In this document: one piece after another, positions 1-64,000 of the stretch | How the letters are laid out: every line of letters begins with the position of its first letter | How positions within the stretch are numbered: the stretch's first letter is position 1 | From: Octopus vulgaris | Lineage: Eukaryota | NCBI GenBank assembly: GCA_951406725.2 | Contig: OX597819.1 | Span: forward strand, 100,192,001 to 100,256,000 | Length of the DNA stretch: 64,000 nt | Direction of reading: 5' to 3' | Translations under genes and position numbers: made by a program | The notes under the pieces: model-generated | What the model was told of the DNA's origin: nothing | Seen by the model: the letters and a program-made list of their open reading frames with translations, nothing else | The model's database searches: none

Positions 1-120
1 TGATGATAATGATGATGATGATTACGACGTCGACGACGACGACGACTACGATGATGATGATTATGACGATGACGAAGACAACGATGATGATTATGATCAT
101 GGTCATGATGACGATGAAAA
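1..120. repeat. (GAT/GAC)n trinucleotide microsatellite
   Basis: Directly visible tandem GAT/GAC repeats; explains ORF 3..224. Confidence 0.95.
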
Positions 121-1437
121 ACAAGTCAAGACGCGGGAGAGGGGGTAGGATAGGAGAAGAGCAGGAGGATGATGACGGTAAGGGAGGAAAAGGAGGGGAA
201 AATAAAGAACATAAAAGATCCTAGAAAGATTTCATAAACGAAGCACAAAGAAACATCACACCTAGGAACTGGCCATATTGTCCGTAAAATATCTAAACTA
301 AAGAAAGAACAACTTATAACCACTCCTTTTAGAAAGTACGCACAAACAGACACACGCACATACAAAAACATACATATACGAATTTTTGTGATTCATATAT
401 TATGTACTACAAAAATATAACGATCCGAAATTCTGGTGGGTAACAGTTCAAAACAATGACTACCCGATACCTTCGACCACCCTCTTTTCAGATTTTTTTT
501 CTGTTTAAACTATACGCTGAACAAATGTGTTATATCTTATATCCGAATTAATTGTTCAGTTACTGCCCACCCAATGGATTTTTACTGTGGTCTGGGATGA
601 TCGCACATGGAAGCTGAATATTTCGGTGAGCTACAGAACTGTTCAGTTTGGCTCACAGATGTTTTTAATGATATTTTTTTTTTAACTGAACAGTTTGAAA
701 CTTCGTATACTGGGGGAACGTCTCGCGCAGAACACGGTTTACTTTGAACATTTTTGAGAAAATTTGATATTTTAGAAGTTATTTCTTGTTTAAGTTGTCG
801 TATTTGGTTGGGTAACTTCAACAAATCAACGACGTGTATTCGGTTGAAGAAAGTTACTGCTGTTTGCGATAGTAATCGAAGAGGAACAACTTTCAAGTCA
901 TCTCTCCCAAATGTTACCTCTCTGTTCTAATCGTATGTCGAGCGAAGACGATGCCACTTTTATCCTTTCTAGTCAGCACCATGCATTCCTTACTCTTTCC
1001 ATCCCTTCTACACTTTCAAATAGCAACCAGCAAGCGAACTTGTCACTGCCACTATAATTACCGTATTTTCCGGTGTATAACCCACTATTTGATTTGCTTT
1101 ACCTTCATGTTTTGATGGGTTTTTTAAAAATATAATAAAGACTTTTAGATTTGTTTGTTGTTGATTATAGTAAGATAAAATCGTGATAGACAGACAGAAT
1201 GTAAAAGTAAAGCAATAAGGATATGCGCCTATATAACAATTGTATGTATTTTTCATCCATACTAGTAAGTACACCAGCCACCCACCTACCAACGATATCA
1301 GTGCTATTCTATACTAATATTACACTCAGTGTAGACCATATGAAAAATGTATATAAATATACACACACGCACACGCACATCTATATATGTATATATACAT
1401 ACATACTTAAATAAATACATACATACATACATATATG

Positions 1438-1523
<86 letters not shown>

Positions 1524-1929
1524 TTTTGAATATAACTTAGTGTTAAACACCGTTATCAACAAGCAGTTTACGTTAAGTTATTCGACAACGAGACCAGGAC
1601 TTGTACAAAGAACCCGATGTAATCTAAAGATATAAAATAACGATATATCCTAAAAATAACTGAAGATAAATGGAGATAGTTATAGTTCCCAAATTTATTT
1701 ATTTCCTTATCTAACTAAACATTTTTGGGTGCCTAAAAGTTATCAACACCAACTTCCACAATATCATCTGTCACTTTTCCTTTTCGAATACATTTATTTG
1801 AACTCGACCTTTATGCACATGCGCACTCCCCCCCCCAAAAAAAAAAAACATATATATATAAATATAATCGTAGATATATATAAATATAATCGTAGATATA
1901 TATTTAATTATATATATATACATATATCA

Positions 1930-2075
1930 AGATCGTGTTTTCGATTCCCATACCGTTTGTGCGTTGTGTTCTTGAGCAACACTCTTCATTTCATGTTGCT
2001 TCAGTCCACTAAACAGTCCACTAAACTGTAAATGAGTAATCTTCGACGGACTAGCGTTCCGTTCAGGGGAAATAT
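1930..2075 (+). mobile_element. Partial tRNA-derived SINE (family C)
   Basis: gttgtgttcttgagcaacactcttcatttcatgttgcttcagtccact...aaatgagtaat matches the copy at 13525-13730. Confidence 0.7.
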
Positions 2076-2331
2076 TCGCCTGCTCTCCTAGCTATCTATA
2101 TGGCTTCATTTGAAACATACAGGAAGCGCAATGGTTGTTACCAGCGTTGTATAACAACATCCAATAGACTGGTCGAAATAGTGTTATGTATATTTGTAGA
2201 CATTGATATAAAAATTAGAAATATCATTGGAATACAATAGCATTATTTTCCAGCTAAATAAAACACCGTAAAGCTTCAACCGAATATACTGGAATCGACG
2301 TAACGAATATTTTAAAATTTCGAGTTCAGTG

Positions 2332-2406
2332 AATCTAGCTGATGAGGACTAGACGAATTTACGATGACAGGCGTATTAGGAATGTCCGAAACTCGAGTAC
2401 TAGATT
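2332..2406 (+). ncRNA. Type I hammerhead ribozyme, intact core
   Basis: AATCTAG-CTGATGA-GGAC(34 nt)GTCC-GAAA-CTC/GAG-TA-CTAGATT: 7-bp stem I, 4-bp stem II, palindromic loopless stem III, GUA cleavage triplet ending at 2399. Confidence 0.9.
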
Positions 2407-2765
2407 ATCCACTCTAGGTTGCTAATCTATCCGGTGTTCTTGCTAGAGGTAAGACGAAAACATTTTATATTCGTCCCCCGCACACATCTTTGCCAGTATA
2501 TATTCTGTGAAGCTTCACATAACGTTGCACGGTTATCGAATGCTATTTCCAGTGAAAATTGGTGCCTTGTTGTACCATTATTTTATACTTGTAGTTCTAC
2601 CTTTACAGTGCTTTATTTAGCTGGAAAATAATACTATTATATTCCAATATTATTTATATTTTTATGTAAAACTTTTTCACTGATTTCGGTACTATTCACA
2701 GCTAGGCATTCAAGCGAATATACTGGCATTGAATTAAGGAATAATTTGAAATTTCGTTTTCGGTG

Positions 2766-2840
2766 AATGTAGCTGATGGCGACTAACCGAATTTACGATA
2801 ACAGGCGTATTAGGAAAGTCCGAAACCCGAGTACTAGATT
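2766..2840 (+). ncRNA. Degenerate second copy of the 2332 hammerhead
   Basis: aatgtag-CTGATGG-cgac...gtcc-GAAA-cccgag-TA-ctagatt; A9>G and stem mismatches. Confidence 0.7.
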
Positions 2841-2852
2841 ATCTACTCTAGG

Positions 2853-3335
2853 TTACTCTTTTACTCTTTTACTCTTTTACCTGTTTCAGTCATTTGACTG
2901 CGGCCATGCTGGAGCACCGCATTTAGTCGAGCAAATCGACCCCAGGACTTATTCTTTGCAAGCCGAGTACTTATTCTATCGGTCTCTTACGCCGAACCGC
3001 TAAATACGCCACCATCGGTTGTTAAGCGATGTTGGGGGGACAAACACAGACACACAAACATACACACACAAACATACAGACACACAAACATACACACACA
3101 CACACATACACACACACACATATATATATACATATACGACGGGCTTCTTTTAGTTTCCGTCTACCAAATCCACTCAAAATGCTTTGGTCAGCCTGAGGCT
3201 ATAGTAGAAGACACTTGCTCAAGGTGCCACGCAGTGGGACTGAACCCGGAACCATGTGGTTGGTAAGCAAGCTACTTCCCACACAGCCACGCCTGCGGCT
3301 ATAGCTACTTGACACAAAGCCACTCCTGCGCCTAT
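2853..3335 (-). mobile_element. tRNA-derived SINE (family A) with internal (CA)n
   Basis: Reverse complement of head ggctgtgtgg..agtagcttgcttaccaaccacatggttccgggttcagtcccactgcgtgg, and tail ggtgctccagcatggccgcagtcaaatgactgaaac; same as 39345-39752. Confidence 0.9.
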
Positions 3336-3503
3336 TGTTGTTCATCTCTTCAGTGTTCATAATAGAATTTTTTTATATCCGTTGCCTGCACTTTTTGCTA
3401 GTATACATTCAGTAAAGCTTTACATTGGGCGTATGGTTATCCACTGCTACTTCCATTAGTACCTTGTGGCACAACTGTTTTATATTTTTATATATTGGGA
3501 GAG

Positions 3504-3615
<112 letters not shown>

Positions 3616-4639
3616 TATGTATATATTTAACAAAGGTAAAGTTAAATTCTCCTGTCATAGTGATTCATAAAGGACAGTTTCCCGGTTTCAATGGCGTATA
3701 GGTTTCCCAGAAGGTGGGGACGCCGGTCCGTCACGGGATTATTCATTTTTGCCAGCTGAGTGGATTGGATGAATCCGGTACCCTAATCACTAAAGCTGTC
3801 AAACACACACACACACACGCATACATACACACGCGCACGCACACATGCACATACATATGTTTGTGTGTATATATGTATGTATATATGTATGTATATTCAT
3901 ATATATACATACACAAACATACATACTTATATACATATACATGCAAATGTATATGCATATGCATATGTGCAGATGCTTGTGTGTATGTGTGTGTGTGTGA
4001 AGGGGAGTACCCATATACGAAAGCTTTGTTAGCATCAGTCAATATACCCTTTTCATGTAGTTTACAGATTTTCATATTATATATAGAAATTTCGTCTTTT
4101 TTCTTCATATTTTTGAGAAAAGCTATAAAAATAAAACGACTGAGCTAGAAAATCAAATTTTCATAAAAATCACAAAAACTAACAATGAATTAATATATAA
4201 ACATAAAAATGGAACAAGTGTTAAGAACTTTATTTCGGGCTATAGAGTCACAAAATCAACAACATGCGGTATACTGAAAAACAAATATAAATTAAAACTA
4301 GTAGCTATGGGAATAAGCAAACTTAATAAATCACGTAAGAACTTCATTGAAGAGATGAAGAATTTACTTTTCGTGTGGATTAAAGAAAAATAAATTGCTG
4401 GATAGTATAAGTTGGTCGATAATTTGTACAAAAGCCAAACAGTTGTTTGATTATCTTACAGCGAAATCTTCCAGTGGAACTGATACTACACTGCTGAATT
4501 TTCTTGCTTCAAAGGGTTTCTTTATCTTTTGTTTATTTATTTATCATTTTTATTCGACCAATGAATGTACTGTACCTGTTACTTAATGCTGCGGCTGCTC
4601 GGAATACGAAGATATATTTTATATTCATTTATATGTATT

Positions 4640-4940
4640 GTTTGCTCCTTCTCAAGCCACGCCTGGCTCATTCGGGCCGGTTTCCCGGTCTCTGTGGCGT
4701 ATAGGTCCCCCACCTGGACGGGACACCGGTCCGTCGCAGGTGAGCTGCAAGATGCAGGAGGAAAGAGTGAGAGAAAGTTGTGGCGAAAGAGTCAGCAGAA
4801 GTTCGCCATTACCTTCTGTCGGAGCCGCATGGAGCTTTGGTGTTTCGCTCATAAACACACACACCACCCGGTCTGAGATTCCAACCCGCAATCCCTCGAC
4901 CGCGAATTCGCTGCTCTAACCACTAGGCTATGTGCCTCCA
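4640..4940 (-). mobile_element. tRNA-derived SINE (family C-like)
   Basis: Minus-strand head ggaggcacatagcctagtggttagagcagcg...gggttggaatctc with A/B-box-like motifs; related piece at 3670-3790. Confidence 0.75.
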
Positions 4941-5154
4941 CCGTTCATATGTATGATATGACTTGGTTTTCTTCATCTTAGGTTTCATTATGCGTGAATG
5001 TTTTGGTATGCGTGTGTCAGTAATTTTGTGGTTTTGTCTGAGTGTGCATATATACGCACACCTACAAAAGTAAATGTGGAATAGTTTATGGATATAACTA
5101 TAAAACATTTCCTATTTGTCTGAAAGCAGTAAAGATATATTCAACTAGAAGACT

Positions 5155-5335
5155 ATGTTAAACCTGGAGGTGTGGGTGTTGCTGGATTTAGAGCAATGTG
5201 TAAAATTAATAATAGTCTTATAAATGATTCCGCAACCAAGACCTCTGCACTATGGGGGAACTTGTCGATGCTGGGGGTGTAGAGTTGAATGGGAATTTGA
5301 GAGGTCATCGACATAGGGGTCACACAGACTTTTTA
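5155..5335 (-). pseudogene. Possible Penelope-like (Neptune-type) endonuclease C-terminal relic
   Basis: Minus-strand translation ends ...HIALNPATPTPPGLT*, resembling the PLE C-terminal T.xPxGLN motif; heavily decayed. Confidence 0.3.
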
Positions 5336-6129
5336 TTGCTGCCAAAGATAACAAGAAATTCAGCAATTCTGACGAGAAAAAACGAACAATAATAACAACA
5401 ACAGTAGCGATTAGAATTATGGCCATGAGTTTGGCTATATCAACAACAAAGCCATAACTTTTTAAGTTTAGACAAACATACCAATATATACCGAGATAAT
5501 ATTAAGAAGCAATAATTTTTTTTAACATTATCTAAGTGTTGGTTGCTATGTGAGTTAAATTACCAAGTCATTCTGAATATACTAGTTATTGCTATCGTAT
5601 AATTCATAACGAACTGCGCTACATAAAGAAAGAGAAACACAAAAACATATTTTAGACACAGAGAAGTGTTTAATATAGAGCGTGTACGTATACTTACACA
5701 CACACACACACACACACATACACCAGTGTACTGCTTCATATTCACTCACCCTCTACTCTGTTCTATCATTGATGCTGAATGTAATTTGCATAACTGAAAT
5801 AAATTAAGGTAAGCATTCCACAGAGTTATCCATATTTCTCTGCGAATACTGAAGTGGACTGATTGTATTGCGCAGTCTTGGCATTTGTGTTACGTAATAA
5901 TGACAGTCATTTTACTAAAACACGTGTATGCACTGTGAAGCTTAAACTACAGATTACGTTTTTTTCTGTTTTTATTACAACTATTTGTTAGCAACGAAAT
6001 AGTCTTAATATCAAACGGCAATCGTTATACCCAACGTAAAGTGGATGTCTTGATAGAACATCGAATACTAAGGTATTCACTTTGAAAGGTCCTCTCAGTT
6101 AGACGCATGATGGATTAAAGAACAGATAT

Positions 6130-7480
6130 ATAACGTAGAGAACGAGAATGTTATTGCATATCCAACGAAATTGCGAGATCATGTGACTTCAAAAGTGGCT
6201 ATCCCCTCGCGCACAATCCTTCTCCACCTGTTACGATCAATGGCTATGCCTTCCCATGTGTCAGGAGAGATGCAAGCATCTCTTAAGGAAGCCTTCAGCA
6301 AGTCCTTATACCTCTTTTTTGGTTTATGTGGAGATCACTTCCCTTTCCTGTGGCTTTGTTGACAAATAGCGTGACAAAGTACGTCTTTTATCATCTATAT
6401 GTTCATCATTTTCTTTAAACCAATCCTGATGCTTTCTTTGTATATATCCCAGAACGTTCTTGCCTATATCATAAACTGAATTTTTAAGGGTCGGCCAAAC
6501 CTACCCAATATCTGCAGCATTCATTTCCTCTCGTAAAGTTCTCTTCACACTATTATACGTAAGACAATCAACATTCAGTCTTTTAGGCAGGGTAATCCCT
6601 GCAGCTCGGATTTTATATTTTGTAACTAATTTCACTTTTACACATCTGTAGTGGTCAGTCCAACAGTCAGCTCCACGAAGAACACGAACACACTGCACAT
6701 CCTGTCTGTCACGCACCCTAACAAGGATGTAATCCAGAATATGCCATTCTTTAGATGCAGGGTGCATCTATGTAGTCTTAAACTTATTCTTTTGTTGAAA
6801 CATGGTATTGGTAACACACAGACGCAGCTCCTCACACATCTGCAGCAAAAGCATGCCATTACTATTACACTTCCCCACTTCATGCTTTCCAATTACAGTC
6901 CATGTGTTAAAATCCCTACCCCACTCTAGCATTAAAGTCACCCAGTACAATGACTTTGTCTGCCCGAGGGATCTTTCTGATAATGCGACTTCAAAGCATG
7001 GTAGAAAGAAAGTTTTTCGTCATCAGTATAGCACATAGTTGGAGCATACACACTCACCAAGGTCATATAATTTCCTTTAACCAAAGGAATTCTCATGGAC
7101 ATAAGACGCTCATTAATTCCGACTGGGAATTCTCCCAACTTGTCCACAATAGTAGTCTTAACAGCAAATGCCACTCCAGCTTACCCTCTAAACTCTTCAT
7201 TCCTCCCTTTCCAAAAGAATGTATACTTTCCACAAGATTCTGTAAGATGACCATCTCCATGTAATCTCGTCTCAGATAAAGCAACGATGTTACGATCATA
7301 GCGTTGAAGCTCCTTCGCAACAAGCGCAGTCCTTCTTTCAGGACATTCAGAGGACTTGCGGTCAAGCAGTGTCCGTATATTCCAACAGTAAATATTCAAT
7401 ATTTTCTTTGGTTCTATCACAGTAGCATGATGACGGCCGGGTTCAGACTGTGATACTCTGGAGCACCTGCCGGGCTAGAC
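6130..7480 (-). mobile_element. Degenerate, internally deleted RTE-clade LINE (APE domain joined to 3' end)
   Basis: WNIRTLLD..PERRTALVAKELQRYD..VALSETRL, VSVYAPT, MHPASKEWHILDYILV, GADCWTDH; 3' part KKRYKDLLKASL..WEGIAIDRNRW; many frameshifts and no RT core. Confidence 0.9.
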
Positions 7481-7771
7481 CCTTTCGACTGATTTGGTTC
7501 CAGAGTCCTTACTGCGATTTATTTTTATACTGTTTTGGTACATCATTGATTTTTTTGTTTTTTAAGGCTACAGCCAGCCATTCAGTTGAGACTCACAGCA
7601 CCATCAACAATCATGAATTAGTTAATCAAGTTAATCAATCAATCGATGTTGTTCTCGTACAATGCTTGTGCAAGAAGATTTTTTTAACATACATACATAC
7701 ATACATACATACATACAGATAGAGAGACAGAAAAACAGACACACATTTATATATGTAGTTATATACATACA

Positions 7772-10722
7772 TAAACAACATGGCGTTGGCTTTGCAGTGA
7801 GAAACTCACTACTCTCCTCAATAGAACCACCATCGGGAGGCACTGAGCGTATCCTCTCACTGCGCCTCTCGACTTCTTCTGGCTCAGTACATCTACTCAG
7901 CATCTATTCTCCCACTCTCAACAGCTCAGAGGAGACCAAGGACCAGTTCTACAAAGATCTCAACTGTGTCCTAGAAAATATACCAACGACTGAAAATATC
8001 TACCTTCTAGGGGATTTTAACGCTCGCGTGGGATCTGACCATGATTCGTGGCCCATTTGTGTTTGACACTTTGGTATTGGCAACATGAATGACAATGGTC
8101 AGAGACTACTCGAATTCTGCACATACCACAACCTGTGCATCACAAACACATTCTTCACCAGCAAGCCATCCCACAAGGCATCCTGGAGACATCCAAGATC
8201 TCACCACTGGCATCAGCTGGATCTCATCATTACACGGAGATCCTTTCTGAGTTCCACTCTATTGACCCGCAGTTACCACAGTGCGGATTGTGACACAGAC
8301 CACTCACTAATTAGAAGCAGGGTGAGGATTCTCCCTAAAAAAGTCCATCGCTCCAAGAAAGTGGGCCGACCACGCATCAACACCGCCAGAACCTCGGACC
8401 CTACACTGCGAAAATGTTTTGCTGCTTCTATCAAGGTTGCCCTCAGTAGCTGCCCAACCTCCTCTGCTGAAAGTAGGTGGGACTATATCAGGGAAGCCTT
8501 GTATACGACATCATTGGATACTTTCGGCATGAGAGAAAGGCAAAACCCAGATTGGTTCAATGCTGGGCTCTCAGAGCTGGAGCCAGTTATCGAAGCAAAG
8601 CGTGCAGCTCTGGTGCAATACAAGAGTGACTCTTCTACAAAGTCACTCGAAGAACTCAGAAAGGCACGAAATAAAACCCAACTGACAGCCAGATGCTGTG
8701 CAAATAGGTATTGGCAGGAAATCTGTCAGAGTATCCAGTCAGCTGCTGACAGGGGCGACACCCGTGGGATGTATGCTGGTTTGAAGAAGGCCCTCGGTCC
8801 ATCCGCAACCAAGTCAGCCCCTCTGATATCAACTACTGGAGATCTCATCAGGGATCAAGGCAAGCAAATGGATAGATGGGTGGAGCACTACCAGGATCTC
8901 TACTCACGGGAGACCACATTGTAGCTGAGGCTGCAGTCGAGAGTGTCAAGATCTTGCCAGTCATGTGCGAACTTGACAGTCCGCCATCTATAGCAGAGCT
9001 CACCAAGGCTGTTGACTCCCTAGCAAGAAATAAGGCTCTGGGAAAAGACGGCATCCCCTCAGAGATCATCAAAGCCGGCAAAACACCATCCTGCTTCGGC
9101 ACCTTCATGAGCTTCTGTGTCAGTGCTGGGAAGAGGGTACAGTCCCTCAGGATATGCGGGATGCCAACATCATTACGCTCTACAAAAACAAAGGTGACCG
9201 TGGTGATTGTAACAATTACCGTGGTATATCCCTTCTAAGCACTGTTGGAAAGACCTTTGCCCGCGTTATCCTGGCCAGGCTACAACTACTTGCTTCTCGA
9301 ATCTATCCGGAATCGCAGTGTGGCTTTAGAAGAAGCAGATCAACTATCGATATGATATTCTCCATACGCCAACTTCAGGAGAAGTCCAGAGAGCAGAAAA
9401 TGCCATTATATATGGCCTTCATTGATCTAACAAAGGCTTTTGACTCGGTAAGCAGAACAGGCCTCTTCCTCCTGCTCCAAAAAATCGGATGTCCACCAAA
9501 GCTGCTGAGGATCATCAAGTCTTTCCATGATGACATGCAAGGCACCATACAGCACAACGGTTCAACATCAGCCGCCTTCCAAATAAAAAACGGGGTAAAG
9601 CAAGGCTGTGTCCTCGCTCCTACATTGTTTGGCATCTTCTTCTCACTCTTGCTGTCACATGCCTTTCAGACATCAGATGATGGAGTGTTTCTGCACAGTA
9701 GAAGTGACGGGAAACTGTTCAATCTCTCGCGCCTGCGTGCCAAGACCAAAATCAGAAACGTCCTGATCAAGGAGATGTTATTTGCTGATGATGCCGCTCT
9801 GGTAACACACACAGAAGAAGCCCTCCAAAGGCTCATTAACTGTTTTGAGCAACCATGTAACGACTTTGGCTTAGCTATCAGCCTTAAGAAGACCAACATC
9901 ATGGGCCAGGCTACATCGGACATCCCAAACATACATATTGGAGACCACAGATTACAAGAGGTGGAGAAGTTTACCTATCTGGGCTCTACCGTCACCTACA
10001 ACCTATCCCTTGACGCTGAGCTCAATATACGCATTGGCAAGGCAGCTGCTGCGATGGCCCAACTCTCCAAACGGGCTTGGGACAACAATAAGCTGACCAA
10101 GACCACAAAAATGAAGATCTACCAGGCATGTGTACTCAGCACTCTACTGTATGGAAGCGAGACCTGGACGCTATACACACGCGAAGAGCGTCGCCTAAAC
10201 ATCTTTCACCTGCGCTGCCTCCGAAAAATCCTCCACATCAAATGGCAGAATCATATCCCCAACAAAGATGTCCTCAGGCAAGCAGGAATACCAAGCATGT
10301 TTGCACTCCTCACACAAAGACGTATGAGATGGCTTGGGCATGTTAGCCGTATGAAAGATGGCAGAATCCCCAAGGACATACTCTACGGAGCGCTTGCTAG
10401 GGGTACTAGGTCTGTGGGTAGACCGATCTTGCGTTACAAGGATGTTTGCAAAAGGGATATGAAGGCCTGCAACATCAACATTAGCGGTTGGGAGGCAGTC
10501 GCCGGCAACCGTGGAGAATGGCGACGTACAGTAAAAGAGGGTATACAGAGGAGTGACAGAAAGAGAGAGGAGAAATGGAAAGAAAGGAAGAGACATAAAC
10601 AAGAGACCATGGCACTACAATCAGCCAGGAACAGTCTTCGCTACGTTTGCAGTACCTGCCAGAGGGAGTGTTTGTCCAGGATAGGACTACACAGCCACAG
10701 CAAGAAATGTAACAGGAAATAA
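7772..10722 (+). mobile_element. RTE-clade LINE, 5'-truncated, APE + RT + C-terminal Cys/His motif; one stop (8064-8066) and two frameshifts (~8920, ~9085)
   Basis: GVGFAV, LLGDFNARVG, SWRHPRSHHWHQLDLII, DCDTDH (APE); NYRGISLL, QCGFR, FIDLTKAFD, GVKQGCVLAP, LFADD, FTYLGS (RT); CSTCQRECLSRIGLHSH. Confidence 0.97.
9154..10722 (+). CDS. RTE LINE reverse transcriptase ORF fragment (522 aa)
   Basis: Uninterrupted ORF covering the RT motifs and C-terminus; part of the disrupted ORF above. Confidence 0.85.
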   Translation: MRDANIITLYKNKGDRGDCNNYRGISLLSTVGKTFARVILARLQLLASRIYPESQCGFRRSRSTIDMIFSIRQLQEKSREQKMPLYMAFIDLTKAFDSVSRTGLFLLLQKIGCPPKLLRIIKSFHDDMQGTIQHNGSTSAAFQIKNGVKQGCVLAPTLFGIFFSLLLSHAFQTSDDGVFLHSRSDGKLFNLSRLRAKTKIRNVLIKEMLFADDAALVTHTEEALQRLINCFEQPCNDFGLAISLKKTNIMGQATSDIPNIHIGDHRLQEVEKFTYLGSTVTYNLSLDAELNIRIGKAAAAMAQLSKRAWDNNKLTKTTKMKIYQACVLSTLLYGSETWTLYTREERRLNIFHLRCLRKILHIKWQNHIPNKDVLRQAGIPSMFALLTQRRMRWLGHVSRMKDGRIPKDILYGALARGTRSVGRPILRYKDVCKRDMKACNINISGWEAVAGNRGEWRRTVKEGIQRSDRKREEKWKERKRHKQETMALQSARNSLRYVCSTCQRECLSRIGLHSHSKKCNRK

Positions 10723-10787
10723 AATATAACAGCCGGACTAGACCTAGAAAAAAAATGGCAACTATTGACCTAGAAAAAAAAAAAACA

Positions 10788-10822
<35 letters not shown>

Positions 10823-10826
<4 letters not shown>

Positions 10827-10951
10827 CCGGGTTGATTCTTAACCACATTGTCTCCCATAGCAGAGTAAAATTAATTTATTATAGAAGGATGCCAACTGTT
10901 TCATTCAAGAAATCTTCAAACAGGAGCTTCCTGAAGATTTCTCTTGAATGA
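10823..10951 (-). mobile_element. Decayed copy of the palindromic HHR mini-element (family of 35302 and 47998), in (TA)n
   Basis: cccgggttgattc..ttaaccaca..atagcagagtaaaattaatttattatagaagga and gagcttcCTGAAGAtttctcttgaatga match the 48 kb copy. Confidence 0.8.
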
Positions 10952-10968
10952 TATATATATATATATAA

Positions 10969-11026
<58 letters not shown>

Positions 11027-11244
11027 AAGAGGTGCTGAAACTTGCCTGGTTTTAAGGATATCGCGAAAAGCTTGGTTGGAGGCCCGAATTTTTACAGGCT
11101 TTTACAGGGCTTAGAGAAACTGAAGGATCGCTGCAATAAGTGTATGAACCTGAAAGGGAAACATGCTTAATAAAGTCATAATTAACTAATCCACCTCTAA
11201 TTATCTTTTACCCAAAAGCCAGAATTATACTAATATCCCCTCGT
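11027..11244 (+). mobile_element. Mariner deletion derivative (MITE-like)
   Basis: Imperfect TIRs gaggtgctgaaacttgcctggtttt / aaaagccagaattatactaatatcccctcgt; internal LEKLKDRCNKCMNLKGKH resembles the mariner transposase C-terminus. Confidence 0.7.
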
Positions 11245-12078
11245 GTGTGTCATACATATTTATATGCACATGCATATATACAAGCATGTATATAGAAATT
11301 AAATATATACATGTATATATATAGACTATATCGGCAATTTAATCTACTATCTTGTCAGCCATATATCTCTTGAACAATCGTTGGTATCGTGATAGTTTGA
11401 GATCTCCATTTTTAATTCATAGTTAATCAGTTATTCTCTTACACATAACATAAGGATAGCGTGTATCCAACGATATACATATACATGAGATAACCGTCAC
11501 ATAGACGTAGATCGTAAGACAATAGTAGCTTCGTTGCTTTTTTTAAAAATCTGCCGGAATAAAATGACGTATCCCTTAAATATTGACGTCATCATCATCT
11601 GCGTTGCAGAATAAGCGTTAAGTGGCTGATGCTTCAAGGTGGAAGGGAGATAACAAAGAAATTATTCTTTTCTCTGGTGTTCTGCGAGAACAATAGGCGT
11701 ACCAACTTCGGTTATGTATGCATGTATGTATGTATGTATGTATGTATGTATGTATGTACGTATGTATGTATGTGTGTATATTACTGTATGTTGTATAATA
11801 TTATAAGATATTATATAATAAAATGCATATATTCAGATTTTTCACTATATTCAACTATCATTCTTTAGGATATTCAAATATCAGCTTCTTATGAATGAAA
11901 TTTTGCAATTGTTTTCATCTTGATGAAAAGCAGCTTCTAAAACTTAGAACAGAATGTTGCGAAATTCCAGTTTCAAATAATTCGCATCACTATATAATCA
12001 ATATGAAATGCCTTCTTTTCTTTCTCTTTCCCTTTATATATCCATATGTATGTATATATGTATGCATGTATAAACACT

Positions 12079-12140
<62 letters not shown>

Positions 12141-12142
12141 TG

Positions 12143-12183
<41 letters not shown>

Positions 12184-12418
12184 TTATATATGAGGATAAT
12201 ATCGATATTTAAGTGTCGAAATTATCAAGTGGCCAGCATGAAAGAAATACCTTACAAAGGTAAAAAAAAATTTTAACAATTAAAAATGAGGGTGTCTAAA
12301 AGACACCAACATGCCGAAATAGCAGTCGAAACACTGACTATAGTACCACGTTAAATGTTCATATCGCACCATGAGGTAAAGCGGAGGGACAAAACATACA
12401 AGCAAAAATTATTGAATA

Positions 12419-12478
12419 ATTCAAGATCCAAGGATTTCTGGTTCTGCTTTAGATAAGCTTTACCGTCATCAATTGAAT
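12419..12478 (-). ncRNA. Type I hammerhead (U3 variant) in the inverted arm
   Basis: Reverse complement of the motif at 12596. Confidence 0.75.
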
Positions 12479-12595
12479 ATATCAAGGGTACATCAATACA
12501 GATATATATATGCACAGCAAACGATATACTTACATACACGAGCGTCGTACATACATACATATGCACGTATGGACACAGCCAGTTTGAATCGCCCG

Positions 12596-12655
12596 ATTCA
12601 ATTGATGACGGTAAAGCTTATCTAAAGCAGAACCAGAAATCCTTGGATCTTGAAT
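12596..12655 (+). ncRNA. Type I hammerhead (U3 variant)
   Basis: ATTCAA-TTGATGA-c GGT aaa GCTT atcta AAGC aga ACC a-GAAA-TCC tt GGA-TC-TTGAAT; AUC triplet ending at 12649. Confidence 0.78.
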
Positions 12656-13078
12656 TATTCAATAATTTTTGCTTGTATGTTTTGTCCCTCCGCTTTACCT
12701 CATGGTGCGATATGAACATTTAACGTGGTACTATAGTCAGTGTTTCGACTGCTATTTCGGCATGTTGGTGTCTTTTAGACACCCTCATTTTTAATTGTTA
12801 AAAATTTTTTTTACCTTTGTAAGGTATTTCTTTCATGCTGGCCACTTGATAATTTCGACACTTAAATATCGATATTATCCTCATATTTAAATTTATATAA
12901 TTCGTTATTATATTCACTGCGGTGCTTATTTTAACCATATCGTACTTATGCGGTGATTTGGCGGGCGATTCAAACTGGCTGTGTCCATACGTGCATATGT
13001 ATGTATGTACGACGCTCGTATATGTAAGTATATCGTTTGCTGTGCATATATATATCTGTATTGATGTACCCTTGATAT

Positions 13079-13138
13079 ATTCAATTGATGACGGTAAAGC
13101 TTATCTAAAGCAGAACCAGAAATCCTTGGATCTTGAAT
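13079..13138 (+). ncRNA. Type I hammerhead (U3 variant), tandem copy
   Basis: Identical to the 12596 motif; AUC triplet ending at 13132. Confidence 0.78.
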
Positions 13139-13285
13139 TATTCAATAATTTTTGCTTGTATGTTTTGTCCCTCCGCTTTACCTCATGGTGCGATATGAAC
13201 ATTTAACGTGGTACTATAGTCAGTGTTTCGACTGCTATTTCGGCATGTTGGTGTCTTTTAGACACCCTCATTTTTAATTATATAT

Positions 13286-13339
<54 letters not shown>

Positions 13340-13524
13340 CTATCTTTACATATGGGTGTGTCTATATGCATGCATACACGTCCATACATACTTATATCGA
13401 ATTCGATAAAATAAGTACAAGCCATTTATTTGAGGTGTAATCGATTTCCTCTTCGTCTCAGAATCTAATGGCTCTGTGGCAAACATTTGAAACGTTATTA
13501 ATATCATTAATAGTAAGGTGGTGA

Positions 13525-13730
13525 GTGGAGGCACGTAGTTAAGTGGTTAGGGATGTTGGGCTCATGATCGTAAGAATGTGGTTTCGTTTCCTGGATGGGC
13601 GACACGTGTGCTCTCTTGAACAAAACACTTCATTTCACGTAGCTCCAGTCCACTTAGCTGGCGAAAATGAGTAATCCTGCGACAGACCTGTGTCCCGTCC
13701 AGGGAAAGAGAAACCGGCCCCTAATAAGTC
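13525..13730 (+). mobile_element. tRNA-derived SINE (family C)
   Basis: ggaggcacgtagttaagtggttagg...ggtttcgtttcctgg tRNA-like head, followed by the body shared with 1930-2075. Confidence 0.75.
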
Positions 13731-13934
13731 TAAATAATTCGGGAACGAAGAAGTCTGTGAGCCATCGTAAACGTCAGTAGTGTGTTTAAATCCTGCCGAA
13801 ATCTCTTTTGCCTTACATGTTCACAATGTCTACAGAAGAAATACCAGTTGGATACTGTGGTCGATGTTATCAGCAAACCTCCTTACCTAAAACTGCTGCC
13901 GTTGTGCGATGAGGTGGAATAATTCTTACCGCGT

Positions 13935-15160
<1,226 letters not shown>

Positions 15161-16004
15161 AATCATCAGCTGCATTAGTGCAGCAAGAGTATATCTCACA
15201 GTAATATATGTGTTTATGCGTTTTATATTAGAGTGTGCTTTGGGGGATGTTTGCGGGATGCATATACCAATACATATCTATCAACAAATAGACACAGAGC
15301 CTTAGCATGTATATACATTGGCTTCTCCCTATTTTTGTCACGTAAAGATACACAAAAAAAAAGAAAAATAGAATGAGTGAGACAGATGAAGAGAGATATA
15401 GAGAGGAAGTCAAATGCTGAAAGAAAAGTAGAGATAGGTCAGTGCGAAAATGATGAGATATGCATACACCGACAAAGCACAAATGTATGAAATGTTTATA
15501 TACTTACATACATACATATATACATACATACATACATACATACATACATACATACATACATACATACATACATACATACATACATACATACATACATACA
15601 TACATACATGCATACATACATACATATATATATATATATACATATATATGCATATATATATATTTATATGTGTGTGTATGTATGTATGTATGTAAGTATG
15701 TAAGTATGTATGAATCTATATTGTTTGTATGTACTGTTTATATACATACATATAAATATACATATATACATATATATAGAATGAGATATATATATATATA
15801 TATATACACCCACATATATATATATGTACATACATATGACGCATAGATGCATAAATTCATACAAACACACGCACATACACACACACATATACAAAGACTC
15901 AGATATACACATATGCATGCATTTTTCTGTGTTTATATGTGTGTGCATATATATATATATATATACACACATACATATATACATATATACATATATACAT
16001 ATAT

Positions 16005-16141
<137 letters not shown>

Positions 16142-16576
16142 TCACACACATAGAAAAACGCACACACGCACAATTGCATACACATATGTGAAGGAGAGAA
16201 ACACAGAGACAGAGAAACAGACAGACAGACAAGTGAGAGGGGTAAAAGAGACGAAGGGAGAGAGATTGACAATATTCATCACTTCAGCTAAAATGGTCGG
16301 CGTACAGCTGAACGAGTGTTGGTGAATATAGTCTATTCAATCATAAATCATAGCCAATTCCAGGGAGGCACCACTAATCCAATGGTGTAGAACTTTGTTT
16401 AGCGTGGCTGTCCGGAATTGTGATTTCGGTGTGGAATTCTCACGTAACTGGACATCAGGCAGAGTCGCTCTTTCGCTCAATTTCAACTAATTGGACTGGG
16501 CATGACAAAATAGCGTTTGCCATGTTGACTTAGGGTCATTTTATGAAAATCACTATTTACGAATCGTTTATTATAG

Positions 16577-18350
16577 GTGACGTTTAGTGTTGGTAGCGGT
16601 GTTAATGGTGGTGGTTCTGATGGTGGCAGTGTTGGTCGTGGCGATGTCGGTGTGTTGGTCTTGCTGGTGACGATGACGGTGGTGACGGTGTTGATGGTAG
16701 CGGTGATGGTGGTAGCTGTGGTGGTGGTACTTTTGGTGTTGGCGGTGGTTGTCGTGGTGTTGGTGGCGGTGGTGTTGGTATTGGTAGTATTGTTGTAGTC
16801 GTTGGTGGTGGTGATGATATCGATCGTGGTGGTGGTGTTGATTGCGGTGGTGGCGTTGCTGGTCCTGATGTTAGCTGGGGTGGTGGGGCGGTGGTAGTGG
16901 TGATGGTGCTAGTGGTGGCCATGTTAGTCGTGATAGTAGTGGTGATGGTGGTCGTGGTTTTGGTAGTAGTGGTTGTAGCAATTGTCGTGGTTGTGGTATT
17001 GGTAGTGGTGTTGCTCATGGTGGTGATCTTGGTAGTAGTGAGGTTAGTTCTAGCGAATTTTAGTACTTTTGGTATTGGTAGTACTGATCATAGCGTTGCA
17101 GTTGTTGCTGGGTCTAATTTTAATAGTAGTGGTGGTTGTAATGATGGTTGTGGTTGTGGTGGTGGTTATAGTGGTGGAGATCGTGATGGTGGTTATAGTA
17201 GAGGTGGTGGTAGTGATGGTGTTTGCGGAAGTGGTGGTGGTTGTGGTGGTGGTGCTAGTTCTTGCTTTCGTGATGGTGGTGCTATAACTTGTAGTAGTTG
17301 TGGTGGTGTCAGTTATAACAGCGGTGGTGGTTTTAGCTGCTGATAGTAATAGCGGAAGTAATGGTTATTTTGGTGGTGGTGTCATTGGTAGTATTGGTTG
17401 CGATAGTAGTGGTAGTTGTAGTGTTAGTTTTAGTGGGAGTAATGATGGAAGTGGTAGTAATGGCGGCAGTGATAGTGGTGGTGGTGATGGCTGTGATATT
17501 AGTTTTTGCGAATATGGTAGTGGTGGTTGCGGTGACGTTAGTGAATTTATTGGACTTTTTGCTGTAGTTGTTGTAAGAGGAAATAGAAGAGGAGAAAGTT
17601 GCAGACAAAGGAAGGGGAGGAGGAGAAGGAGGAGGAGGGGAGGAGGGGCTTGAAAAGAGATGTGGAGGAGGAGGAGGATGGTGAAGAGAAAGGAGGAAGA
17701 AGAAGAGGAAGCCATGGAAGAGGAAGACGAAAAGGAGGTGGAGGAAGAAGAAGTGGAGGAAAAGTAGGAGGAAGAAGAGCAGGAGGAAGAAGAGCAGGAG
17801 GAAGAAGAGCAGGAGGAAGAGAAGGAGGTGGATGTTGAAGAGAGAGGAGAAAGAAGAAGAAAACGAAGACGAAGTGAAGGGAAGGAAGAGGAGGAGGGGG
17901 AGGCGGAAAGGGAAAGAAGAAAAAGGATTGAAGTGATGGAGAAGGAAACAGAAAAAAGGGGAGAGAAGATGACAGTGGAGGAGAGAGAGAGAATGAGGAA
18001 AGAGGAAGACGAAAAAGGAGAAGAGGTGGCGGTGGTGTCGATGGTTGTTGTCGGTGTTGTTTCCTAATATTCTTATATTTCTTATATTTTCCGTTCCTGT
18101 TGTTATTCGTGGTGGTGGTGGTGGTGGTGGTGGTGGTGGTGGTAGAGATAGAGTTTGGTGTAGTGCTGTCACTGTTGTAGCTGTCGGTGGGGAATGAATT
18201 CCAAATGAATTGCCGTTGGTCATGGTGAAGGTGGTGTTGATAGTACTGGTGAGATGATGCTGATGAGAGTGATAGTGGGGATGGTGGTGGTGATGATGGT
18301 GATGATGATGATGATGATAGTGCTGATCATGGTGGTGGTGGTGGTACAGT
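16577..18350. repeat. Low-complexity (GGT/TAG)n region followed by a GA-rich purine tract
   Basis: Degenerate trinucleotide repeats; ORFs here are poly-V/G/T/R artefacts. Confidence 0.9.
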
Positions 18351-18462
18351 ACGAATTTCTCTTGGCTAAGGCTGTAGGAGGTTTCTCTGCGAGAAGTAGC
18401 TCAGAATAAGAAGAGAGGGAATCAGAGAAAAAGAAAAATTGAGGAAGGAATAGAGAGGAACA

Positions 18463-18514
<52 letters not shown>

Positions 18515-18624
18515 GGGTGGAAGAGAGACAGAAAGAGAGAATTAGAGGAAAAGGATAACTAAGTAGTTGCGATATATATGTATATATATGCCTGTGTGTG
18601 TGTGTGGGTGTGTGCATGTGCGTG

Positions 18625-18693
<69 letters not shown>

Positions 18694-18768
18694 TGAGAGA
18701 AAGATTCAGATATTTATACAAAAGAAACTCATAAATGTATACAAATATATGTTGACACAGACACACAT

Positions 18769-18830
<62 letters not shown>

Positions 18831-18928
18831 GTGTGTGTGTGTTCACGTATATACCTACATATAAATGTATTTATGGGTATTCTTGAGTGCCTATATATAT
18901 ATATATATGGAGAGAGAGAGAGACAGAC

Positions 18929-18992
<64 letters not shown>

Positions 18993-19903
18993 CGATAAAT
19001 ATGTGCGCAAATATATTTGTAATTGTGTGTATGTACGAATGAAAAGTGAAGGGAGAATGAAGATAGAGAAAGAAATAAATAAATAAAGAAGCAAAGAAGG
19101 AAAGAAAGAAAGGAAGAAAGAAAGCGACACTAAGAGAAAAGTGTGGGTATGTATGTGCATATGTGCGCATTTGTGAGTGTATGTATGTGTGTGAAAAGCG
19201 AAGAGGATGAGTAATAAAGAGACATTATTTAGAAGGAAAAAAATTTAATGAAATAATAAACGGAAAAGAAACAAAAAAAGTAAAAAGTATACTAGGAGAG
19301 TGAGTGAAAGAGAGAGGAGAAAGAAAATTGAAAAGGGAGAATGTAATAGAAGAGGAAAGACTAACTCTGTAAATTGCTTGGTCAAAAGTTTCCGCCATTC
19401 TATAACTATTAACGCCAGGCCATATCTAATGGTCAATTGACTACTTGAAAATCTATCCAAGACCAGTACTGACTTAAATAAATGGACTGACATGTCCATA
19501 CATTCCACTTTAGCTCTCGTACATAATATACCTTTTAAATAGATTTGTCTATCTCTCTCTCTGTCTCTGTCTCTCAGCTTCTCTTTCCCCACTTTCACTT
19601 TGGCTTTCTGGATACACATATACATCACACTCATATATATATATATATACATATGTATGCACGTATATGTTTCTATGTATGTATATATATATATACACAT
19701 ATATATACACACACACACACATACATATATTAATCTTTGTTTTTATGTTCGTTTATAAAAATAATTTTACATTAATCTGATGGGTTTACCCTATTCTTTT
19801 GTAGAGTACACCATTTTTATTATTATACAAGCATGTTGTTGACAGTGACCTCGAAGTTTCGTCCAGCTACGTATAGTATATATATATATGTATGTATATA
19901 TAT

Positions 19904-19956
<53 letters not shown>

Positions 19957-20834
19957 GAGAGAGAGGGAGAGAGACATACATATATTTATGTGTATATATA
20001 CAAATGTGCATTTGTATACACGTGTGTCTGTATGTATGTGTGTGATACATATTGCACGCATACAGATTCGGTCTGTATATTTGGTGAATCGAATTTACTA
20101 TTTGTGATTTGAATGGTTATAAGCAAAGTCTGAAGGAATGGACAATAATATTTTGAACTACTTTCCTCTCATAGAGCCGTGTGTAGTTTGCGTACGCAGA
20201 TAAACATCATACAAATCCCAACTCACTAAAACGATTCATAAATCCACCTTCTAATAATGCAGTGTATATGATGACCCTAAAGGTTTTGCTCTGAATCGAT
20301 GAATTTTGTTTCACCAAATCTTTAGCCTTAAAATGATTCCGTTGAAAGCATTCAGGAACTGTTAAATATGCTTATTTTACTGAATAATAAGTGTGAATGC
20401 CGAGAACATTTGAGATCATTCTGTTTCCAACAAGCTGGTAGCATCATGTTTATCGTTTGTCTCAAAGAATGACAGCTGAATGCTGTCAAAAGTAGAACGT
20501 AAATCCAATGCTATTTATTGATGATCTAATAATTCTGTGGAATGCGTATAATACGAGTATTTTGCAGTCACAGTAACAACATGACCTTAGTCTTTTACAA
20601 ATATATAGTTTGTACTCACGCTGTCATAGAATATGGTCACACCATATATTGCTCTTTGTTGGTTCTTTTGTACATGTTTTTTTCCCCTCTAGAGTTTAGT
20701 TTTAGAAAAATCAGCCTTCGTAATGCTAAAATATCGGCTTCACAAGCATTTTTGTTTAGTTTATTATTCATTTTATAAAATTCAGACCGTGTGCCTACAG
20801 CACAAAAATATTACCTCTTTTGCAAAAGCAGAGG

Positions 20835-21280
20835 TCTACAAGAATCACTAGCACGCCGTACAAACTATTTATCGGCATTTCGTCTGTCTTTTGCGTCCTG
20901 AGTTCTAATTCTGCTGAGGTCGACTTTGCCTTTAATCGATTCGGGGTCGATGAAATAGGTACCAATGAAGCACTGGAGACGGTATAAATGACATACACCA
21001 CGCCAAAAAAAAAAAAATGAATAAATAAAATAAAATTCTACGCCTTGTGGCAATAATAGAAAACATTTCTTCCATAAAGACGGCGAGCTCTCAGAATCGT
21101 TAGCATACCGGACAAAATCTTAACAGCATTTCGACTATCTTTCCCTTTGAGCTCAAGTTTAACCGAGTACGACTTCCAGGTCGATGAAATACATACTATT
21201 TGAGCACTAGAGTCGATGAAATCGGCTTACACATCTTCAAAATATCTCAGGCTTTTCCCAATAGTAGAGAAGATTATAAT
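20835..21280. mobile_element. Two degenerate family B SINE copies
   Basis: ctgagttctaattctgctgaggtcgactttgcc and ggcgagctctcagaatcgttagca motifs. Confidence 0.75.
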
Positions 21281-22269
21281 TTCTTTTATATATTTGTGTA
21301 GTTTGCTGTTTACTGTGTCTCCAAATCGAAAACAGTGGGTACGTTCAAAATGCTAGTTAATGAACAGGGTTTCATCTAGCAGCATAAACAAACAAATTCA
21401 GAAATGGAAAAACGTTCTTGCAACCTGTAATCTAATTTCAAGACAATTTAGAGTTGAATATATAAAAAAATACATTACATGGTCCTTAAATAAAGCCTCA
21501 GAAAATATTTTATGCGGTTCGTTGCTCTGCAAACCATCTTGCCGATGCTTATTTATTTTTTTATTTTAAGCTACGCTCATTCTTTCTGCTGAAATATTTT
21601 AAGTTTGTAATACACGTGTTTACAGAGGAAAGTGTTTTAAAAATTATAAAGACGTTTATAATATCTCATCGTTAAAAGCAATGCATCCGTAGCTTATAAA
21701 GTTCTTCATTTATTTTTATTGTTGTGTTTTTGTTGTCAAGTTTATTATTATTACTGTGCATCTTGTTGTTCTTCATTGGCCATCTCAAAACTAAATAGCA
21801 CATCTTGATGTCACAAAAGAGACATCCTAGTTCTCCCTATAACAACTTTGATTCAGATATAATGAATTAAGGAATATAATAACCAATTTATCTTACACAT
21901 TTTACAAAGTATTAACTTGATAAACATTGAGATATGAGAATGTATAGCTGCTTAGTCGAGTAACATGCGTGACCTCAGAGACCACCCCAAGCTATTTCAA
22001 AGTTTATAAGTTTATGATCCATAATCTGACCGCTCTACATGAGCTAAGCACATATTTCATGGAGTTATGCCAAGAGAAAGTATACTGCGGAGATTTGCAT
22101 AATTCAGATAATATAATGGCAGTGATTTAGTAAATATTGTGGGTATACAAACACACACACGCGCACAAACACGTATGTGTGTATGCATGCATGCATGATT
22201 CATTGTAATCTTCCCTTTTCAATCGCAGACATCATCATAGCAATTATATATTCATGAAGTGAAATGAAT

Positions 22270-22353
<84 letters not shown>

Positions 22354-22461
22354 GAGAGAGAGAGATTGAGAGAGACAGAGAGAGAGAGAATTGAGAGATA
22401 AACAGAAAGATAGATAGATAAATAGATAAATATATATATATACAGATTGATAGATAGATAT

Positions 22462-22975
22462 GTTTCTTTATTAGCCATACAGGGGTGCACACAGGCGGGA
22501 CAGATTATAAAGTAGAGCTTTTCTTTATGGGGAGAAAAGAAAAAAAGTGGAGTAGGTTTTCGATCAAAAGGGATCGTAGAAGGGAAAGAAAAAAGGAAAC
22601 AAAAGAAAAAAACGAAAAAGAAAAAAGACAAACGATCGATAGGGATCGTGTATCACAGAAATTTCATGATGTAAACTGTAAAGAGGGAAGCAGATAGGGT
22701 TTATCCGTGGAAAGAAAAAAGCCTATGGAAAAGACCATGGTAACCTCGGTCAATAGTGTCACCTGTTAACACATTTGTTTGCAAGTAGGTAATCCTGTGT
22801 TTTAAATTTTTCAGGGTTCATAGGATTATGCTCAAGGTGGCTTGCTACATTCACCCATCTTTGTTTTAAACATTCGCAAGACAAAACTTGCCTCTCTACT
22901 CTCACCTTCCCTTTCAAGTGATACTTGAAGAAGTTGATGAGAGATTGACCAGAGAACAAGGTGTTTGTCTCCAAT
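22462..22975 (-). mobile_element. 3' fragment of an L1/Tx1-like LINE ending in a (TATC)n tract
   Basis: Homologous to 44232-45069 (SGQSLINFFKYHLK.KVRVERQVLS). Confidence 0.75.
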
Positions 22976-23220
22976 AGATATGTAAAGGTAAGATTCAAGC
23001 ATCAAAATATAAGAAGTTAGTGAGTTTCAACCAATCTGTAGAGGATATAAAAAACATCTTTCAGAAACAACAGTGGTTTATAGGCGCAGAATGTTGTAAA
23101 TTTTTCCCGTATCACAGTACGATAAGCTGGAAAAAGTTAATTTTATAGTAGACGGTTAGCAATAGGGGTCCTTGTATATACGATTACACAACCATCAATT
23201 AAGAGATGGTAGAAATAAAA

Positions 23221-23311
23221 TTGAGGCTACATATGTTTCATAGCTTGCGGAACCACGGAAGTAGCAAATTATCCAAACGAGGGGTAGACCGCAAGCTATT
23301 CTTCAGGTCAA
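23221..23311 (-). ncRNA. Type I hammerhead with 11-bp stem II
   Basis: Minus strand: ttgac-CTGAAGA-ATAGCTTGCGG(38 nt)CCGCAAGCTAT-GAAA-CAT/ATG-TA-gcctcaa; palindromic stem III, GUA triplet, stem I with a 2-nt bulge. Confidence 0.82.
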
Positions 23312-23474
23312 GAGCACCTGGATTATATGAAGTCTGTTTTGTCGTTAGGAGATCCCGTGTTAACTCGCAGGGGATGCGATCAAAATTTCATATATTCAAG
23401 GTATTCGTGGCGTGAAGAGTAGCTTGCAGTCTGCACCGCATTCGGAGAGAGAGAGAGGGAGAGAGAGGGAGAGA

Positions 23475-23517
<43 letters not shown>

Positions 23518-23717
23518 CTTCATAGTGACTAAGAAGTTTCGGCTCACTTCCATTCCTCATATTTTGACGCGGAATAGCTATTCGAATATTGGCACTGAAA
23601 CTTTACTTTGTAAAAGTTTAATATATATGTATACTGCTAAAAGAATTGAGTAATTCTATAATTAAATGCTAAATGACTGATGTATATCTTCACAGGCAGA
23701 CACACACATACACACAC

Positions 23718-23775
<58 letters not shown>

Positions 23776-24189
23776 TGTGTGTGTGTGTGTGTATGTATGT
23801 ATACACACATATAAATATGTATATGTGTCTGTATATGAGCATATACACAGATAAACAAAAATATATGTATTTATATAAGTAGACAGACAGAGAAATAGAT
23901 AGAAAGATAGATAGATAGATTCGAAAGTGTTATTGACAAAGGAGGAATGATTTATATACATACAGAAACAGAAAATTGAAGATGATTATATCGACAAACA
24001 GACGTGAGGAAGCCACAGGGGAGGGCAAAATACAAGAAATAAGCAAAAATGGAACGGATATTTCCACAACAGGTCACGCTCCCAGCAGAAAACTGAAGAT
24101 AAATATTCAAGACAAAGGCAGTACATGTAAAACAAGTAGAAAACATACACATAACAACGGAGAATACGATAAAAATAACAACATCAAGA

Positions 24190-24460
<271 letters not shown>

Positions 24461-24903
24461 TAACCACTACGTCAATAACACTAAACTCAGTAACGATAAT
24501 TAAAATAATGAAAAGTAGAAATTAGTAAAATATAAACTGAAAAAGTATATATCGTCACAAGTTTCCGACATGCCTGTTTAAACAACAGACTATTTAATAT
24601 TACAAATCTTATGGATTTAATTATTTTTCTCGCCGCATACAAAAGAATGACGGAGTAAAATTAGAATTAGTTAAAATAGAATATATGTATAGACGAACAT
24701 ACTCAGGCACATGCACATATAGACACGCGTACGAAACCACACAAAGTATGTGTATCTTGTGAGTCTATGTGTTACGGTGAGTGCATGTGTAAATGAATAT
24801 ATACGTATATGTATATACATACAATAGTATGTACTCATACAAGCATACTTTGACTCACACAATATACGTGTGTGTATGCATGTATGTATGTATGCATATA
24901 TAT

Positions 24904-24955
<52 letters not shown>

Positions 24956-25824
24956 TGACGGCAAAAAAATAGCATTAAAACTACAGGAAATTGAGATCTT
25001 TGTTCTTAAACTGAATAACTTTAAACAAATATTCATATGCGTTCAGCCACAATCAATTAGTAGACTTATGCACCAGTGTATCTGCTTATTCAAAATAAAG
25101 TACATATGCTTGTGTGTGTGTGTGTGTGGGTGTGTGTATTAGGCATTGAATGTACACATGTGTACGCATGCATATAAGTATATCGAACACGTAGATGCTT
25201 GTTCATCATTATATATATATATACACATAAACATACACACATACACATGTAAATATATTTGCCTACACATATAGACATGCATATATATATATATGTATAT
25301 GTATATATATATACATATATATCTTTATATATACATGCATACATACATCTATATGAAATATGGCATATATACCTATAGCATATATATATATATATATAAA
25401 CACATCATATACACACACATGTATGTGTGTAATATATTTTAATTTTAAAATATGTGTATCTGGGCTTTAACACTGTTAAGTGTATATATTTGTGGGTGTG
25501 TGTATGTACGTGCGTGTGTGTATGTATATATATTCACGCATATATGCACGCATGTATTTATTATGTGGTTCTTATCATTGTATGCACATGCATATACATA
25601 TATGTGTATGTGTGTATGCATTCGTTTATGTAGGCAATAGTGTGTATCAATGCGAATAAAAAATTGGTCGGCACCTTGTATTACAACTAAGACTCTGCGC
25701 GCAGTATCGCATGTCAATAAGGTAATTAATTTTTTTTAAATGTTAATAATATTAGCAATAAAATTATAAATTACAATAACAATAATATTCATTCTAACAG
25801 GAAGAATCATTCTGATAAAATTTA

Positions 25825-25833
25825 TAATAGCAA

Positions 25834-25897
<64 letters not shown>

Positions 25898-25916
25898 GAT
25901 AATAATAATAATAATG

Positions 25917-25964
<48 letters not shown>

Positions 25965-25965
25965 T

Positions 25966-26000
<35 letters not shown>

Positions 26001-26035
26001 TGATGATAATAATATAATAATAATTATATAATATG

Positions 26036-26093
<58 letters not shown>

Positions 26094-26105
26094 TGATAAT
26101 AATAA

Positions 26106-26159
<54 letters not shown>

Positions 26160-26175
26160 TGATGATGATATGATG

Positions 26176-26212
<37 letters not shown>

Positions 26213-26309
26213 AATAATGATAATAATGATAATAATATTAATAATAGTAATAATAATAATAACAGTAATAATAATAATAATAATGATAATAATGATAATA
26301 ATATTAATA

Positions 26310-26342
<33 letters not shown>

Positions 26343-26389
26343 GTAATAATAATAATAATAATGATAATAATAATAATAATAATAATAAT

Positions 26390-26422
<33 letters not shown>
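25825..26422. repeat. (ACT)n and long (AAT)n microsatellite
   Basis: Directly visible. Confidence 0.95.
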
Positions 26423-26781
26423 TTCTTCCACCATTAGACTGGTGTTGGAGCAAGTAGGAGGGAACCAAATGTTTTAAACAAAAGATGTAAGACAATAATC
26501 ATTCATACCAAAATAACAATAAGTACATAGAAATTTGACAATTTTCAATTAAAATCGGATAAAATGTTTGTATCCTAACCCGACCACACCAGCATTTTAG
26601 AAATATATGTATTCAAACAATAAGATGCATACATGCTTACTTATGCATACGTATGTGTTCACGCATGCATGTACCTATGTACGCATATATATATATGTAT
26701 ATACATGTATATATACTTACATATATTATATATATTTATATATGTGTGTATCTATCTAACTATATACGTATATGTATATAA

Positions 26782-26829
<48 letters not shown>

Positions 26830-26926
26830 GTATAGATATTCATATACATATGTATATGTATGTATGCATATCTCTCCTCATATATATATATATATACATA
26901 TACACACACATATATGTATGAATGTA

Positions 26927-26995
<69 letters not shown>

Positions 26996-27075
26996 TTGAG
27001 TATAAATATATATGTATATATGAATGTTTATATGTATTTTTTCTGTAGCTATCTCTCACTATATATATATATATA

Positions 27076-27113
<38 letters not shown>

Positions 27114-27340
27114 GATACACACACATAAATGTATATACTCAGCTACATTGTGTGATAAACAAACGTAGACTAATATCTGTACACACTCTGACATTAACTT
27201 ACGCATAAATACATCTCTATATCTCCACATCATGAGACACGCACAGGCGGCATATCCATATATCAATACTTTACTTCATGTATGTGTGTGTACTTGTATG
27301 TATGTATTTGAGTGTGTCTGTGTGAGAGTGTGAGCGTGTG

Positions 27341-27423
<83 letters not shown>

Positions 27424-28348
27424 ATGCTTATGTATAAGTGTTTCTCTGTGTACATATATTACATAACGATATAATTACTTTTATGCATTCATTAACGTCG
27501 GTAATTTCTATACTCTTAGTCTTACTCATACACACATATCTATTCATTGTTTAATCACATGCAGCGATACACACGCACGCACATGCACACACACACACAC
27601 ACACACACATAACGTTACACACGTACAAATAACGTCCCATATTCTGAAACAAACTCACGTATGTACCAATATGCATATTTAAACAAAAATATATATCCTC
27701 GCATTTACGCAATTTCAATTATTAAGAATACATAATAATGTATGATAAAAGAAAAAATATATATACAAAATGCAAACACATTCAACATGCCGCATGCTCT
27801 CACCGCAAAAAAAGATAATGATCTCATTAACACCACCAACACCCATCCTCTAATTAATTTAATTACACGAAATATCTTCAGAAATGTACATGAAATAGTT
27901 GATGATATTTGAGTTCCTTTCATTAATAGCCGCCATTTTGCTTGGTGCATGACATCTTATGAAAGAATACTTCAACAATAACGTGGCGGTATTTTTAATG
28001 ATGAAATACATTATTCCTGGCCCTTTTATCTGAGTCAGTGTGTGTGCTTTATGTGTATACCTATGTGTGGAAGAGAATTGCTAAATATCGGTGCATAAAT
28101 GTGAGTGTATAAGTTTATTTGTAAATTCTTTTTCAGTGAGTGCGGTTGTGTGTGTCTGTACGCGCGTCTCCGTGTGTGTGTGTGTGTGTGTGTGCATGTG
28201 TGTATGTATGTGTATGTGTATGTATCAGTATTTGTGTATGAGTATGTGTGCGGTGTTAGAATAACTGATTAGGCCATTGTCTTAAACGTGTATAAAACAC
28301 ACGCATTTTATACAAAAATATGTGTAAACAGCTATTCATATATGTATG

Positions 28349-28488
<140 letters not shown>

Positions 28489-28650
28489 GGATAAAAATAT
28501 TTTAGTGGGGGGAACACTCGTGGTTGGATATATGCAGAAAGTGAAAAGATGAAAAAACAGATTTATTTTACAGAGTGAAGGAGTCATAATAATAAATATA
28601 TTATACAATTTCGTACAAAATAAGATTTTGTTCTTTCAACATAATTAAAG

Positions 28651-28685
28651 TAATAACCGGTTTCGCATTGCTCATCAAGCTAAGG
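28651..28685 (-). ncRNA. Degenerate minimal hammerhead just downstream of the PLE endonuclease relic
   Basis: Minus strand: TTGATGA-GCA a TGC-GAAA-CC/GG-TT; stem I not pairable. Confidence 0.5.
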
Positions 28686-29118
28686 GTTGAAAATAGACAT
28701 ATTTCTATGGGGGCGACATTACTAGTGGATATACTTGTTCGCTCTTCTATTTTACAGTATAGGGGAAGTATATCTGTAATTTTTTATTTTTGGTCTGTAT
28801 TTTATTCTGGCTTATATCTTACAATAGACGGAGTAAGTTTTTTTTTTATTTTTGATATGGGTTTATATTTTTGGATAAATGATGTTGTACGCGGCTGTTT
28901 AGGGATGTGGAATTGCTATTCTATTTATATTTAAATGAGTATAAATGTACATAATATCTTTGCTTAAAATTTATGGTAGATCTAATGTAGTAGCTATTGG
29001 AGTTATTTACTATGTTGTGAACGGTGCTTTGGTATATGTCGTTGAATCTTCTGCAATGGTCATGTAGCGGGCAGTCTGTTCCAGACCTGCAACTGCAGAT
29101 CATTATTCCTTTTCTCAT
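28682..29118 (-). pseudogene. Penelope-like element Cys-linker + GIY-YIG endonuclease relic
   Basis: CSCRSGTDCPLHDHC..DIYQSTV..YYIRST.NFKQRYYVHLYSF, then NSTSL and CRPHRN, fit the PLE pattern CxCRx4CPLxGxC..IYQATV..YIGxT..FKxRYxxHxxSF..CRH. Confidence 0.8.
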
Positions 29119-29171
29119 GTATTCTACGTCGTCATTTCATTCATCTATACCCTTCTAATTTTCCCTATTTA

Positions 29172-29225
29172 TCTCCGATGACGGAATACCCCGTACTCTG
29201 GCATATTCCAGAAACAGCTGTAAGG
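29172..29225 (+). ncRNA. Type I hammerhead with one core substitution
   Basis: tct-CCGATGA-c GGAATA(15 nt)TATTCC a-GAAA-CAG/CTG-TA-agg; palindromic stem III, GUA triplet. Confidence 0.7.
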
Positions 29226-29571
29226 CATCGAATTTTTCCAGTGATAAAAATATATATGACTTGAGATGTTTGCCTTGTCTTAACGCTTGTTGTGTTCTTT
29301 AACAAATACACACACACCCACACAGACACACATCATTTTTACAAGAAAAATTTGACAGTCATTGCCAAATTTACGCGTGGGTGCATTCAAGTGTATAACT
29401 ATGGCTACTAAATCGAAATTTCGCAGTAACTCACGACTTTTGAGGTTTAAAAATGAATAACTATACTAAACACGGAAAATGTACTGAATGATCTTAATGT
29501 TGCCATTTCTATAAGTAAGTAGATAAAAAAATTGCGAATCACGTGAACAGTGTCCTCCTTCCTCTGCCTCT

Positions 29572-29617
<46 letters not shown>

Positions 29618-29753
29618 GTGTATATATACAAGAGTAAACAAGAGATACAGAGAAAGGCTGAAACAAGGAAAATGACACTTATATTTGAATACTATACAAA
29701 TATTCTTTTAAAAAATATTTTCTTTTAATTTTTCTAAATTTAATTATTTAATT

Positions 29754-29797
29754 GTTACAGTTGAAAAGGTCTCAGTGACTGAAACCGGAACTGAAAT
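29754..29797 (+). ncRNA. Decayed minimal hammerhead relic
   Basis: acag-TTGAAAA-ggtc tcagt gact-GAAA-CC/GG-AA-ctg: topology retained, three core positions mutated. Confidence 0.45.
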
Positions 29798-29838
29798 GTT
29801 CTTTATAAAATTATTTCAGCATTTTCTATCCTGACTTG

Positions 29839-29936
<98 letters not shown>

Positions 29937-30004
29937 ATATATATATAAATGTTACATTTCTAAATTTCTCAGAGATCTATACAGTAGCAGCACGATAAAG
30001 TGAT

Positions 30005-30505
30005 AGTATGTTGTTATCTTAAAGTTACAGTCCCATGGAAGGGAGAAACATCGTTTTCAGTTGGCCATGACATATTTTCTGTGCCCGTATGTTTTCCAAG
30101 GGGAGATAAGCGCCTACACCCAGAAAAGCCAGCCTTCAGAAACTAGTTTACTAATTTCAGAGTCATTGCTTATCATAAGTCTGGAGTAGCATGGCTTGCT
30201 AGCTGTATAAATCTCTCTGAGAAAGGTAATATTTCTCTTTTCGAAATCAGTGAATGTATATCACTTGAAATATATATGTTTTCAAAGGCGAATAGGCATC
30301 GACAACTAGCAGATTGATGATGAGCAATGACTTTGAAACTAGTCACTGAAGGCTGGCATTGTTGAGTAGAGATGCTTATCTCCCCTTTAACAACATAAGG
30401 ACACAGAAAATGTGTAATGGCCAACTGGAGACGGTGTTCCTCGGGCTAAATATCAGTAGTACTCTTCCCTTTCGTGGGACTGTCACATTAAATTGACAAA
30501 ATACC
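30005..30505. repeat. Diverged long inverted repeat (fold-back element) between (TA)n tracts
   Basis: acagtcccatggaaggga..cagttggcca..attttctgtg..aggggagataagc..gccagccttcag is mirrored at 30330-30490. Confidence 0.8.
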
Positions 30506-30508
30506 ATC

Positions 30509-30545
<37 letters not shown>

Positions 30546-31697
30546 TTCCTGGCGAATAGAACACAACATGTTGTAGTTGATGGAGTCCACTCAAGCCCAG
30601 CATAAGTCACCAGCGATGTCCCTCAGGGGACTGTCTTGGGCCCGCTACTCTTTATAATTTACATAATCGACCTTTCCAGTGTCGTACACTACTGCAAAGT
30701 GAAAATATTTGCTGATGACACTAAGTTCCAGCAAATCATCAATGAAGAAGCAGACCGAACTCAACTCCAGTCTGATCTATATGCTGTGAGTCAATGGGCA
30801 GACAGAAACAAAATGCAACTGAACGGGGGAAAATTTGAGCTGATGCATTTTGGAAGAAATTCCTCACTAAAACAGCCATACTCTCTTCCTTCAGGGGAAC
30901 CGCTCACAGCCTCTAACAATATCAGAGACCTGGGTGTAATTATTGATGACAATCTCAGTTGGAGTGCACACATCAACAAGAAGGTCGATATAGCTCGTAG
31001 GATGAGTTCCTGGATCTTAAGAACTTTCCGGTCCAGAGAACAAGGTGTCATGATACCACTTTTCTCCTCCTTTGTACGGCCGCACCTCGAATACTGCTGC
31101 CCACTGTGGTCTACCCATACAAGACAAAACATCTCGAGGATTGAATCACCCCAGAGGGCACTCACTAAACGAATTGATATCATGGCTGCTCTCAATTATT
31201 GGGACCGCCTTAAAGCCTTGAAACTCTACTCTCTCCAGCGTCGCCGTCAGCAGTACATCATTTGAACGATGTGGAGAATATACCACTAACTTTGCCCAAA
31301 CGACCTGAACATTAGCTTCAAGGTTCATCCAAGACTGGGACCACGGGCCATACGTCCCCTGCCCAATTCAAGATCACAGTATATATGTACACTGCAACAT
31401 AATTTCTTTTCCTCAACAGGCCCTGCCCTATTTAACATTGTCCCGAAAGAGATCAAAGAAAAAGGGATCCCATCAACTTTAAACGGAGTCTGGATAGATT
31501 CCTTCAAGGATACCAGATAAGCCACTCATAATTGGATACAACTCACCCAACAAAAACTCACTACTTGAATGGATCATAAACAAAACCTGACTTAAACAGG
31601 ATTTAAATAATCCTATCAGGTGGTGCTATTAAGTTAGACATGGCCTGGACCAATATTTGGTCGAAACATATCTAAGTTTATCTAAGTCTAAGTTTAT
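30546..31697 (+). mobile_element. CR1-clade LINE 3' fragment (RT motifs 4-7 and thumb) with short tandem tail
   Basis: VPQGTVLGPLLFIIYI, KIFADDTK, IRDLGVII, RPHLEYCCPLWS, LKLYSLQRRR; tail tctaagttta/tctaagtcta. Confidence 0.92.
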
Positions 31698-31700
31698 ATC

Positions 31701-31783
<83 letters not shown>

Positions 31784-31801
31784 ATATATATATACACATA
31801 C

Positions 31802-31850
<49 letters not shown>

Positions 31851-31989
31851 GGCGGTGACCCAGCATGGCCACAGCTCATAAGCTGAAACTAGAATCAATC
31901 AATCAATCATATATATATATACATATATATACATATATATATATGCATACACAATACACACACATCTTTAAATTGATACGGCTTTAAAC

Positions 31990-32525
31990 CTTCGGTCATG
32001 CTTGGACATCACTCTTTGCTATGCTATACCTTCATTATTAGAAACTTGCTCTGGTATGTGGGACTCAGTAAATGAAGGAGTTTGATGTTACTGCCCTCAC
32101 TTGTTTTCTGCCGTGAGGTAGGCTCAGTAGGTACCAAAGACAAGAAGTGATCCAGTTTCATTGTGAAGACACCTATATCCACACCTTGCGGGTCTCTCAG
32201 GCATTTTGGAAGGATATTGAAGAGCTGTGGGCCATAGAAGCCCAAGCTGTTGCAGTACTTAGTCCTGTACTTTGATGGTGATGGTGGGATGTTTGGCACT
32301 ATGTAGTGGCGCCCCGTTATGATATTTGTGCAACTTACAATGCCAAAGGCTGGTGCAAGAACTTCCAGGGTTTTCCAGATGTATATCACTGCATATCTTT
32401 CCTGCTGTCGTTTTAGGGAGAGAGCCTTATATCTTTCAGCCTTTCCCAGTAGGTGAGGTAATTTTCTTTGTGCAGTTTCGTTGGATTGCTTGGGGTATCA
32501 CCGTTAATTTTATACTGTGGTGACC
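31990..32525 (-). mobile_element. Second CR1-like LINE 3' fragment (different family)
   Basis: LTYWERLK, YIWKTLE, GPQLFNILPKCLRD, KLDHFLSLVP. Confidence 0.8.
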
Positions 32526-32571
32526 ATATACATACATACATACATACACACATAGATATGTATATATATGT

Positions 32572-32625
<54 letters not shown>

Positions 32626-32744
32626 ATGTGTGTGTATGTGTGTACATATATGTATATATACACACATACAGAGTATATATATGTGTGTGTGTGTATATAT
32701 ATATATGTATATGTATGGCAACTATGCACATGTACGTATACACA

Positions 32745-32785
<41 letters not shown>

Positions 32786-33118
32786 ACACACATATATATA
32801 TATATATTTAGTTATATATACATTTCAGAAGTGTGTCTTGTGTATGTGTCTGTGTGCGGGTGCGTGCGTGTGTATATTTCCATGTGTTTGTGTGCGCGAG
32901 TGTTTGCGGGTATGTAGTCACGTTGTTTGCATGGCCTTAAGTGTTCTTGGCAGATTTGGTATGCAATCAGCGTTGATTAAACATGAAAAATAGCATAACT
33001 TAGCCGTCACCTTCGGAGGAAGGAATATGATAAATAGACGTAAGCAATGCCAGACTGAAGCGTTGAGTGTTGAACAGCTCCGCTGGACTATAATGAGCTA
33101 TATGTCAATATATATATG

Positions 33119-33176
<58 letters not shown>

Positions 33177-33190
33177 AATATATATATGTG

Positions 33191-33234
<44 letters not shown>

Positions 33235-33450
33235 TAGGCACATAGCTACACGCCATGAAATGCTTATACGGAGATATATTACAAATATATATATATATAT
33301 GCACGCAGTCAGACATAGAGATATAAAAACACATTTATATATACATCTATATGCATGCACACACACACACACACATTTACACGCATCCACACATACGTCC
33401 GAGCGTGCATATACATACCAAACATACTTTTACTTATACGTTCATACGTA

Positions 33451-33498
<48 letters not shown>

Positions 33499-34210
33499 CA
33501 TACATACATACATACATACATACATACATACATACATACATAATAAAATGAGGTTCCAGGTAGAATCAAGTACTTGAAAAGGTATGCACCATGTAGGGTT
33601 GGGTAGTCTCTGTAGTTCCGGCCGATATATATTCATATATACGTACACATACTTATATATGCATATCTGTATGCATATATGTGCGTGTGCGTGCGTGTGT
33701 ATTTATATATGAGTGGGTGTATGCATGTGTGCGTGTGTCTTTGCGTGTGTGTGTGTGTGTGTGTATGAGTGAGTTTATAAGCTCCATAGCAACAGAAGCA
33801 GTATTAATACCAGAAGGTAGTATTTATCTCCCACTTTACGTGTAAGCTTTGTTAAAACTGAATTCCGCGTTATTTACTATGAAAGGACGTCTCATACGGA
33901 AACGTGGTGCTTACAAGCACTCGTGTTTATATTATTGAAGGGCGATAACCGCCTGCCAAGTCCGCTGCATCACCCGCCGCAATAGCAGCCAGATCATGTC
34001 ATTTCGCCCTATTTTGGGTTTATGAATGACAGACATCCAGCGCACTTATAGCATCCGTTTCCTCCGTCAAAGATAAATAGAACATCAGTGTCTATTCCGG
34101 CAATGGTGATGCAAATAACCTATGGACTTATCAAAAACTAATTCATAGTGACAGAAGTAGTATTAATATCAAAAAATAGCATCTATCTCAAATGGTAAAT
34201 AATGCATTGC

Positions 34211-34483
<273 letters not shown>

Positions 34484-34485
<2 letters not shown>

Positions 34486-34853
34486 ATCTGGAAATTGAGG
34501 GGGCCACTCCATGAGATGTAGCTCACTACTACGCTCTTATGCCAATTCTTAATCACATGAAAGGTGTGTACTGGAGCATTCTCATCTTGAAAGCTGCACT
34601 CACCATCAGGGAATAATGTCTGGACCATGGGAAGATAATCATTGCTGTTGATCCTAGCATGCAGGGCAACGATTGAACCTAGAGAATTCCAAGAAATGGT
34701 TGCCGAAACCATTAGAGACCCTTCTACGTGCTTCGCTGAAGGAAGAAGGCAGTCAGGATTAAAAGCTTCCCTTGGCTGCCTTCACACAAAAACTCGCCCT
34801 GCAGTGAGGAAAAGAGAAAAACTGGACTCATCGGAGAATATTACATACTTCCG
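34484..34853 (-). pseudogene. Tc1-family (DD34E-type) transposase fragment
   Basis: [38 protein letters not shown]. Confidence 0.9.
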
Positions 34854-34895
34854 ACTATACACGAGACGTCCGCATGCGGACGTCTCGTGTATAGT
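34854..34895. repeat. Perfect 42-bp palindrome
   Basis: actatacacgagacgtccgca|tgcggacgtctcgtgtatagt. Confidence 0.97.
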
Positions 34896-34921
34896 TCTGC
34901 AAATTATATTTTGCTATGACG

Positions 34922-34993
34922 ATCACACTGATGAATTGAGGACATTTACGCAAGTAATTACGTAAGTGGTAACAATGAAACCGGATTTGTGAT
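34922..34993 (+). ncRNA. Type I hammerhead, one extra base before the cleavage site
   Basis: ATCACA-CTGATGA-ATTG..atttacg..cgtaagt..CAAT-GAAA-CC/GG-aTT-TGTGAT. Confidence 0.72.
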
Positions 34994-35247
34994 TAATCTT
35001 TATATTTTGCATCTTTTCATTTGTCTTGCTCGCTTACGTTCTGGCGTTTGTAGAATTTTCTAGAAAACAATATTTTCTTAGTGGTAAGACCATAGGGGGT
35101 CTACTTCCAGCATAATGGATGTCCACTTAATGGCCATCCCTCTTATATGTATGTAATATAATTTTTCCTTATCTTCAGATTTTTCAATATGCTAGGCCAC
35201 TGGTTTTAAATTGATATTAATCAAATGAATATTCAATTTTTCAACCT

Positions 35248-35301
<54 letters not shown>

Positions 35302-35307
<6 letters not shown>

Positions 35308-35500
35308 TTTATAGAAGGAGTTTCTACAGGACTAGAATTGTTTCATTCAAAAGAAATCATCAGGAAGAGCTTCCTGATGATTTCTTTTGAATGAAACAGT
35401 TCTAGTCCTGTAGAAGCTCCTTCTATAAAATAAATTAATTTACTCTGCTATGTATTGAGTACCTTATTTACTGTGGTTAACCCCGACTCAACCCGGGACC

Positions 35501-35503
<3 letters not shown>
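35302..35503 (+). mobile_element. Palindromic HHR mini-element inserted in (TA)n
   Basis: 134-bp near-perfect palindrome 35302-35435 plus a ~68-bp unique tail ending cccgggacctac; (TA)n on both sides. Confidence 0.92.
35367..35419 (+). ncRNA. Type I hammerhead (mirror copy on the minus strand ~35318-35367)
   Basis: GAGCTTC-CTGATGA-tTTC tttt GAAt-GAAA-CAG ttctagtc CTG-TA-GAAGCTC; GUA triplet ending at 35412. Confidence 0.87.
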
Positions 35504-35553
<50 letters not shown>

Positions 35554-35564
35554 TTTAATATTTG

Positions 35565-35950
35565 TTCATTTATATGTTCATTTGACTGTGGCCATGCTGG
35601 AGCACCGACATAAAGGCTTTTAGCCTTTAAGAAATTGATTCCAAGACTTATTCTTTGTAAACCTAGTACTTATGTTATCAATCTCTTTATGCCGAAACGC
35701 TAAGTTCCGGGGACATAAACACACCAACATCGGGTGTGAAGCGATAGTAGAGAGACAAGCACTGACACAAAGACACGCACACACATAAACACATATACAT
35801 ATACGACGTGCTTCTTTCAGTTTCTGTCTAGCAAAACTAGTCACAAAGATTCGGTCGGTCCGAGGCTATTGAATAGACTAGGCCAAGGTGACACGCAGTT
35901 GGACTGAACCCATGTAGCGGGAAAGCAAGATTCTTACCACACAGCCACAC
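35565..35950 (-). mobile_element. tRNA-derived SINE (family A), diverged
   Basis: catttgactgtggccatgctggagcacc tail and cttaccacacagccac head. Confidence 0.85.
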
Positions 35951-36919
35951 ACATACACACAAGCATATGCACAGACACTCACAAACACACAGACACATGC
36001 ACACACACACATATAATTCTTAGACAAAAATATTATTGAGAATGACTTCGAAACTTCGGTGACTTTTCGAAATCACTGTCCCGCTATAGAGTCCGATATA
36101 GTGCCCGCTATAGGACCCGCTATTGGGGCCTCATGTTATATCGCGTCTAAGAAATTCAAGAAAAATATTTCGTTTAGGATGTTTAAACAGCCTGAAGAAA
36201 GTCGTTTGCAATTAAAACGTATTAAGTGAATTTTCTTAACCAGGAATTCAATCCATATCACATTTAGGTATATCCAGCATTCTGATATTACACTATCGTA
36301 TATATATGCATGCATGGTTTATGTATGTATGTATGTATGTATGTATGTATGTATGTATGTATGTATGTATGTATGTAGGTAGGTAGGTAGGTAGGTATGT
36401 ACGTATATAAATACATTCATCCAAGAACTGCTACAGAAGAGGGTGATGGAATATCCGGGGCTTAGCAAGAGAGACATATCCAGATATGCTATTCTCATGA
36501 TATACTTGCTGCCACAAAGATCCTTTTCGAGGAGTATGTGATATTGAAAAGCACAATAAAATTTATCTATACTCAGAGAACATGAAAATCACGCGTGGGT
36601 AAACATTCAAAGATATACACGCAGAAAAATATGATCAGATAAAGAAACTTACTCTCCCGACACCCATTTACATATATTCATACCAACAAACACGTTAATG
36701 TTCACATTAGAACAGGATATCAATAGTCAGCTAAATGTAAATTTTATTTGGTTTCTAACATCCTGATCGTCTGCTTACGTTTGTTTCTCATGCTTTGTGT
36801 AATATGTAATATTAGAATGCTGGATACACCTAAATGTGATACGGGTTAAATTACGGATTTAGAAAATACACTAAATACCTATATATAGTAGAAATATGTT
36901 ACGAAAAGAAAATATAAAA

Positions 36920-37211
36920 TACACGTGGAAATATAAGGGTAATATATGAAAAATCAACGAAAATACATATTGCAAATAGAAAAAGGCTATTTATGACAGG
37001 TAGCGACAAATATATACATTTAGATTGACTGAGGTAGTAATACGAGTCATAAAGGTCATTATAATACGAGTCATAAAGGTTATTATAATGACCTTTATGA
37101 CTCGTATTACTACCTCAGTCAATCTAAATGTATATATTTGTCGCTACCTGTCATAAATAACCTTTTTCTATTTGCAATATGCATTTTCGTTGATTTTTCA
37201 TATTTTACGTA

Positions 37212-37212
<1 letters not shown>
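36920..37212. repeat. Near-perfect fold-back (arms ~120 bp) with a 24-nt tandem duplication at its centre
   Basis: 36944-37061 mirrors 37083-37203; taatacgagtcataaaggtYatta occurs twice. Confidence 0.92.
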
Positions 37213-37277
<65 letters not shown>

Positions 37278-37324
37278 TAAATATTTGTTGTGCAAGATTT
37301 TTTATGTGAAGTCGTGTGTTGAAA

Positions 37325-37500
37325 CAGATATTGTTATATTTCGGAATGGTCATATTGCCATTTTAGCCAATAAAAACACACGCACTATATATTTGGTGTT
37401 ATTTTGCTTCAATGATATTTATTTTTTACATTAATCTTAATCTTATTTCGGCCAGAGTTCTTTCGTCACACTCCTGTGACCGCATCAGTGGTCCTTTGTT
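37325..37500 (-). mobile_element. HHR-bearing repeat family copy 1 (others at 55105 and 59880); HHR-like motif 37450-37494
   Basis: Minus strand: cca-CTGATGC-g GTCAC aggagt GTGAC-GAAA-g aa c-TC-tgg, then aatatatagtgcgtgtg...gaccattccgaaatataaca. Confidence 0.7.
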
Positions 37501-37584
37501 TTCTTCTCACTTATTTGTGTCTCTCCTTACTAACCGTCAGCCATTTTGTATTTCTATTGTATGTCTTCATTTGCGCATGCTTAT

Positions 37585-38152
37585 GTGTGGTATGTCTCTA
37601 GTGAGGATGACGTCACACCGCCCAGCATATTTGAAGAGGTCTTGAGGCTCAATTCAGATGGCTATGTGACGCTGATAAAGACTGAGATCAAACGCTGACT
37701 GGAAAGGGTTGCTGCTGGAGGGCAATATGTGTACCAGCAAGATTCGGCTCCTTGCCATACCGATAGAGAGAATTAGAAGCGTTTTTGAATAATTTCTTCG
37801 ACTTCACCAGCTCCTATTTTCGTGCTCTTAATTCCTTCAATTGTAATCACTTGGATTAGTATGTGTGGGATGCGGTTGGTAAAACTACATGCAATGAAAG
37901 TGGTTTCTGTAAAAATCGCGCCACAATGATTATCACGTGTACCACTATCCGGAGTCGGGTTCAGGCTTTCACAGAATCTGAGGGTGGCTACTTTCAGTAA
38001 ACTGTTATCTCCCAGTCATAATTTTCTTGATATACTTTGAATTTTTAATAATACATTTATATCTGCTTGGGTTATTCCGCTTGACTTCGTTACAAGAATT
38101 TTGTGCTTTCATTTCCTTTTTCGTAACCGTCAAATTTAGTCGGAACACCCTG
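37585..38152 (+). pseudogene. Mariner-like (maT/DD37D-type) transposase 3' relic with terminal repeat
   Basis: SSEDDVTPPSIFEEVLRLNSDGYV, QYVYQQDSAPCHT, decayed NSPDCNPLDYYVW; ends ggaacaccctgt. Confidence 0.8.
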
Positions 38153-38237
38153 TGTATTTGACTAATAAAATATATGTATATACAATTACATACATGAGCA
38201 TTTACAGACATACACACATAACAACGTATGTGTATGA

Positions 38238-38284
<47 letters not shown>

Positions 38285-39344
38285 GTCTGTGTGCATGTGT
38301 GTGTGTATATGATCATGCACATGTACAAATACATAAATATCACACAAGCACAGATATGCACGTACACACGTAAATGACGGTACGTGTATATCAGTGTATG
38401 GTGGTGTGATGTATCTTGCCTAAATCTTGGAAATTAGTATATAAAATATATTCTGTGAAGCGAGTGGGTGGCTGGACCAGTAGTAAGGCTATTTTCGTGT
38501 TTCCTCTGACGTCACCATCGTTAATATCTTCATCGTAATCATTTCTGTTGTTGCTGTGGTTTTTTTTATAATGGCAGTTGTTATGGCGATATATATGATT
38601 TCGTTTATCATTTGGTGCTGCTTTGTTTGTTTTTAGTTTTCGTTATTTACGCTATTGTAGTTGACAATGTAGCTGTTGTGTTCATGTTTGTCTGTGTGTG
38701 CGTGTGTTCCTCTTTCCAAAAACATAAAAGCGTACATTAACACAATATGATCTCTGACGTGCTCCTTGACAACACATACGTACATACATCTATTTAACAC
38801 TATCCTGAACCCTCCTCTTCAATCTTAGCTATTCTTACGCTTTCAGCTGTAAACAGCGTTCTATAATTGTATACGTTTCCATTCAATCCTTTTCCATTTT
38901 ATAATTCACCATGATCTTTCCTTATAAATAATACTGCTTTACCTTTAACTTCTATGTTTTCATTATAACTTTTCTTTCCTTCTTTTTAGTTTCTAGACGA
39001 AAGACCATTGCCCGAAACATCGTGGTCCTCTCTTCTTATAACTAATAATCTAATCCTTTACTAAATTGAGGAAAAAGTTCGTGCACCGTATTAAAATAAT
39101 GAACTGAAAGAAAACACACAACACAAAAATATTTTTAAAAAAGAAGCATTATTTTAACATGGCGCACAAACTTTTTCCTCTACCTAATGGTTTGTAGATT
39201 TATTCGCAATTTTGCCTCGATTCTTTTTGGATATTCCGTAGACTATACTCACGTGGACCAAATAGATTGTGTCTGGATTTATATCGTGTAGGTAACTGTA
39301 GGTATCTGTGCATATGTGAAAGGAATATGTCTAAATTTAAGTGA

Positions 39345-39508
39345 ATGTGGCTGTGTGGTAAGTAGCTTGCTAACCAACCACATGGTTTCGGGTTCAGTCC
39401 CACTGCGTGGCATCTTGGGCAAGTGTCTTCTGCTGTAGCCCCGGGCCGACCAATGCCTTGTGAGTGGATTTGGTAGACGGAAACTGAAAGAAGCCTGTCG
39501 TGTTTATG

Positions 39509-39543
<35 letters not shown>

Positions 39544-39752
39544 TTGTGTGTCTGTGTTTGTCCCCCTAGCATTGCTTGACAACCGATGCTGGTGTGTTTA
39601 TGTCCCGGTTACTTAGCGGTTTGGCAAAAGAGACCGATAGAATAAGTATTGGGCTTTCAAAAGAATAAATCCCGGGGTCGAGTTGCTCGATTAAAGGCGG
39701 TGCTCCAGCATGGCCGCAGTCAAATGACTGAAACAAGTAAAAGAGTAAAAGA
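39345..39752 (+). mobile_element. tRNA-derived SINE (family A), full length
   Basis: ggctgtgtggtaagtagcttgct...gggttcagtccc head, central (TA/TG)n, tail ...gactgaaacaagtaaaagagtaaaaga. Confidence 0.92.
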
Positions 39753-40149
39753 ATATATGTAGGTGTACCTGCGATTATGAATACAAAACTGACAACAGAA
39801 AAATGACAGGGAGAAAAAAACTTGGTATGGATATCACAAATTAGAAACAGATTAAACCTGTCTTTGGAAGGAGGAAATTGTAGAATCGATTTAAAAAACT
39901 TAGAATAATTGAAAAATACACGTATTGTCGTGCATCAAGCCATAATAGAAACAGTCGGAAGTGAAGGAGAAACATAGAAGTCTCACAAACACCTAATAGT
40001 GGGCACATACACACACTTGATGCATGTGCCCTCTGTTAGGTATATATGAGCGTACTCATTATTTACTTTGGTTCACGGTTCGGCATCTTTGTGTTAATGT
40101 ATTTGTTGTTGGGGTATGTGTCTATAAATGTGATTGTTCGCTCGAAAAG

Positions 40150-40720
40150 GGATCCCGAAATGTTCTTTTTACGTCGATAAGTGATTACTATTCTCTGATG
40201 TTTCGTTCATTAGTACTGTCGGGTGGTTTATGACATAATATTCTTCAGTCAAATATAATTCACTGCATTTTGTAGTACTATTTACATGGTAGCTTTGTCC
40301 AAGGTAAACTATGTAATATCGTTAGACTCAGCACTACCTAGCGATGCAGTGTGTCCTTTTGACTGTTTTCGTGAGATCATATGTACATATATTGTGCTTA
40401 TAATTAGGTTATCTGTTCACGCGAGCTGAAACACTTTGTTAGTACATTCCTGCAGTGGTGATCTAGTTCACCGTGTATTAACGCATTGTTTAGCCAAAGT
40501 CATTCTGCAGTATTGCCACAATTACAGATAGGTTCATTTTGGTTTCTATTGTTTTTAATGATCCTGACCTTTTAGATAGGAAATCTATTTTCTTTATCTA
40601 GACGTTAGAGAATAGCTAGCCTGAATACTGGTCCGATTGAATATCACCGGAAAATTGTTTTGCAGGGAGAATATCTTTTGTAGGTGAAAATCGTTGCCAC
40701 AGTAATTCACGAGAACGACA
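40150..40720 (-). pseudogene. Penelope-like element RT-thumb/linker + GIY-YIG relic
   Basis: Minus-strand IFNRTSIQASYS, ICNCGNT..KQC, LDKA, KCSELYLTEEYYVI fit the PLE motifs IFNRNTxKxSYS, CNC..CPL..C, KRCxLCLxEK. Confidence 0.65.
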
Positions 40721-41532
40721 GATGCGTTTCTATTGCTGAGGCTTGCTAATGCAGTATACATGCATATCACTTTCTCAGAAGAAATTCTTGCTTTGATAAA
40801 TATACCGAAACATCAACACACTTCATATGGAGGCAAACGCAATTGTTGCTGCTGCGAAGTTGCTCGTCTCGCTCCGCTATATATTATTCTTAACGTAATG
40901 TCCGTAAAGAGATTTTCTCTCATGCTGTATATCTGATGCGCTGAAGCACACCAAATAAATTACGACTGGATTTATATTATGTGTACGTGGCTCTGTGTTT
41001 CTATATGTGCATATGTGTAAGTTTCATGAGTATTAGTTTATATGAATATGCACGTGCCCTCGCGAATGCAAAACTGGACGACAGAGAAATGAGATTAGGT
41101 CAACATAACGTAAACACACGAAACGGAGATCACAAAATAGAAATAGAAGCATCGTTAACATATCAATATAATCGGGGGTTGCATAGTAGTGTGTGTAAAT
41201 CATAGATCAACTGCTTCGTAGTATTTATGATTATCTGTCCGCCATTCATTCTCTTTTTAGTCGGCTTTGCTATGGGTTCCATTTTTACAGCGTTTACTTT
41301 TTTAACTGAACACCGCCGATGGTCAATGTGTTGATGTTTTCTTTCGCAATTATAATTATAATTATAATTTTTATTGATGCATCAGCGAGAGATCGAGAAG
41401 AAATAGTAATGTGCATATATACAGAGGTCTTGTATAATGATGGATGTATGTGTAATTAAGATGTAAAATTTAAAATTTTACTCACAAGTTTGCAGTTTTC
41501 GTATAGAAATGTGTTTGCGTTTTATGCACATA

Positions 41533-41917
41533 CTAGCAGTATCGCCCGGCGTTGCTCAGGTTTGTAAGGGAAATAACTATAAAGCATTTTTAGAGAGTGA
41601 TAGCCAAAAAATAGCAAAAAAATGGAAAAAAATGATGGTAAATTTTTTTTTTGAGATTTAAAAAAGGTGGAGTTGCGTCCCCTAGACAGTTTGTGGTTCG
41701 TGTTTCTGATTCCCGACCCCATGTCGAATTTATCGATTTTTTCAGAACTGGGGGAACTTTTCAAAATTTTCGCTGCGTTAGTTTTGAATTATGACATTGG
41801 GCTACGTGTGTGTCAAGTTTCATCAGAATCGGTTGAAAGCCGTGGTCAGGGTGAGGGTACAAGCAAACAGACACACAGAAACACGCACAGACAAACTGCC
41901 GTTTATATATAGAGAGA
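41533..41917 (-). mobile_element. Non-autonomous Helitron
   Basis: Minus strand starts A|TC (41917) and ends cctgagcaacgccggg hairpin + CTAG|T (41533); no TSD. Confidence 0.8.
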
Positions 41918-42114
41918 TTGCTGTAACGGTTCATCTGGGGGAAGCTATTTAAAAAATATATATATACTCCATTTAAGCAAAATCCTTCAGTTTGCTGAGA
42001 TGGCTTACATTTAGACGTAAATTTCATTTATTGTTTTTGCGAATTCTTAATTTCTGCTACGTGATGGTTTCAGATTTGATCTATCTTCCCGGTAGCTAGC
42101 TGTCACACGACCAT

Positions 42115-42125
42115 TGTTGTTGTTG

Positions 42126-42169
<44 letters not shown>

Positions 42170-42235
42170 GTTATTGTTGTTATTGTTATTATTATTATTA
42201 TTATTATTAGTGTTGTTGTTGTTGTTGTTGTTGTT
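42115..42235. repeat. (TTG/TTA)n microsatellite
   Basis: Directly visible. Confidence 0.95.
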
Positions 42236-42339
42236 TTACCTCTCAGAGCGCTCGGTCTTGTTTGTTCTGATAGATTCCGCGAAACGGAGAGCAACCTACA
42301 ATCAGAGGTATCACAGTGTCTCTTTCTGCACTTTATAAG

Positions 42340-43070
42340 CTTGATACTTGGTTGTTAATTATCGTGAGAGACATTCAACGCCCAATTATCAATCTCAAAA
42401 TCCTAGCTGTTCCCAGCAGAGCAGTGTTTTGGGGCTTGTCTTACATACTTCTCGAACTTGGTTGTTAGTGCTCCGAGTGCCTCTACAACTACTATTTTTC
42501 TGACATGTTTCTCGAAATCATCCTCCCGCTTCTCCTCCTCCTCCTCCTCCTCCTCCTCCTCATCATCATCATCATCATCATTGATGATTTGACTTCAGTT
42601 ACCACCTGTAACTTTAGGTAGCCATAATCTTTCAATAGTCTTTCCTGTGCTTAAAACAATTCTGATAATCCTTCCTGTTCCTAAGAGGCAAACTTTCTGC
42701 AGAAACTCTACAGAACATTCTATTACAGTCTCCTTAAACCATTTTTCTATATCTTTACGCTTAGTTCCCAATGCACCAATTATTACAGACGCAATCTTTA
42801 CAGTTTACATACTCTAAATTTTTGCAATTTCAAACTTTGAGGTGTTATATGGTTTTTAATTTTTCATACCCTTTCTTTAAAATCTTGTAATCAAACGCAC
42901 ATGTTGGTTCAATTAGTAAGCAACTTCACTTTTCTTTGACTGTTATTGTTATGTCTGGTTGTCTGGTTTATTACTTTCAAGCTTCTTATCCGTTTTAAAA
43001 GGTAAACCCTGAAAATTTTGCTTTTCTCCACGTTTTCGTTCCGGTTGTCTTCCAATGTACCTCCAACTTC
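42340..43070 (-). pseudogene. Two 3' relics of R4/Dong-like (restriction-like endonuclease) non-LTR retrotransposons
   Basis: Minus-strand PDITI..CLLIE..AFD, VIIGALGT, LQKVCLLGTGRIIR (42640-42970) and TALLGTARILR (42395-42430). Confidence 0.72.
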
Positions 43071-43189
43071 AAATTTTCATTTTTGAGAATAATTCCAGTG
43101 TAAAACTTTTATTATTTTTATCGACGTCGTCGTCGTCATCATCATCATCATCATTACCATCATCATTAATGCTATTATTATTAAACTTA

Positions 43190-43405
43190 GGCGGCAAGCT
43201 GGCAGAATCGTTAGCACACAGGGCGTAATGCCTGGCGGTATTTCGTTTGCCGCTACGTTCAGAGTTCAAATTCTGCTGAGGTTGACTTTGCTTTCATCCT
43301 TTCGGGGTCGATGAATTAAGTACCGTTTACGCACCGGGATCAATGTAATCAACTACACTCCTCCCACACAATTTCAGGTCTTGTGCCTATTGTAGAAAGA
43401 TTATT
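43190..43405 (+). mobile_element. tRNA-derived SINE (family B) followed by (ATT)n/(AAT)n
   Basis: ggcggcaagctggcagaatcgttagc...gagttcaaattc. Confidence 0.88.
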
Positions 43406-43428
43406 ATTATTATCATCATCATCATCAC

Positions 43429-43537
<109 letters not shown>

Positions 43538-43817
43538 GTTATGCGGCAGATTGCAAAAATCAGAAAGTCGTAACTAAATATCTCTGACAACGCCCACATT
43601 TTTCATAAGACGTTTCTTTCATTTATCTCAAAATAGAGAAAGAAAGAATAACACGAGGCGATAATGTGAAGAAAAAGGGCAAGAAGGAAGATAAATGGGG
43701 AAGTTTGATGAACAAGCGAAAAAAACAAAGATTAAGTGCAATAATATACCGCCATTTTATATATATATACATATACATATATAAATATACATATACATAT
43801 ATAAGTATGTCTATGTG

Positions 43818-44085
43818 TAGGCGCAAGCGTGGCTGTGTGGTAAGAAGCTTGCTCTCCAAACACGTGGTTTCAGGTTCTGTCCCACACTGTAGCACCCTGT
43901 GTAAATGTTTCCTACTATAGTCTCAGGCCTAGCAAAGCCTTGTGAGTGCATTTGGTACACGGAAACAAAGACGTTTGTACTAGGCTTTAACAAAAATGAG
44001 TCTTAGTGTCGACTGGTTCGACTAAAAATCTCAAGGCAGTACTCCAGCATGGCCGCAGCCAAATAACTGAAAGAATTAAAAGAAC
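43818..44085 (+). mobile_element. tRNA-derived SINE (family A), internally deleted
   Basis: ggctgtgtggtaagaagcttgct head and ctccagcatggccgcag tail. Confidence 0.85.
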
Positions 44086-44162
44086 AGATAAAATGAACAC
44101 ATACACATCTTATGTGTATGTGTGACTGTGAATGCTTGTGTATGTTTATATATACATGCATT

Positions 44163-44231
<69 letters not shown>

Positions 44232-44233
<2 letters not shown>

Positions 44234-45069
44234 GTTTCTTTATTGGCCACACAGGGCTGCACACAGATGGGACAAGTTACAAGGTAGAGCTTTTCTTTTG
44301 GGGGATGAAAAAAAGGGGGTGGCGTAGGTTTTCGATCAAGAGGGATCGTAAAAGGGAAGAAAAGAAAAAAAAAATAGAATAAAAAATAAAAAGAATAAAA
44401 GAAAAAAAAAGAAAGGGAAATGAACAAAAGAAAAGAGAATGAAAAAAGGAGAAAAAGGGGGGAAAAAGGGGAAGAGGAAAAAAAAGGAACGATCAATAGG
44501 GATCGTGTATCACAGTGTTATGATATATGGTGTAAAGGGGAAAGCAAGTATGGTTTATCCGTGGGAAGAAAAGCCTACGAAAAAGACCACGGTAACCTTG
44601 ATCACTATTGTTATATGTTACCACATTTGTTTGCAAGTGGGTAACCCTCTGTTTTCAATTTCTGGGTTCATAGGACTATGCTGAAGGTGGCTTCGTCATT
44701 CATACGTGCCATCCTTGCTACATTCACCCATCTTTTTTTAAAACATTCGCTAGACAAAACTTGCCTCTCTACTCTCACTTTCCTTTTCAAGTGGTACTTG
44801 AAGAAGTTGATGAGAGATTGACCAGAGAGGAAAGTGTTTGTCTCCAATCCTTTCAGACGCGTCCACCAGATACATTCTTTCGCCATAGCCACAAGGATAA
44901 TGAAAATAGCTCTTCCTTCCCGTTTGAAGGAAGGAGGCGTGACAATATTGACGATAGACTCAGCTGATAAACCGACCCGTCCCACACGTGACAGCAGTTG
45001 TTCGACACAAGCCCACAGGTCGGAAATTGTTGGACACAGAACGGTTTCGTCGCTCTGACCGCATCTCGA
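44232..45069 (-). mobile_element. L1/Tx1-like LINE 3' fragment inserted in (GATA)n
   Basis: ORF end [13 protein letters not shown] resembles the Tx1 AK.xIWxxR motif; long pyrimidine-rich 3' UTR with AATAAA; (GATA)n on both flanks. Confidence 0.78.
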
Positions 45070-45080
45070 GATAGATAGAC

Positions 45081-45164
<84 letters not shown>

Positions 45165-45174
45165 GGATAGATAT

Positions 45175-45238
<64 letters not shown>

Positions 45239-46579
45239 CAGAAGCTTGCAAAAGTGATTCAAGAGCTGAAAGTTAGCTATGAGATTGTTTATTATGTAAA
45301 TTGGATTACAATCTTTTCTGGATTATCCGAGTAAAATTTATTACTGAATCGGATGTGTCTACTCATGAAAATCAGTTCACACCACTTTAATTATATCTTT
45401 ACTTAAGATACTAAAGTATTAAAAGTTACTACACTATACGGATATTCTACACAACCAAACATTTATACGGAAGTTAATTGCTGAACATGAACTCAATGAG
45501 TTTCACGAAAAACTTTGCCTTTGAAGAAATCAACTTCATCGAACTAGTATTAACTGTGTTTTCTTCTTATCCACAAATTGCTCACCGAGGGTTGAAGAAA
45601 AATGCCTTCGTAAAACAAAAAGATTTCCTTGGCAAAAATAAAACAAATTTTGTGTAATCTGTGAAATGAAAGAAATATAAAAAAGATTTCTTCAAGAGCA
45701 TGTGAAGGCACAAGTCTCTCTGGAAAGAAACTGTAACGACACCAACAGTAAAACTAACCCCCAAATCTTTGGAATTGCCATCACAATTGTGAGAAAGCAC
45801 CAGGAAGAGAGCTAATGGTCGGATACGGGTTTATGACGTTGACGTTCTACAGAATGCTATTGGTATATATAAGTAAAATAACTATGGAATGTCAGATTGA
45901 CGAGTGAAATTTGCATGCGCAAATGTTGTAACCGCGAGTGAATACACTGATTTGCCTGAAAAAACTATCAAACGCCTGCTTACATAAACAGTATCTACAA
46001 ATTTGGCACAAACTGAATGAAGCAACTGTTTTAAATCCCTTGCAAGCCGAACAAAATAGTGACTGAGGAGCAAAGAATTAAGAAAAATGAGTGAATGTTG
46101 GGATGTACCGAGAAAGCTTTTGACATGTATACCAGAACTGCCTGGCATTAGAAAATACCGAAGAAACCTCATGTTCATTTTATCTATGATTTTTTTTTTT
46201 CATTTTTTTTTTTGTTGTGGGGCGACTCAGACTACAATTATACTTGTGTGCGTTGCATCTCAAACTAAATCACAAGTATTTCCTCTTTAATGTTTTCAAT
46301 CTTTATATTTCTTGCTGGGTGGGACTCAATATAAAATTTCGTTTATCTTTCAGTTGAATAGCTTTTTTTTCTAAATAAGTATCTTAAGGTTGTTTATTTA
46401 TCATTACAGTTTGAATATAGACATACGTACATCCAATGCATATACGCATACATACAAGCATACACACGCACATACACAAACATGCACACGCATACATATA
46501 TATATATATATACATTCATACACATACATACATATATACATACATACATGCATGCATACATATATATATATATATATAC

Positions 46580-46686
<107 letters not shown>

Positions 46687-46740
46687 ATACATATGAAACA
46701 CACACATACAATATATATATATATATATATACATATATAT

Positions 46741-46852
46741 ATAACTCTCAAAAAATTTACCATATATTTTTTTGCTATTTTTGGCTATAACTCTCAAAAA
46801 TGCTTTATAGTTATTTCCCTACAAACCTGAGCAACGCCGGGCGATATGCTAG
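46741..46852 (+). mobile_element. 3' end of the same Helitron family
   Basis: ttatttccctacaaacctgagcaacgccgggcgatatgCTAGt matches the reverse complement of 41533-41650. Confidence 0.8.
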
Positions 46853-47639
46853 TATATATATATATATACATACATACATACAAATATATATATATACAAA
46901 CTCGCATACATAGTTTTTATATATATAGACAGAAAAATATCTGAAGTATCTAAGAGAAAATATTGAGAAAACCATTTTTCTTCATAACGAACTATTACTA
47001 AGACTTAGAGATATTAAATTCACTTTCAGTGCGCATTAAGATACAACTCTTAACTAAGACACGAAACTAGTGGAAGTAGGTCGACGGTTTGTAAAGAAAG
47101 CAAAATTCCGAGAGTCTCGAAAATATTAAAATACAACACTTACTATATAAGTTAACCATGCTTTTCTGTAAGATACTGGCCATCTGATATTTTCATATTC
47201 ATCAGATTTTGATGAATATTAAACAAAGAAATGGAAGCATCAGATTAATTATCTGCTGTGTCCTTTCTGGCCTTTTGAAAACTGAGAGAAATAAGGCCAA
47301 GAATGACTTAATAAATAAATGCAAATGTCCAGTTGGTTCTTCGTAATTGCTAGAACATCGGAAGGGATGCCTTACCATATCTGTTTCACAACCTGGAAGG
47401 TTTTCAGACGGCAACTCCTGCGATAAGAATGATTCTAGGGTGCATCTATGTTTAGCTCCATTTGTACAACTCCTACAGCGTATAGCCACGACATTAACAT
47501 GTATGGAAAGCCATTAATCCACCATTAATAGTCTTGCCGGCATTTGCACCCTGGAAAGCCCATTCGAAATACATCACACACGCACGCACACACACACACA
47601 CATACACACACACACACACACATGCGCACACGCGTATTC

Positions 47640-47845
47640 TTTCGATCTTTTACTGGTTTCATTTATTTGACTGCGGTTATGCTAGAGCACCGGTTTAAAG
47701 GATCTTAGTGGAAGAAATCGACGCCAGGACTATTCTTTGTAAGTCTAGTACTTTTTGCACCGGTCACTGTACATAACCGCCATGCCTCGGGGACATAAAC
47801 ACACCAGCGTCGGTTGTCAAGTGATGGCATGGAGACAAAAACTCA
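47640..47845 (-). mobile_element. 3' half of a family A SINE
   Basis: tttgactgcggttatgctagagcacc...gacataaacacaccagcgtcggttgtcaag. Confidence 0.8.
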
Positions 47846-47911
47846 GACACTCATAAATATATACATCTCTCCATCTCTCTCTCTCTCTCTCTCTTTCTCT
47901 CTGAAATGAAT

Positions 47912-47997
<86 letters not shown>

Positions 47998-48000
<3 letters not shown>

Positions 48001-48192
48001 GGTCCCGGGTTGATTCGGGGTTAACCACAGTAAATAAGGTACTCAATACATAGCAGAGTAAAATTAATTTATTATATAGAAGGAGCTTCTACAGGACTAG
48101 AACTGTTTCATTCAAGAGAAATCATCAGGAAGCTTCCTGATGATTTCTCTTGAATGAAACAGTTCTAGTCCTGTAGAAGCTCCTTCTATATA

Positions 48193-48198
<6 letters not shown>
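47998..48198 (-). mobile_element. Palindromic HHR mini-element inserted in (TA)n; perfect 132-bp palindrome 48067-48198
   Basis: Centre ggaag|cttcc at 48132/48133; same family as 35302, opposite orientation. Confidence 0.93.
48131..48181 (+). ncRNA. Type I hammerhead (identical mirror copy on the minus strand 48084-48134)
   Basis: AGCTTC-CTGATGA-tTTC tctt GAAt-GAAA-CAG ttctagtc CTG-TA-GAAGCT. Confidence 0.87.
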
Positions 48199-48252
<54 letters not shown>

Positions 48253-48357
48253 ATTCATTTCATTTCATGAAATACATACTTTCATATTTCTTAAATATAA
48301 TTCGTTTATCATATATATACATCATTATATATCTCTTTCTATATATATGTATATACA

Positions 48358-48435
<78 letters not shown>

Positions 48436-49234
48436 CATACATGCAAACACACACACATATACATATATATTGGTTTTTCGGTATTTCGTCCATTTTGCAA
48501 CTGAACAGCTTAATCTAGGCCGTATTACTACTAATATTCCTTTTCTACTTTTGCATCTGCATATATATATATTCTTGCGTCTATGCTTATGCAGCTAGGT
48601 ATTATTTATCGCCATTCTAACTGTATAAAGCGTGAATCTGGAGAGAGTTACAAAAGTGGAATGATGAGAAGAAATATATATTACAGTAAAAAGTCACCGA
48701 TAACGAAAGATTAACAATGAAAATACAAATATATCACCACAAGAAACAAAATTCTAAAGGGGAAAGTCCGAAGTAATAGCTCGTTTGGTATAAAGCTAGA
48801 TAAGCATGAAGGAAATGGAGAAAAACTAACGGTGAGAGAGAAGGTAAGATAAAAGCCGAAATTTGAAAAGAAGAATGAAACCAATAACAAAAAGGAAAGT
48901 ATAATTCCATGTTGTCATCCTGGAAAAAAAAAACCCTGAAGAACTCTTGGAAGAAAAGGAAGACCAATAAAATTCTGATAGTAATACAACAGCAACAACA
49001 ATAACTTCAAACTGTTAGAGGATGAAAATTTAGTGGAGCAAAAATATCAAGCACACACATGTATACCTATATACATACATACAATCATACATATATATAT
49101 ATACATACATAGATACATACATATATATACATATATACATACATACATACATAATAGAAACATACATACATATGTTGCAGATACTGCGCAGAAAATAAAT
49201 TAAAAACGTTTCACTATGATTTATATATCCTTAG

Positions 49235-50150
49235 TAGGGACTCCATAGTTCTGCGTGTGCCCAAAATACACTTTGTATACACTTATTTTAGTTTTCAAAC
49301 TGATACAGTCTTCATTCCAAAAACGATCAGAAGATTTCCAACAAAACTTGTAGCCTTATATTTTCTAGCATCGATTCCGTCATCTAGAGTACTCTTAAAG
49401 TTTACTGTACTTCCAAGATATTCAAATGACTTGACCCATTTCAGCGGCTCATTGTCAATTATCACGTTAGAATCTTGAGTATGTTCCATCCTATTCTTTG
49501 GTAGGAATAAAACTTCAGTCTTCTAAATGCTGATAGTCATCCCAAATGCACGAGCAGCCGCAGTAAGCTTCTCAAATATTTCCTGAATTCCATCAAATGT
49601 ATAAGAAATCAAAGTGAAATCATCAGCCAAAAGAAAATCGCATAGAAAATCTTCCTTGGCCTTGTTCTTTGATCTGAAGCTTTGCCTATTTAGGTTTAGT
49701 AGACCTCCATCTGTGCAAAATGGAATTTTTATACCTTCATGGTAATTCTTAAAAGCATGTTGGAGCTGCAGCGAAAAGAATATGGCAAAATGTACAGAAG
49801 CTTAAACGCAGCCCTGTTTAGTTTCACTGGAAACAGAAAATACCACTGAACGTTGAACGATAGATATTACTGTGAAAAGATGATATTACACTAGTCATTT
49901 GGAAGGCCAACTTTTGACAAAATTTCCCAATTCAGTTTCTTGAAGGCTTTGGTCAAATTGAAAAGATCATGTACAGTCAGTATTTTGCGCATGTGCTTTT
50001 CCATGAATTTGCCTAAGGGCAAAAATCCTGTCAACTGAGCCTCTCTCAGCCTGAAATCTACATTGAGATTTAGGGTATACGCTGTTTACTACATACTTAT
50101 TGATATGGTTAAGAATTATCCTCGCAAAATTACTCCCCTGTGGTTATCAC
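49235..50150 (-). pseudogene. Degenerate RTE LINE RT fragment
   Basis: YPKSQCRF, KQGC, FLLADD, FGMTIS, FEYLGS on the minus strand. Confidence 0.85.
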
Positions 50151-51496
50151 ATACATTCTTCGTCCTTTGATTTTTGTACATGTGCGCTACAGATGCATCC
50201 TCGGACTGCTAGGGAGCAGATGCAGTTCTCCAGATCAAATAGATCAATTTGCGCCGCTTTCTTAGAAACTCTCTACATCCATGCTTGTACAGAGCTATGG
50301 AAATACCGTATTGCCCAGGAGATTTAGTAATGGAAAGATTTTTAAAAGATTCTAGTAGTGCTACAACTATAATTAACGGCAAAAATAATAAGAGCATGCG
50401 TGACTATTGTGTTGATCCATTTGTAAGAAATAGCTACCAACGCCGATATAAATTGCTTCGTACTGTTTCAGACAAAGCAAAGATACATGAGTTGTTGTAT
50501 GCCCAGAGAGTCTGAGTACAAGACGTTGGGCATGATTGGAATACCTTTAAAATGCGTGTTGATCTGCGAATAAAAATGTAAAAATCCAGTACGTGACAGT
50601 TCGATCTTCAAGAAAGACCAAATTCTCTTCATAAAACAAGAAAGACATGGTGATTAATGTGGTTGCTGCACACTGGGCCTGAATGAAGAGATAATTTAGT
50701 CATCACTGGAACACACTTGCTCAAAGATCTGCTCAATCAGAGGTGAACTGGAGCTAAACAACAAATATCATTATCTCTGCCACTCCAAACATTAGTCAAT
50801 TCTGTAACCACTACTACTGCCATGTGAAACAACCCTACCACAACCACAAGGCCTGCTACCACAGAACAAAGTGAAAAACAAAAGCAACGACAATTACGAC
50901 GAAGACTACTACTACTACTACCACCATCGACACAATAGACAACACCGTCATGATTACCATTGCTACTACCAATACTTCTGCTACCGCAACGTGTATTACA
51001 AGACGGCAATATTAAGATGGATCGAAGCGGGAAATCTGATAGATCAGTCATTGATGATATATGGCGGCTATGTCTTCAGCTGGAAAGTTATAGATGTGTT
51101 TTATTATACAGTATGGTGGGCTTGCTACAGACACTATAATCTCTCTGTCTGCATTGATGTGTGTGTGTTTGTATACATATATGTCTGTATATATACGTAC
51201 GCAAACATGCAAACACAGAATATTATACAAGCATATAGATATATAGACGTGTATTCATGTATGTTATGTTTCAGCAGTACTACATAAATCATAGAGGTAT
51301 ATATATATATATATACATTTATATATGTGAGTCCGTTTGCGTATCAATGTGTGCGTATGGAAGTATTTATCCTTCGGTATTTCTGTGTGTTTGTTAGTAT
51401 GCGTAATTATGTATACTCTATCATATATACGTGTGTTTTCCATATGCAAGAATCTACATGCACACACACACGCACACACACACACATACACACACG

Positions 51497-51537
<41 letters not shown>

Positions 51538-51760
51538 ATTTATAGAGATTTGTTGAAATATCTATGTATGCATATACATATCTTTGTGTTTATATATTCC
51601 TCCAGCAGTTCACAGTTCCTTTTTTTAAATACATATACATTTTTTCATATTCCTCTTTTTTTGACATATACATATACATATCTTTATATGTGCGTCCGGG
51701 CGTGTGCTCGTGTGTGTACATGTATGCAATACACACATTTGCATTAATATATGTATGTAC

Positions 51761-51798
<38 letters not shown>

Positions 51799-53769
51799 TG
51801 AAGAAGAAGAAGAATATACAAACATGTATATTTATTATAAAAATAGGAACTTGTGAACTGTTCGGGGGAAGGAGACGAATTTTTTTTCCCCGAAGGCATG
51901 TAAAAAGATTTATATATATAAATCTTATTTTTTCTTTAATTCTACCTGAGCAAGTTTTCTCGTGAGCAACAATCTCTGCCATAAACTACGTTTTATTCAC
52001 CCCCACCGCCCAAAAGAAGTATAAAAAAATAACAGGCAGACGAACGATAAATATAGTGATACTCATATATATATATAAGCAACGCTAAATAAAGCTAGAC
52101 AACGTCAGAGACCAAGTGAAGGGGAATACGTAATCAATCATAATATAATGGAAACGATATGATATCAATCGTATGGCAGAGATTTAGCTGAGTTGGAATA
52201 AACTTTGGAACATTCTAAATTTTCTAACGATGTCTCTTGTCATTTTGTTGGACTTTAAACATTCCGAATTTCTGATGCTGATACTGTGCATTTTTTTGTG
52301 TTTTCTGTCGTTCTTTTTTATAGTTAGTTTGATTCAAGTTATTTTGTTTTTTCTTTTTCATTTCACGCTATAGTTTTAGGCTTGTGGAAATAGAACGGAA
52401 TGAATGTGTAGTCGCTTCTTTGGCAATTTCTCGTGACCTAAGTGTACAAGAATTATTCGAACGCAGTACTTTGAAGGCATATGCTACCTTGTCAATTCTA
52501 AGGTGTCCCAATATCTTACAATTGTAAACTATTCGACCTATCATACCTATTTACAGTCATATATAATGAGCTATCGATAATTAAATGACTTTGTCAGGGA
52601 AACAGTTCAATAAAAGTGAGAATATACTAGCCATTTCTGTTTCGTTGCTATGGGAAACTAGTTGCCATGCGAAAATAGATGGGGTTTGATTTCTTTCCTA
52701 ACGTTACTGTTATTACATTCTACAGAGTGTGACGGAAGAAAATTGTCCAACTCACGACCAAAATTTATGAAAAAAATAAACGCATAAAAATTTTACCTTC
52801 GTGAAATCTTTATGGTAGCGTTTTTGCCTGGAAACTGGATTATAGAATAGATAATCAAAGGAATTGGTGAAAATCTGTGTTAAGAAAAGGCTATTTTGTA
52901 GGAAAGGGTCACGAAACGGACACTGAGTAGGAAAATTGGAAAACTGGGTTATGGGAAGGACAGTTAGCAGAAGAGGAGCAAAGGTGAGTTATGGAAAGTG
53001 GAGCGGAAGTAGTAAAAAACTAAGCTATGAATTGGAGAATTACAGAACTGTGTTATGAAAAAGATAGTTATGATGAAAGAAAACTGGAGTTCGAAGTTGT
53101 TTTAGAACACCATGGATGACTATCATCATTACAACTATCATATTCAACATTATCATCAATTATTATTAAAGAAATTGCTATTCCTTTCTTCTTTTTACAA
53201 AAAAGAGATCGGATACTGTGTTTGTAGTTTGAAGCAGTTGATTCTGAGCTAAATTATACAATTGATTTCGCTTTATTGCATAATCACGGGATTGGTTATC
53301 TTATGCAATAAACCGTTGCGTGTTCAATTAATCGAATTCGTACATTAAGCAATAAATTTGGAAATTTCATTATAATGTAGGAAGTACAGATTTGGAGATA
53401 TTTAGCACATGTATCTGTTATATAATTAAACCAGAACAAAGTTTTATACGTAGAGCAGATTTTGTCATTTGTTATAGAGCATCGATCCATAGGTTATAAA
53501 AAGAACAAAGCTTTCCAGTTAAAGTTACTCCGAGTTCGTTACTCCGTCAAGCAACATCTGTTTATAAGTAATTTACTTATGTTCCGGTTAGTGTAGGTAG
53601 TACCTTTTATTGATATCGATCGACATGACAACTGGTTTAATTATTACGCTCTTTGACGTTTTTTCAATTATATTAGATATTTTCAATGACCAAATATTAG
53701 CCAAATATTTTATTCCGATAACGTCTTTCACACCCTGTGATTCAAACAATGAAATTAAGTAATCCTTTC

Positions 53770-53975
53770 TACTATAGGTTCTTGGCCTGAAAGTTAGAGG
53801 AGGAGGGGTAATCGATTACAACCCCAGTGTGTAACTAGTACTTAATTTATCGAACCCCGAAAGGATGAAAGGCAAAGTCGACCTCTGCGGATTTTGAACT
53901 CAGAAATTAGCGACGGGCGAAATACCGCCGAGCATTTCGCCCAGCGTGCTAATGATTCTACCGGCTCGCCGCCCT
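53770..53975 (-). mobile_element. tRNA-derived SINE (family B)
   Basis: Reverse complement of ggcggcgagccggtagaatcattagcacgctgggcgaaatgc... Confidence 0.88.
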
Positions 53976-54124
53976 AATGAAATTAAGTAATAGAACGGGA
54001 ACAATGTGAATCATAACCCATGATAGTATCATAGGAACAACATCATGACATACGGCTTGTCTTGGCCATTCCTCGCCAGTTCTGAACACTGTCAATCACT
54101 ACTAAAGAGAAAAAGAGTATAGTT

Positions 54125-54424
54125 CTACATTTAATAGAAGAGGAATTATGTACATTAATTACAATTGACTGATACTTGTCCTCATCTTGTTTGTTGTTAA
54201 CACAACGTTTCGGCTGATACACCCTCCAGCTTTCATCAGGTGTCTTAGGGAAACTTCGAACCTGGGTTCTCATTCCTAACGTATTTTTTGATGTTGTTAT
54301 TATTCAGGTCACTGCCTGGAATCGAACTCGGAATCACTATGCCATATGCCCACGGGTGTAGTGGTTAAGAGCGCGGGCTACTAAACCCAAGATTCCGAGT
54401 TTGATTCTGGGCAGTAACCTGAAT

Positions 54425-54486
<62 letters not shown>

Positions 54487-54635
54487 CAACATCAACAAAT
54501 ACCTTAAGAATGAGAAACCAGGTTCGAAACTTCTCTACGACATTTGATGAAGACTGGAGGGTATATCAGCCGAAACATTGTGTTAACAAACAAGATGAGG
54601 GCAAATATCCGTCAATTGTAAATAATGCAAATAAC
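54125..54635. mobile_element. Head-to-head pair of tRNA-headed elements, each tRNA-like head + (AAT)n + minimal hammerhead + tail
   Basis: Right arm: ggtgtagtggttaagagcgcgggctactaaacccaagattccgagtttgattc. Left arm (minus): gggcatatggcatagtg..attccgagttcgattcc. Arms are reverse complements through caagatgagg.caa.tatc.gtcaattgtaa. Confidence 0.85.
54199..54244 (-). ncRNA. Minimal type I hammerhead
   Basis: Minus strand: GACAC-CTGATGA-aa GCTG gagggtgtat CAGC c-GAAA-C/G-TT-GTGTT; degenerate mirror copy at 54539-54584 (+). Confidence 0.8.
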
Positions 54636-55104
54636 GCGAAAAAGAGTAAGGAAAAATATGAAGTAGAGAGGAGTGAGAGGGATCGAGCCCAATAACGGAC
54701 TGTTAATTTATTAATCAATCGCGAAAAAGTTAGAAGTAAAGTAGACCAACGTGAAATTCGAACTCAAAACGCAGAGAACCAGAAGAAATCTATGCCACAC
54801 TCTAACGACTCTGCCAAAACGCTACCAAATTAATGCATTACCGATTACTAAAAAAATAATTGAATCGATTTAAAACTAGGACATCTGATAATAAATTTAT
54901 AATAAAACTAACTTTATTGATATATTTCAGGATTGTAATTTTTTTGCGAAATAAACTCACGCATTATATATTTGTTCTTCCCATCAGCTTTATTACTGTT
55001 TTTATTTCTGTATCCTTTGTCTAAATCTTTCTTCACTAATCCTGTGAGCTCTTCAGCAACTCTCCATCCCACGTGTATCCTCCTGTTCTGTTTAGACCAT
55101 TGGG

Positions 55105-55260
55105 CTGTTTGGTCATCGAAGAGGTCACAGAAAGTGTGACGAAACATTTAGACAAAGTACACTAAAATAAGAGCAATAATAATGCTGAAATAACGAACGA
55201 ATATATAGTGCGTGAGTTTATTTAGCAATAATTAAACAGACCTTACCGAAATATAACATT
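55105..55260 (+). mobile_element. HHR-bearing repeat family copy 2
   Basis: gtca-TCGAAGA-g GTCAC agaaagt GTGAC-GAAA; downstream aatatatagtgcgtg..gaccttaccgaaatataaca. Confidence 0.65.
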
Positions 55261-58139
55261 ATTTGTTTTTACAGAATCTTACCAAACAAAGGGCAAAGTA
55301 AGAACAGCCTTTATTCATTACTAAATTCACAGTTAATGCTTTACAAATTTAATCAACATTGAATTCTTAATTAAAGGAATTTCCAGCCAAAAAATTGTTC
55401 CGGAACGCAGACAAATGAAGAAAGCCATCCAGGAGATGAGCTAGACAAATGAAATCAGCTCAAGGTGGCTGTGGTATACAGGTTATTCCAGGTGGTACCT
55501 TCGTGCAGTTGAAGACAAGTTCAATCCTTACTGCCCCACTCAGGCTAAGCGTAAATGATAAATGGCGAAACGTTTGTGAGCCTGATATATCTACTTATGC
55601 TACGTAAGGTTTTCCGACATTGCGATAACTACTGTAATTTCTGCGTGGGGCAAAGCATCTCCAATGCTTATTTCACTTAAGATAGATATACTACAAGGGA
55701 ATCTGAACTCCGATGGTCTTTTAATTTGTTGAAACTTTAACAATATCCAGAATTTTTGCGATGACTTATTTCAAAATATGAAATAACGATGATATAATTC
55801 ATCTACAGAATTAGACGTTTCTAGAATCGCTTTAGTCATATCAAACCAATCAAATATGTACTCATATTTGGTGTTTCCCTATTTTATTTTTACTCAAAAT
55901 GAAAATAAATTTTATGCAATTAAGTGAAATTGACTATATTTGAATATTCAATTAACGAGTCCTTTTTACATCGATGTATCGCTAAACAGTTTGGTGCTTT
56001 GCCAAGTTATGTAATTACACATGTATTAAATAAAGTGCCTTTTAAAACGGGTTTATGCTTTTTATAACGAAGTATTTTTTTGCAATAACAAGGATTGTGG
56101 ACTGGCAGAATAGTTAGAATAGCGGACAAAATGCATAGCGCCATCTGTTTCGGTTCTTTTTGCTCTGATGTCATATCCTGCCGTGGTCAGCTTTGCTTTC
56201 TTACTTTCGCGGAAGATAAACTTAAGTATCGAGTCCTAGGGTCCACAACATTGACTAGCTTTCCATTTACTGAAACTGAGGTCCCTGTGTCTCTAATTAA
56301 GAAACAAGTATTGTCTACAATAGCATAAATCTTTAATAATTCCCATCTATGATTATAATACTATTGCTCTGTACTCCACTTCATTGACGGAGAATAGTTT
56401 AGGCTATCATTGTTCTCATATGAAATCCCACTGGTGGTTACTTAACATTTCCTCTTTCCTGAAGTAATAATGCCGATTCAGTGAACATACATACACCTTG
56501 CATAAATTTCTCTTATTTTGCCTCAGTAAGAAATCATTCTTATTATTGCCTTGAAGCAGCGATTGCCTCAAAGCAAGTGGTATACATAAATTTTGTGTCC
56601 TATAATAGAAGATATTCACAATTCTTAACATTGCCAGCAAGTGTCTGATATAACTTGCATTCATTTTAATTTTATACTTTTTATACTTTCTTCTAACATT
56701 TGTACCTGCCTGTAAATGACAGCATAGATTTTTCCAAGAATGCAAGTTAAAAAAAGTAACCATCCATTTTTTTTCTTCTGTATTTCTATCAAATTTGGTA
56801 AACACTTCTGTCTCTACAGCTTTCTTCTCATATTGCTTAAAATAGCTCCCTTACGCTATTTACCAGTTTCTTTTACAGAGTTCACCTCATTAATTTCACA
56901 CAGCATTCATTCTTTTCGAATTCTGTCTGATGTCTTAATTACCAAGACTTCATGTACACAGAACATAGCATCATCCTTTACCACTTTTCTCTCTCTATCT
57001 CTCTTCCTCTCCTTCTCTGTTAATCGCTCTCTCTCCCTTGCTCTCTCTCTTTCTGGTTAACTATCTTTCTTTTACTCTTTTCCCCCTCTTTCCTGCCAGC
57101 TCTGATACATTCTCCATATTTCATCGCAATGTAACCTGTCGCCCATTATTGTTTCCCTCTATGCATCTTTTATACAACTGACAATACAGGCCTCCATTTT
57201 TCTTAGTCAGCTATAACCTTTCCTAATTATATAACCTTTTTATCACTTACTTGTCAAGACATTCTCTCCGAGAATTCTCTTAATGATTCCGTCTAACATG
57301 CCGAGATCTGCCTTCTTCAAGTGAACCACATTCATCAGAGATTCTGCCACTGGAATTACTATAAAGTTTAGGAGCCAACTTCGTTGAATAACCTACAACA
57401 AATAGCAGTAAATCTTCCTGAAATAATATTCTACCGTCTTAAAAATTGTAGTAAGCCTTGAAATATAAAATACAGCATGAAAAACAAGATGGTCACGGAT
57501 GGGACGAATTTGATCAAATTTACTTCAAAAGAAGGCAGTACATTTCTAAAAACATTTCTAAATAACACTGAAAATTGCTTGGTTATTGCGAGAATGTCCT
57601 CGATGAATTAGATTAAGATTGATTTATATAATCTAATTTAAATATAGAATACTTTACCGGAATATAACATTCATTCCACTATTTAAATGGTAGATAATTA
57701 TTTTATCATCATAGGAAGGAGGAGTTGCTAAGTTAATCTCCATGAATGTGAACTCAGAACCAAAAAAGGTCGAAAGTAAATAAAATTTTGTTAACGATTC
57801 TGCTAAACCACAGCTTCATCGATTGGGTTTAATAAAAACGAACACCAGGATTATATAAGTAAATATAATAACGATTACAATAAATGAGTGAAAATGTAAG
57901 TATACAACATTATAGCTACAATATAAAGATAGTAATAACAAAAGTTATTATTATACTATAATTGCAATGCTAATTATAATAACTATGCACTTTATCCATC
58001 ATAGCGTTTCTTACATACTATCATTAGTATTCTATCCGGATTTCGCATCAACACCCTGCTAATAGTTTAGCATTGTAACATTTTAATGCAAGAAACTAGC
58101 ATCAGTCTCACCAAATTGAAAACAGTTTCATTATTAAAG

Positions 58140-58680
58140 ACAGTTATATTCCGCCGAGGTTGACTTTGCCCTTTATCTTCTCGGGGTCGATAAAATAAGT
58201 ACCAGTGAAACACTGAAGTTGATGTAATCAATTAGTCTCCTCCCACCAAAATAATTATCAGTTGACAACCGGGTTCGATGCAATCGACTTAATCCGTCAC
58301 CCAAGGCTACTGGTTTTCTGTCAAAATTTGAAATCATTATTAGAGGCGATTAAAGTAGCGAGCTGGCAAAATTGTTAGAGCGCCGAACAAAATACTTAGC
58401 GGCATTTCATCCGTCTTTATGTTTTGAGTTCAAAAGACTCAATATAATTGATAAAAGACTCAATATAGTTGATAAATTCCTCCACCTTTCAAATTTCAGG
58501 CTTTGTAGTCTATAGCAAGAAAAAAAAAAAGAAAGTCTTATAAGAGGCCACTGGCAGAAACACAAGACTGTCAGACAAAAATTACTGTACGTTCTGATTT
58601 GAAACTCAACTTGAGACACTTTGTATTCCTTCCTTCCGTGATCAATAAAACAAAGTACTAGTAAAGTACTACTACTAGGT
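58140..58680 (+). mobile_element. Cluster of degenerate family B SINE fragments
   Basis: ccgccgaggttgactttgcc, gcgagctggcaaaattgttagagcgccg. Confidence 0.75.
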
Positions 58681-59269
58681 CATTAATGACCCGCTCCGAC
58701 CCGACCCCCATCTATCTTCTTAAGGATTTGTAACGTTTAAACTTATTTCAACTTTTATTTACTTATGCTGTGTGGTACATTAAATAGATATTATTTAATT
58801 ATTGACGACCTGTCAAAAGCATAGATATGCAAATTAAGCTACCCACCACTGTGCTTATTTAATTGAAAACTGCTTTATATAACAGCTGGTCTGCGTTACT
58901 GTTTGGAAAAACAGGCTGGTGTACGCCTTCTCTCAGGAGCTTTTACTTGACAAATGGTTCAACAAGAGAATTACTACCGCTTTTTTTCATAATTGTTCGG
59001 CACATCAATAGAGTAAGAAAAATATGTTTACATTCTTATCTAACCAACAGCAAGACTTTGTCACATTTAAATTTATTTCACTTGTTATTTAACAGGCACT
59101 ATTTAATGAGTGTGTGTGTGTGTATGCATTTTTGGCTGAGGTATGTGTTTGCAGTTGTGTGTGATTGTGTAGCTGTCACTTCTAGATGAGTATAACCAAT
59201 CTGGTAGCATGTGCATGATTTCACTCATCCTTTTTAGTGGCCTGTATAGTCACAAGCAGGTGTACTGTA

Positions 59270-59615
59270 ACCCTCACGAGCCTTTCACCGTTTGACCAAA
59301 TAGTATACATAAAACTGACACTCCATAGGGTACGATGTCGAAGGTTCCAGTTGATCCCATCAACGAAAGGCAGCTTGTAAAATCAACGTGCAACTGGCTG
59401 AGCACTTCACAGATATGTGTACTCTTATCATAGTTCTCTGGGAGATTCAGCGTGACACAAAATGCAACAAGGCTGGCTCTTTGAAATACAATGTTTGGCA
59501 GCTGAGTGGACCAGATCAACGTGAGATAAAATGCCTTGCACAAGGACACAAGGCGTCGCCAGGAATTGAACTCACAACCTTACCACTGTCAGCCAAATAT
59601 CTTAACCTCTAAGCC
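59270..59615 (-). mobile_element. Probable tRNA-headed SINE of another family
   Basis: Minus-strand head gtggcttagaggttaaga...gtgagttcaattcctggc with A/B-box-like motifs. Confidence 0.65.
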
Positions 59616-59879
59616 ACGTAAAATTACACCCCCAACTACCTTAACTCTTTACCGCTTAAATAGGCCATATCAAGCCCAAATATTCTTGTTTTATGCTCAA
59701 ACTGCTCACATACGGTCTCCCACAGCTCCTGTACAATGTTATTCTAAAAATATATAATTACATCATCGAAATCTCAAAGCTAGAGGATGACGCATGATTA
59801 ATTCGAAACAATGTGAATAAAGCACACAGTGAGTTGCAGAATGGATTAAACAGAACGGGCGTAGACACGTGTGATGAAG

Positions 59880-60050
59880 CGTCGCTGAAGTGGTCACAGG
59901 ACGTGTGACGAAATTTTTCAGATTAAGGTCATTAAAATAAGCACAATAATAAACCTGAAAAGAAGAACGAATATATTGTGCGTGTGCTTATTTGCCAAAA
60001 AAAAAAAAAAAGGAAAGAGAAAAAAAGAAACGACCGTTCCGAAAATTATC
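59880..60050 (+). mobile_element. HHR-bearing repeat family copy 3
   Basis: CTGAAGT-g GTCAC aggacgt GTGAC-GAAA; downstream gaatatattgtgcgtgtg..gaccgttccgaaa. Confidence 0.62.
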
Positions 60051-60234
60051 ATTCCGAAAACAATAATGTGAATAAATATGTATTAAATTTAACACAGTAA
60101 TCTGAAAGTTAAAGGTTAAAAAGTAATAAGCAGCATCTCTTGTTCACAGGTATGCCTCGTTAACGATGAGCTGTGGTTGAACAGCAACACCAACAACAAA
60201 TTAATTTGCTTATGTAGCTATTTATTTGTTATTA

Positions 60235-60875
60235 TTGCCTACAAGGGGCTAAACATAGAGGAGACAAACAAGGACAGACAAACGGATTAAGTCGACCCCA
60301 GTGCGTAACTGGTACTTACTTAATCGAGCCCGAAAGGATGAAAGGCAAAGTCAACCTCGGCGGAATTTGAACTCAGAACGTAGAGACAAACGAAATACTG
60401 CTAAGCATTTCGCTGGGTGTGCTAACGATTCTGCCAGCTCGCCTTATATATAGTGTCTTGCTCAAGAACACAACACGCATCCCGGTCCGGGATTCGAACT
60501 CACAACCTCACGGTTGTAAGCTCTACGCTCTGACCACTGAGACATGCGACTACTACTCTTTACCCATTACTTGTTTGAGTCATTTGACTGTGGCCATGCT
60601 GGAGCACCGCCTTTTAGTCGAGCAAATCGACTAGTACTTATTCTATCAGTCTCTTTTGTCGAACCGCTAAGTTACGGGGACGTAAACACACGGGCATCGG
60701 TTGTCAAGTGATATGGGGGGACAAATACAGACACACACACACACATATGTATACGACGGGCTTCTTTCAGTATCTGTCTACCAAATCCACTCACAAGTCT
60801 TTGGTTGGCCCGAGGCTATAGTAGAAGACACTTGCCCAAGGTGGTTGGTAAGCAAGCTACTTGCCACACAGCCCT
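60235..60875 (-). mobile_element. Three adjacent SINEs (families B, C head, A)
   Basis: 60235-60445 family B; 60450-60550 family C head; 60555-60875 family A; all on the minus strand. Confidence 0.88.
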
Positions 60876-61264
60876 AAATAATTACTGGACCTGCTAGTAA
60901 TTGTAGGTCAATTACCCTCATATGAGACACCCTTGCGCTGTAAACGTTGCACAATGATGTCATTTCCAAGCATACAAAATATACCCGGTGATTACTTCTG
61001 GAAAGTTTTCGATCGTATAACTGTTGAACTAAGCAATTCTAACAATAACAATCACAGCACCACTACTAATATAGCAACAACAACAGCTACAACATAAACA
61101 GCGTGTTAGTCCAAACATTTTTTGGTCGTTTCGGAAAATGGAAACTTTTAGAAGGAAGCTGGTTTATTTTATATTCTAACAACCGCAACATGTACTACTA
61201 CTACTACTACTACTGCTGATGCTGCTGCTGCTGCTACTGCTGTTGTTGCTTCTACTATTATTAC

Positions 61265-61615
61265 TGAAGAGAAGAGGACGTGAAGAGGAGGACGAGAAGG
61301 GGAAGAGGAAGTGAAGGGGAAGAAGAAAGGAGGAGGAAGGGAAGAGGAAGACGAGAGGAAGAAAAGGGAGAGAGGAATAGGAGAGGAAGAGAAGGAGAGA
61401 GGAAGGTGAGAGGAGAAAGAGGGGACAGGAAGAGGTGAGGAAGAAGTGGGGACAGGAAGAGGAGGAGAGGAAAGGATGACGAGGAAAGAGGAAAGGAATG
61501 GGAGAGGAGGAAGAGGGAAAAAGGAGAAGAGGAAGAGGAGAAGAGGAAGCAGTGAAGGGGAAGAGGAGAAGAGGAAGCAGTGAGGAGGATGAAGAGGAAG
61601 AGGAAGTGGAGGAGT
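61265..61615. repeat. GA-rich polypurine low-complexity tract
   Basis: Directly visible. Confidence 0.9.
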
Positions 61616-62039
61616 ACTTTTATAAATGGGGCGACATTAAAGAACTGAACTGTTAATACGTTTAGCGGTATGAATATGAATAACTAAAGCACTTTAGAGT
61701 ACATAGCAAAGTACCAGTAAGCTACAAGGGAGGAAATTAATCGAACACAGTCGTTATTCTTAGTTAACAGAAATCAAAATTTAATTTCTCCTATTAAGTT
61801 CTTTTAAACAAATGAAAGCATTAATTTTCTTCACAGGTTTTAACTCATAGTAACAATTTTATGTTCTAAAGGTATTTCTAGATAGAATTATTTTCTTAAC
61901 TATTAAATTTATTGATTATAATAATCCTGTACTAACGTATTACATAACCGTTCTGTTTTTCATTTTTATTTTTAGGCATGTTAAAAGTTACATTATTCTG
62001 TAACGTTTGCCATCTCAGATAGGATTGAGAAACACTTGG

Positions 62040-62345
62040 AGAAATCTTACACGATAATTAATTCTCTAAAAGAAACAATAACGTATCTAATTATAAGCTG
62101 TCGATTCCAAATTGATCATCTTCTTTGTTACCGAGAATTGGAAATCCGTTGGGTATTGTTTCGACGATGCTTGGAGCTAACGTTATCCGTATTCTTCCAA
62201 GTATGAATTCATGGGAAACTTAATAAAATGTTGACAAAATTAAAGCTTTTAATTATCATGGTCCATTCAGATTGATCGATGACATATGTTGCATTAATGA
62301 TTTGGAAGAATTTAGGAGAGCATTCAACAAGATATATATACATTC
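62040..62345 (+). pseudogene. Penelope-like element reverse transcriptase relic (motifs 4-5)
   Basis: SLKETITYLII, RIGNPLG..GAN, SKYEFMGNLIK, KAFNYHGPFRLIDDICCINDLEEF..KIY (FRLIDD at 62266-62283) fit the PLE pattern IGIPMG..AN..FRFIDD.C.IND..EF..IYP. Confidence 0.75.
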
Positions 62346-62949
62346 ATTTATTTGAATTAACAACTTGTTCTGACAAAGCAGTCAGAACTCATTGCTCGAC
62401 TTTATACGAGGTGTGACTGATGAACTTTTAATAATCCGGGTAGCTTTATCTATTCCTACAATAATACATCTGAATAATTTGTTATAGAATCACACATATT
62501 TAATGTAATTATTGGCAGAAGATTTATTTCTCTTTCAGTAACGCGTTTCTCAAACACGATCATGAGGAAGTACAACTATTGGACTATGTGTGTTCATATG
62601 TATGTATTTATAGACATACATGAATGCATGCATACATATATAAATACACACAATGCACGCACAAACACCTACAATACGCACGTGCGCACTCACATACATA
62701 CACATCTACACAAACATGCATATAGGCATATGTGTGTAAATATATATGTATGTATATACATATATATATGTGTGCATATATATATATATATATATATACA
62801 TGCACATACATAATACACACATATATTTATAAAGACTATAAGGGGTTTCGTTCACTGGTGATCTAGACGAATAGAAATACTGAGTGCTATTATTGGCCAT
62901 CGGTTAAGTTCCAAATTCACAGGTGTAGTTAGGGAACCGTATTAGCAGG

Positions 62950-63110
62950 TATATATTAGAGGAAAAGGACAACACAAACCAAGGCAGGACAAGTATCTCA
63001 AGTCATTTATATTCAAGCCATTTCTAATAAAGTTTTTTCCTTAAAATATTGTAAATGACTTGAAATAACGCCCTGCCTTGGTTTTTGTTGTCCTTTTCCT
63101 TTAATATATA
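62950..63110. repeat. Short fold-back element, ~65-bp arms and ~30-bp spacer
   Basis: tatatattagaggaaaaggacaacacaaaccaaggcagg..tcaagtcattta is mirrored by taaatgacttga..cctgccttggtttttgttgtccttttcctttaatatata. Confidence 0.88.
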
Positions 63111-64000
63111 TGTGTTTGTGTTTGTATGTTTGTGCGTGTGTTTGCATGTGTGTATGTGTGTGTGTGTGTGTAACTCATAATAAAACCATAGTTGTAATAG
63201 TCGAAGTACTTTGCAGCTACCGTTATATCCACGTTTTGTTTTCAGTCTTATATAAAGTTCTTTTATTGTTACTTAGCTATACAAGAGATATAACCGAACA
63301 AAAAAAACAAAAAAAAAAAACAATCAGCAGCGTGCCATTATTTTAACTGTAAGCTATAGGTTGAAGAATATTTGAACTTTCTTATTAATAGACCTGGTGA
63401 CTGACTAGAAGCAATTTAGTTGTCTATTGCCCCTGCCGTGTGAGGGAGAAATCAGCGCAATACTGAAAGTAAATGCCTTTTAGCGTATAAATATTTGGTG
63501 TCGGATGAAAGAATCGCGAATTATTTTTCATGACGCAAAATTTCTGGAGAATTTGCATTAAAGTTTTATGGGAACATATATACATTGCTACGTTGACTAC
63601 ACATTAAAAATCGGGTGACGTGGAGATATACATAAATTTATTTTACTAACATCGTTTCCATAATTAACTATATTAAGGAATAATAGTTATTAATTTTCAG
63701 TCAGGCTATCGTGCAGGAGATATAGATTACACGTATTATAAAGCAGGCGTCTAGGATTAAATCTCCGTTCTCAAACAGCCAAGTTACCACTGTCCTTGAG
63801 AAAATCACGAATTTTGTGCCCTTCAATCTCCACCCAAACTCTCAGATTTCATCCTTATGAAACAATAAATATTTTGTTCAAGTATTTTTTTCTATTGCGT
63901 TTACTATTATCGTTGCTGTCTTCAATATTGTCGTTGTTATTTTTGATATTTTTATTGTTCTTATTGATATTACGATTTCATGACGAATTAGGCAGATTAA

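Follow-up and report, generated by a model that had tools for sequence, protein, structure and literature searches.

The window is a 64-kb stretch (64,000 nt) of the Octopus vulgaris genome (contig OX597819.1, positions 100,192,001–100,256,000) consisting of AT-rich animal DNA in which microsatellites, SINEs and LINE fragments abound. Near its left end lies a direct, head-to-tail array of about 1.7 units with a period of 434 nt, preceded by an inverted arm and interrupted by a SINE. Unit 1 (2275–2708, forward strand) is a full 434-nt non-coding repeat, with gapped homology to the next unit starting from ~2264. The 5′ part of unit 2 (2709–2857, forward strand) is identical to 2275–2423 at 128 of 149 positions at an offset of 434, a unit-to-unit divergence of about 14%. 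The inverted arm (2208–2273, reverse strand, 66 nt) is the reverse complement of 2601–2665 (blastn, 88% over 66 columns, E 6e-17), and its outer, left end corresponds to unit place 2665. Extension of the arm leftward to about 2165 was not significant (score 18; 72% of shuffles scored as high).

The SINE (about 2853–3335, reverse strand), which we take to be akin to the tRNA-derived octopus SINEs, was inserted later. It has a tail of 8-nt repeats (2853–2880), an inner CA/TA repeat and a duplicated head (a 33-nt tandem at 3270–3335, 84% match), and it breaks unit 2 at unit place about 2418–2421 with almost nothing lost. Sequence similarity revealed five further copies of this SINE in the window (35578–35948, 39347–39755, 43818–44083, 47635–47865 and 60554–60873), 68–85% alike. 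Beyond the SINE, unit 2 resumes at 3337: its 3′ part (3337–3487, forward strand, unit places 2418–2590) forms the right end of the insertion, with 113 of 151 ungapped columns identical and a local alignment score of 134, compared with a maximum of 73 in 1000 shuffles. A first-pass annotation, made from the letters of the window, had described a diverged copy 434 nt downstream, an inverted piece of ~70 bp before the array and a SINE within the second unit; the alignments bear out all three.

No second copy of the 434-nt unit was found elsewhere in the window. Tandem Repeats Finder did not report the 434 period over 1800–3700, ARAGORN found 0 genes over 1500–4500, and none of 13 element frames (at least 25 aa, within 2150–2900) had a Pfam match. 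To the right of the element, two copies of a 73-nt repeat (3665–3737 and 4668–4740) are 75% alike and lie 1003 nt apart. Farther on, 7635–10722 is a near full-length LINE-type element in three frames, with an open reverse transcriptase (RT) frame of 562 aa. This frame (9034–10719) matches Pfam RVT_1 (E 3.6e-34); its best named match, the best of 1531 matches with 8000 candidates scored, is a protein of Octopus bimaculoides (76% identity). A second, fragmentary RT frame is located at 30606–31265 (RVT_1, E 4e-8). Among 125 frames scanned, RT matches occurred only at these two LINE-type ORFs.

Each unit carries a hammerhead motif at the same place, and the first copy is complete. Copy 1 (2332–2406, forward strand) is a type I hammerhead with a predicted cut after A2399, the last letter of a GUA. 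Stem I (2332–2338 with 2400–2406) has seven Watson–Crick pairs out of seven. The core letters CUGAUGA (2339–2345) and GAAA (2388–2391) are followed by the palindrome ACUCGAGU (2391–2398), which forms stem III, and by A17 at 2399. Stem II (2346–2349 with 2384–2387) is paired at four of four positions and encloses a loop of 34 nt. All letters and pairs that define the type I core are present: C3 U4 G5 A6 N7 G8 A9 on one side, G12 A13 A14 A15.1 and U16.1 H17 on the other, with helices I–III and helix I open. The first-pass annotation had the anatomy of copy 1 right (the extent 2332–2406, a canonical core, a 7-bp stem I and a palindromic stem III), and a structural scan agrees; the 34-nt loop II and the mutated core of the second copy had escaped it. 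The same annotation called stem III loopless, while in the monomer it comprises two pairs and a 4-nt palindromic loop.

On both strands of the 64-kb window, copy 1 was the sole match of the structural scan. In 200 dinucleotide-preserving shuffles, loose hammerhead matches occurred at 0.075 per window and an equally strong match in none; the motif is far beyond chance. Self-cleavage of copy 1 at 2399 is predicted from its structure. Rfam gave no hammerhead match at the gathering score, nor did any of its 11 matches up to E 10 concern a hammerhead; the 34-nt loop II probably explains this. Folded in isolation, the 85-mer of copy 1 is no more stable than shuffles (z 0.02). Ensemble pair probabilities are 0.82–0.98 for stem I and about 0.4 for stem II, while stem III is unformed, in keeping with a helix of 2 bp that would require a partner.

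Loop II (2350–2383, forward strand) has an inner UACG/CGUA hairpin in folds of domain II from both copies. It has equal length in copies 1 and 2, with four differences between them; position 2383 is U in copy 1 and A in copy 2 and in aligned relatives. As to a loop 1–loop 2 contact, a constrained fold carries stem I beyond internal loops, and loop II is atypical. An ATG within the core of the hammerhead starts an open frame of 27 codons (2341–2425), and the corresponding frame in copy 2 is also open (2775–2857) until the SINE. This frame has no Pfam match and is probably open by chance. The PAc ORF begins at stem II of its ribozyme (PMC11167929).

Copy 2 (2766–2840, forward strand) is damaged. 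It departs from the type I core by A9G (2779) and a C–C mispair at 10.1–11.1 (2780), and stem I has a G–G mispair (2769). Its stem III sequence is ACCCGAGU, with the palindrome broken at 2827. Predicted stem III duplex energies are −10.7 kcal/mol for copy 1 with itself, −6.0 kcal/mol for copies 1 and 2, and −1.3 kcal/mol for copy 2 with itself. According to Perreault et al. (PMC3088659), a core change or a mispair at 10.1–11.1 disqualifies a hammerhead match, most matches so disqualified are cryptic mutants in repeats, and rare core variants keep low activity. The four lesions in copy 2 make double or dimer cutting, and release of a monomer, improbable at this locus.

The first-pass annotation had proposed that cleavage at both sites would release a 434-nt monomer and that the ribozymes of the two tandem copies act as a dimer. 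Its picture of a retrozyme-like 434-nt unit with a palindromic stem III suited to dimers fits the family; the cutting mechanism does not carry over to the locus. Release of the monomer is unlikely with core, stem I and stem III of copy 2 damaged, and the proposed dimer would have to work through a duplex weakened from −10.7 to −6.0 kcal/mol. We therefore regard it as very unlikely that the locus itself is active, with both hammerheads cutting as a dimer and a 434-nt monomer released and circularised: copy 1 is complete, both GUA sites are intact, the mixed stem III duplex retains a predicted −6.0 kcal/mol and rare core variants show some activity (PMC3088659), but against this stand the four lesions in copy 2, the SINE in unit 2 and the divergence of about 14% between units. 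Today the locus may make at most one weak cut, at 2399, and most likely does nothing.

To find relatives of the unit we turned to sequencing runs. The search considered 24 runs, 20 containing part of the stretch and none recorded as RNA. Contigs of four runs (three DNA runs and one guessed to be RNA, which was counted neither for nor against expression) were aligned to 1930–2862 at 80% likeness; individual runs are denoted below X1, X2 and X13. Most of the thousands of aligned contigs belong to another repeat at about 1960–2025. To the left of the element, 1930–2075 is a decayed piece of this very abundant repeat, with a start like a tRNA B box, thousands of contigs on 1960–2025 and weak copies at 13614–13707 and 60452–60498. 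Another short repeated stretch (2122–2185) lies directly left of the inverted arm and has many contigs in all four runs.

Contigs that are 13–18% diverged (about 82–87% alike) cover the 434-nt unit itself from one end to the other in the three DNA runs. Contigs with another letter at 2352, inside the ribozyme, number at least 14, 22 and 14 in these runs; such counts are a lower bound rather than a copy number, and alleles may add contigs. Among the 32 contig pieces listed (16142 further), diverged pieces overlap along the whole unit: X13 2275–2564, X1 2300–2622, X13 2375–2656 and X1 2560–2747. At least five listed pieces, with 28–37 other letters, bridge places 2665–2709 with at least 31 letters on each side (X1 2560–2747 and 2579–2753; X13 2614–2801 and 2622–2851; X2 2618–2842), so those copies have no ORF between the end region and the next hammerhead. 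None of the 32 pieces listed spans two hammerheads. The first-pass annotation had made its reading depend on other genomic copies of the unit, and such copies exist, as diverged contigs in three DNA runs. The unit is a dispersed, non-coding, retrozyme-like repeat family.

At two damaged places of copy 2, 2779 and 2769, the relatives carry the canonical letters in 85–92% of their depth: A at 2779 in 477 of 528 (X1), 2697 of 2922 (X2) and 159 of 186 (X13) depth units, and C at 2769 in 421 of 472 (X1), 1429 of 1557 (X2) and 150 of 163 (X13). The 40 rows of relatives' letters listed (166 further) do not include 2780 and 2827. At 2804 and 2812, which correspond to 2370 and 2378 of unit 1, the two tandem copies agree with each other in letters absent from most relatives, as expected if both derive from one template or subfamily. 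Of the places where unit 1 has another letter (13 listed, 11 of them alignable), the segment behind the SINE, 3337–3487, shows the relatives' letter at nine and therefore belongs to the repeat family. One contig from X2, a run with another organism label, crosses the left junction (1930–2275, 21 other letters and 12 gap letters); the insertion is thus probably shared and old. Depth folded on the unit in three runs rises from ~2680 round to 2523–2584 and falls over 2585–2677. We considered this shape as a sign of 3′-anchored truncated copies and did not count it as evidence, since contig depth cannot rank parts of the unit and a related family could give an equal shape. Exact-pattern scans for the ribozyme in contigs from metagenomes, prokaryote genomes and viruses gave 0 matches, and scans for a SINE motif, chosen as a host marker, likewise gave 0.

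These data also bear on the idea of a local duplication or satellite that contains a chance hammerhead-like string and was never mobile through RNA. Such an origin would agree with the presence of just 1.7 units, the lack of another copy in the 64-kb window and the absence of an Rfam match. It is hardly credible given that no such motif appeared in 200 shuffles, that in three runs the unit is represented by many diverged contigs in which A9 and the stem I pair are retained, and that the array has an inverted head.

The anatomy points to how the family member got here. Insertions of Penelope-like elements (PLEs) consist of partial tandems, often with an inverted 5′-truncated copy at the 5′ end; they have a 30–40 bp tail and, in several clades, a bias toward (TA)n (PMC8557442). 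The octopus locus combines a partial tandem with an adjacent inverted, truncated copy at its 5′ end, the footprint described for Penelope-like insertions; the first-pass annotation had seen the arm and missed this likely meaning. A (TA)n run (3506–3612) starts 19 nt to the right of the insertion, in a window where about 60 (TA)n runs of at least eight units make such runs common. The outer ends of the insertion correspond to unit places 2590 and 2665. At this single locus, whose right end may be eroded, they are separated by 75 nt, and their positions are about 190 and 266 nt 3′ of the cut site. Purified PAc protein nicks both target strands and extends on both, prefers AT-rich DNA and starts at two internal RNA sites downstream of the hammerhead (PMC11167929). 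Octopus genomes contain PLEs, some of them recently active (PMC13282606).

We conclude that about 2208–3487 is probably one old, decayed insertion of a non-coding family of the animal-retrozyme type, copied by a Penelope-like enzyme into AT-rich DNA. The anatomy, the family status, the non-coding 434-nt unit and the damage to copy 2 are direct observations. As to the course of events, a tandem source copy would have been transcribed into multimeric RNA. Paired hammerheads, joined via their palindromic stems III, could cut such a multimer at GUA into 434-nt monomers (the stretch between the predicted cut sites, 2400–2833 on the forward strand, represents the monomer from an intact array), and these may become ligated circles. 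A Penelope-type protein with RT and GIY-YIG domains would have nicked both target strands, and reverse transcription would have begun at internal positions of the RNA, about 190 and 266 nt 3′ of the cut site. A long cDNA of about 1.7 units would have produced the direct array, and a short one of 66 nt the inverted arm. The long cDNA would have crossed two cut sites, which implies an uncut multimer or a circle as the template. Later, the SINE would have split unit 2 and mutations would have disabled hammerhead 2.

A single event predicts equal divergence of the arm and the 5′ units, as found (58/66 versus 128/149, p 0.83). Several observations count against this reading. Relative to unit 1, divergence is greater behind the SINE (113/151) than before it (p 0.02), a difference that one clean event does not predict. 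The distance of 75 nt between the outer ends differs from the 30–40 bp of PLE tails. PAc insertion in vitro does not need the hammerhead (PMC11167929). Self-pairing of the 434-nt monomer is no greater than that of shuffles (circular fold −90.8 kcal/mol, z −0.94 versus 60 shuffles, for a decayed copy). The GIY-YIG family had no match in the 125 window frames scanned (112 from 223 long frames, and 13 element frames). A target-site duplication was not significant: the best match near both junctions, 14 of 17, was equalled by 2.5% of shuffles, by 3.75% of AT-rich places and at eight of 60 places before (TA)n runs. Another candidate for the duplication, 2189–2204 with 3491–3506 (13 of 16 by eye), scores below the 14/17 match and was discarded.

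Twin priming by a LINE enzyme would account for the inverted arm as well, another point against the Penelope reading. Twin-priming geometry is known from L1 work. On the unit circle the direct array starts (about 2697–2709) shortly after the arm (2601–2665), at a distance of 32–44 nt from the arm's outer end, and the window holds an RT-bearing LINE-type ORF at 9034–10719. That an RTE-type LINE enzyme inserted a retrozyme-like RNA is nonetheless quite unlikely: the right end has no poly(A) or short-repeat tail, unlike the adjacent SINE, the target duplication is not significant, and the (TA)n neighbourhood and the partial tandem are PLE traits.

Alternatively, the locus could be a fragment of an autonomous PLE, the unit being a pLTR/UTR or the product of an internal deletion, with full-length members encoding RT and GIY-YIG elsewhere. 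The architecture equals that of PLE insertions; stem III of several Hydra-clade hammerheads in PMC8557442 starts with ACUC and ends with GAGU, as here; and Xenopus retrozymes and pLTRs share homology (10.64898/2026.07.22.740005). We consider this origin unlikely, as at least five diverged contigs from three runs join 2665 directly to 2709, other contigs continue from the hammerhead to 2622–2656, and none of the 13 element frames matches Pfam. The repeat may share an end with an autonomous partner. Compared by eye, it does not resemble the Hydra-1_oBim hammerhead or the untranslated ends of octopus Naiads (three consensus sequences), as given in PMC8557442 (files S2 and S5). The idea that the hammerhead derives from a Naiad ‘half core’, whose halves lie 35–50 nt apart (the spacer here is 42 nt), was rejected, as octopus Naiad ends look unlike it by eye. 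Three ribozyme motifs of 9–11 nt, searched against the available part of the PMC8557442 supplement, gave one unrelated match in a Chlamys sequence.

Returning to the Penelope-type insertion, the inner end of the arm (2601) nearly meets the right end of the array (2590), so that arm and array together make two units less ~10 nt; by a rough count, chance would produce such a near-meeting about once in 20. If the meeting recurs in other copies, the inverted head of Penelope-type insertions would represent the interval from one internal start site to the other, and the second subunit of a dimeric enzyme would have copied it. A bolder proposal, doubtful at present, is that octopuses harbor an undescribed retrozyme family whose intact source copies still make 434-nt circles, in which a conserved and structured 34-nt domain II, overlooked by curated models, replaces or gates the usual loop–loop contact, and whose insertions record two primings on one RNA. 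If true, it would provide structural proof of retrozyme movement by PLE proteins.

Retrozymes as a kind are already known from corals to salamanders, which makes this fossil locus by itself only modestly interesting. We found no cephalopod retrozyme described in the literature searched, which included few subscription papers (the supplement of PMC7229834 may list some), and the available text of the 2026 Octopus vulgaris repeat annotation (PMC13282606) uses neither ‘hammerhead’ nor ‘ribozyme’. A PLE survey used a hammerhead spacer of 7–17 nt (PMC8557442). A 34-nt loop II falls outside this range and is invisible to Rfam, so counts of families of this type may be too low, and claims that a clade ‘lacks hammerheads’ may go too far. 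Support for Penelope-mobilised animal retrozymes has so far come from co-occurrence and pLTR homology. The octopus copies, through the positions of their ends and through their inverted heads, would offer a direct test of the claim.

The closest PLE parallels are PLE insertions and pLTR hammerheads such as that of PAc, with non-autonomous derivatives such as MRC1 among them (PMC8557442, PMC4209133, PMC11167929). Like these, the octopus element is a partial tandem with an inverted truncated 5′ copy, it ends downstream of the hammerhead, and its helix III is palindromic; it also lies in AT-rich DNA near a (TA)n run, of a sort common in the window. Unlike PLEs, it has no RT/EN ORF (no RT or GIY-YIG ORF was found in the element, as an autonomous PLE would have), and its outer ends are ~75 nt apart, not 30–40. 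It also differs from minimal PLE hammerheads in having no insertion between 9 and 10.1. A loop 2 of about 30 nt or more is shared with the hammerheads of Selaginella PLE-X1, where in two elements the long loop 2 is marked as deviating from the canonical structure (PMC8557442 file S2); those are endonuclease-less coding elements of a plant, unrelated in sequence to the octopus repeat.

A relation of tandem hammerhead repeats to PLEs equal to the one suggested here was proposed in the preprint of Li et al. (10.64898/2026.07.22.740005), where retrozymes with units of 51–972 are argued to be non-autonomous PLE derivatives. Their basis is co-occurrence and pLTR homology in 31 vertebrates, three insects and one coral, with no mollusc in the available text; the insertion-end architecture that we use is absent from that text. 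Predicted frog retrozyme dimers showed cutting in one of nine cases (10.64898/2026.07.22.740005). Li et al. take two consecutive complete hammerheads as the mark of an active element. As copy 2 is damaged, the octopus array lacks such a pair, and we class the locus as a relic of a retrozyme-like family whose cutting and circles are putative.

The best agreement is with metazoan non-LTR retrozymes, described as low-GC tandem repeats of about 170–400 nt with type I hammerheads, whose helix III of 1–2 bp has a palindromic loop, which are cut best as dimers and whose circles accumulate (PMC7229834, PMC4209133, PMC6155905). Examples are the 350–390-bp repeats of Mytilus galloprovincialis and the 330/350-bp repeats of axolotl (Cervera and de la Pena 2020, PMC7229834); in the available text the mussel family (350–390 bp) is the nearest described mollusc case. 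The octopus unit resembles them in being non-coding and tandem, with a type I hammerhead per unit, a GC content of 35.5% (the criterion being <45%), a 7-bp helix I and a helix III of 2 bp with a palindromic tetraloop. It departs from them in its length of 434 nt and in a loop II that is 34 nt rather than short; the locus also has an inverted head and a single complete ribozyme. To judge from these features, the element behaves as a member of the retrozyme kind. It does not represent an autonomous PLE. Among known retrozymes it is distinctive in its 34-nt loop II, its unit length and its host.

Follow-up and report, generated by a model that had tools for sequence, protein, structure and literature searches.

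A young 483-nt repeat of Octopus vulgaris with a non-canonical predicted hammerhead core and a likely Penelope-type insertion structure

How does a short repeat without a protein of its own come to lie in a TA microsatellite as two back-to-back arms, and does the ribozyme that it appears to encode have a part in putting it there? The question is raised by a locus within a 64,000-nt stretch of the Octopus vulgaris genome (contig OX597819.1, positions 100,192,001 to 100,256,000; hereafter, the window). The original prediction described near-identical copies of a 483-nt tandem unit joined to an inverted arm, and alignment of the repeats confirmed that arrangement (window 12035-13332). The plus arm comprises a full unit (12596-13078) and then an identical copy of unit positions 1-201 (13079-13279), so that the direct repeats 12596-12796 and 13079-13279 match at 201/201 positions, 483 nt apart. 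The inverted arm (12176-12595; 420 nt, minus strand) has 1 mismatch in 318 against 12962-13279 and 3 mismatches in 303 against 12596-12898. It is contiguous, running from unit 367 through 483/1 to 303, and extends 102 nt beyond the end of the plus arm (201). The whole insertion is set between (TA)n tracts. Its features are as follows.

12035-12175, no strand: (TA)n-rich target tract, left flank (from sequence)
12176-12595, minus: inverted arm, unit 367-483 then 1-303, whose outer end is the long fixed 3′ end (~304) (repeat alignment)
12176-12277, minus: ~102-nt 'tail' (unit 202-303), on the inverted arm only (locus mapping)
12419-12478, minus: predicted type I hammerhead motif, U3 at 12472, predicted cut after 12425 (from sequence)
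12584-12601, no strand: 8-bp hairpin over the 5′-to-5′ inversion junction (12595/12596), particular to this copy
12596-13078, plus: one complete 483-nt non-coding unit (repeat alignment)
12596-12655, plus: predicted type I hammerhead motif, U3 at 12602, predicted cut after 12649 (from sequence and covariation)
12759-12839, plus: conserved long-range helix (12759-12764 with 12834-12839), enclosing the hairpin that precedes the first fixed end
12848-12879, plus: hairpin just 5′ of the second fixed end (~304), which inspection by eye shows in relatives but the consensus fold did not recover
13079-13138, plus: second tandem predicted hammerhead motif, U3 at 13085, predicted cut after 13132
13079-13279, plus: partial tandem unit (1-201), stopping at the short fixed 3′ end (repeat alignment)
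13250-13266, plus: hairpin just 5′ of the first fixed end (~201), kept in relatives
13280-13332, no strand: (TA)n-rich target tract, right flank (from sequence)

Neither an ORF nor a match to a PLE protein was found in the element, which thus lacks the RT and GIY-YIG ORF of an autonomous PLE. The three hammerheads proposed for the locus could all be placed: UUGAUGA starts at 12602 and 13085 on the plus strand and at 12472 on the minus strand, where 12419 is the far end of stem I and 12478 its first base. The proposed cleavage sites at 12649 and 13132, 483 nt apart, coincide with the predicted C17, and the minus-strand C17 falls at 12425. The plus motif (12596-12655) combines a 6-bp stem I, U3 opposite G8, a C.A at the base of a two-part stem II and a palindromic stem III; U3 and the C.A pair recur in all three copies.

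The locus is one member of a dispersed family. When the unit was searched against the 2.8-Gb host genome, 40 out of 1712 candidates were scored and yielded 158 matches, the best copies being 97-99% identical. An exact 19-nt core pattern occurred in 260 genome copies (0 for a control pattern) and the 3′ motif in 331. Near-identical sequence was also present in sequencing runs under five organism labels, and contigs of two independent runs contained the 483-nt tandem join. We mapped 86 loci: the leading 100 entries in the list of core matches supplied 61, the search by DNA similarity added 12, and a further 13 were recognised by the 3′ motif without the exact core. Their outer ends lie at unit ~201 or ~304, giving two fixed 3′ ends. 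Fifty-four of the 86 are two-armed and 32 single-armed, 25 of the 86 carry two tandem full hammerhead motifs, and arm lengths reach 3.5 units.

The two ends are strictly paired. In all 48 two-armed loci where both ends could be classified, a ~201 end faces a ~304 end (binomial p=1.1e-13 for the first 44 loci); no 201/201 or 304/304 insertion was found among these 48, and the other 6 of the 54 have one unclassifiable end. The hairpin and long-range helix that precede the first end (~201) are conserved in diverged relatives in the consensus fold; the hairpin before the second (~304) is visible there by eye and was missed by the consensus fold. In the first 73 loci, (TA)>=3 adjoins 115/121 family 3′ ends, and one clear target-site duplication was seen (L037). 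There, a 16-nt duplication flanks the element, with a long perfect (TA)n between duplication and element on both sides, a layout which suggests that (TA)n may be added or expanded during insertion. The tandem and inverted arrangement, 5′ truncation and one-ended tail from two initiation sites are those of a PLE-type insertion, and a short non-coding tandem unit with one type I hammerhead each, in a dispersed multi-copy family co-existing with PLEs, is as expected of a non-LTR retrozyme. With copies ~99% alike, the earlier view of a very recent retrozyme/PLE-type insertion is supported.

Is the predicted ribozyme a conventional one? The G12A13A14, A15.1-U16.1 and H17 positions of a type I hammerhead are all present. 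The canonical core C3U4G5A6N7G8A9, with C3-G8 or U3-A8, is absent: U3 opposite G8 stands in 65/65 rows of the hammerhead alignment that span this site, drawn from 24 loci which a DNA similarity search had recovered, and C.A replaces the G10.1-C11.1 pair that closes stem II. The family search that had been called for therefore found U3 as the consensus, in keeping with the proposal that U3 and C.A were already in the source template. We found no second canonical core on either strand of the unit and no genome match to a canonical core with this subfamily's stem III. Rfam returned no hammerhead at its gathering or E<=10 thresholds, the matches at E<=10 being microsatellite noise. A C3U change in the hammerhead core is strongly impairing. 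The 3/8 pair and dimeric PLE hammerhead variants are reportedly the subject of work by Lunse 2017, Przybilski and Hammann 2007, Nelson and Uhlenbeck 2008, and Martick and Scott 2006.

A sister subfamily, traced through a variant table from other sequencing runs, has C3 and C4 (U4C) in 88/88 matches and shares the same two ends. The canonical-core pattern gave 23 matches against 2 for the control. Three of these belong to the U4C/U3 clade, where one shares its locus with an adjacent C4 copy, a pairing that CpG decay would produce; most of the others are older relatives of the same design. Within the clade, non-canonical copies outnumber canonical ones by 348 to 3. Two older families, sampled regardless of core, have C3 in 30/35 and 28/35 rows with C.A as the commonest state at the base of stem II, and one relative (L103) has C-G there instead. 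In a 64-row tree the canonical families split from the U4C/U3 clade with support of 100/100, and the U3 copies are nested in the U4C copies with modest support (91/85), one U3 row standing apart. The U3 and U4C motifs differ at 5 positions, none of them in a stem. These comparisons suggest that the C.A pair is old and that the core drifted twice in the clade, to U4C and then to U3, leaving the stems intact. An uncompensated U3.G8, altering a normally invariant catalytic position, is fixed in the youngest and most abundant subfamily.

The fold was examined by a covariation test on 21 aligned motifs with 500 shuffles and slid controls. Hammerhead stems had 87.8% paired cells, compared with 74.1% after shuffling and 23-44% in the slid controls. 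Double-sided changes occurred in 62 cells versus 22 in the shuffles, none of the 500 shuffles reaching as high, and involved 5/6 stem I pairs; two measures that count pairs or pair types did not exceed the shuffles (82 and 85 of 500). A lack of stem conservation across the family, which together with a lack of cleavage would have spoken against the original prediction, was not what we saw. The alignment argues that the type I hammerhead fold is real, with three stems covarying across the older canonical-core (CUGAUGA) relatives. In energy terms the monomer hammerhead fold is not optimal (-5.7 kcal/mol vs -10.4 kcal/mol for the minimum-energy fold). The stem III palindrome has a predicted self-duplex of -8.9 kcal/mol. 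When a transcript of the entire locus is folded in silico, the inverted arm base-pairs with the second hammerhead motif and would sequester it.

We consider it likely that the locus is a young, protein-free, hammerhead-bearing 483-nt repeat whose two back-to-back arms, ending at fixed sites, were written into a TA microsatellite by a PLE reverse transcriptase-endonuclease. This starts from what the copies display: the anatomy, the family, two ends of which each arm uses one, 5′ junctions that scatter, insertion at (TA)n, and a hammerhead fold that covaries although its core is fixed as U3.G8. In the scheme we propose, a tandem copy would be transcribed and the weakened ribozyme would probably cut slowly, two copies pairing via the palindromic stem III, perhaps with assistance from a protein. 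Cutting would release a 483-nt monomer, which would probably be circularised. A PLE enzyme, probably a dimer, would nick both (TA)n strands, and each 3′-OH would prime reverse transcription at one of two hairpin-marked internal sites. The two cDNAs would vary in how far they extend, up to 3.5 rounds, and would read past the ribozyme site; their ends would be joined via 0-5 nt of microhomology or a short templated insert, yielding head-to-head arms. Because reverse transcription would start at two internal sites, the tail would be left on one side only; in vitro, two internal RT start sites do account for the tail of a PLE, according to PMC11167929. A fuller version is conceivable and we advance it tentatively: that the youngest subfamily spreads via a 483-nt RNA circle cut by an attenuated, uncompensated U3.G8 hammerhead reached through U4C; that the PLE dimer invariably begins its two cDNAs at different hairpin-marked sites, one at each, with 103 nt between the sites; and that A>G / T>C changes arising in the template RNA return to the genome by this route.

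The same two-site PLE insertion could also operate if the ribozyme of this clade were dead or could be dispensed with; read-through transcripts of the tandem, left uncut, would then serve as templates and the fold would persist as a relic or a protein-binding site. We regard this as rather unlikely. In its favour, the core changed twice, with the preponderance of non-canonical copies given above, and the 5′ ends of 0/152 pieces fall at the predicted cut, with no pile-up there or at stem I. In vitro, the single mutants C3G and G8C (C3U not being one of them) abolished cleavage by a PLE hammerhead and insertion was unaffected, as reported in PMC11167929. A 2026 preprint (Li, Clavereau and Pollet, bioRxiv 10.64898/2026.07.22.740005) describes no cleavage in 8/9 Xenopus retrozyme dimers. 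On the other side are the sparing of the stems by all 5 U3-vs-U4C differences, the arms of 3.5 units and the variants shared between tandem rounds.

These shared variants come from a template analysis of 69 loci, using pieces >=60 nt and >=93% identity. Copies diverge by 0.84% within a locus and by 2.2% between loci. We counted 27 rare variants common to every copy in a locus; of these, 15 recur from one tandem round to the next within a single arm, and 7 of the 15 were seen in one locus only. This favours a monomer step, in which a circle or cut monomer would be copied repeatedly, after U3 was fixed; since the sharing between rounds suggests such a step, the predicted ribozyme probably retains some cleavage. 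Gene conversion could be an alternative source of the shared variants. Common variants were discordant within a locus in 20/130 cases, so that some tandem rounds differ at them, as a dispensable ribozyme would allow; this fits mixed templates, linear multimers or conversion, and argues against a single clean template. A>G or T>C changes made up 18/27 shared rare variants but 34/149 single-copy changes (Fisher p=1.5e-5), an excess which points to editing, or to miscopying, of the template RNA; the sequence contexts of the T>C changes among the shared variants are not a clean editing signature. The RNA data consist of contigs, and the sole confirmed RNA run contributed a single 220-nt piece. Separately, a low-depth contig of run X17, a run guessed to be RNA, has clustered A>G changes at window 13035-13170, as editing of double-stranded arms would give. 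We rest no argument on either observation.

The original prediction explained the inverted arm differently, as a product of fold-back priming at stem I within a single insertion, the ribozyme setting the boundary of the unit. The junction was correctly described as a small hairpin, which has 8 bp and a 2-nt loop (12584-12601) and spans the junction; the hexamer with which stem I opens recurs at unit ~373-378, and this repeat accounts for the hairpin. A few near-symmetric family junctions (L206, L014), together with the palindromic junctions and self-priming proposed for rotifer PLEs in PMC3846280, lend the idea some weight. The arm, however, runs 102 nt past the end of the plus arm (201) and therefore cannot be a fold-back copy of it, and the paired fixed ends of the 48 loci do not suit it either. 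The 5′ ends of the 152 pieces are scattered over the unit, with 2 within 3 nt of the stem I start and 2 at unit 50-60, and 114/152 pieces cross the predicted cut site. Hence the statement that the unit starts at stem I holds for this copy and fails for the family. An 8-bp junction hairpin was found at 1/37 junctions, matching the 3.9% at random junctions. Overlap at the 37 near-flush junctions averaged 1.49 nt against 0.72 at random; inserts of >=3 nt occurred in 11/48 junctions. The locus census largely refutes the fold-back reading, which we now hold to be very improbable. That the junction falls at stem I is particular to this copy and no more than chance would allow. Here the two cDNAs may have been joined with the help of a local snap-back, though such a step could not be distinguished from chance. 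As for an assembly artefact or a local DNA-level duplication or inversion, to which the near-identity of the copies and the low-complexity DNA on both flanks might point, it is scarcely credible given dozens of loci on many chromosomes with the same ends and different junctions, arms that differ at 1-3 sites, and the tandem join in contigs of independent runs.

Insertion by a PLE enzyme, the reading we prefer, calls attention to the PLEs of the host. Intact RT + GIY-YIG PLEs do exist in the genome, ending at two nearby sites with (TA)n flanks. A PLE sharing this element's repeat or ends was not found in 30 GIY-YIG loci and 6 further regions, with 150 of 6136 candidates scored. Two intact PLE families (with a 781-aa and a 574-aa frame) were rejected as partners, having unrelated repeats and ~30-nt tails, and apparent PLE neighbours at L137 and L300-L305 proved to be independent insertions. 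The first of these families (L134-L141, e.g. L138 244-5490) is young. Its 781-aa RT + GIY-YIG frame is preceded by a 466-aa ORF that has no Pfam match, its terminal repeats measure ~500 nt and its tail ~30 nt; no canonical hammerhead was found in it. A second PLE family with an inverted arm (L142 2121-5283, and L117) has hammerhead C4 in one copy and U4 in a relative, and is an independent case of the U4C variant.

Other features of the window were recorded in passing. At 2330-2410 and ~2765-2845 (plus) a different retrozyme-like family is represented by a tandem pair of type I hammerhead motifs, spaced ~436 nt, whose core is canonical and whose stem III is palindromic; the second copy is decayed. 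A single hammerhead-like motif at ~34918-34997 (plus) has a canonical core, a long stem II and a palindromic stem III, ~250 nt from a (TA)n tract. Minimal motifs lie head-to-head at ~54200-54590 (54239 minus, 54544 plus), C3 being present in one and U3 in the other, and similar motifs occur in L303 and L305. The window also contains a nearly intact LINE-type element with endonuclease and reverse transcriptase frames (7635-10722, plus), which we take to be RTE-like, and a cluster of diverged, SINE-like dispersed repeats of ~75-150 nt, including a 184-nt tandem duplication (13790-14880).

How does the family compare with known systems? Metazoan non-LTR retrozymes, as portrayed by Cervera and de la Pena 2020 (PMC7229834), resemble it in their non-coding tandem unit, single type I hammerhead and low GC, in a short palindromic stem III suited to dimers, and in co-occurring with PLEs; the 2026 preprint derives such retrozymes from PLE repeats. 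The octopus unit of 483 nt is longer than the 170-400 nt given in the 2020 paper and within the 51-972 range of the 2026 survey. It differs in its core, which is known here from sequence and is U3.G8 (U4C in the sister) in place of CUGAUGA, and in its inverted two-ended insertion structure, of which no description was found in the accessible text of PMC7229834 or the 2026 preprint.

With EN+ PLE pLTR/tail elements (PMC8557442, PMC3846280, PMC11167929, PMC4209133) the family shares a partial tandem with an inverted 5′-truncated copy, a one-ended tail and two internal initiation sites; the layout itself is set out for PLEs in PMC8557442 and PMC3846280. Also shared are AT-rich or microsatellite targets, mostly without target duplication, and a hammerhead in the repeat. 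In contrast to those elements it has no ORF, and its tail measures ~103 nt where theirs have 30-40 nt; the octopus family keeps strictly to the one-end-of-each rule (48/48), whereas these sources describe the PLE tail as optional or often one-sided. Natural core variants likewise change at positions 3, 4 and 10.1/11.1 (PMC3088659, PMC4209133), examples being a viroid hammerhead whose U4C change lowers its activity, a U.U pair at the foot of stem II (both in Perreault et al. 2011, PMC3088659), and the U3-A8 covariation of schistosome PLE hammerheads (PMC4209133). The octopus U3, unlike these, faces an unchanged G8, is uncompensated and is fixed in hundreds of young copies. We found no paper on an uncompensated U3.G8 hammerhead, a variant that supplements may list, and no description of this 483-nt family in the literature on octopus. 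By its structure the element belongs with animal non-LTR retrozymes and not with autonomous PLEs, its predicted core departing from the canonical one. The retrozyme class and the PLE insertion footprint were known; what is added is a fixed non-canonical core and a strict end-pairing rule.

The family amounts to a natural experiment on whether hammerhead cutting is needed for Penelope-type mobilisation. Within a single genome, canonical, U4C and U3.G8 cores share one predicted fold, and it is the core furthest from canonical that is youngest and most abundant. A side-by-side comparison of the three cores would reveal either a new tolerated core or a retrozyme that spreads without cleavage. The one-of-each end rule and the 103-nt tail, in turn, offer a sharp in vivo prediction about the second-strand step of PLE integration.

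Follow-up and report, generated by a model that had tools for sequence, protein, structure and literature searches.

The palindromic element at 35302-35503 of the 64-kb stretch of Octopus vulgaris DNA analyzed here (the window) can be identified with high confidence as the last ~135 bases of a Penelope-like retrotransposon (PLE), carrying an inverted copy joined head-to-head and lying within a (TA)n run; the remnant is probably Hydra-like. Variants that distinguish one copy of the element from another recur on both of its arms, and this mirroring is real and beyond chance, but it is expected of a PLE end and is not new, because both arms of such an end would be made at insertion from one source. 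That the arms were indeed made at insertion is likely. With moderate confidence, the best explanation as a whole is a truncated PLE whose arms were formed from two primers.

Organization of the Two Full Copies

Two full copies are present in the window, copy A at 35302-35503 and copy B, which lies on the minus strand, at 47998-48198, each with arms of 66 nt (Table 1). Palindromy extends to 66/66 positions in B and 64/66 in A, and in both cases the element is larger than its palindrome, with a tail of 68-69 nt lying beyond the sense arm only. The outer ends, at tail start and at tail end, are common to A and B while the flanks are unrelated; segmental duplication was accordingly ruled out, the flanks sharing only a SINE-like repeat (72.5%) in opposite relative orientation. 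As the earlier note had observed, the centres differ, A having a spacer of 2 nt and B none, yet the difference constitutes weak evidence because one 2-nt slip within a short AG repeat interconverts the two.

Table 1. Coordinates of the three copies of the element, their parts and their targets within the 64-kb window.
Feature	Coordinates	Strand	Remarks
Copy A, left (TA)n target	35248..35301		~54 nt
Copy A, inverted (tail-less) arm	35302..35367	-	66 nt; carries both unmirrored changes, 35321 and 35338
Copy A, spacer	35368..35369	+	2 nt; reads as stem I 5' strand of the hammerhead, hence sense-arm sequence
Copy A, sense arm	35370..35435	+	66 nt; two mirrored variants, 35386 in loop II and 35428 beyond the ribozyme
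Copy A, type I hammerhead layout (putative)	35367..35419	+	descriptor match, controls, Hydra-clade table and fold energy; Rfam does not confirm
Copy A, one-sided tail	35436..35503	+	68 nt, single-copy
Copy A, right (TA)n target	35504..35551		48 nt
Copy B, inverted arm	48133..48198	+	perfect complement of the B sense arm, no spacer
Copy B, sense arm	48067..48132	-	with hammerhead layout
Copy B, tail	47998..48066	-	69 nt; differs from the A tail by a single indel and a single substitution
Copy C, inverted arm and centre	10919..10951	+	with 10922-10930, the pairing of stem I reaches 9 bp
Copy C, sense arm and tail	10823..10918	-	interrupted by several deletions, some stretches replaced; the copy lies between (TA)n runs

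Probable Identity as the End of a Penelope-Like Element

PLEs generally possess an adjacent inverted, 5'-truncated copy and a tail of 30-40 bp on one end (PMC8557442, available portions). A head-to-head inverted, 5'-truncated copy is likewise found in all three copies in the window, as is a one-sided tail, although in A and B this tail measures 68-69 nt. Both flanks consist of (TA)n in 3/3 copies while such runs make up 3.9% of the window, and (TA)n is targeted by 26 of the 27 Hydra families listed in the supplement to PMC8557442 (counted by eye); this target is common to the Hydra and Naiad clades, and is therefore not diagnostic alone. A stem II closed by a U.U pair, as seen in the hammerhead layout described below, characterizes 14 of the 25 Hydra families tabulated in the same supplement (also counted by eye). 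The small hairpin of the tail resembles, by eye, the 3' ends of three Hydra consensi, a resemblance that was not counted as evidence.

Several more specific assignments were considered and rejected. Naiad elements are defined by the absence of a canonical hammerhead in the available text of PMC8557442, and a full motif is present here; non-LTR retrozymes need head-to-tail tandem hammerhead units in the portions available of 10.64898/2026.07.22.740005, and the copies described here are single and head-to-head. As given in the available supplement to PMC8557442, Hydra-1_Obim differs from the element in both its hammerhead and its 3' end, and the Octopus Naiads differ as well. Short-motif searches of that supplement, in which line breaks could hide matches, returned no exact match for the element or for two further inverted structures of the window, near 12 kb and 37 kb. 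Elsewhere, O. vulgaris PLEs are described as abundant and recently active, with 31 families and 336 recent insertions, and the repeat library of that study may already hold this element's family (PMC13282606, in part).

The copies are ~200 nt long and non-coding, without an open reading frame (ORF) linking the element to a PLE protein. EN+ PLEs encode a telomerase-like reverse transcriptase and a GIY-YIG endonuclease, and the Hydra clade is further marked by its position in reverse transcriptase phylogeny and by a C-terminal endonuclease that lacks the CCHH motif. Among the eight window ORFs scanned, two matched RVT_1, both unlinked to the element; the one long ORF of the window is a reverse transcriptase (Pfam RVT_1) for which the best of the 120 matches listed is an Octopus bimaculoides protein (76% identity). 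Such brevity is normal for 5'-truncated PLE insertions, the median length in Chlamydomonas being 128 bp (PMC9977147, in part).

Two readings that would place the element outside the PLEs were weighed against this identification. A short, non-coding palindrome within (TA)n invites comparison with a MITE or Helentron-type DNA element, as these families are commonly described, in which inverted repeats would be kept alike by transposition, and some MITEs do target (TA)n. MITEs are, however, defined by terminal inverted repeats at both ends, whereas the repeats here are not terminal, the 68-69-nt tail lying beyond the right arm of A; moreover, the arms abut and each is filled by a hammerhead layout, so that such an origin is very improbable. 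Scarcely credible is an artefact of library construction or assembly, whether a fold-back chimera or polishing that overwrote one arm with the other: assemblies do have difficulty with the inverted structures of PLEs (PMC8557442, in part), but the inversion halts at an internal base that A and B have in common, spares the unique flanks and leaves the tail single, and A retains two arm differences.

A Hammerhead Layout in Each Arm

Read outwards from the centre, each arm shows the layout of a type I hammerhead. In A, stem I comprises 7 bp (35367-35373/35413-35419), the core occupies 35374-35380 and the GAA 35393-35395, stem II consists of 3 bp closed by a U.U pair, stem III consists of 4 bp with a loop of 8 nt, and the cut is predicted to fall after 35412. 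A descriptor of this layout matched five sites in the window (the sense arm of A, both arms of B, and sites at 2339 and 54239), compared to none in 50 shuffles and a mean of 0.027, with a maximum of 1, in 300 Markov simulations; shuffles of the unit itself yielded one match in 20000. These statistics are generous, given that the descriptor was written after the sequence was seen.

The hammerhead fold (-10.2 kcal/mol) lies within 0.3 kcal/mol of the minimum free energy fold (-10.5 kcal/mol), while single-strand folding of the arm is no better than that of shuffles (z -0.89). Rfam returned no Hammerhead_1 match on the arm, reporting only Hammerhead_3 (13.9 bits, E 0.9, gathering threshold 48.5); at the control site, 2333-2405, Hammerhead_1 was detected at 30.5 bits (E 2.5e-6), itself below the gathering threshold of 34. 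At gathering thresholds the whole window gave no Rfam matches, and by E-value the region 35250-35550 gave 48, all under gathering, mostly generic hairpins and with no hammerhead listed; microRNA and snoRNA readings of this region were dismissed as chance, sub-gathering matches. The terminal repeat contains the core and three stems of a type I hammerhead, beyond chance by a post hoc descriptor, and so holds a putative ribozyme; stronger support than these statistics comes from the tabulated Hydra-clade hammerheads cited above.

Mirrored and Unmirrored Variants

Comparison of the four arms of A and B revealed that 4 of 66 columns vary, two in mirrored fashion and two not. The mirrored pairs are 35351/35386 in A versus 48149/48116 in B, and 35309/35428 in A versus 48191/48074 in B, such that both sense-arm differences are mirrored exactly as the earlier note, which described locus-specific variants on both arms, had claimed. 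The unmirrored changes, at 35321 and 35338, are private to the left arm of A. Were the arms independent, the chance of finding both sense-arm differences among the four left-arm differences would be 0.0028, or 0.0003-0.001 if the identical base is required. Because grouping the four arms by locus costs four steps while grouping them by side costs six, the arms are coupled at each locus and do not form separate left and right lineages; the expectation that arms pair by locus is thereby borne out for the two full copies available. What this coupling does not establish is the further proposal that one arm was copied from the other at or after each insertion, since two cDNAs made from one RNA would mirror each other equally well, and continuing intra-palindrome conversion is disfavoured by the two unmirrored changes in A.

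The positions of the variants are likewise informative. With the addition of a decayed copy, C, in which hammerhead position 7 carries a mirrored variant, there are three mirrored variants, all at positions that the ribozyme leaves free: one in loop II, one beyond the motif and one at that unconstrained core position. Both unmirrored changes in A disrupt stems (I and III). The joint chance of this split is ~0.015, a figure that rests on five sites and leaves out a deletion in loop II of C. The split fits source-gene variants filtered by ribozyme function and followed by later decay on one arm, and it argues against continuing conversion. The unmirrored changes in the left arm of A, copy C and the identity of the element as a PLE end are points absent from the earlier note.

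Template-switching within a hairpin and conversion are both means by which the arms of a palindrome are corrected. It is conceivable, though unlikely, that a palindromic mini-element moves as a whole through transcription and retrotransposition, its arms being homogenised occasionally by one of these processes. The outer ends of A and B are identical and their centres lie one 2-nt slip apart, in keeping with such inheritance; in addition, mobilisation in trans is possible for PLE ends (PMC3846280, in part), and an active non-autonomous PLE has been described in Chlamydomonas (PMC9977147, in part). Set against these points, two unmirrored changes persist in A, C differs in both centre and arm end, and the whole RNA is predicted to form a hairpin of ~-114 to -121 kcal/mol with the ribozyme buried inside it, so that the confinement of mirrored variants to positions free of ribozyme constraint would go unexplained.

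Centres of Either Polarity and the Formation of the Arms

An HMM search of the 64-kb window found copies A, B and C only, with no further copy and no longer copy. The decayed third copy, C (10823-10951), has an inverted arm that stops ~41 nt short of those of A and B, and its sense arm carries an unmirrored 2-nt deletion, located in loop II. Because 10922-10930 extends the stem I pairing, it was counted as family sequence, and the tail-less arm of C therefore holds 9 nt of family sequence that are missing from its tail arm.

A comparable asymmetry exists in an element at 12176-13279, which lies between (TA)n runs, is unrelated to the A/B/C family, and is composed of three units that are 99-100% alike: one inverted, one in sense orientation with a 63-nt tail, and one partial tandem unit. 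A hammerhead layout is present in all three units, with U replacing C at core position 3, and the element is a second, very young PLE-like family with a putative hammerhead. Its inverted arm includes 117 nt absent from the sense arm, 116 of which match the element's own third unit.

The arm that is longer at the centre thus varies among elements, being the sense arm in A (by 2 nt), neither arm in B, and the inverted arm in the two others, by 9 nt of stem I in C and by 117 nt in the 12-kb element. The inverted arm is nested within the sense arm in A and B, as simple fold-back of the tail-bearing strand requires; such fold-back cannot supply the extra family sequence in the tail-less arms of C and the 12-kb element, and two joined cDNAs therefore fit better than copying from arm to arm.

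Purified PLE protein has been shown to cut and extend both strands of its target, and to start at two sites bounding the tail (PMC11167929). If the present element behaved as did that PLE in vitro, its endonuclease would cut both strands of the (TA)n target, after which one DNA end would prime reverse transcription at the tail end and the other at the tail start, these being the two known start sites. Both cDNAs would then extend across the hammerhead, ending within the 5' strand of stem I or close to it, and a few complementary bases would allow their 3' ends to be joined. Under such a scheme both arms are copied from RNA of one source gene, and variants of that gene would appear in both, as the mirroring of variants in A and B suggests; later mutations, such as those at 35321 and 35338, strike a single arm.

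We regard this two-primer route as an evenly balanced proposition. It would explain why the outer ends are fixed, why a tail is borne on one side only and why centres of both polarities occur, although one-sided tails are allowed by it and not predicted, given that no difference in start site between strands was seen in vitro (PMC11167929). Certain observations can be turned against it: the sense arm of C is damaged, and its centre sequence may have been lost later; the 12-kb element could have arisen by fold-back together with one switch between identical units (201/201); and the spacer-less centre of B fits self-priming equally well. The evidence on arm formation comprises three copies in a single 64-kb window.

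Fold-back, the main idea of the earlier note and close to the published self-priming reading, is a possible but doubtful origin of the arms. It holds that the first cDNA, on reaching the self-complementary bases of stem I at the PLE end, primes itself and copies itself. Consistent with this scheme, B is perfect and has a self-complementary centre, the spacer of A reads in sense orientation like a hairpin loop, short palindromes are also found at the 12-kb and 37-kb junctions, and the junction palindromes of PLEs have been read as self-priming on an antisense template (PMC3846280, in part). It encounters difficulty in the extra family sequence of the tail-less arms of C and the 12-kb element, and leaves unexplained the shared stopping point of copying, which in A as in B is the tail start.

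The two-primer route can be extended, tentatively, to the statement that PLE inverted ends in general are two independent cDNAs begun at the tail-bounding sites, with synthesis tending to stop at the 5' strand of stem I. In the small sample available, the distance from the start of the sense arm to the hammerhead core is 4-6 nt in A, B and the 12-kb element and nil in C; in an exceptional element near 54 kb it is 65 nt. One possible cause of the stop is that RNA stem I and its cDNA mirror re-form, stripping the cDNA end off its template. A two-primer reading of PLE inverted ends was not found in the literature searched, which consisted of openly accessible papers.

Other Inverted Elements and Repeats in the Window

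The window is 35% G+C and rich in microsatellites and repeats. The site at 2333-2405 is a canonical type I hammerhead with a palindromic loop III, flanked by inverted repeats at 2208-2273 and 2601-2665, and a decayed second copy occupies 2709-2857. The 54-kb element (54146-54634) is an inverted pair (135/159 identical) with a PLE-type minimal hammerhead at 54239 and, at its centre, a tRNA-like, SINE-like piece (labelled by eye). Beside a (TA)n run, 36931-37216 forms a palindrome with arms of ~125-135 nt in which no hammerhead was found, its centre being a short tandem duplication, as from junction slippage. Older inverted pairs of ~75% identity lie at 30043-30442 and 54904-55269, where similarity begins, by eye, at decayed hammerhead-like cores; the latter has a relative at ~37.3-37.6 kb. 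Further inverted pairs are located at 62950-63110 (54/61 identical) and 34210-34485 (68/75, with a central (TA)n run), and a perfect, spacer-less, G+C-rich palindrome of 42 bp that is single in the window lies at 34854-34895, 400 nt left of A.

Two abundant, dispersed repeat families, SINE-like by eye and of 68-86% identity, are also present, the first at 13940-14910, 20841-20995, 43189-43410, 53760-53973, 58148-58434 and 60232-60451, and the second at 2862-3290, 35577-35949, 39346-39755, 47635-47866 and 60554-60873. Inspection of the large family at 13.9, 14.5, 20.8, 43.2, 53.8, 58.1 and 60.2 kb found no paired arms. A LINE-like element at 7780-10722, which we take to be of RTE type, has endonuclease-like and reverse transcriptase regions that a stop and a frameshift break up, and ends ~100 nt left of C.

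Comparison with Known Systems

In L1 twin priming, two target ends each prime a cDNA, and the result is a 5' inversion joined by microhomology in which each cDNA represents a different part of the RNA. The cDNAs proposed here would, by contrast, cover the same part and so generate a palindrome.

Among PLEs, members of the Hydra clade share with the element a (TA)n target and a type I hammerhead near the 3' end and, by eye, a short stem II closed by U.U in 14 of 25 families and an identical 4-bp stem III and cleavage base in 3 of 25; loop III is 1-3 nt there and 8 nt here, and the present element lacks an ORF (PMC8557442, available portions). Penelope-13_HM is alike in having a 5'-truncated inverted copy and a hammerhead on both strands (PMC8557442, in part). 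The pLTR of the EN+ Penelope elements of Adineta vaga similarly displays head-to-head repeats, a junction palindrome and a tail on one repeat only, but its arms are ~180-220 nt as opposed to 66 nt, and its tail is 31 nt as opposed to 68-69; no target-site duplication is visible here, the target being (TA)n (PMC3846280, in part).

Poseidon PAc of Anolis, characterized in vitro, has an AT-rich target and a hammerhead upstream of two tail-bounding start sites for reverse transcription, and both strands are cut and extended, as we propose for the present element; its hammerhead overlaps the start of an ORF, of which there is none here, and the inverted copy is unaddressed in that study (PMC11167929). 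Finally, type I hammerheads in dispersed short copies are also known from metazoan PLE minimal hammerheads and from non-LTR retrozymes (PMC4209133; 10.64898/2026.07.22.740005; both in part), from which the present motif differs by a stem III of 4 bp, a loop of 8 nt and the lack of G10.1-C11.1. In Schistosoma, opposite-strand hammerhead pairs are ~100-700 bp apart (PMC4209133, in part), whereas here the motifs abut, and the head-to-tail tandem of the retrozymes (10.64898/2026.07.22.740005, in part) is absent.

Implications

The feature itself is ordinary, a truncated PLE insertion with a known type of inverted end, and its value is that of a probe, the formation of the tandem and inverted ends of PLEs having been named an open question (PMC8557442, in part). 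Short recent copies keep arms, centre and tail within 200 bases, and this makes fold-back, two-primer formation and inheritance of a palindromic master separable by counting, within one genome, the polarity of centres and the haplotypes of arms. Such copies also resemble MITEs or microRNA hairpins and may be misannotated as such. If read through, the element would yield a 66-bp double-stranded RNA in which, as fold energies suggest, the ribozyme is buried, and which could feed small-RNA silencing of the family. Should the formation of two cDNAs and their stop at stem I prove true, one step would explain the inverted repeat, the one-sided tail and the junction palindrome of PLE ends, together with a non-catalytic role for the hammerhead.

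Follow-up and report, generated by a model that had tools for sequence, protein, structure and literature searches.

The 64,000-nt window of Octopus vulgaris DNA analysed here (the whole stretch, to which all unprefixed coordinates refer) contains at 47998-48198 a 201-bp element lying within (TA)n, with a left flank at 47914-47997 and a right flank at 48199-48250. A 69-bp tail (47998-48066) adjoins a perfect, spacerless palindrome of 132 bp (48067-48198) centred on gaag/cttc, which is the longest perfect non-microsatellite palindrome in the window; the runner-up, a perfect, spacerless and non-repetitive palindrome at 34854-34895, measures 42 bp. An earlier note, made from the sequence alone, had described a perfect palindrome centred in stem I of a hammerhead ribozyme, a hammerhead consensus on both strands and a unique tail of about 69 bp, and we find all three. 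Each palindrome strand carries every core motif, reading stem I AGCTTC, CTGATGA, T, stem II, T, GAAA, CAG, an 8-nt loop, CTG, TA and GAAGCT, and stem II consists of 3 bp (TTC/GAA) with a TCTT loop.

Numbered from the A of AGCTTC as +1 in its parent, a Penelope-like element (PLE) described below, the window element comprises parent pseudo-LTR +137 to +1 in inverted orientation and +1 to +68 in direct orientation, overlapping at AGCT. The tail, on the reverse strand, corresponds to +137 to +69, between two putative start sites of reverse transcription; in the parent, ATAT and then the leader of the open reading frame (ORF) come next. Also on the reverse strand, the inverted arm (48067-48134, +68 to +1) holds a hammerhead at 48134-48084 with its predicted cut between 48090 and 48089. 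The direct, tail-less arm occupies 48131-48198 on the forward strand (+1 to +68), with a hammerhead at 48131-48181 and a GUA triplet at 48173-48175, after which (48175) cleavage is predicted. Common to both arms is the self-complementary 4-bp AGCT at 48131-48134, the A of which is the probable transcription start of the parent.

The earlier note counted three copies in the window, and all three were located, although the other two are not intact. The copy at 35302-35503 (reverse strand) is 95% identical to the first and belongs to another subfamily with TTTT in loop II; it is imperfect, with two mismatches in its arms and a 2-nt insertion at the centre, where an extra G precedes +1. The copy at 10823-10951 (forward strand, start approximate) is a degenerate member of the N7 = A subfamily, with many small deletions, a right arm cut short, 78% identity over 109 nt and no intact hammerhead. 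A LINE with endonuclease- and RT-like frames (7635-10722), RTE-like by its motifs, ends about 100 bp before it. Elsewhere in the window, an older second family at 54146-54634 likewise faces outward, with two arms of about 158 bp that are 85% alike, each bearing a hammerhead-like core with a long stem II; relatives occur at three other genomic loci (L134, L176, L187). Between (TA)n runs at 12176-13279, segments of 303 and 318 bp form near-perfect inverted copies in a tandem/inverted order; they are possibly another PLE-type insertion or an assembly fold-back.

Across the genome (2.80 Gb, 227 contigs), a 30-letter core pattern gave 841+853 exact matches against none for the reversed control, and so is not a product of chance. 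Exact patterns recovered at least 1,694 cores of the N7 = U type, at least 8,042 arms, at least 4,113 arms bearing the tail (a ratio of roughly 2 to 1) and at least 645 perfect AGCT centres; reversed patterns gave zero for every count, and all of these counts are lower bounds. A DNA search, in which the best 40 of 815 candidate places were scored, placed at the top eight copies identical across 201 bp, so that at least eight identical copies exist on different contigs. Flanks of (TA)4 or more bound both ends in 51 of 57 short palindromes surveyed below, and TA lies on both sides in the 27 copies displayed among the 30 best. Copy number and flanks, together with the parent, thus bear out the earlier view of a young, (TA)n-targeted, retroelement-derived and hammerhead-bearing sequence. 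An assembly artefact was considered and ruled out by unique flanks and by variable joints in contigs of two independent runs (X15 and X16).

Core matches in the genome form outward-facing pairs spaced by 0 to 7 kb, and this two-armed layout extends from insertions of about 150 bp to insertions of more than 8 kb. Long arm pairs enclose 5'-truncated RT and endonuclease frames, and a protein search recovered copies with open frames of up to 722 codons. The autonomous PLE sharing the tail, which had been postulated, exists as a full-length copy (L081) with, in order, an upstream pseudo-LTR, arm, tail, ATAT, a 43-nt leader, an ORF of 713 aa, a 3' UTR, arm, tail and (TA)16, spanning 4,919 bases from +1 to the downstream tail. 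Its 3' UTR of about 2.4 kb (L081:5414-7870) is microsatellite-rich and largely TA/CA-like. The length of this region varies between copies, and the family may therefore spread simple repeats besides targeting them. Pseudo-LTRs arising from a partial tandem were seen in three copies (L081, L082 and L098), and there are 106 tail-leader junctions, many of them within arrays. Inverted 5'-truncated copies with a tail at one end are also present, the tail being 67-69 bp rather than 30-40 bp. In one insertion (L034:3401-5724), a different RT-bearing element with PLE-like motifs is nested between arms of this palindromic family. The family additionally forms retrozyme-like tandem arrays at C2:64.628-64.632 Mb (L196-L208), C5:37.48 Mb and C8:91.48 Mb, with periods of 277, 333 and 271 bp, respectively, and a central inversion. 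The unit of the C2 array is -37 to +240, containing TATA box, hammerhead, tail, leader and ORF start, and this array has a tail at one end only.

The 713-aa product (P0004) is a single ORF in which an RT with YRDD precedes a C-terminal GIY-YIG-type domain with VY..YIG. By eye, its RWR and DKT correspond to the RWK-type motif and the DKG-to-DKT change of the Hydra clade; a CxCX5C linker is present, CxxC and CxH motifs flank conserved E and N, there is no CCHH, and the RT blocks resemble the printed Hydra alignment. A Pfam search recognized no domain in P0004 itself, so the clade was set from motifs; a relative (P0044) scores above the Pfam GIY-YIG cut-off. P0004 has 486 relatives, the best 120 of which share 38-55% identity. 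The general tendency of Hydra-clade elements towards lengths below 3 kb does not extend to this parent, which reaches 4.9 kb because of its microsatellite-rich 3' UTR. Neptune, our first label for the parent clade, was dropped as the motifs fit the definition of the Hydra clade instead. Judged by its sequence, then, the parent is a young Hydra-clade PLE, and it is near certain that the window element is a stub derived from it. The earlier suggestion of a minimal retroelement in its own right gives way to the short end of a continuum of parent insertions.

The hammerhead in these arms has a complete type I core (CUGANGA, GAAA and UH) and three stems, with 6 bp in stem I, 3 bp plus U-U in stem II and 4 bp in stem III, and a fold of -7.3 kcal/mol. 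Rfam yielded no hammerhead match at gathering score over the window, nor at E<=10 over 47900-48300, and the isolated half-element folds weakly (z -0.19). Among 99 long arms, variants at a frequency of 5% or more spare all 38 core and stem positions but fall at 3 of the 13 free ones (p=0.014), these three being N7, loop II and loop III; for comparison, 8 of 40 positions vary in upstream DNA and 7 of 68 in the tail. No compensatory pairs were seen in these arms, which vary little along their entire length. By this pattern of variation, the ribozyme appears to be conserved in the parent. A rival reading, in which the element is a MITE or fold-back DNA transposon with long terminal inverted repeats and an incidental hammerhead, could draw on the inverted ends around variable internal DNA and on the TA target. 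We regard it as having practically no chance of being right: the internal DNA codes for RT and endonuclease rather than transposase, the parent ORF itself refutes it, copies are 5'-truncated, the ends are asymmetric owing to the tail, so that fixed symmetric terminal repeats are absent, and variation avoids the ribozyme core and stems. A DNA transposon lacking core conservation, the outcome that the earlier note held would count against its proposal, was accordingly not what we found.

How the stubs arise can be read from their joints. We surveyed 90 of the first 94 tail-arm rows, chosen by their tail from the first 46 Mb of contig C1; the four omitted were three long arms and one perfect palindrome, and the counts include a few mis-parsed positions (L132, L146, L181) and one local duplicate (L141/L142). 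Long arms make up 26 of these 90 tail arms, arms of short head-to-head elements 57, and solo or other arms 7. The 64 that are not long show a wall at +1: 26 end exactly there, none between -24 and -1, and the rest at +2 to +34. Tail-less arms, 56 of which could be parsed, start at +1 in 15 cases and pass it in two (to -1 and -3), and in one element (L047) both arms extend 10-15 nt beyond +1. Perfect joining at AGCT accounts for 9 of the 57 short palindromes. Overall, the junctions consist of overlaps of 1-4 nt (35/56), blunt joints (4/56) and inserts (17/56). That short palindromes arose afterwards, by deletion within long two-armed insertions, is suggested by the existence of such long copies and by microhomology at the junctions, yet deletion would neither halt at +1 on both arms nor add a G in solo copies. 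The wall, with no tail arm ending between -24 and -1, largely refutes this reading, to which we give very little credence.

The base preceding +1 is informative in this respect. In the parent, a TATAAAT begins 29 nt before +1, which is a normal spacing from TATA box to transcription start. Solo copies joined to (TA)n at +1 are preceded by G at 44, C at 13, T at 11 and A at 9 of 77 distinct loci (counted by hand from 100 listed rows of 121 matches), although the parent has T at this position in 76 of 77 arms and the (TA)n target contains no G. A lone G outnumbers a lone C by 34 to 10 (p=0.0002). Full-length L1 copies bear the trace of a copied cap as an additional G at their 5' junction. Additionally, at four loci (L191, L194, L195 and L210), arms that begin at +1 or +2, with the G, are joined to ends inside the ORF, joints that we read as template jumps after run-off. 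The wall at +1 and the extra G together point to run-off of reverse transcriptase at the start of a capped RNA, with start site and cap both deduced from DNA copies. Non-templated addition by the RT could be another source of the G excess, C being the second commonest base (13/77).

The relationship between the two arms bears on whether one was copied from the other. In the 56 short elements, the longer arm is the tail arm in 24, the tail-less arm in 20 and neither in 12; as the tail-less arm reaches further 5' in those 20, neither arm simply copies the other. None of the 57 short palindromes carries a tail on both arms, and the genome-wide excess of arms over tail arms, roughly 2 to 1, likewise fits one tail per element. 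Both arms could be examined in 18 ORF-bearing copies: eight carry the tail on the long arm, seven on the short inverted arm and one (L031) on each arm, and the script scored two as tail-less, one of which (L084) shows a tail on its inverted arm on inspection. Within an element, the arms agree at the sites that distinguish subfamilies (N7 34/34, loop II 41/41, loop III 41/44), and both must therefore come from one RNA or one source locus. Single-G deletions at +46 or +49 affect 17 of 118 short arms, mostly the tail-less arm, and 2 of 77 long arms; they were set aside, as G49 lies away from the cut and hairpins may have been sequenced with errors.

Arm agreement fits equally well with fold-back of a single cDNA, or with RNA self-priming on an antisense template, in which the second arm copies the first. 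Self-priming of this kind is already in print, as Arkhipova 2013 (PMC3846280) reads head-to-head junction palindromes in this way, and four of our 56 junctions (L113, L127, L161 and L168), of AG-GAAG-CT type, fit a 2-bp hairpin closing a loop of 4 nt. The perfect class, however, would require a loop of 2 nt, and the extra G at +1 is the signature of a template in sense orientation. Furthermore, it is the tail-less arm that exceeds the other in 20 of 56 short elements, and by kilobases in 7 ORF-bearing copies, while the tail sits on the other arm alone. A copy of one arm cannot exceed its template and lack or gain the tail, which favours two primings over self-priming, and we consider fold-back unlikely.

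The at least 645 perfect centres and at least eight identical copies on different contigs could instead reflect a non-autonomous 201-bp retroelement, transcribed and copied whole from master copies. Against this, centres vary widely, with only 9 of 57 short palindromes perfect, and palindromes have been made separately by each of several parent subfamilies. The unit also lacks the TATA region and any leader or ORF sequence, and its RNA would be a tight hairpin. Identity among copies is accounted for by a young parent and a fixed run-off point. The same observations lend no support to the idea of a self-sufficient minimal element, and we judge copying from master units to be distinctly improbable.

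We think it probable, instead, that the two pseudo-LTR front ends of which each stub consists were joined head-to-head in one insertion event that involved two reverse transcriptions and run-off at the capped RNA start. The identity of both arms with the parent pseudo-LTR is directly visible, as is the same layout in insertions of up to more than 8 kb that hold pieces of the RT/endonuclease ORF. The remaining steps are proposed as follows. Transcription of the parent would begin at the A of AGCT, 29 nt past the first T of TATAAAT. By analogy with a green-anole PLE in vitro, the protein would nick both (TA)n strands and prime from each end, once near +68 and once at +137, both of which are TA-like in the RNA; Frangieh 2024 (PMC11167929) showed a PLE protein to nick and extend the two strands of its target and to initiate at two internal positions flanking the tail. 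Where priming falls on the 5' pseudo-LTR of the RNA, the cDNAs would run off after 68 and 137 nt, often gaining a C opposite the cap, and their 3' ends would be joined through 1-4 nt of microhomology, most often at AGCT. Against this account stand the copy with a tail on both arms (L031), L047 and the two arms that pass +1, and the fact that the in vitro model is a Poseidon rather than a Hydra element.

Without promoter or leader, such a product is predicted to be dead on arrival, and read-through RNA would form a 64-bp hairpin in which the ribozyme is blocked. The earlier note had proposed two mutually exclusive folds of the transcript. Hairpin and ribozyme do exclude each other, but the palindrome hairpin is computed at -108 kcal/mol (z -22) against -7 kcal/mol for the ribozyme fold, and a riboswitch-like choice between the two was ruled out on these energies. 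Transcription always reaches the antisense arm first, and in partial transcripts too the hairpin is predicted to prevail; because it would form as the sense arm emerges, the ribozyme should be silent on both strands.

In the parent RNA, by contrast, the ribozyme is likely to be active, possibly as a dimer, with the RNA mostly uncut when it is copied. Loop III holds a palindrome (CTAG or ACTAGT), through which two copies are computed to cofold at -25.2 kcal/mol, against -7.6 kcal/mol for one; this is in line with dimeric PLE hammerheads described previously (PMC4209133). Arms broken or changed at the cut site (+46) number 59, classed by hand as 27 that join the other arm through 6-7 nt of stem I homology, 11 that end otherwise and 21 with substitutions or indels. 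At the control position +43, ends make up 3 of 15 arms (11 versus 3 ends, p=0.03), the control at +44 being confounded by the TA target. Events in which both arms end near the cut site are not independent evidence, as symmetric ends occur elsewhere too. At most, these numbers weakly suggest that cut RNA was the template for fewer than 1% of arms.

Editing of the palindrome RNA by ADAR, which the earlier note had raised, finds one weak hint. In X5 contigs, whose origin from RNA is a guess, T>C appears at 48087 in 132 of 1,195 and at 48098 in 126 of 635, equivalent to A48G and A37G on the ribozyme strand; in three other runs it stays at or below 0.1% at both positions. None of 231 genomic arms that match the test pattern has A37G or A48G, and one divergent genomic arm (L183) carries A37G. 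Edited palindromic repeats would not be new, since Porath 2017 (PMC5625713), which reports heavy editing in octopus, describes an edited palindromic repeat in frog and edited Penelope in lizard.

These stubs matter because the origin of tandem and inverted PLE ends is named as an open question by Craig et al. 2021 (PMC8557442). If twin priming and run-off at a fixed point are correct, thousands of relatives record how PLEs insert; with a family this young and abundant, junction statistics may reveal where transcription starts, whether the RNA is capped, which two sites are primed, how ends are joined and where the template is switched. Were the arm ends at +46 to prove genuine, they would be evidence of hammerhead cleavage of a PLE in vivo, which Frangieh 2024 (PMC11167929) did not find in RNA reads. 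Some 2,500 short hairpins (a rough figure, scaling 57/90 to 4,113) could add to the high dsRNA and editing load reported for the octopus (PMC5625713). Our broadest reading treats the stubs as a fossil record of two primings on two sides of a break, from one capped sense RNA with run-off at its cap, in which about 1% of arms come from RNA cut by the hammerhead in vivo and through which the genome has been seeded with perfect hairpins subject to A-to-I editing; we offer this whole only tentatively, at somewhat under even chances. From the model follow precise predictions for the mapping of 5' ends and for a kind of in vitro assay already in use.

Twin priming is familiar from L1, in which two target strands are primed, the cDNAs are joined head-to-head by microhomology and a G derives from the cap. 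L1, however, primes on poly(A) and inverts different segments of its RNA; in the octopus PLE both cDNAs cover the same segment, which is why the product is a palindrome. Clade, hammerhead, (TA)n targeting, inverted arm and tail are already in print. No account of PLE products that are palindromic and body-less, or of a cap mark or twin priming in PLEs, came to light in a search drawing largely on open-access papers. In particular, short palindromic products are absent from the clade section and tables of Craig et al. 2021 (PMC8557442), and we came across no treatment of the 5' junction or of inversion in the portions of PMC11167929 used here.

The closest relatives of the parent are Hydra-clade PLEs such as Hydra-1_Obim and Penelope-1_HM (Craig et al. 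2021, PMC8557442), with which it shares RT motifs, endonuclease, (TA)n and the hammerhead type ctgatgat..tgaa. It differs from Hydra-1_Obim in family and hammerhead sequence, and its loop III has 8 nt, with a stem II of 3 bp, against loops III of 1-3 nt in the Hydra elements given there. The green-anole Poseidon PAc (PMC11167929) is similar in its two RT starts bounding the tail, AT-rich target and uncut RNA as main template; in the octopus, by comparison, a tail of 67-69 bp precedes the start codon, both RT starts are TA-like, and the evidence is genomic. Non-LTR retrozymes (Cervera and de la Pena, bioRxiv 10.64898/2026.07.22.740005) are likewise short, non-coding PLE derivatives with a type I hammerhead, and the palindromic family also has tandem arrays, of 271-333 bp, as they do, whereas the 201-bp unit is arranged head to head rather than head-to-tail and lacks promoter and leader. 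Finally, Penelope elements of Adineta vaga and Drosophila virilis (PMC3846280) share with this family an inverted pLTR, junction palindromes, a tail on one arm and a TATA box. Their palindromes, as reported there, measure 18-38 bp and occur in long, rare copies, whereas in the octopus the majority product is body-less and its features speak more for two primings on a capped RNA of sense orientation.
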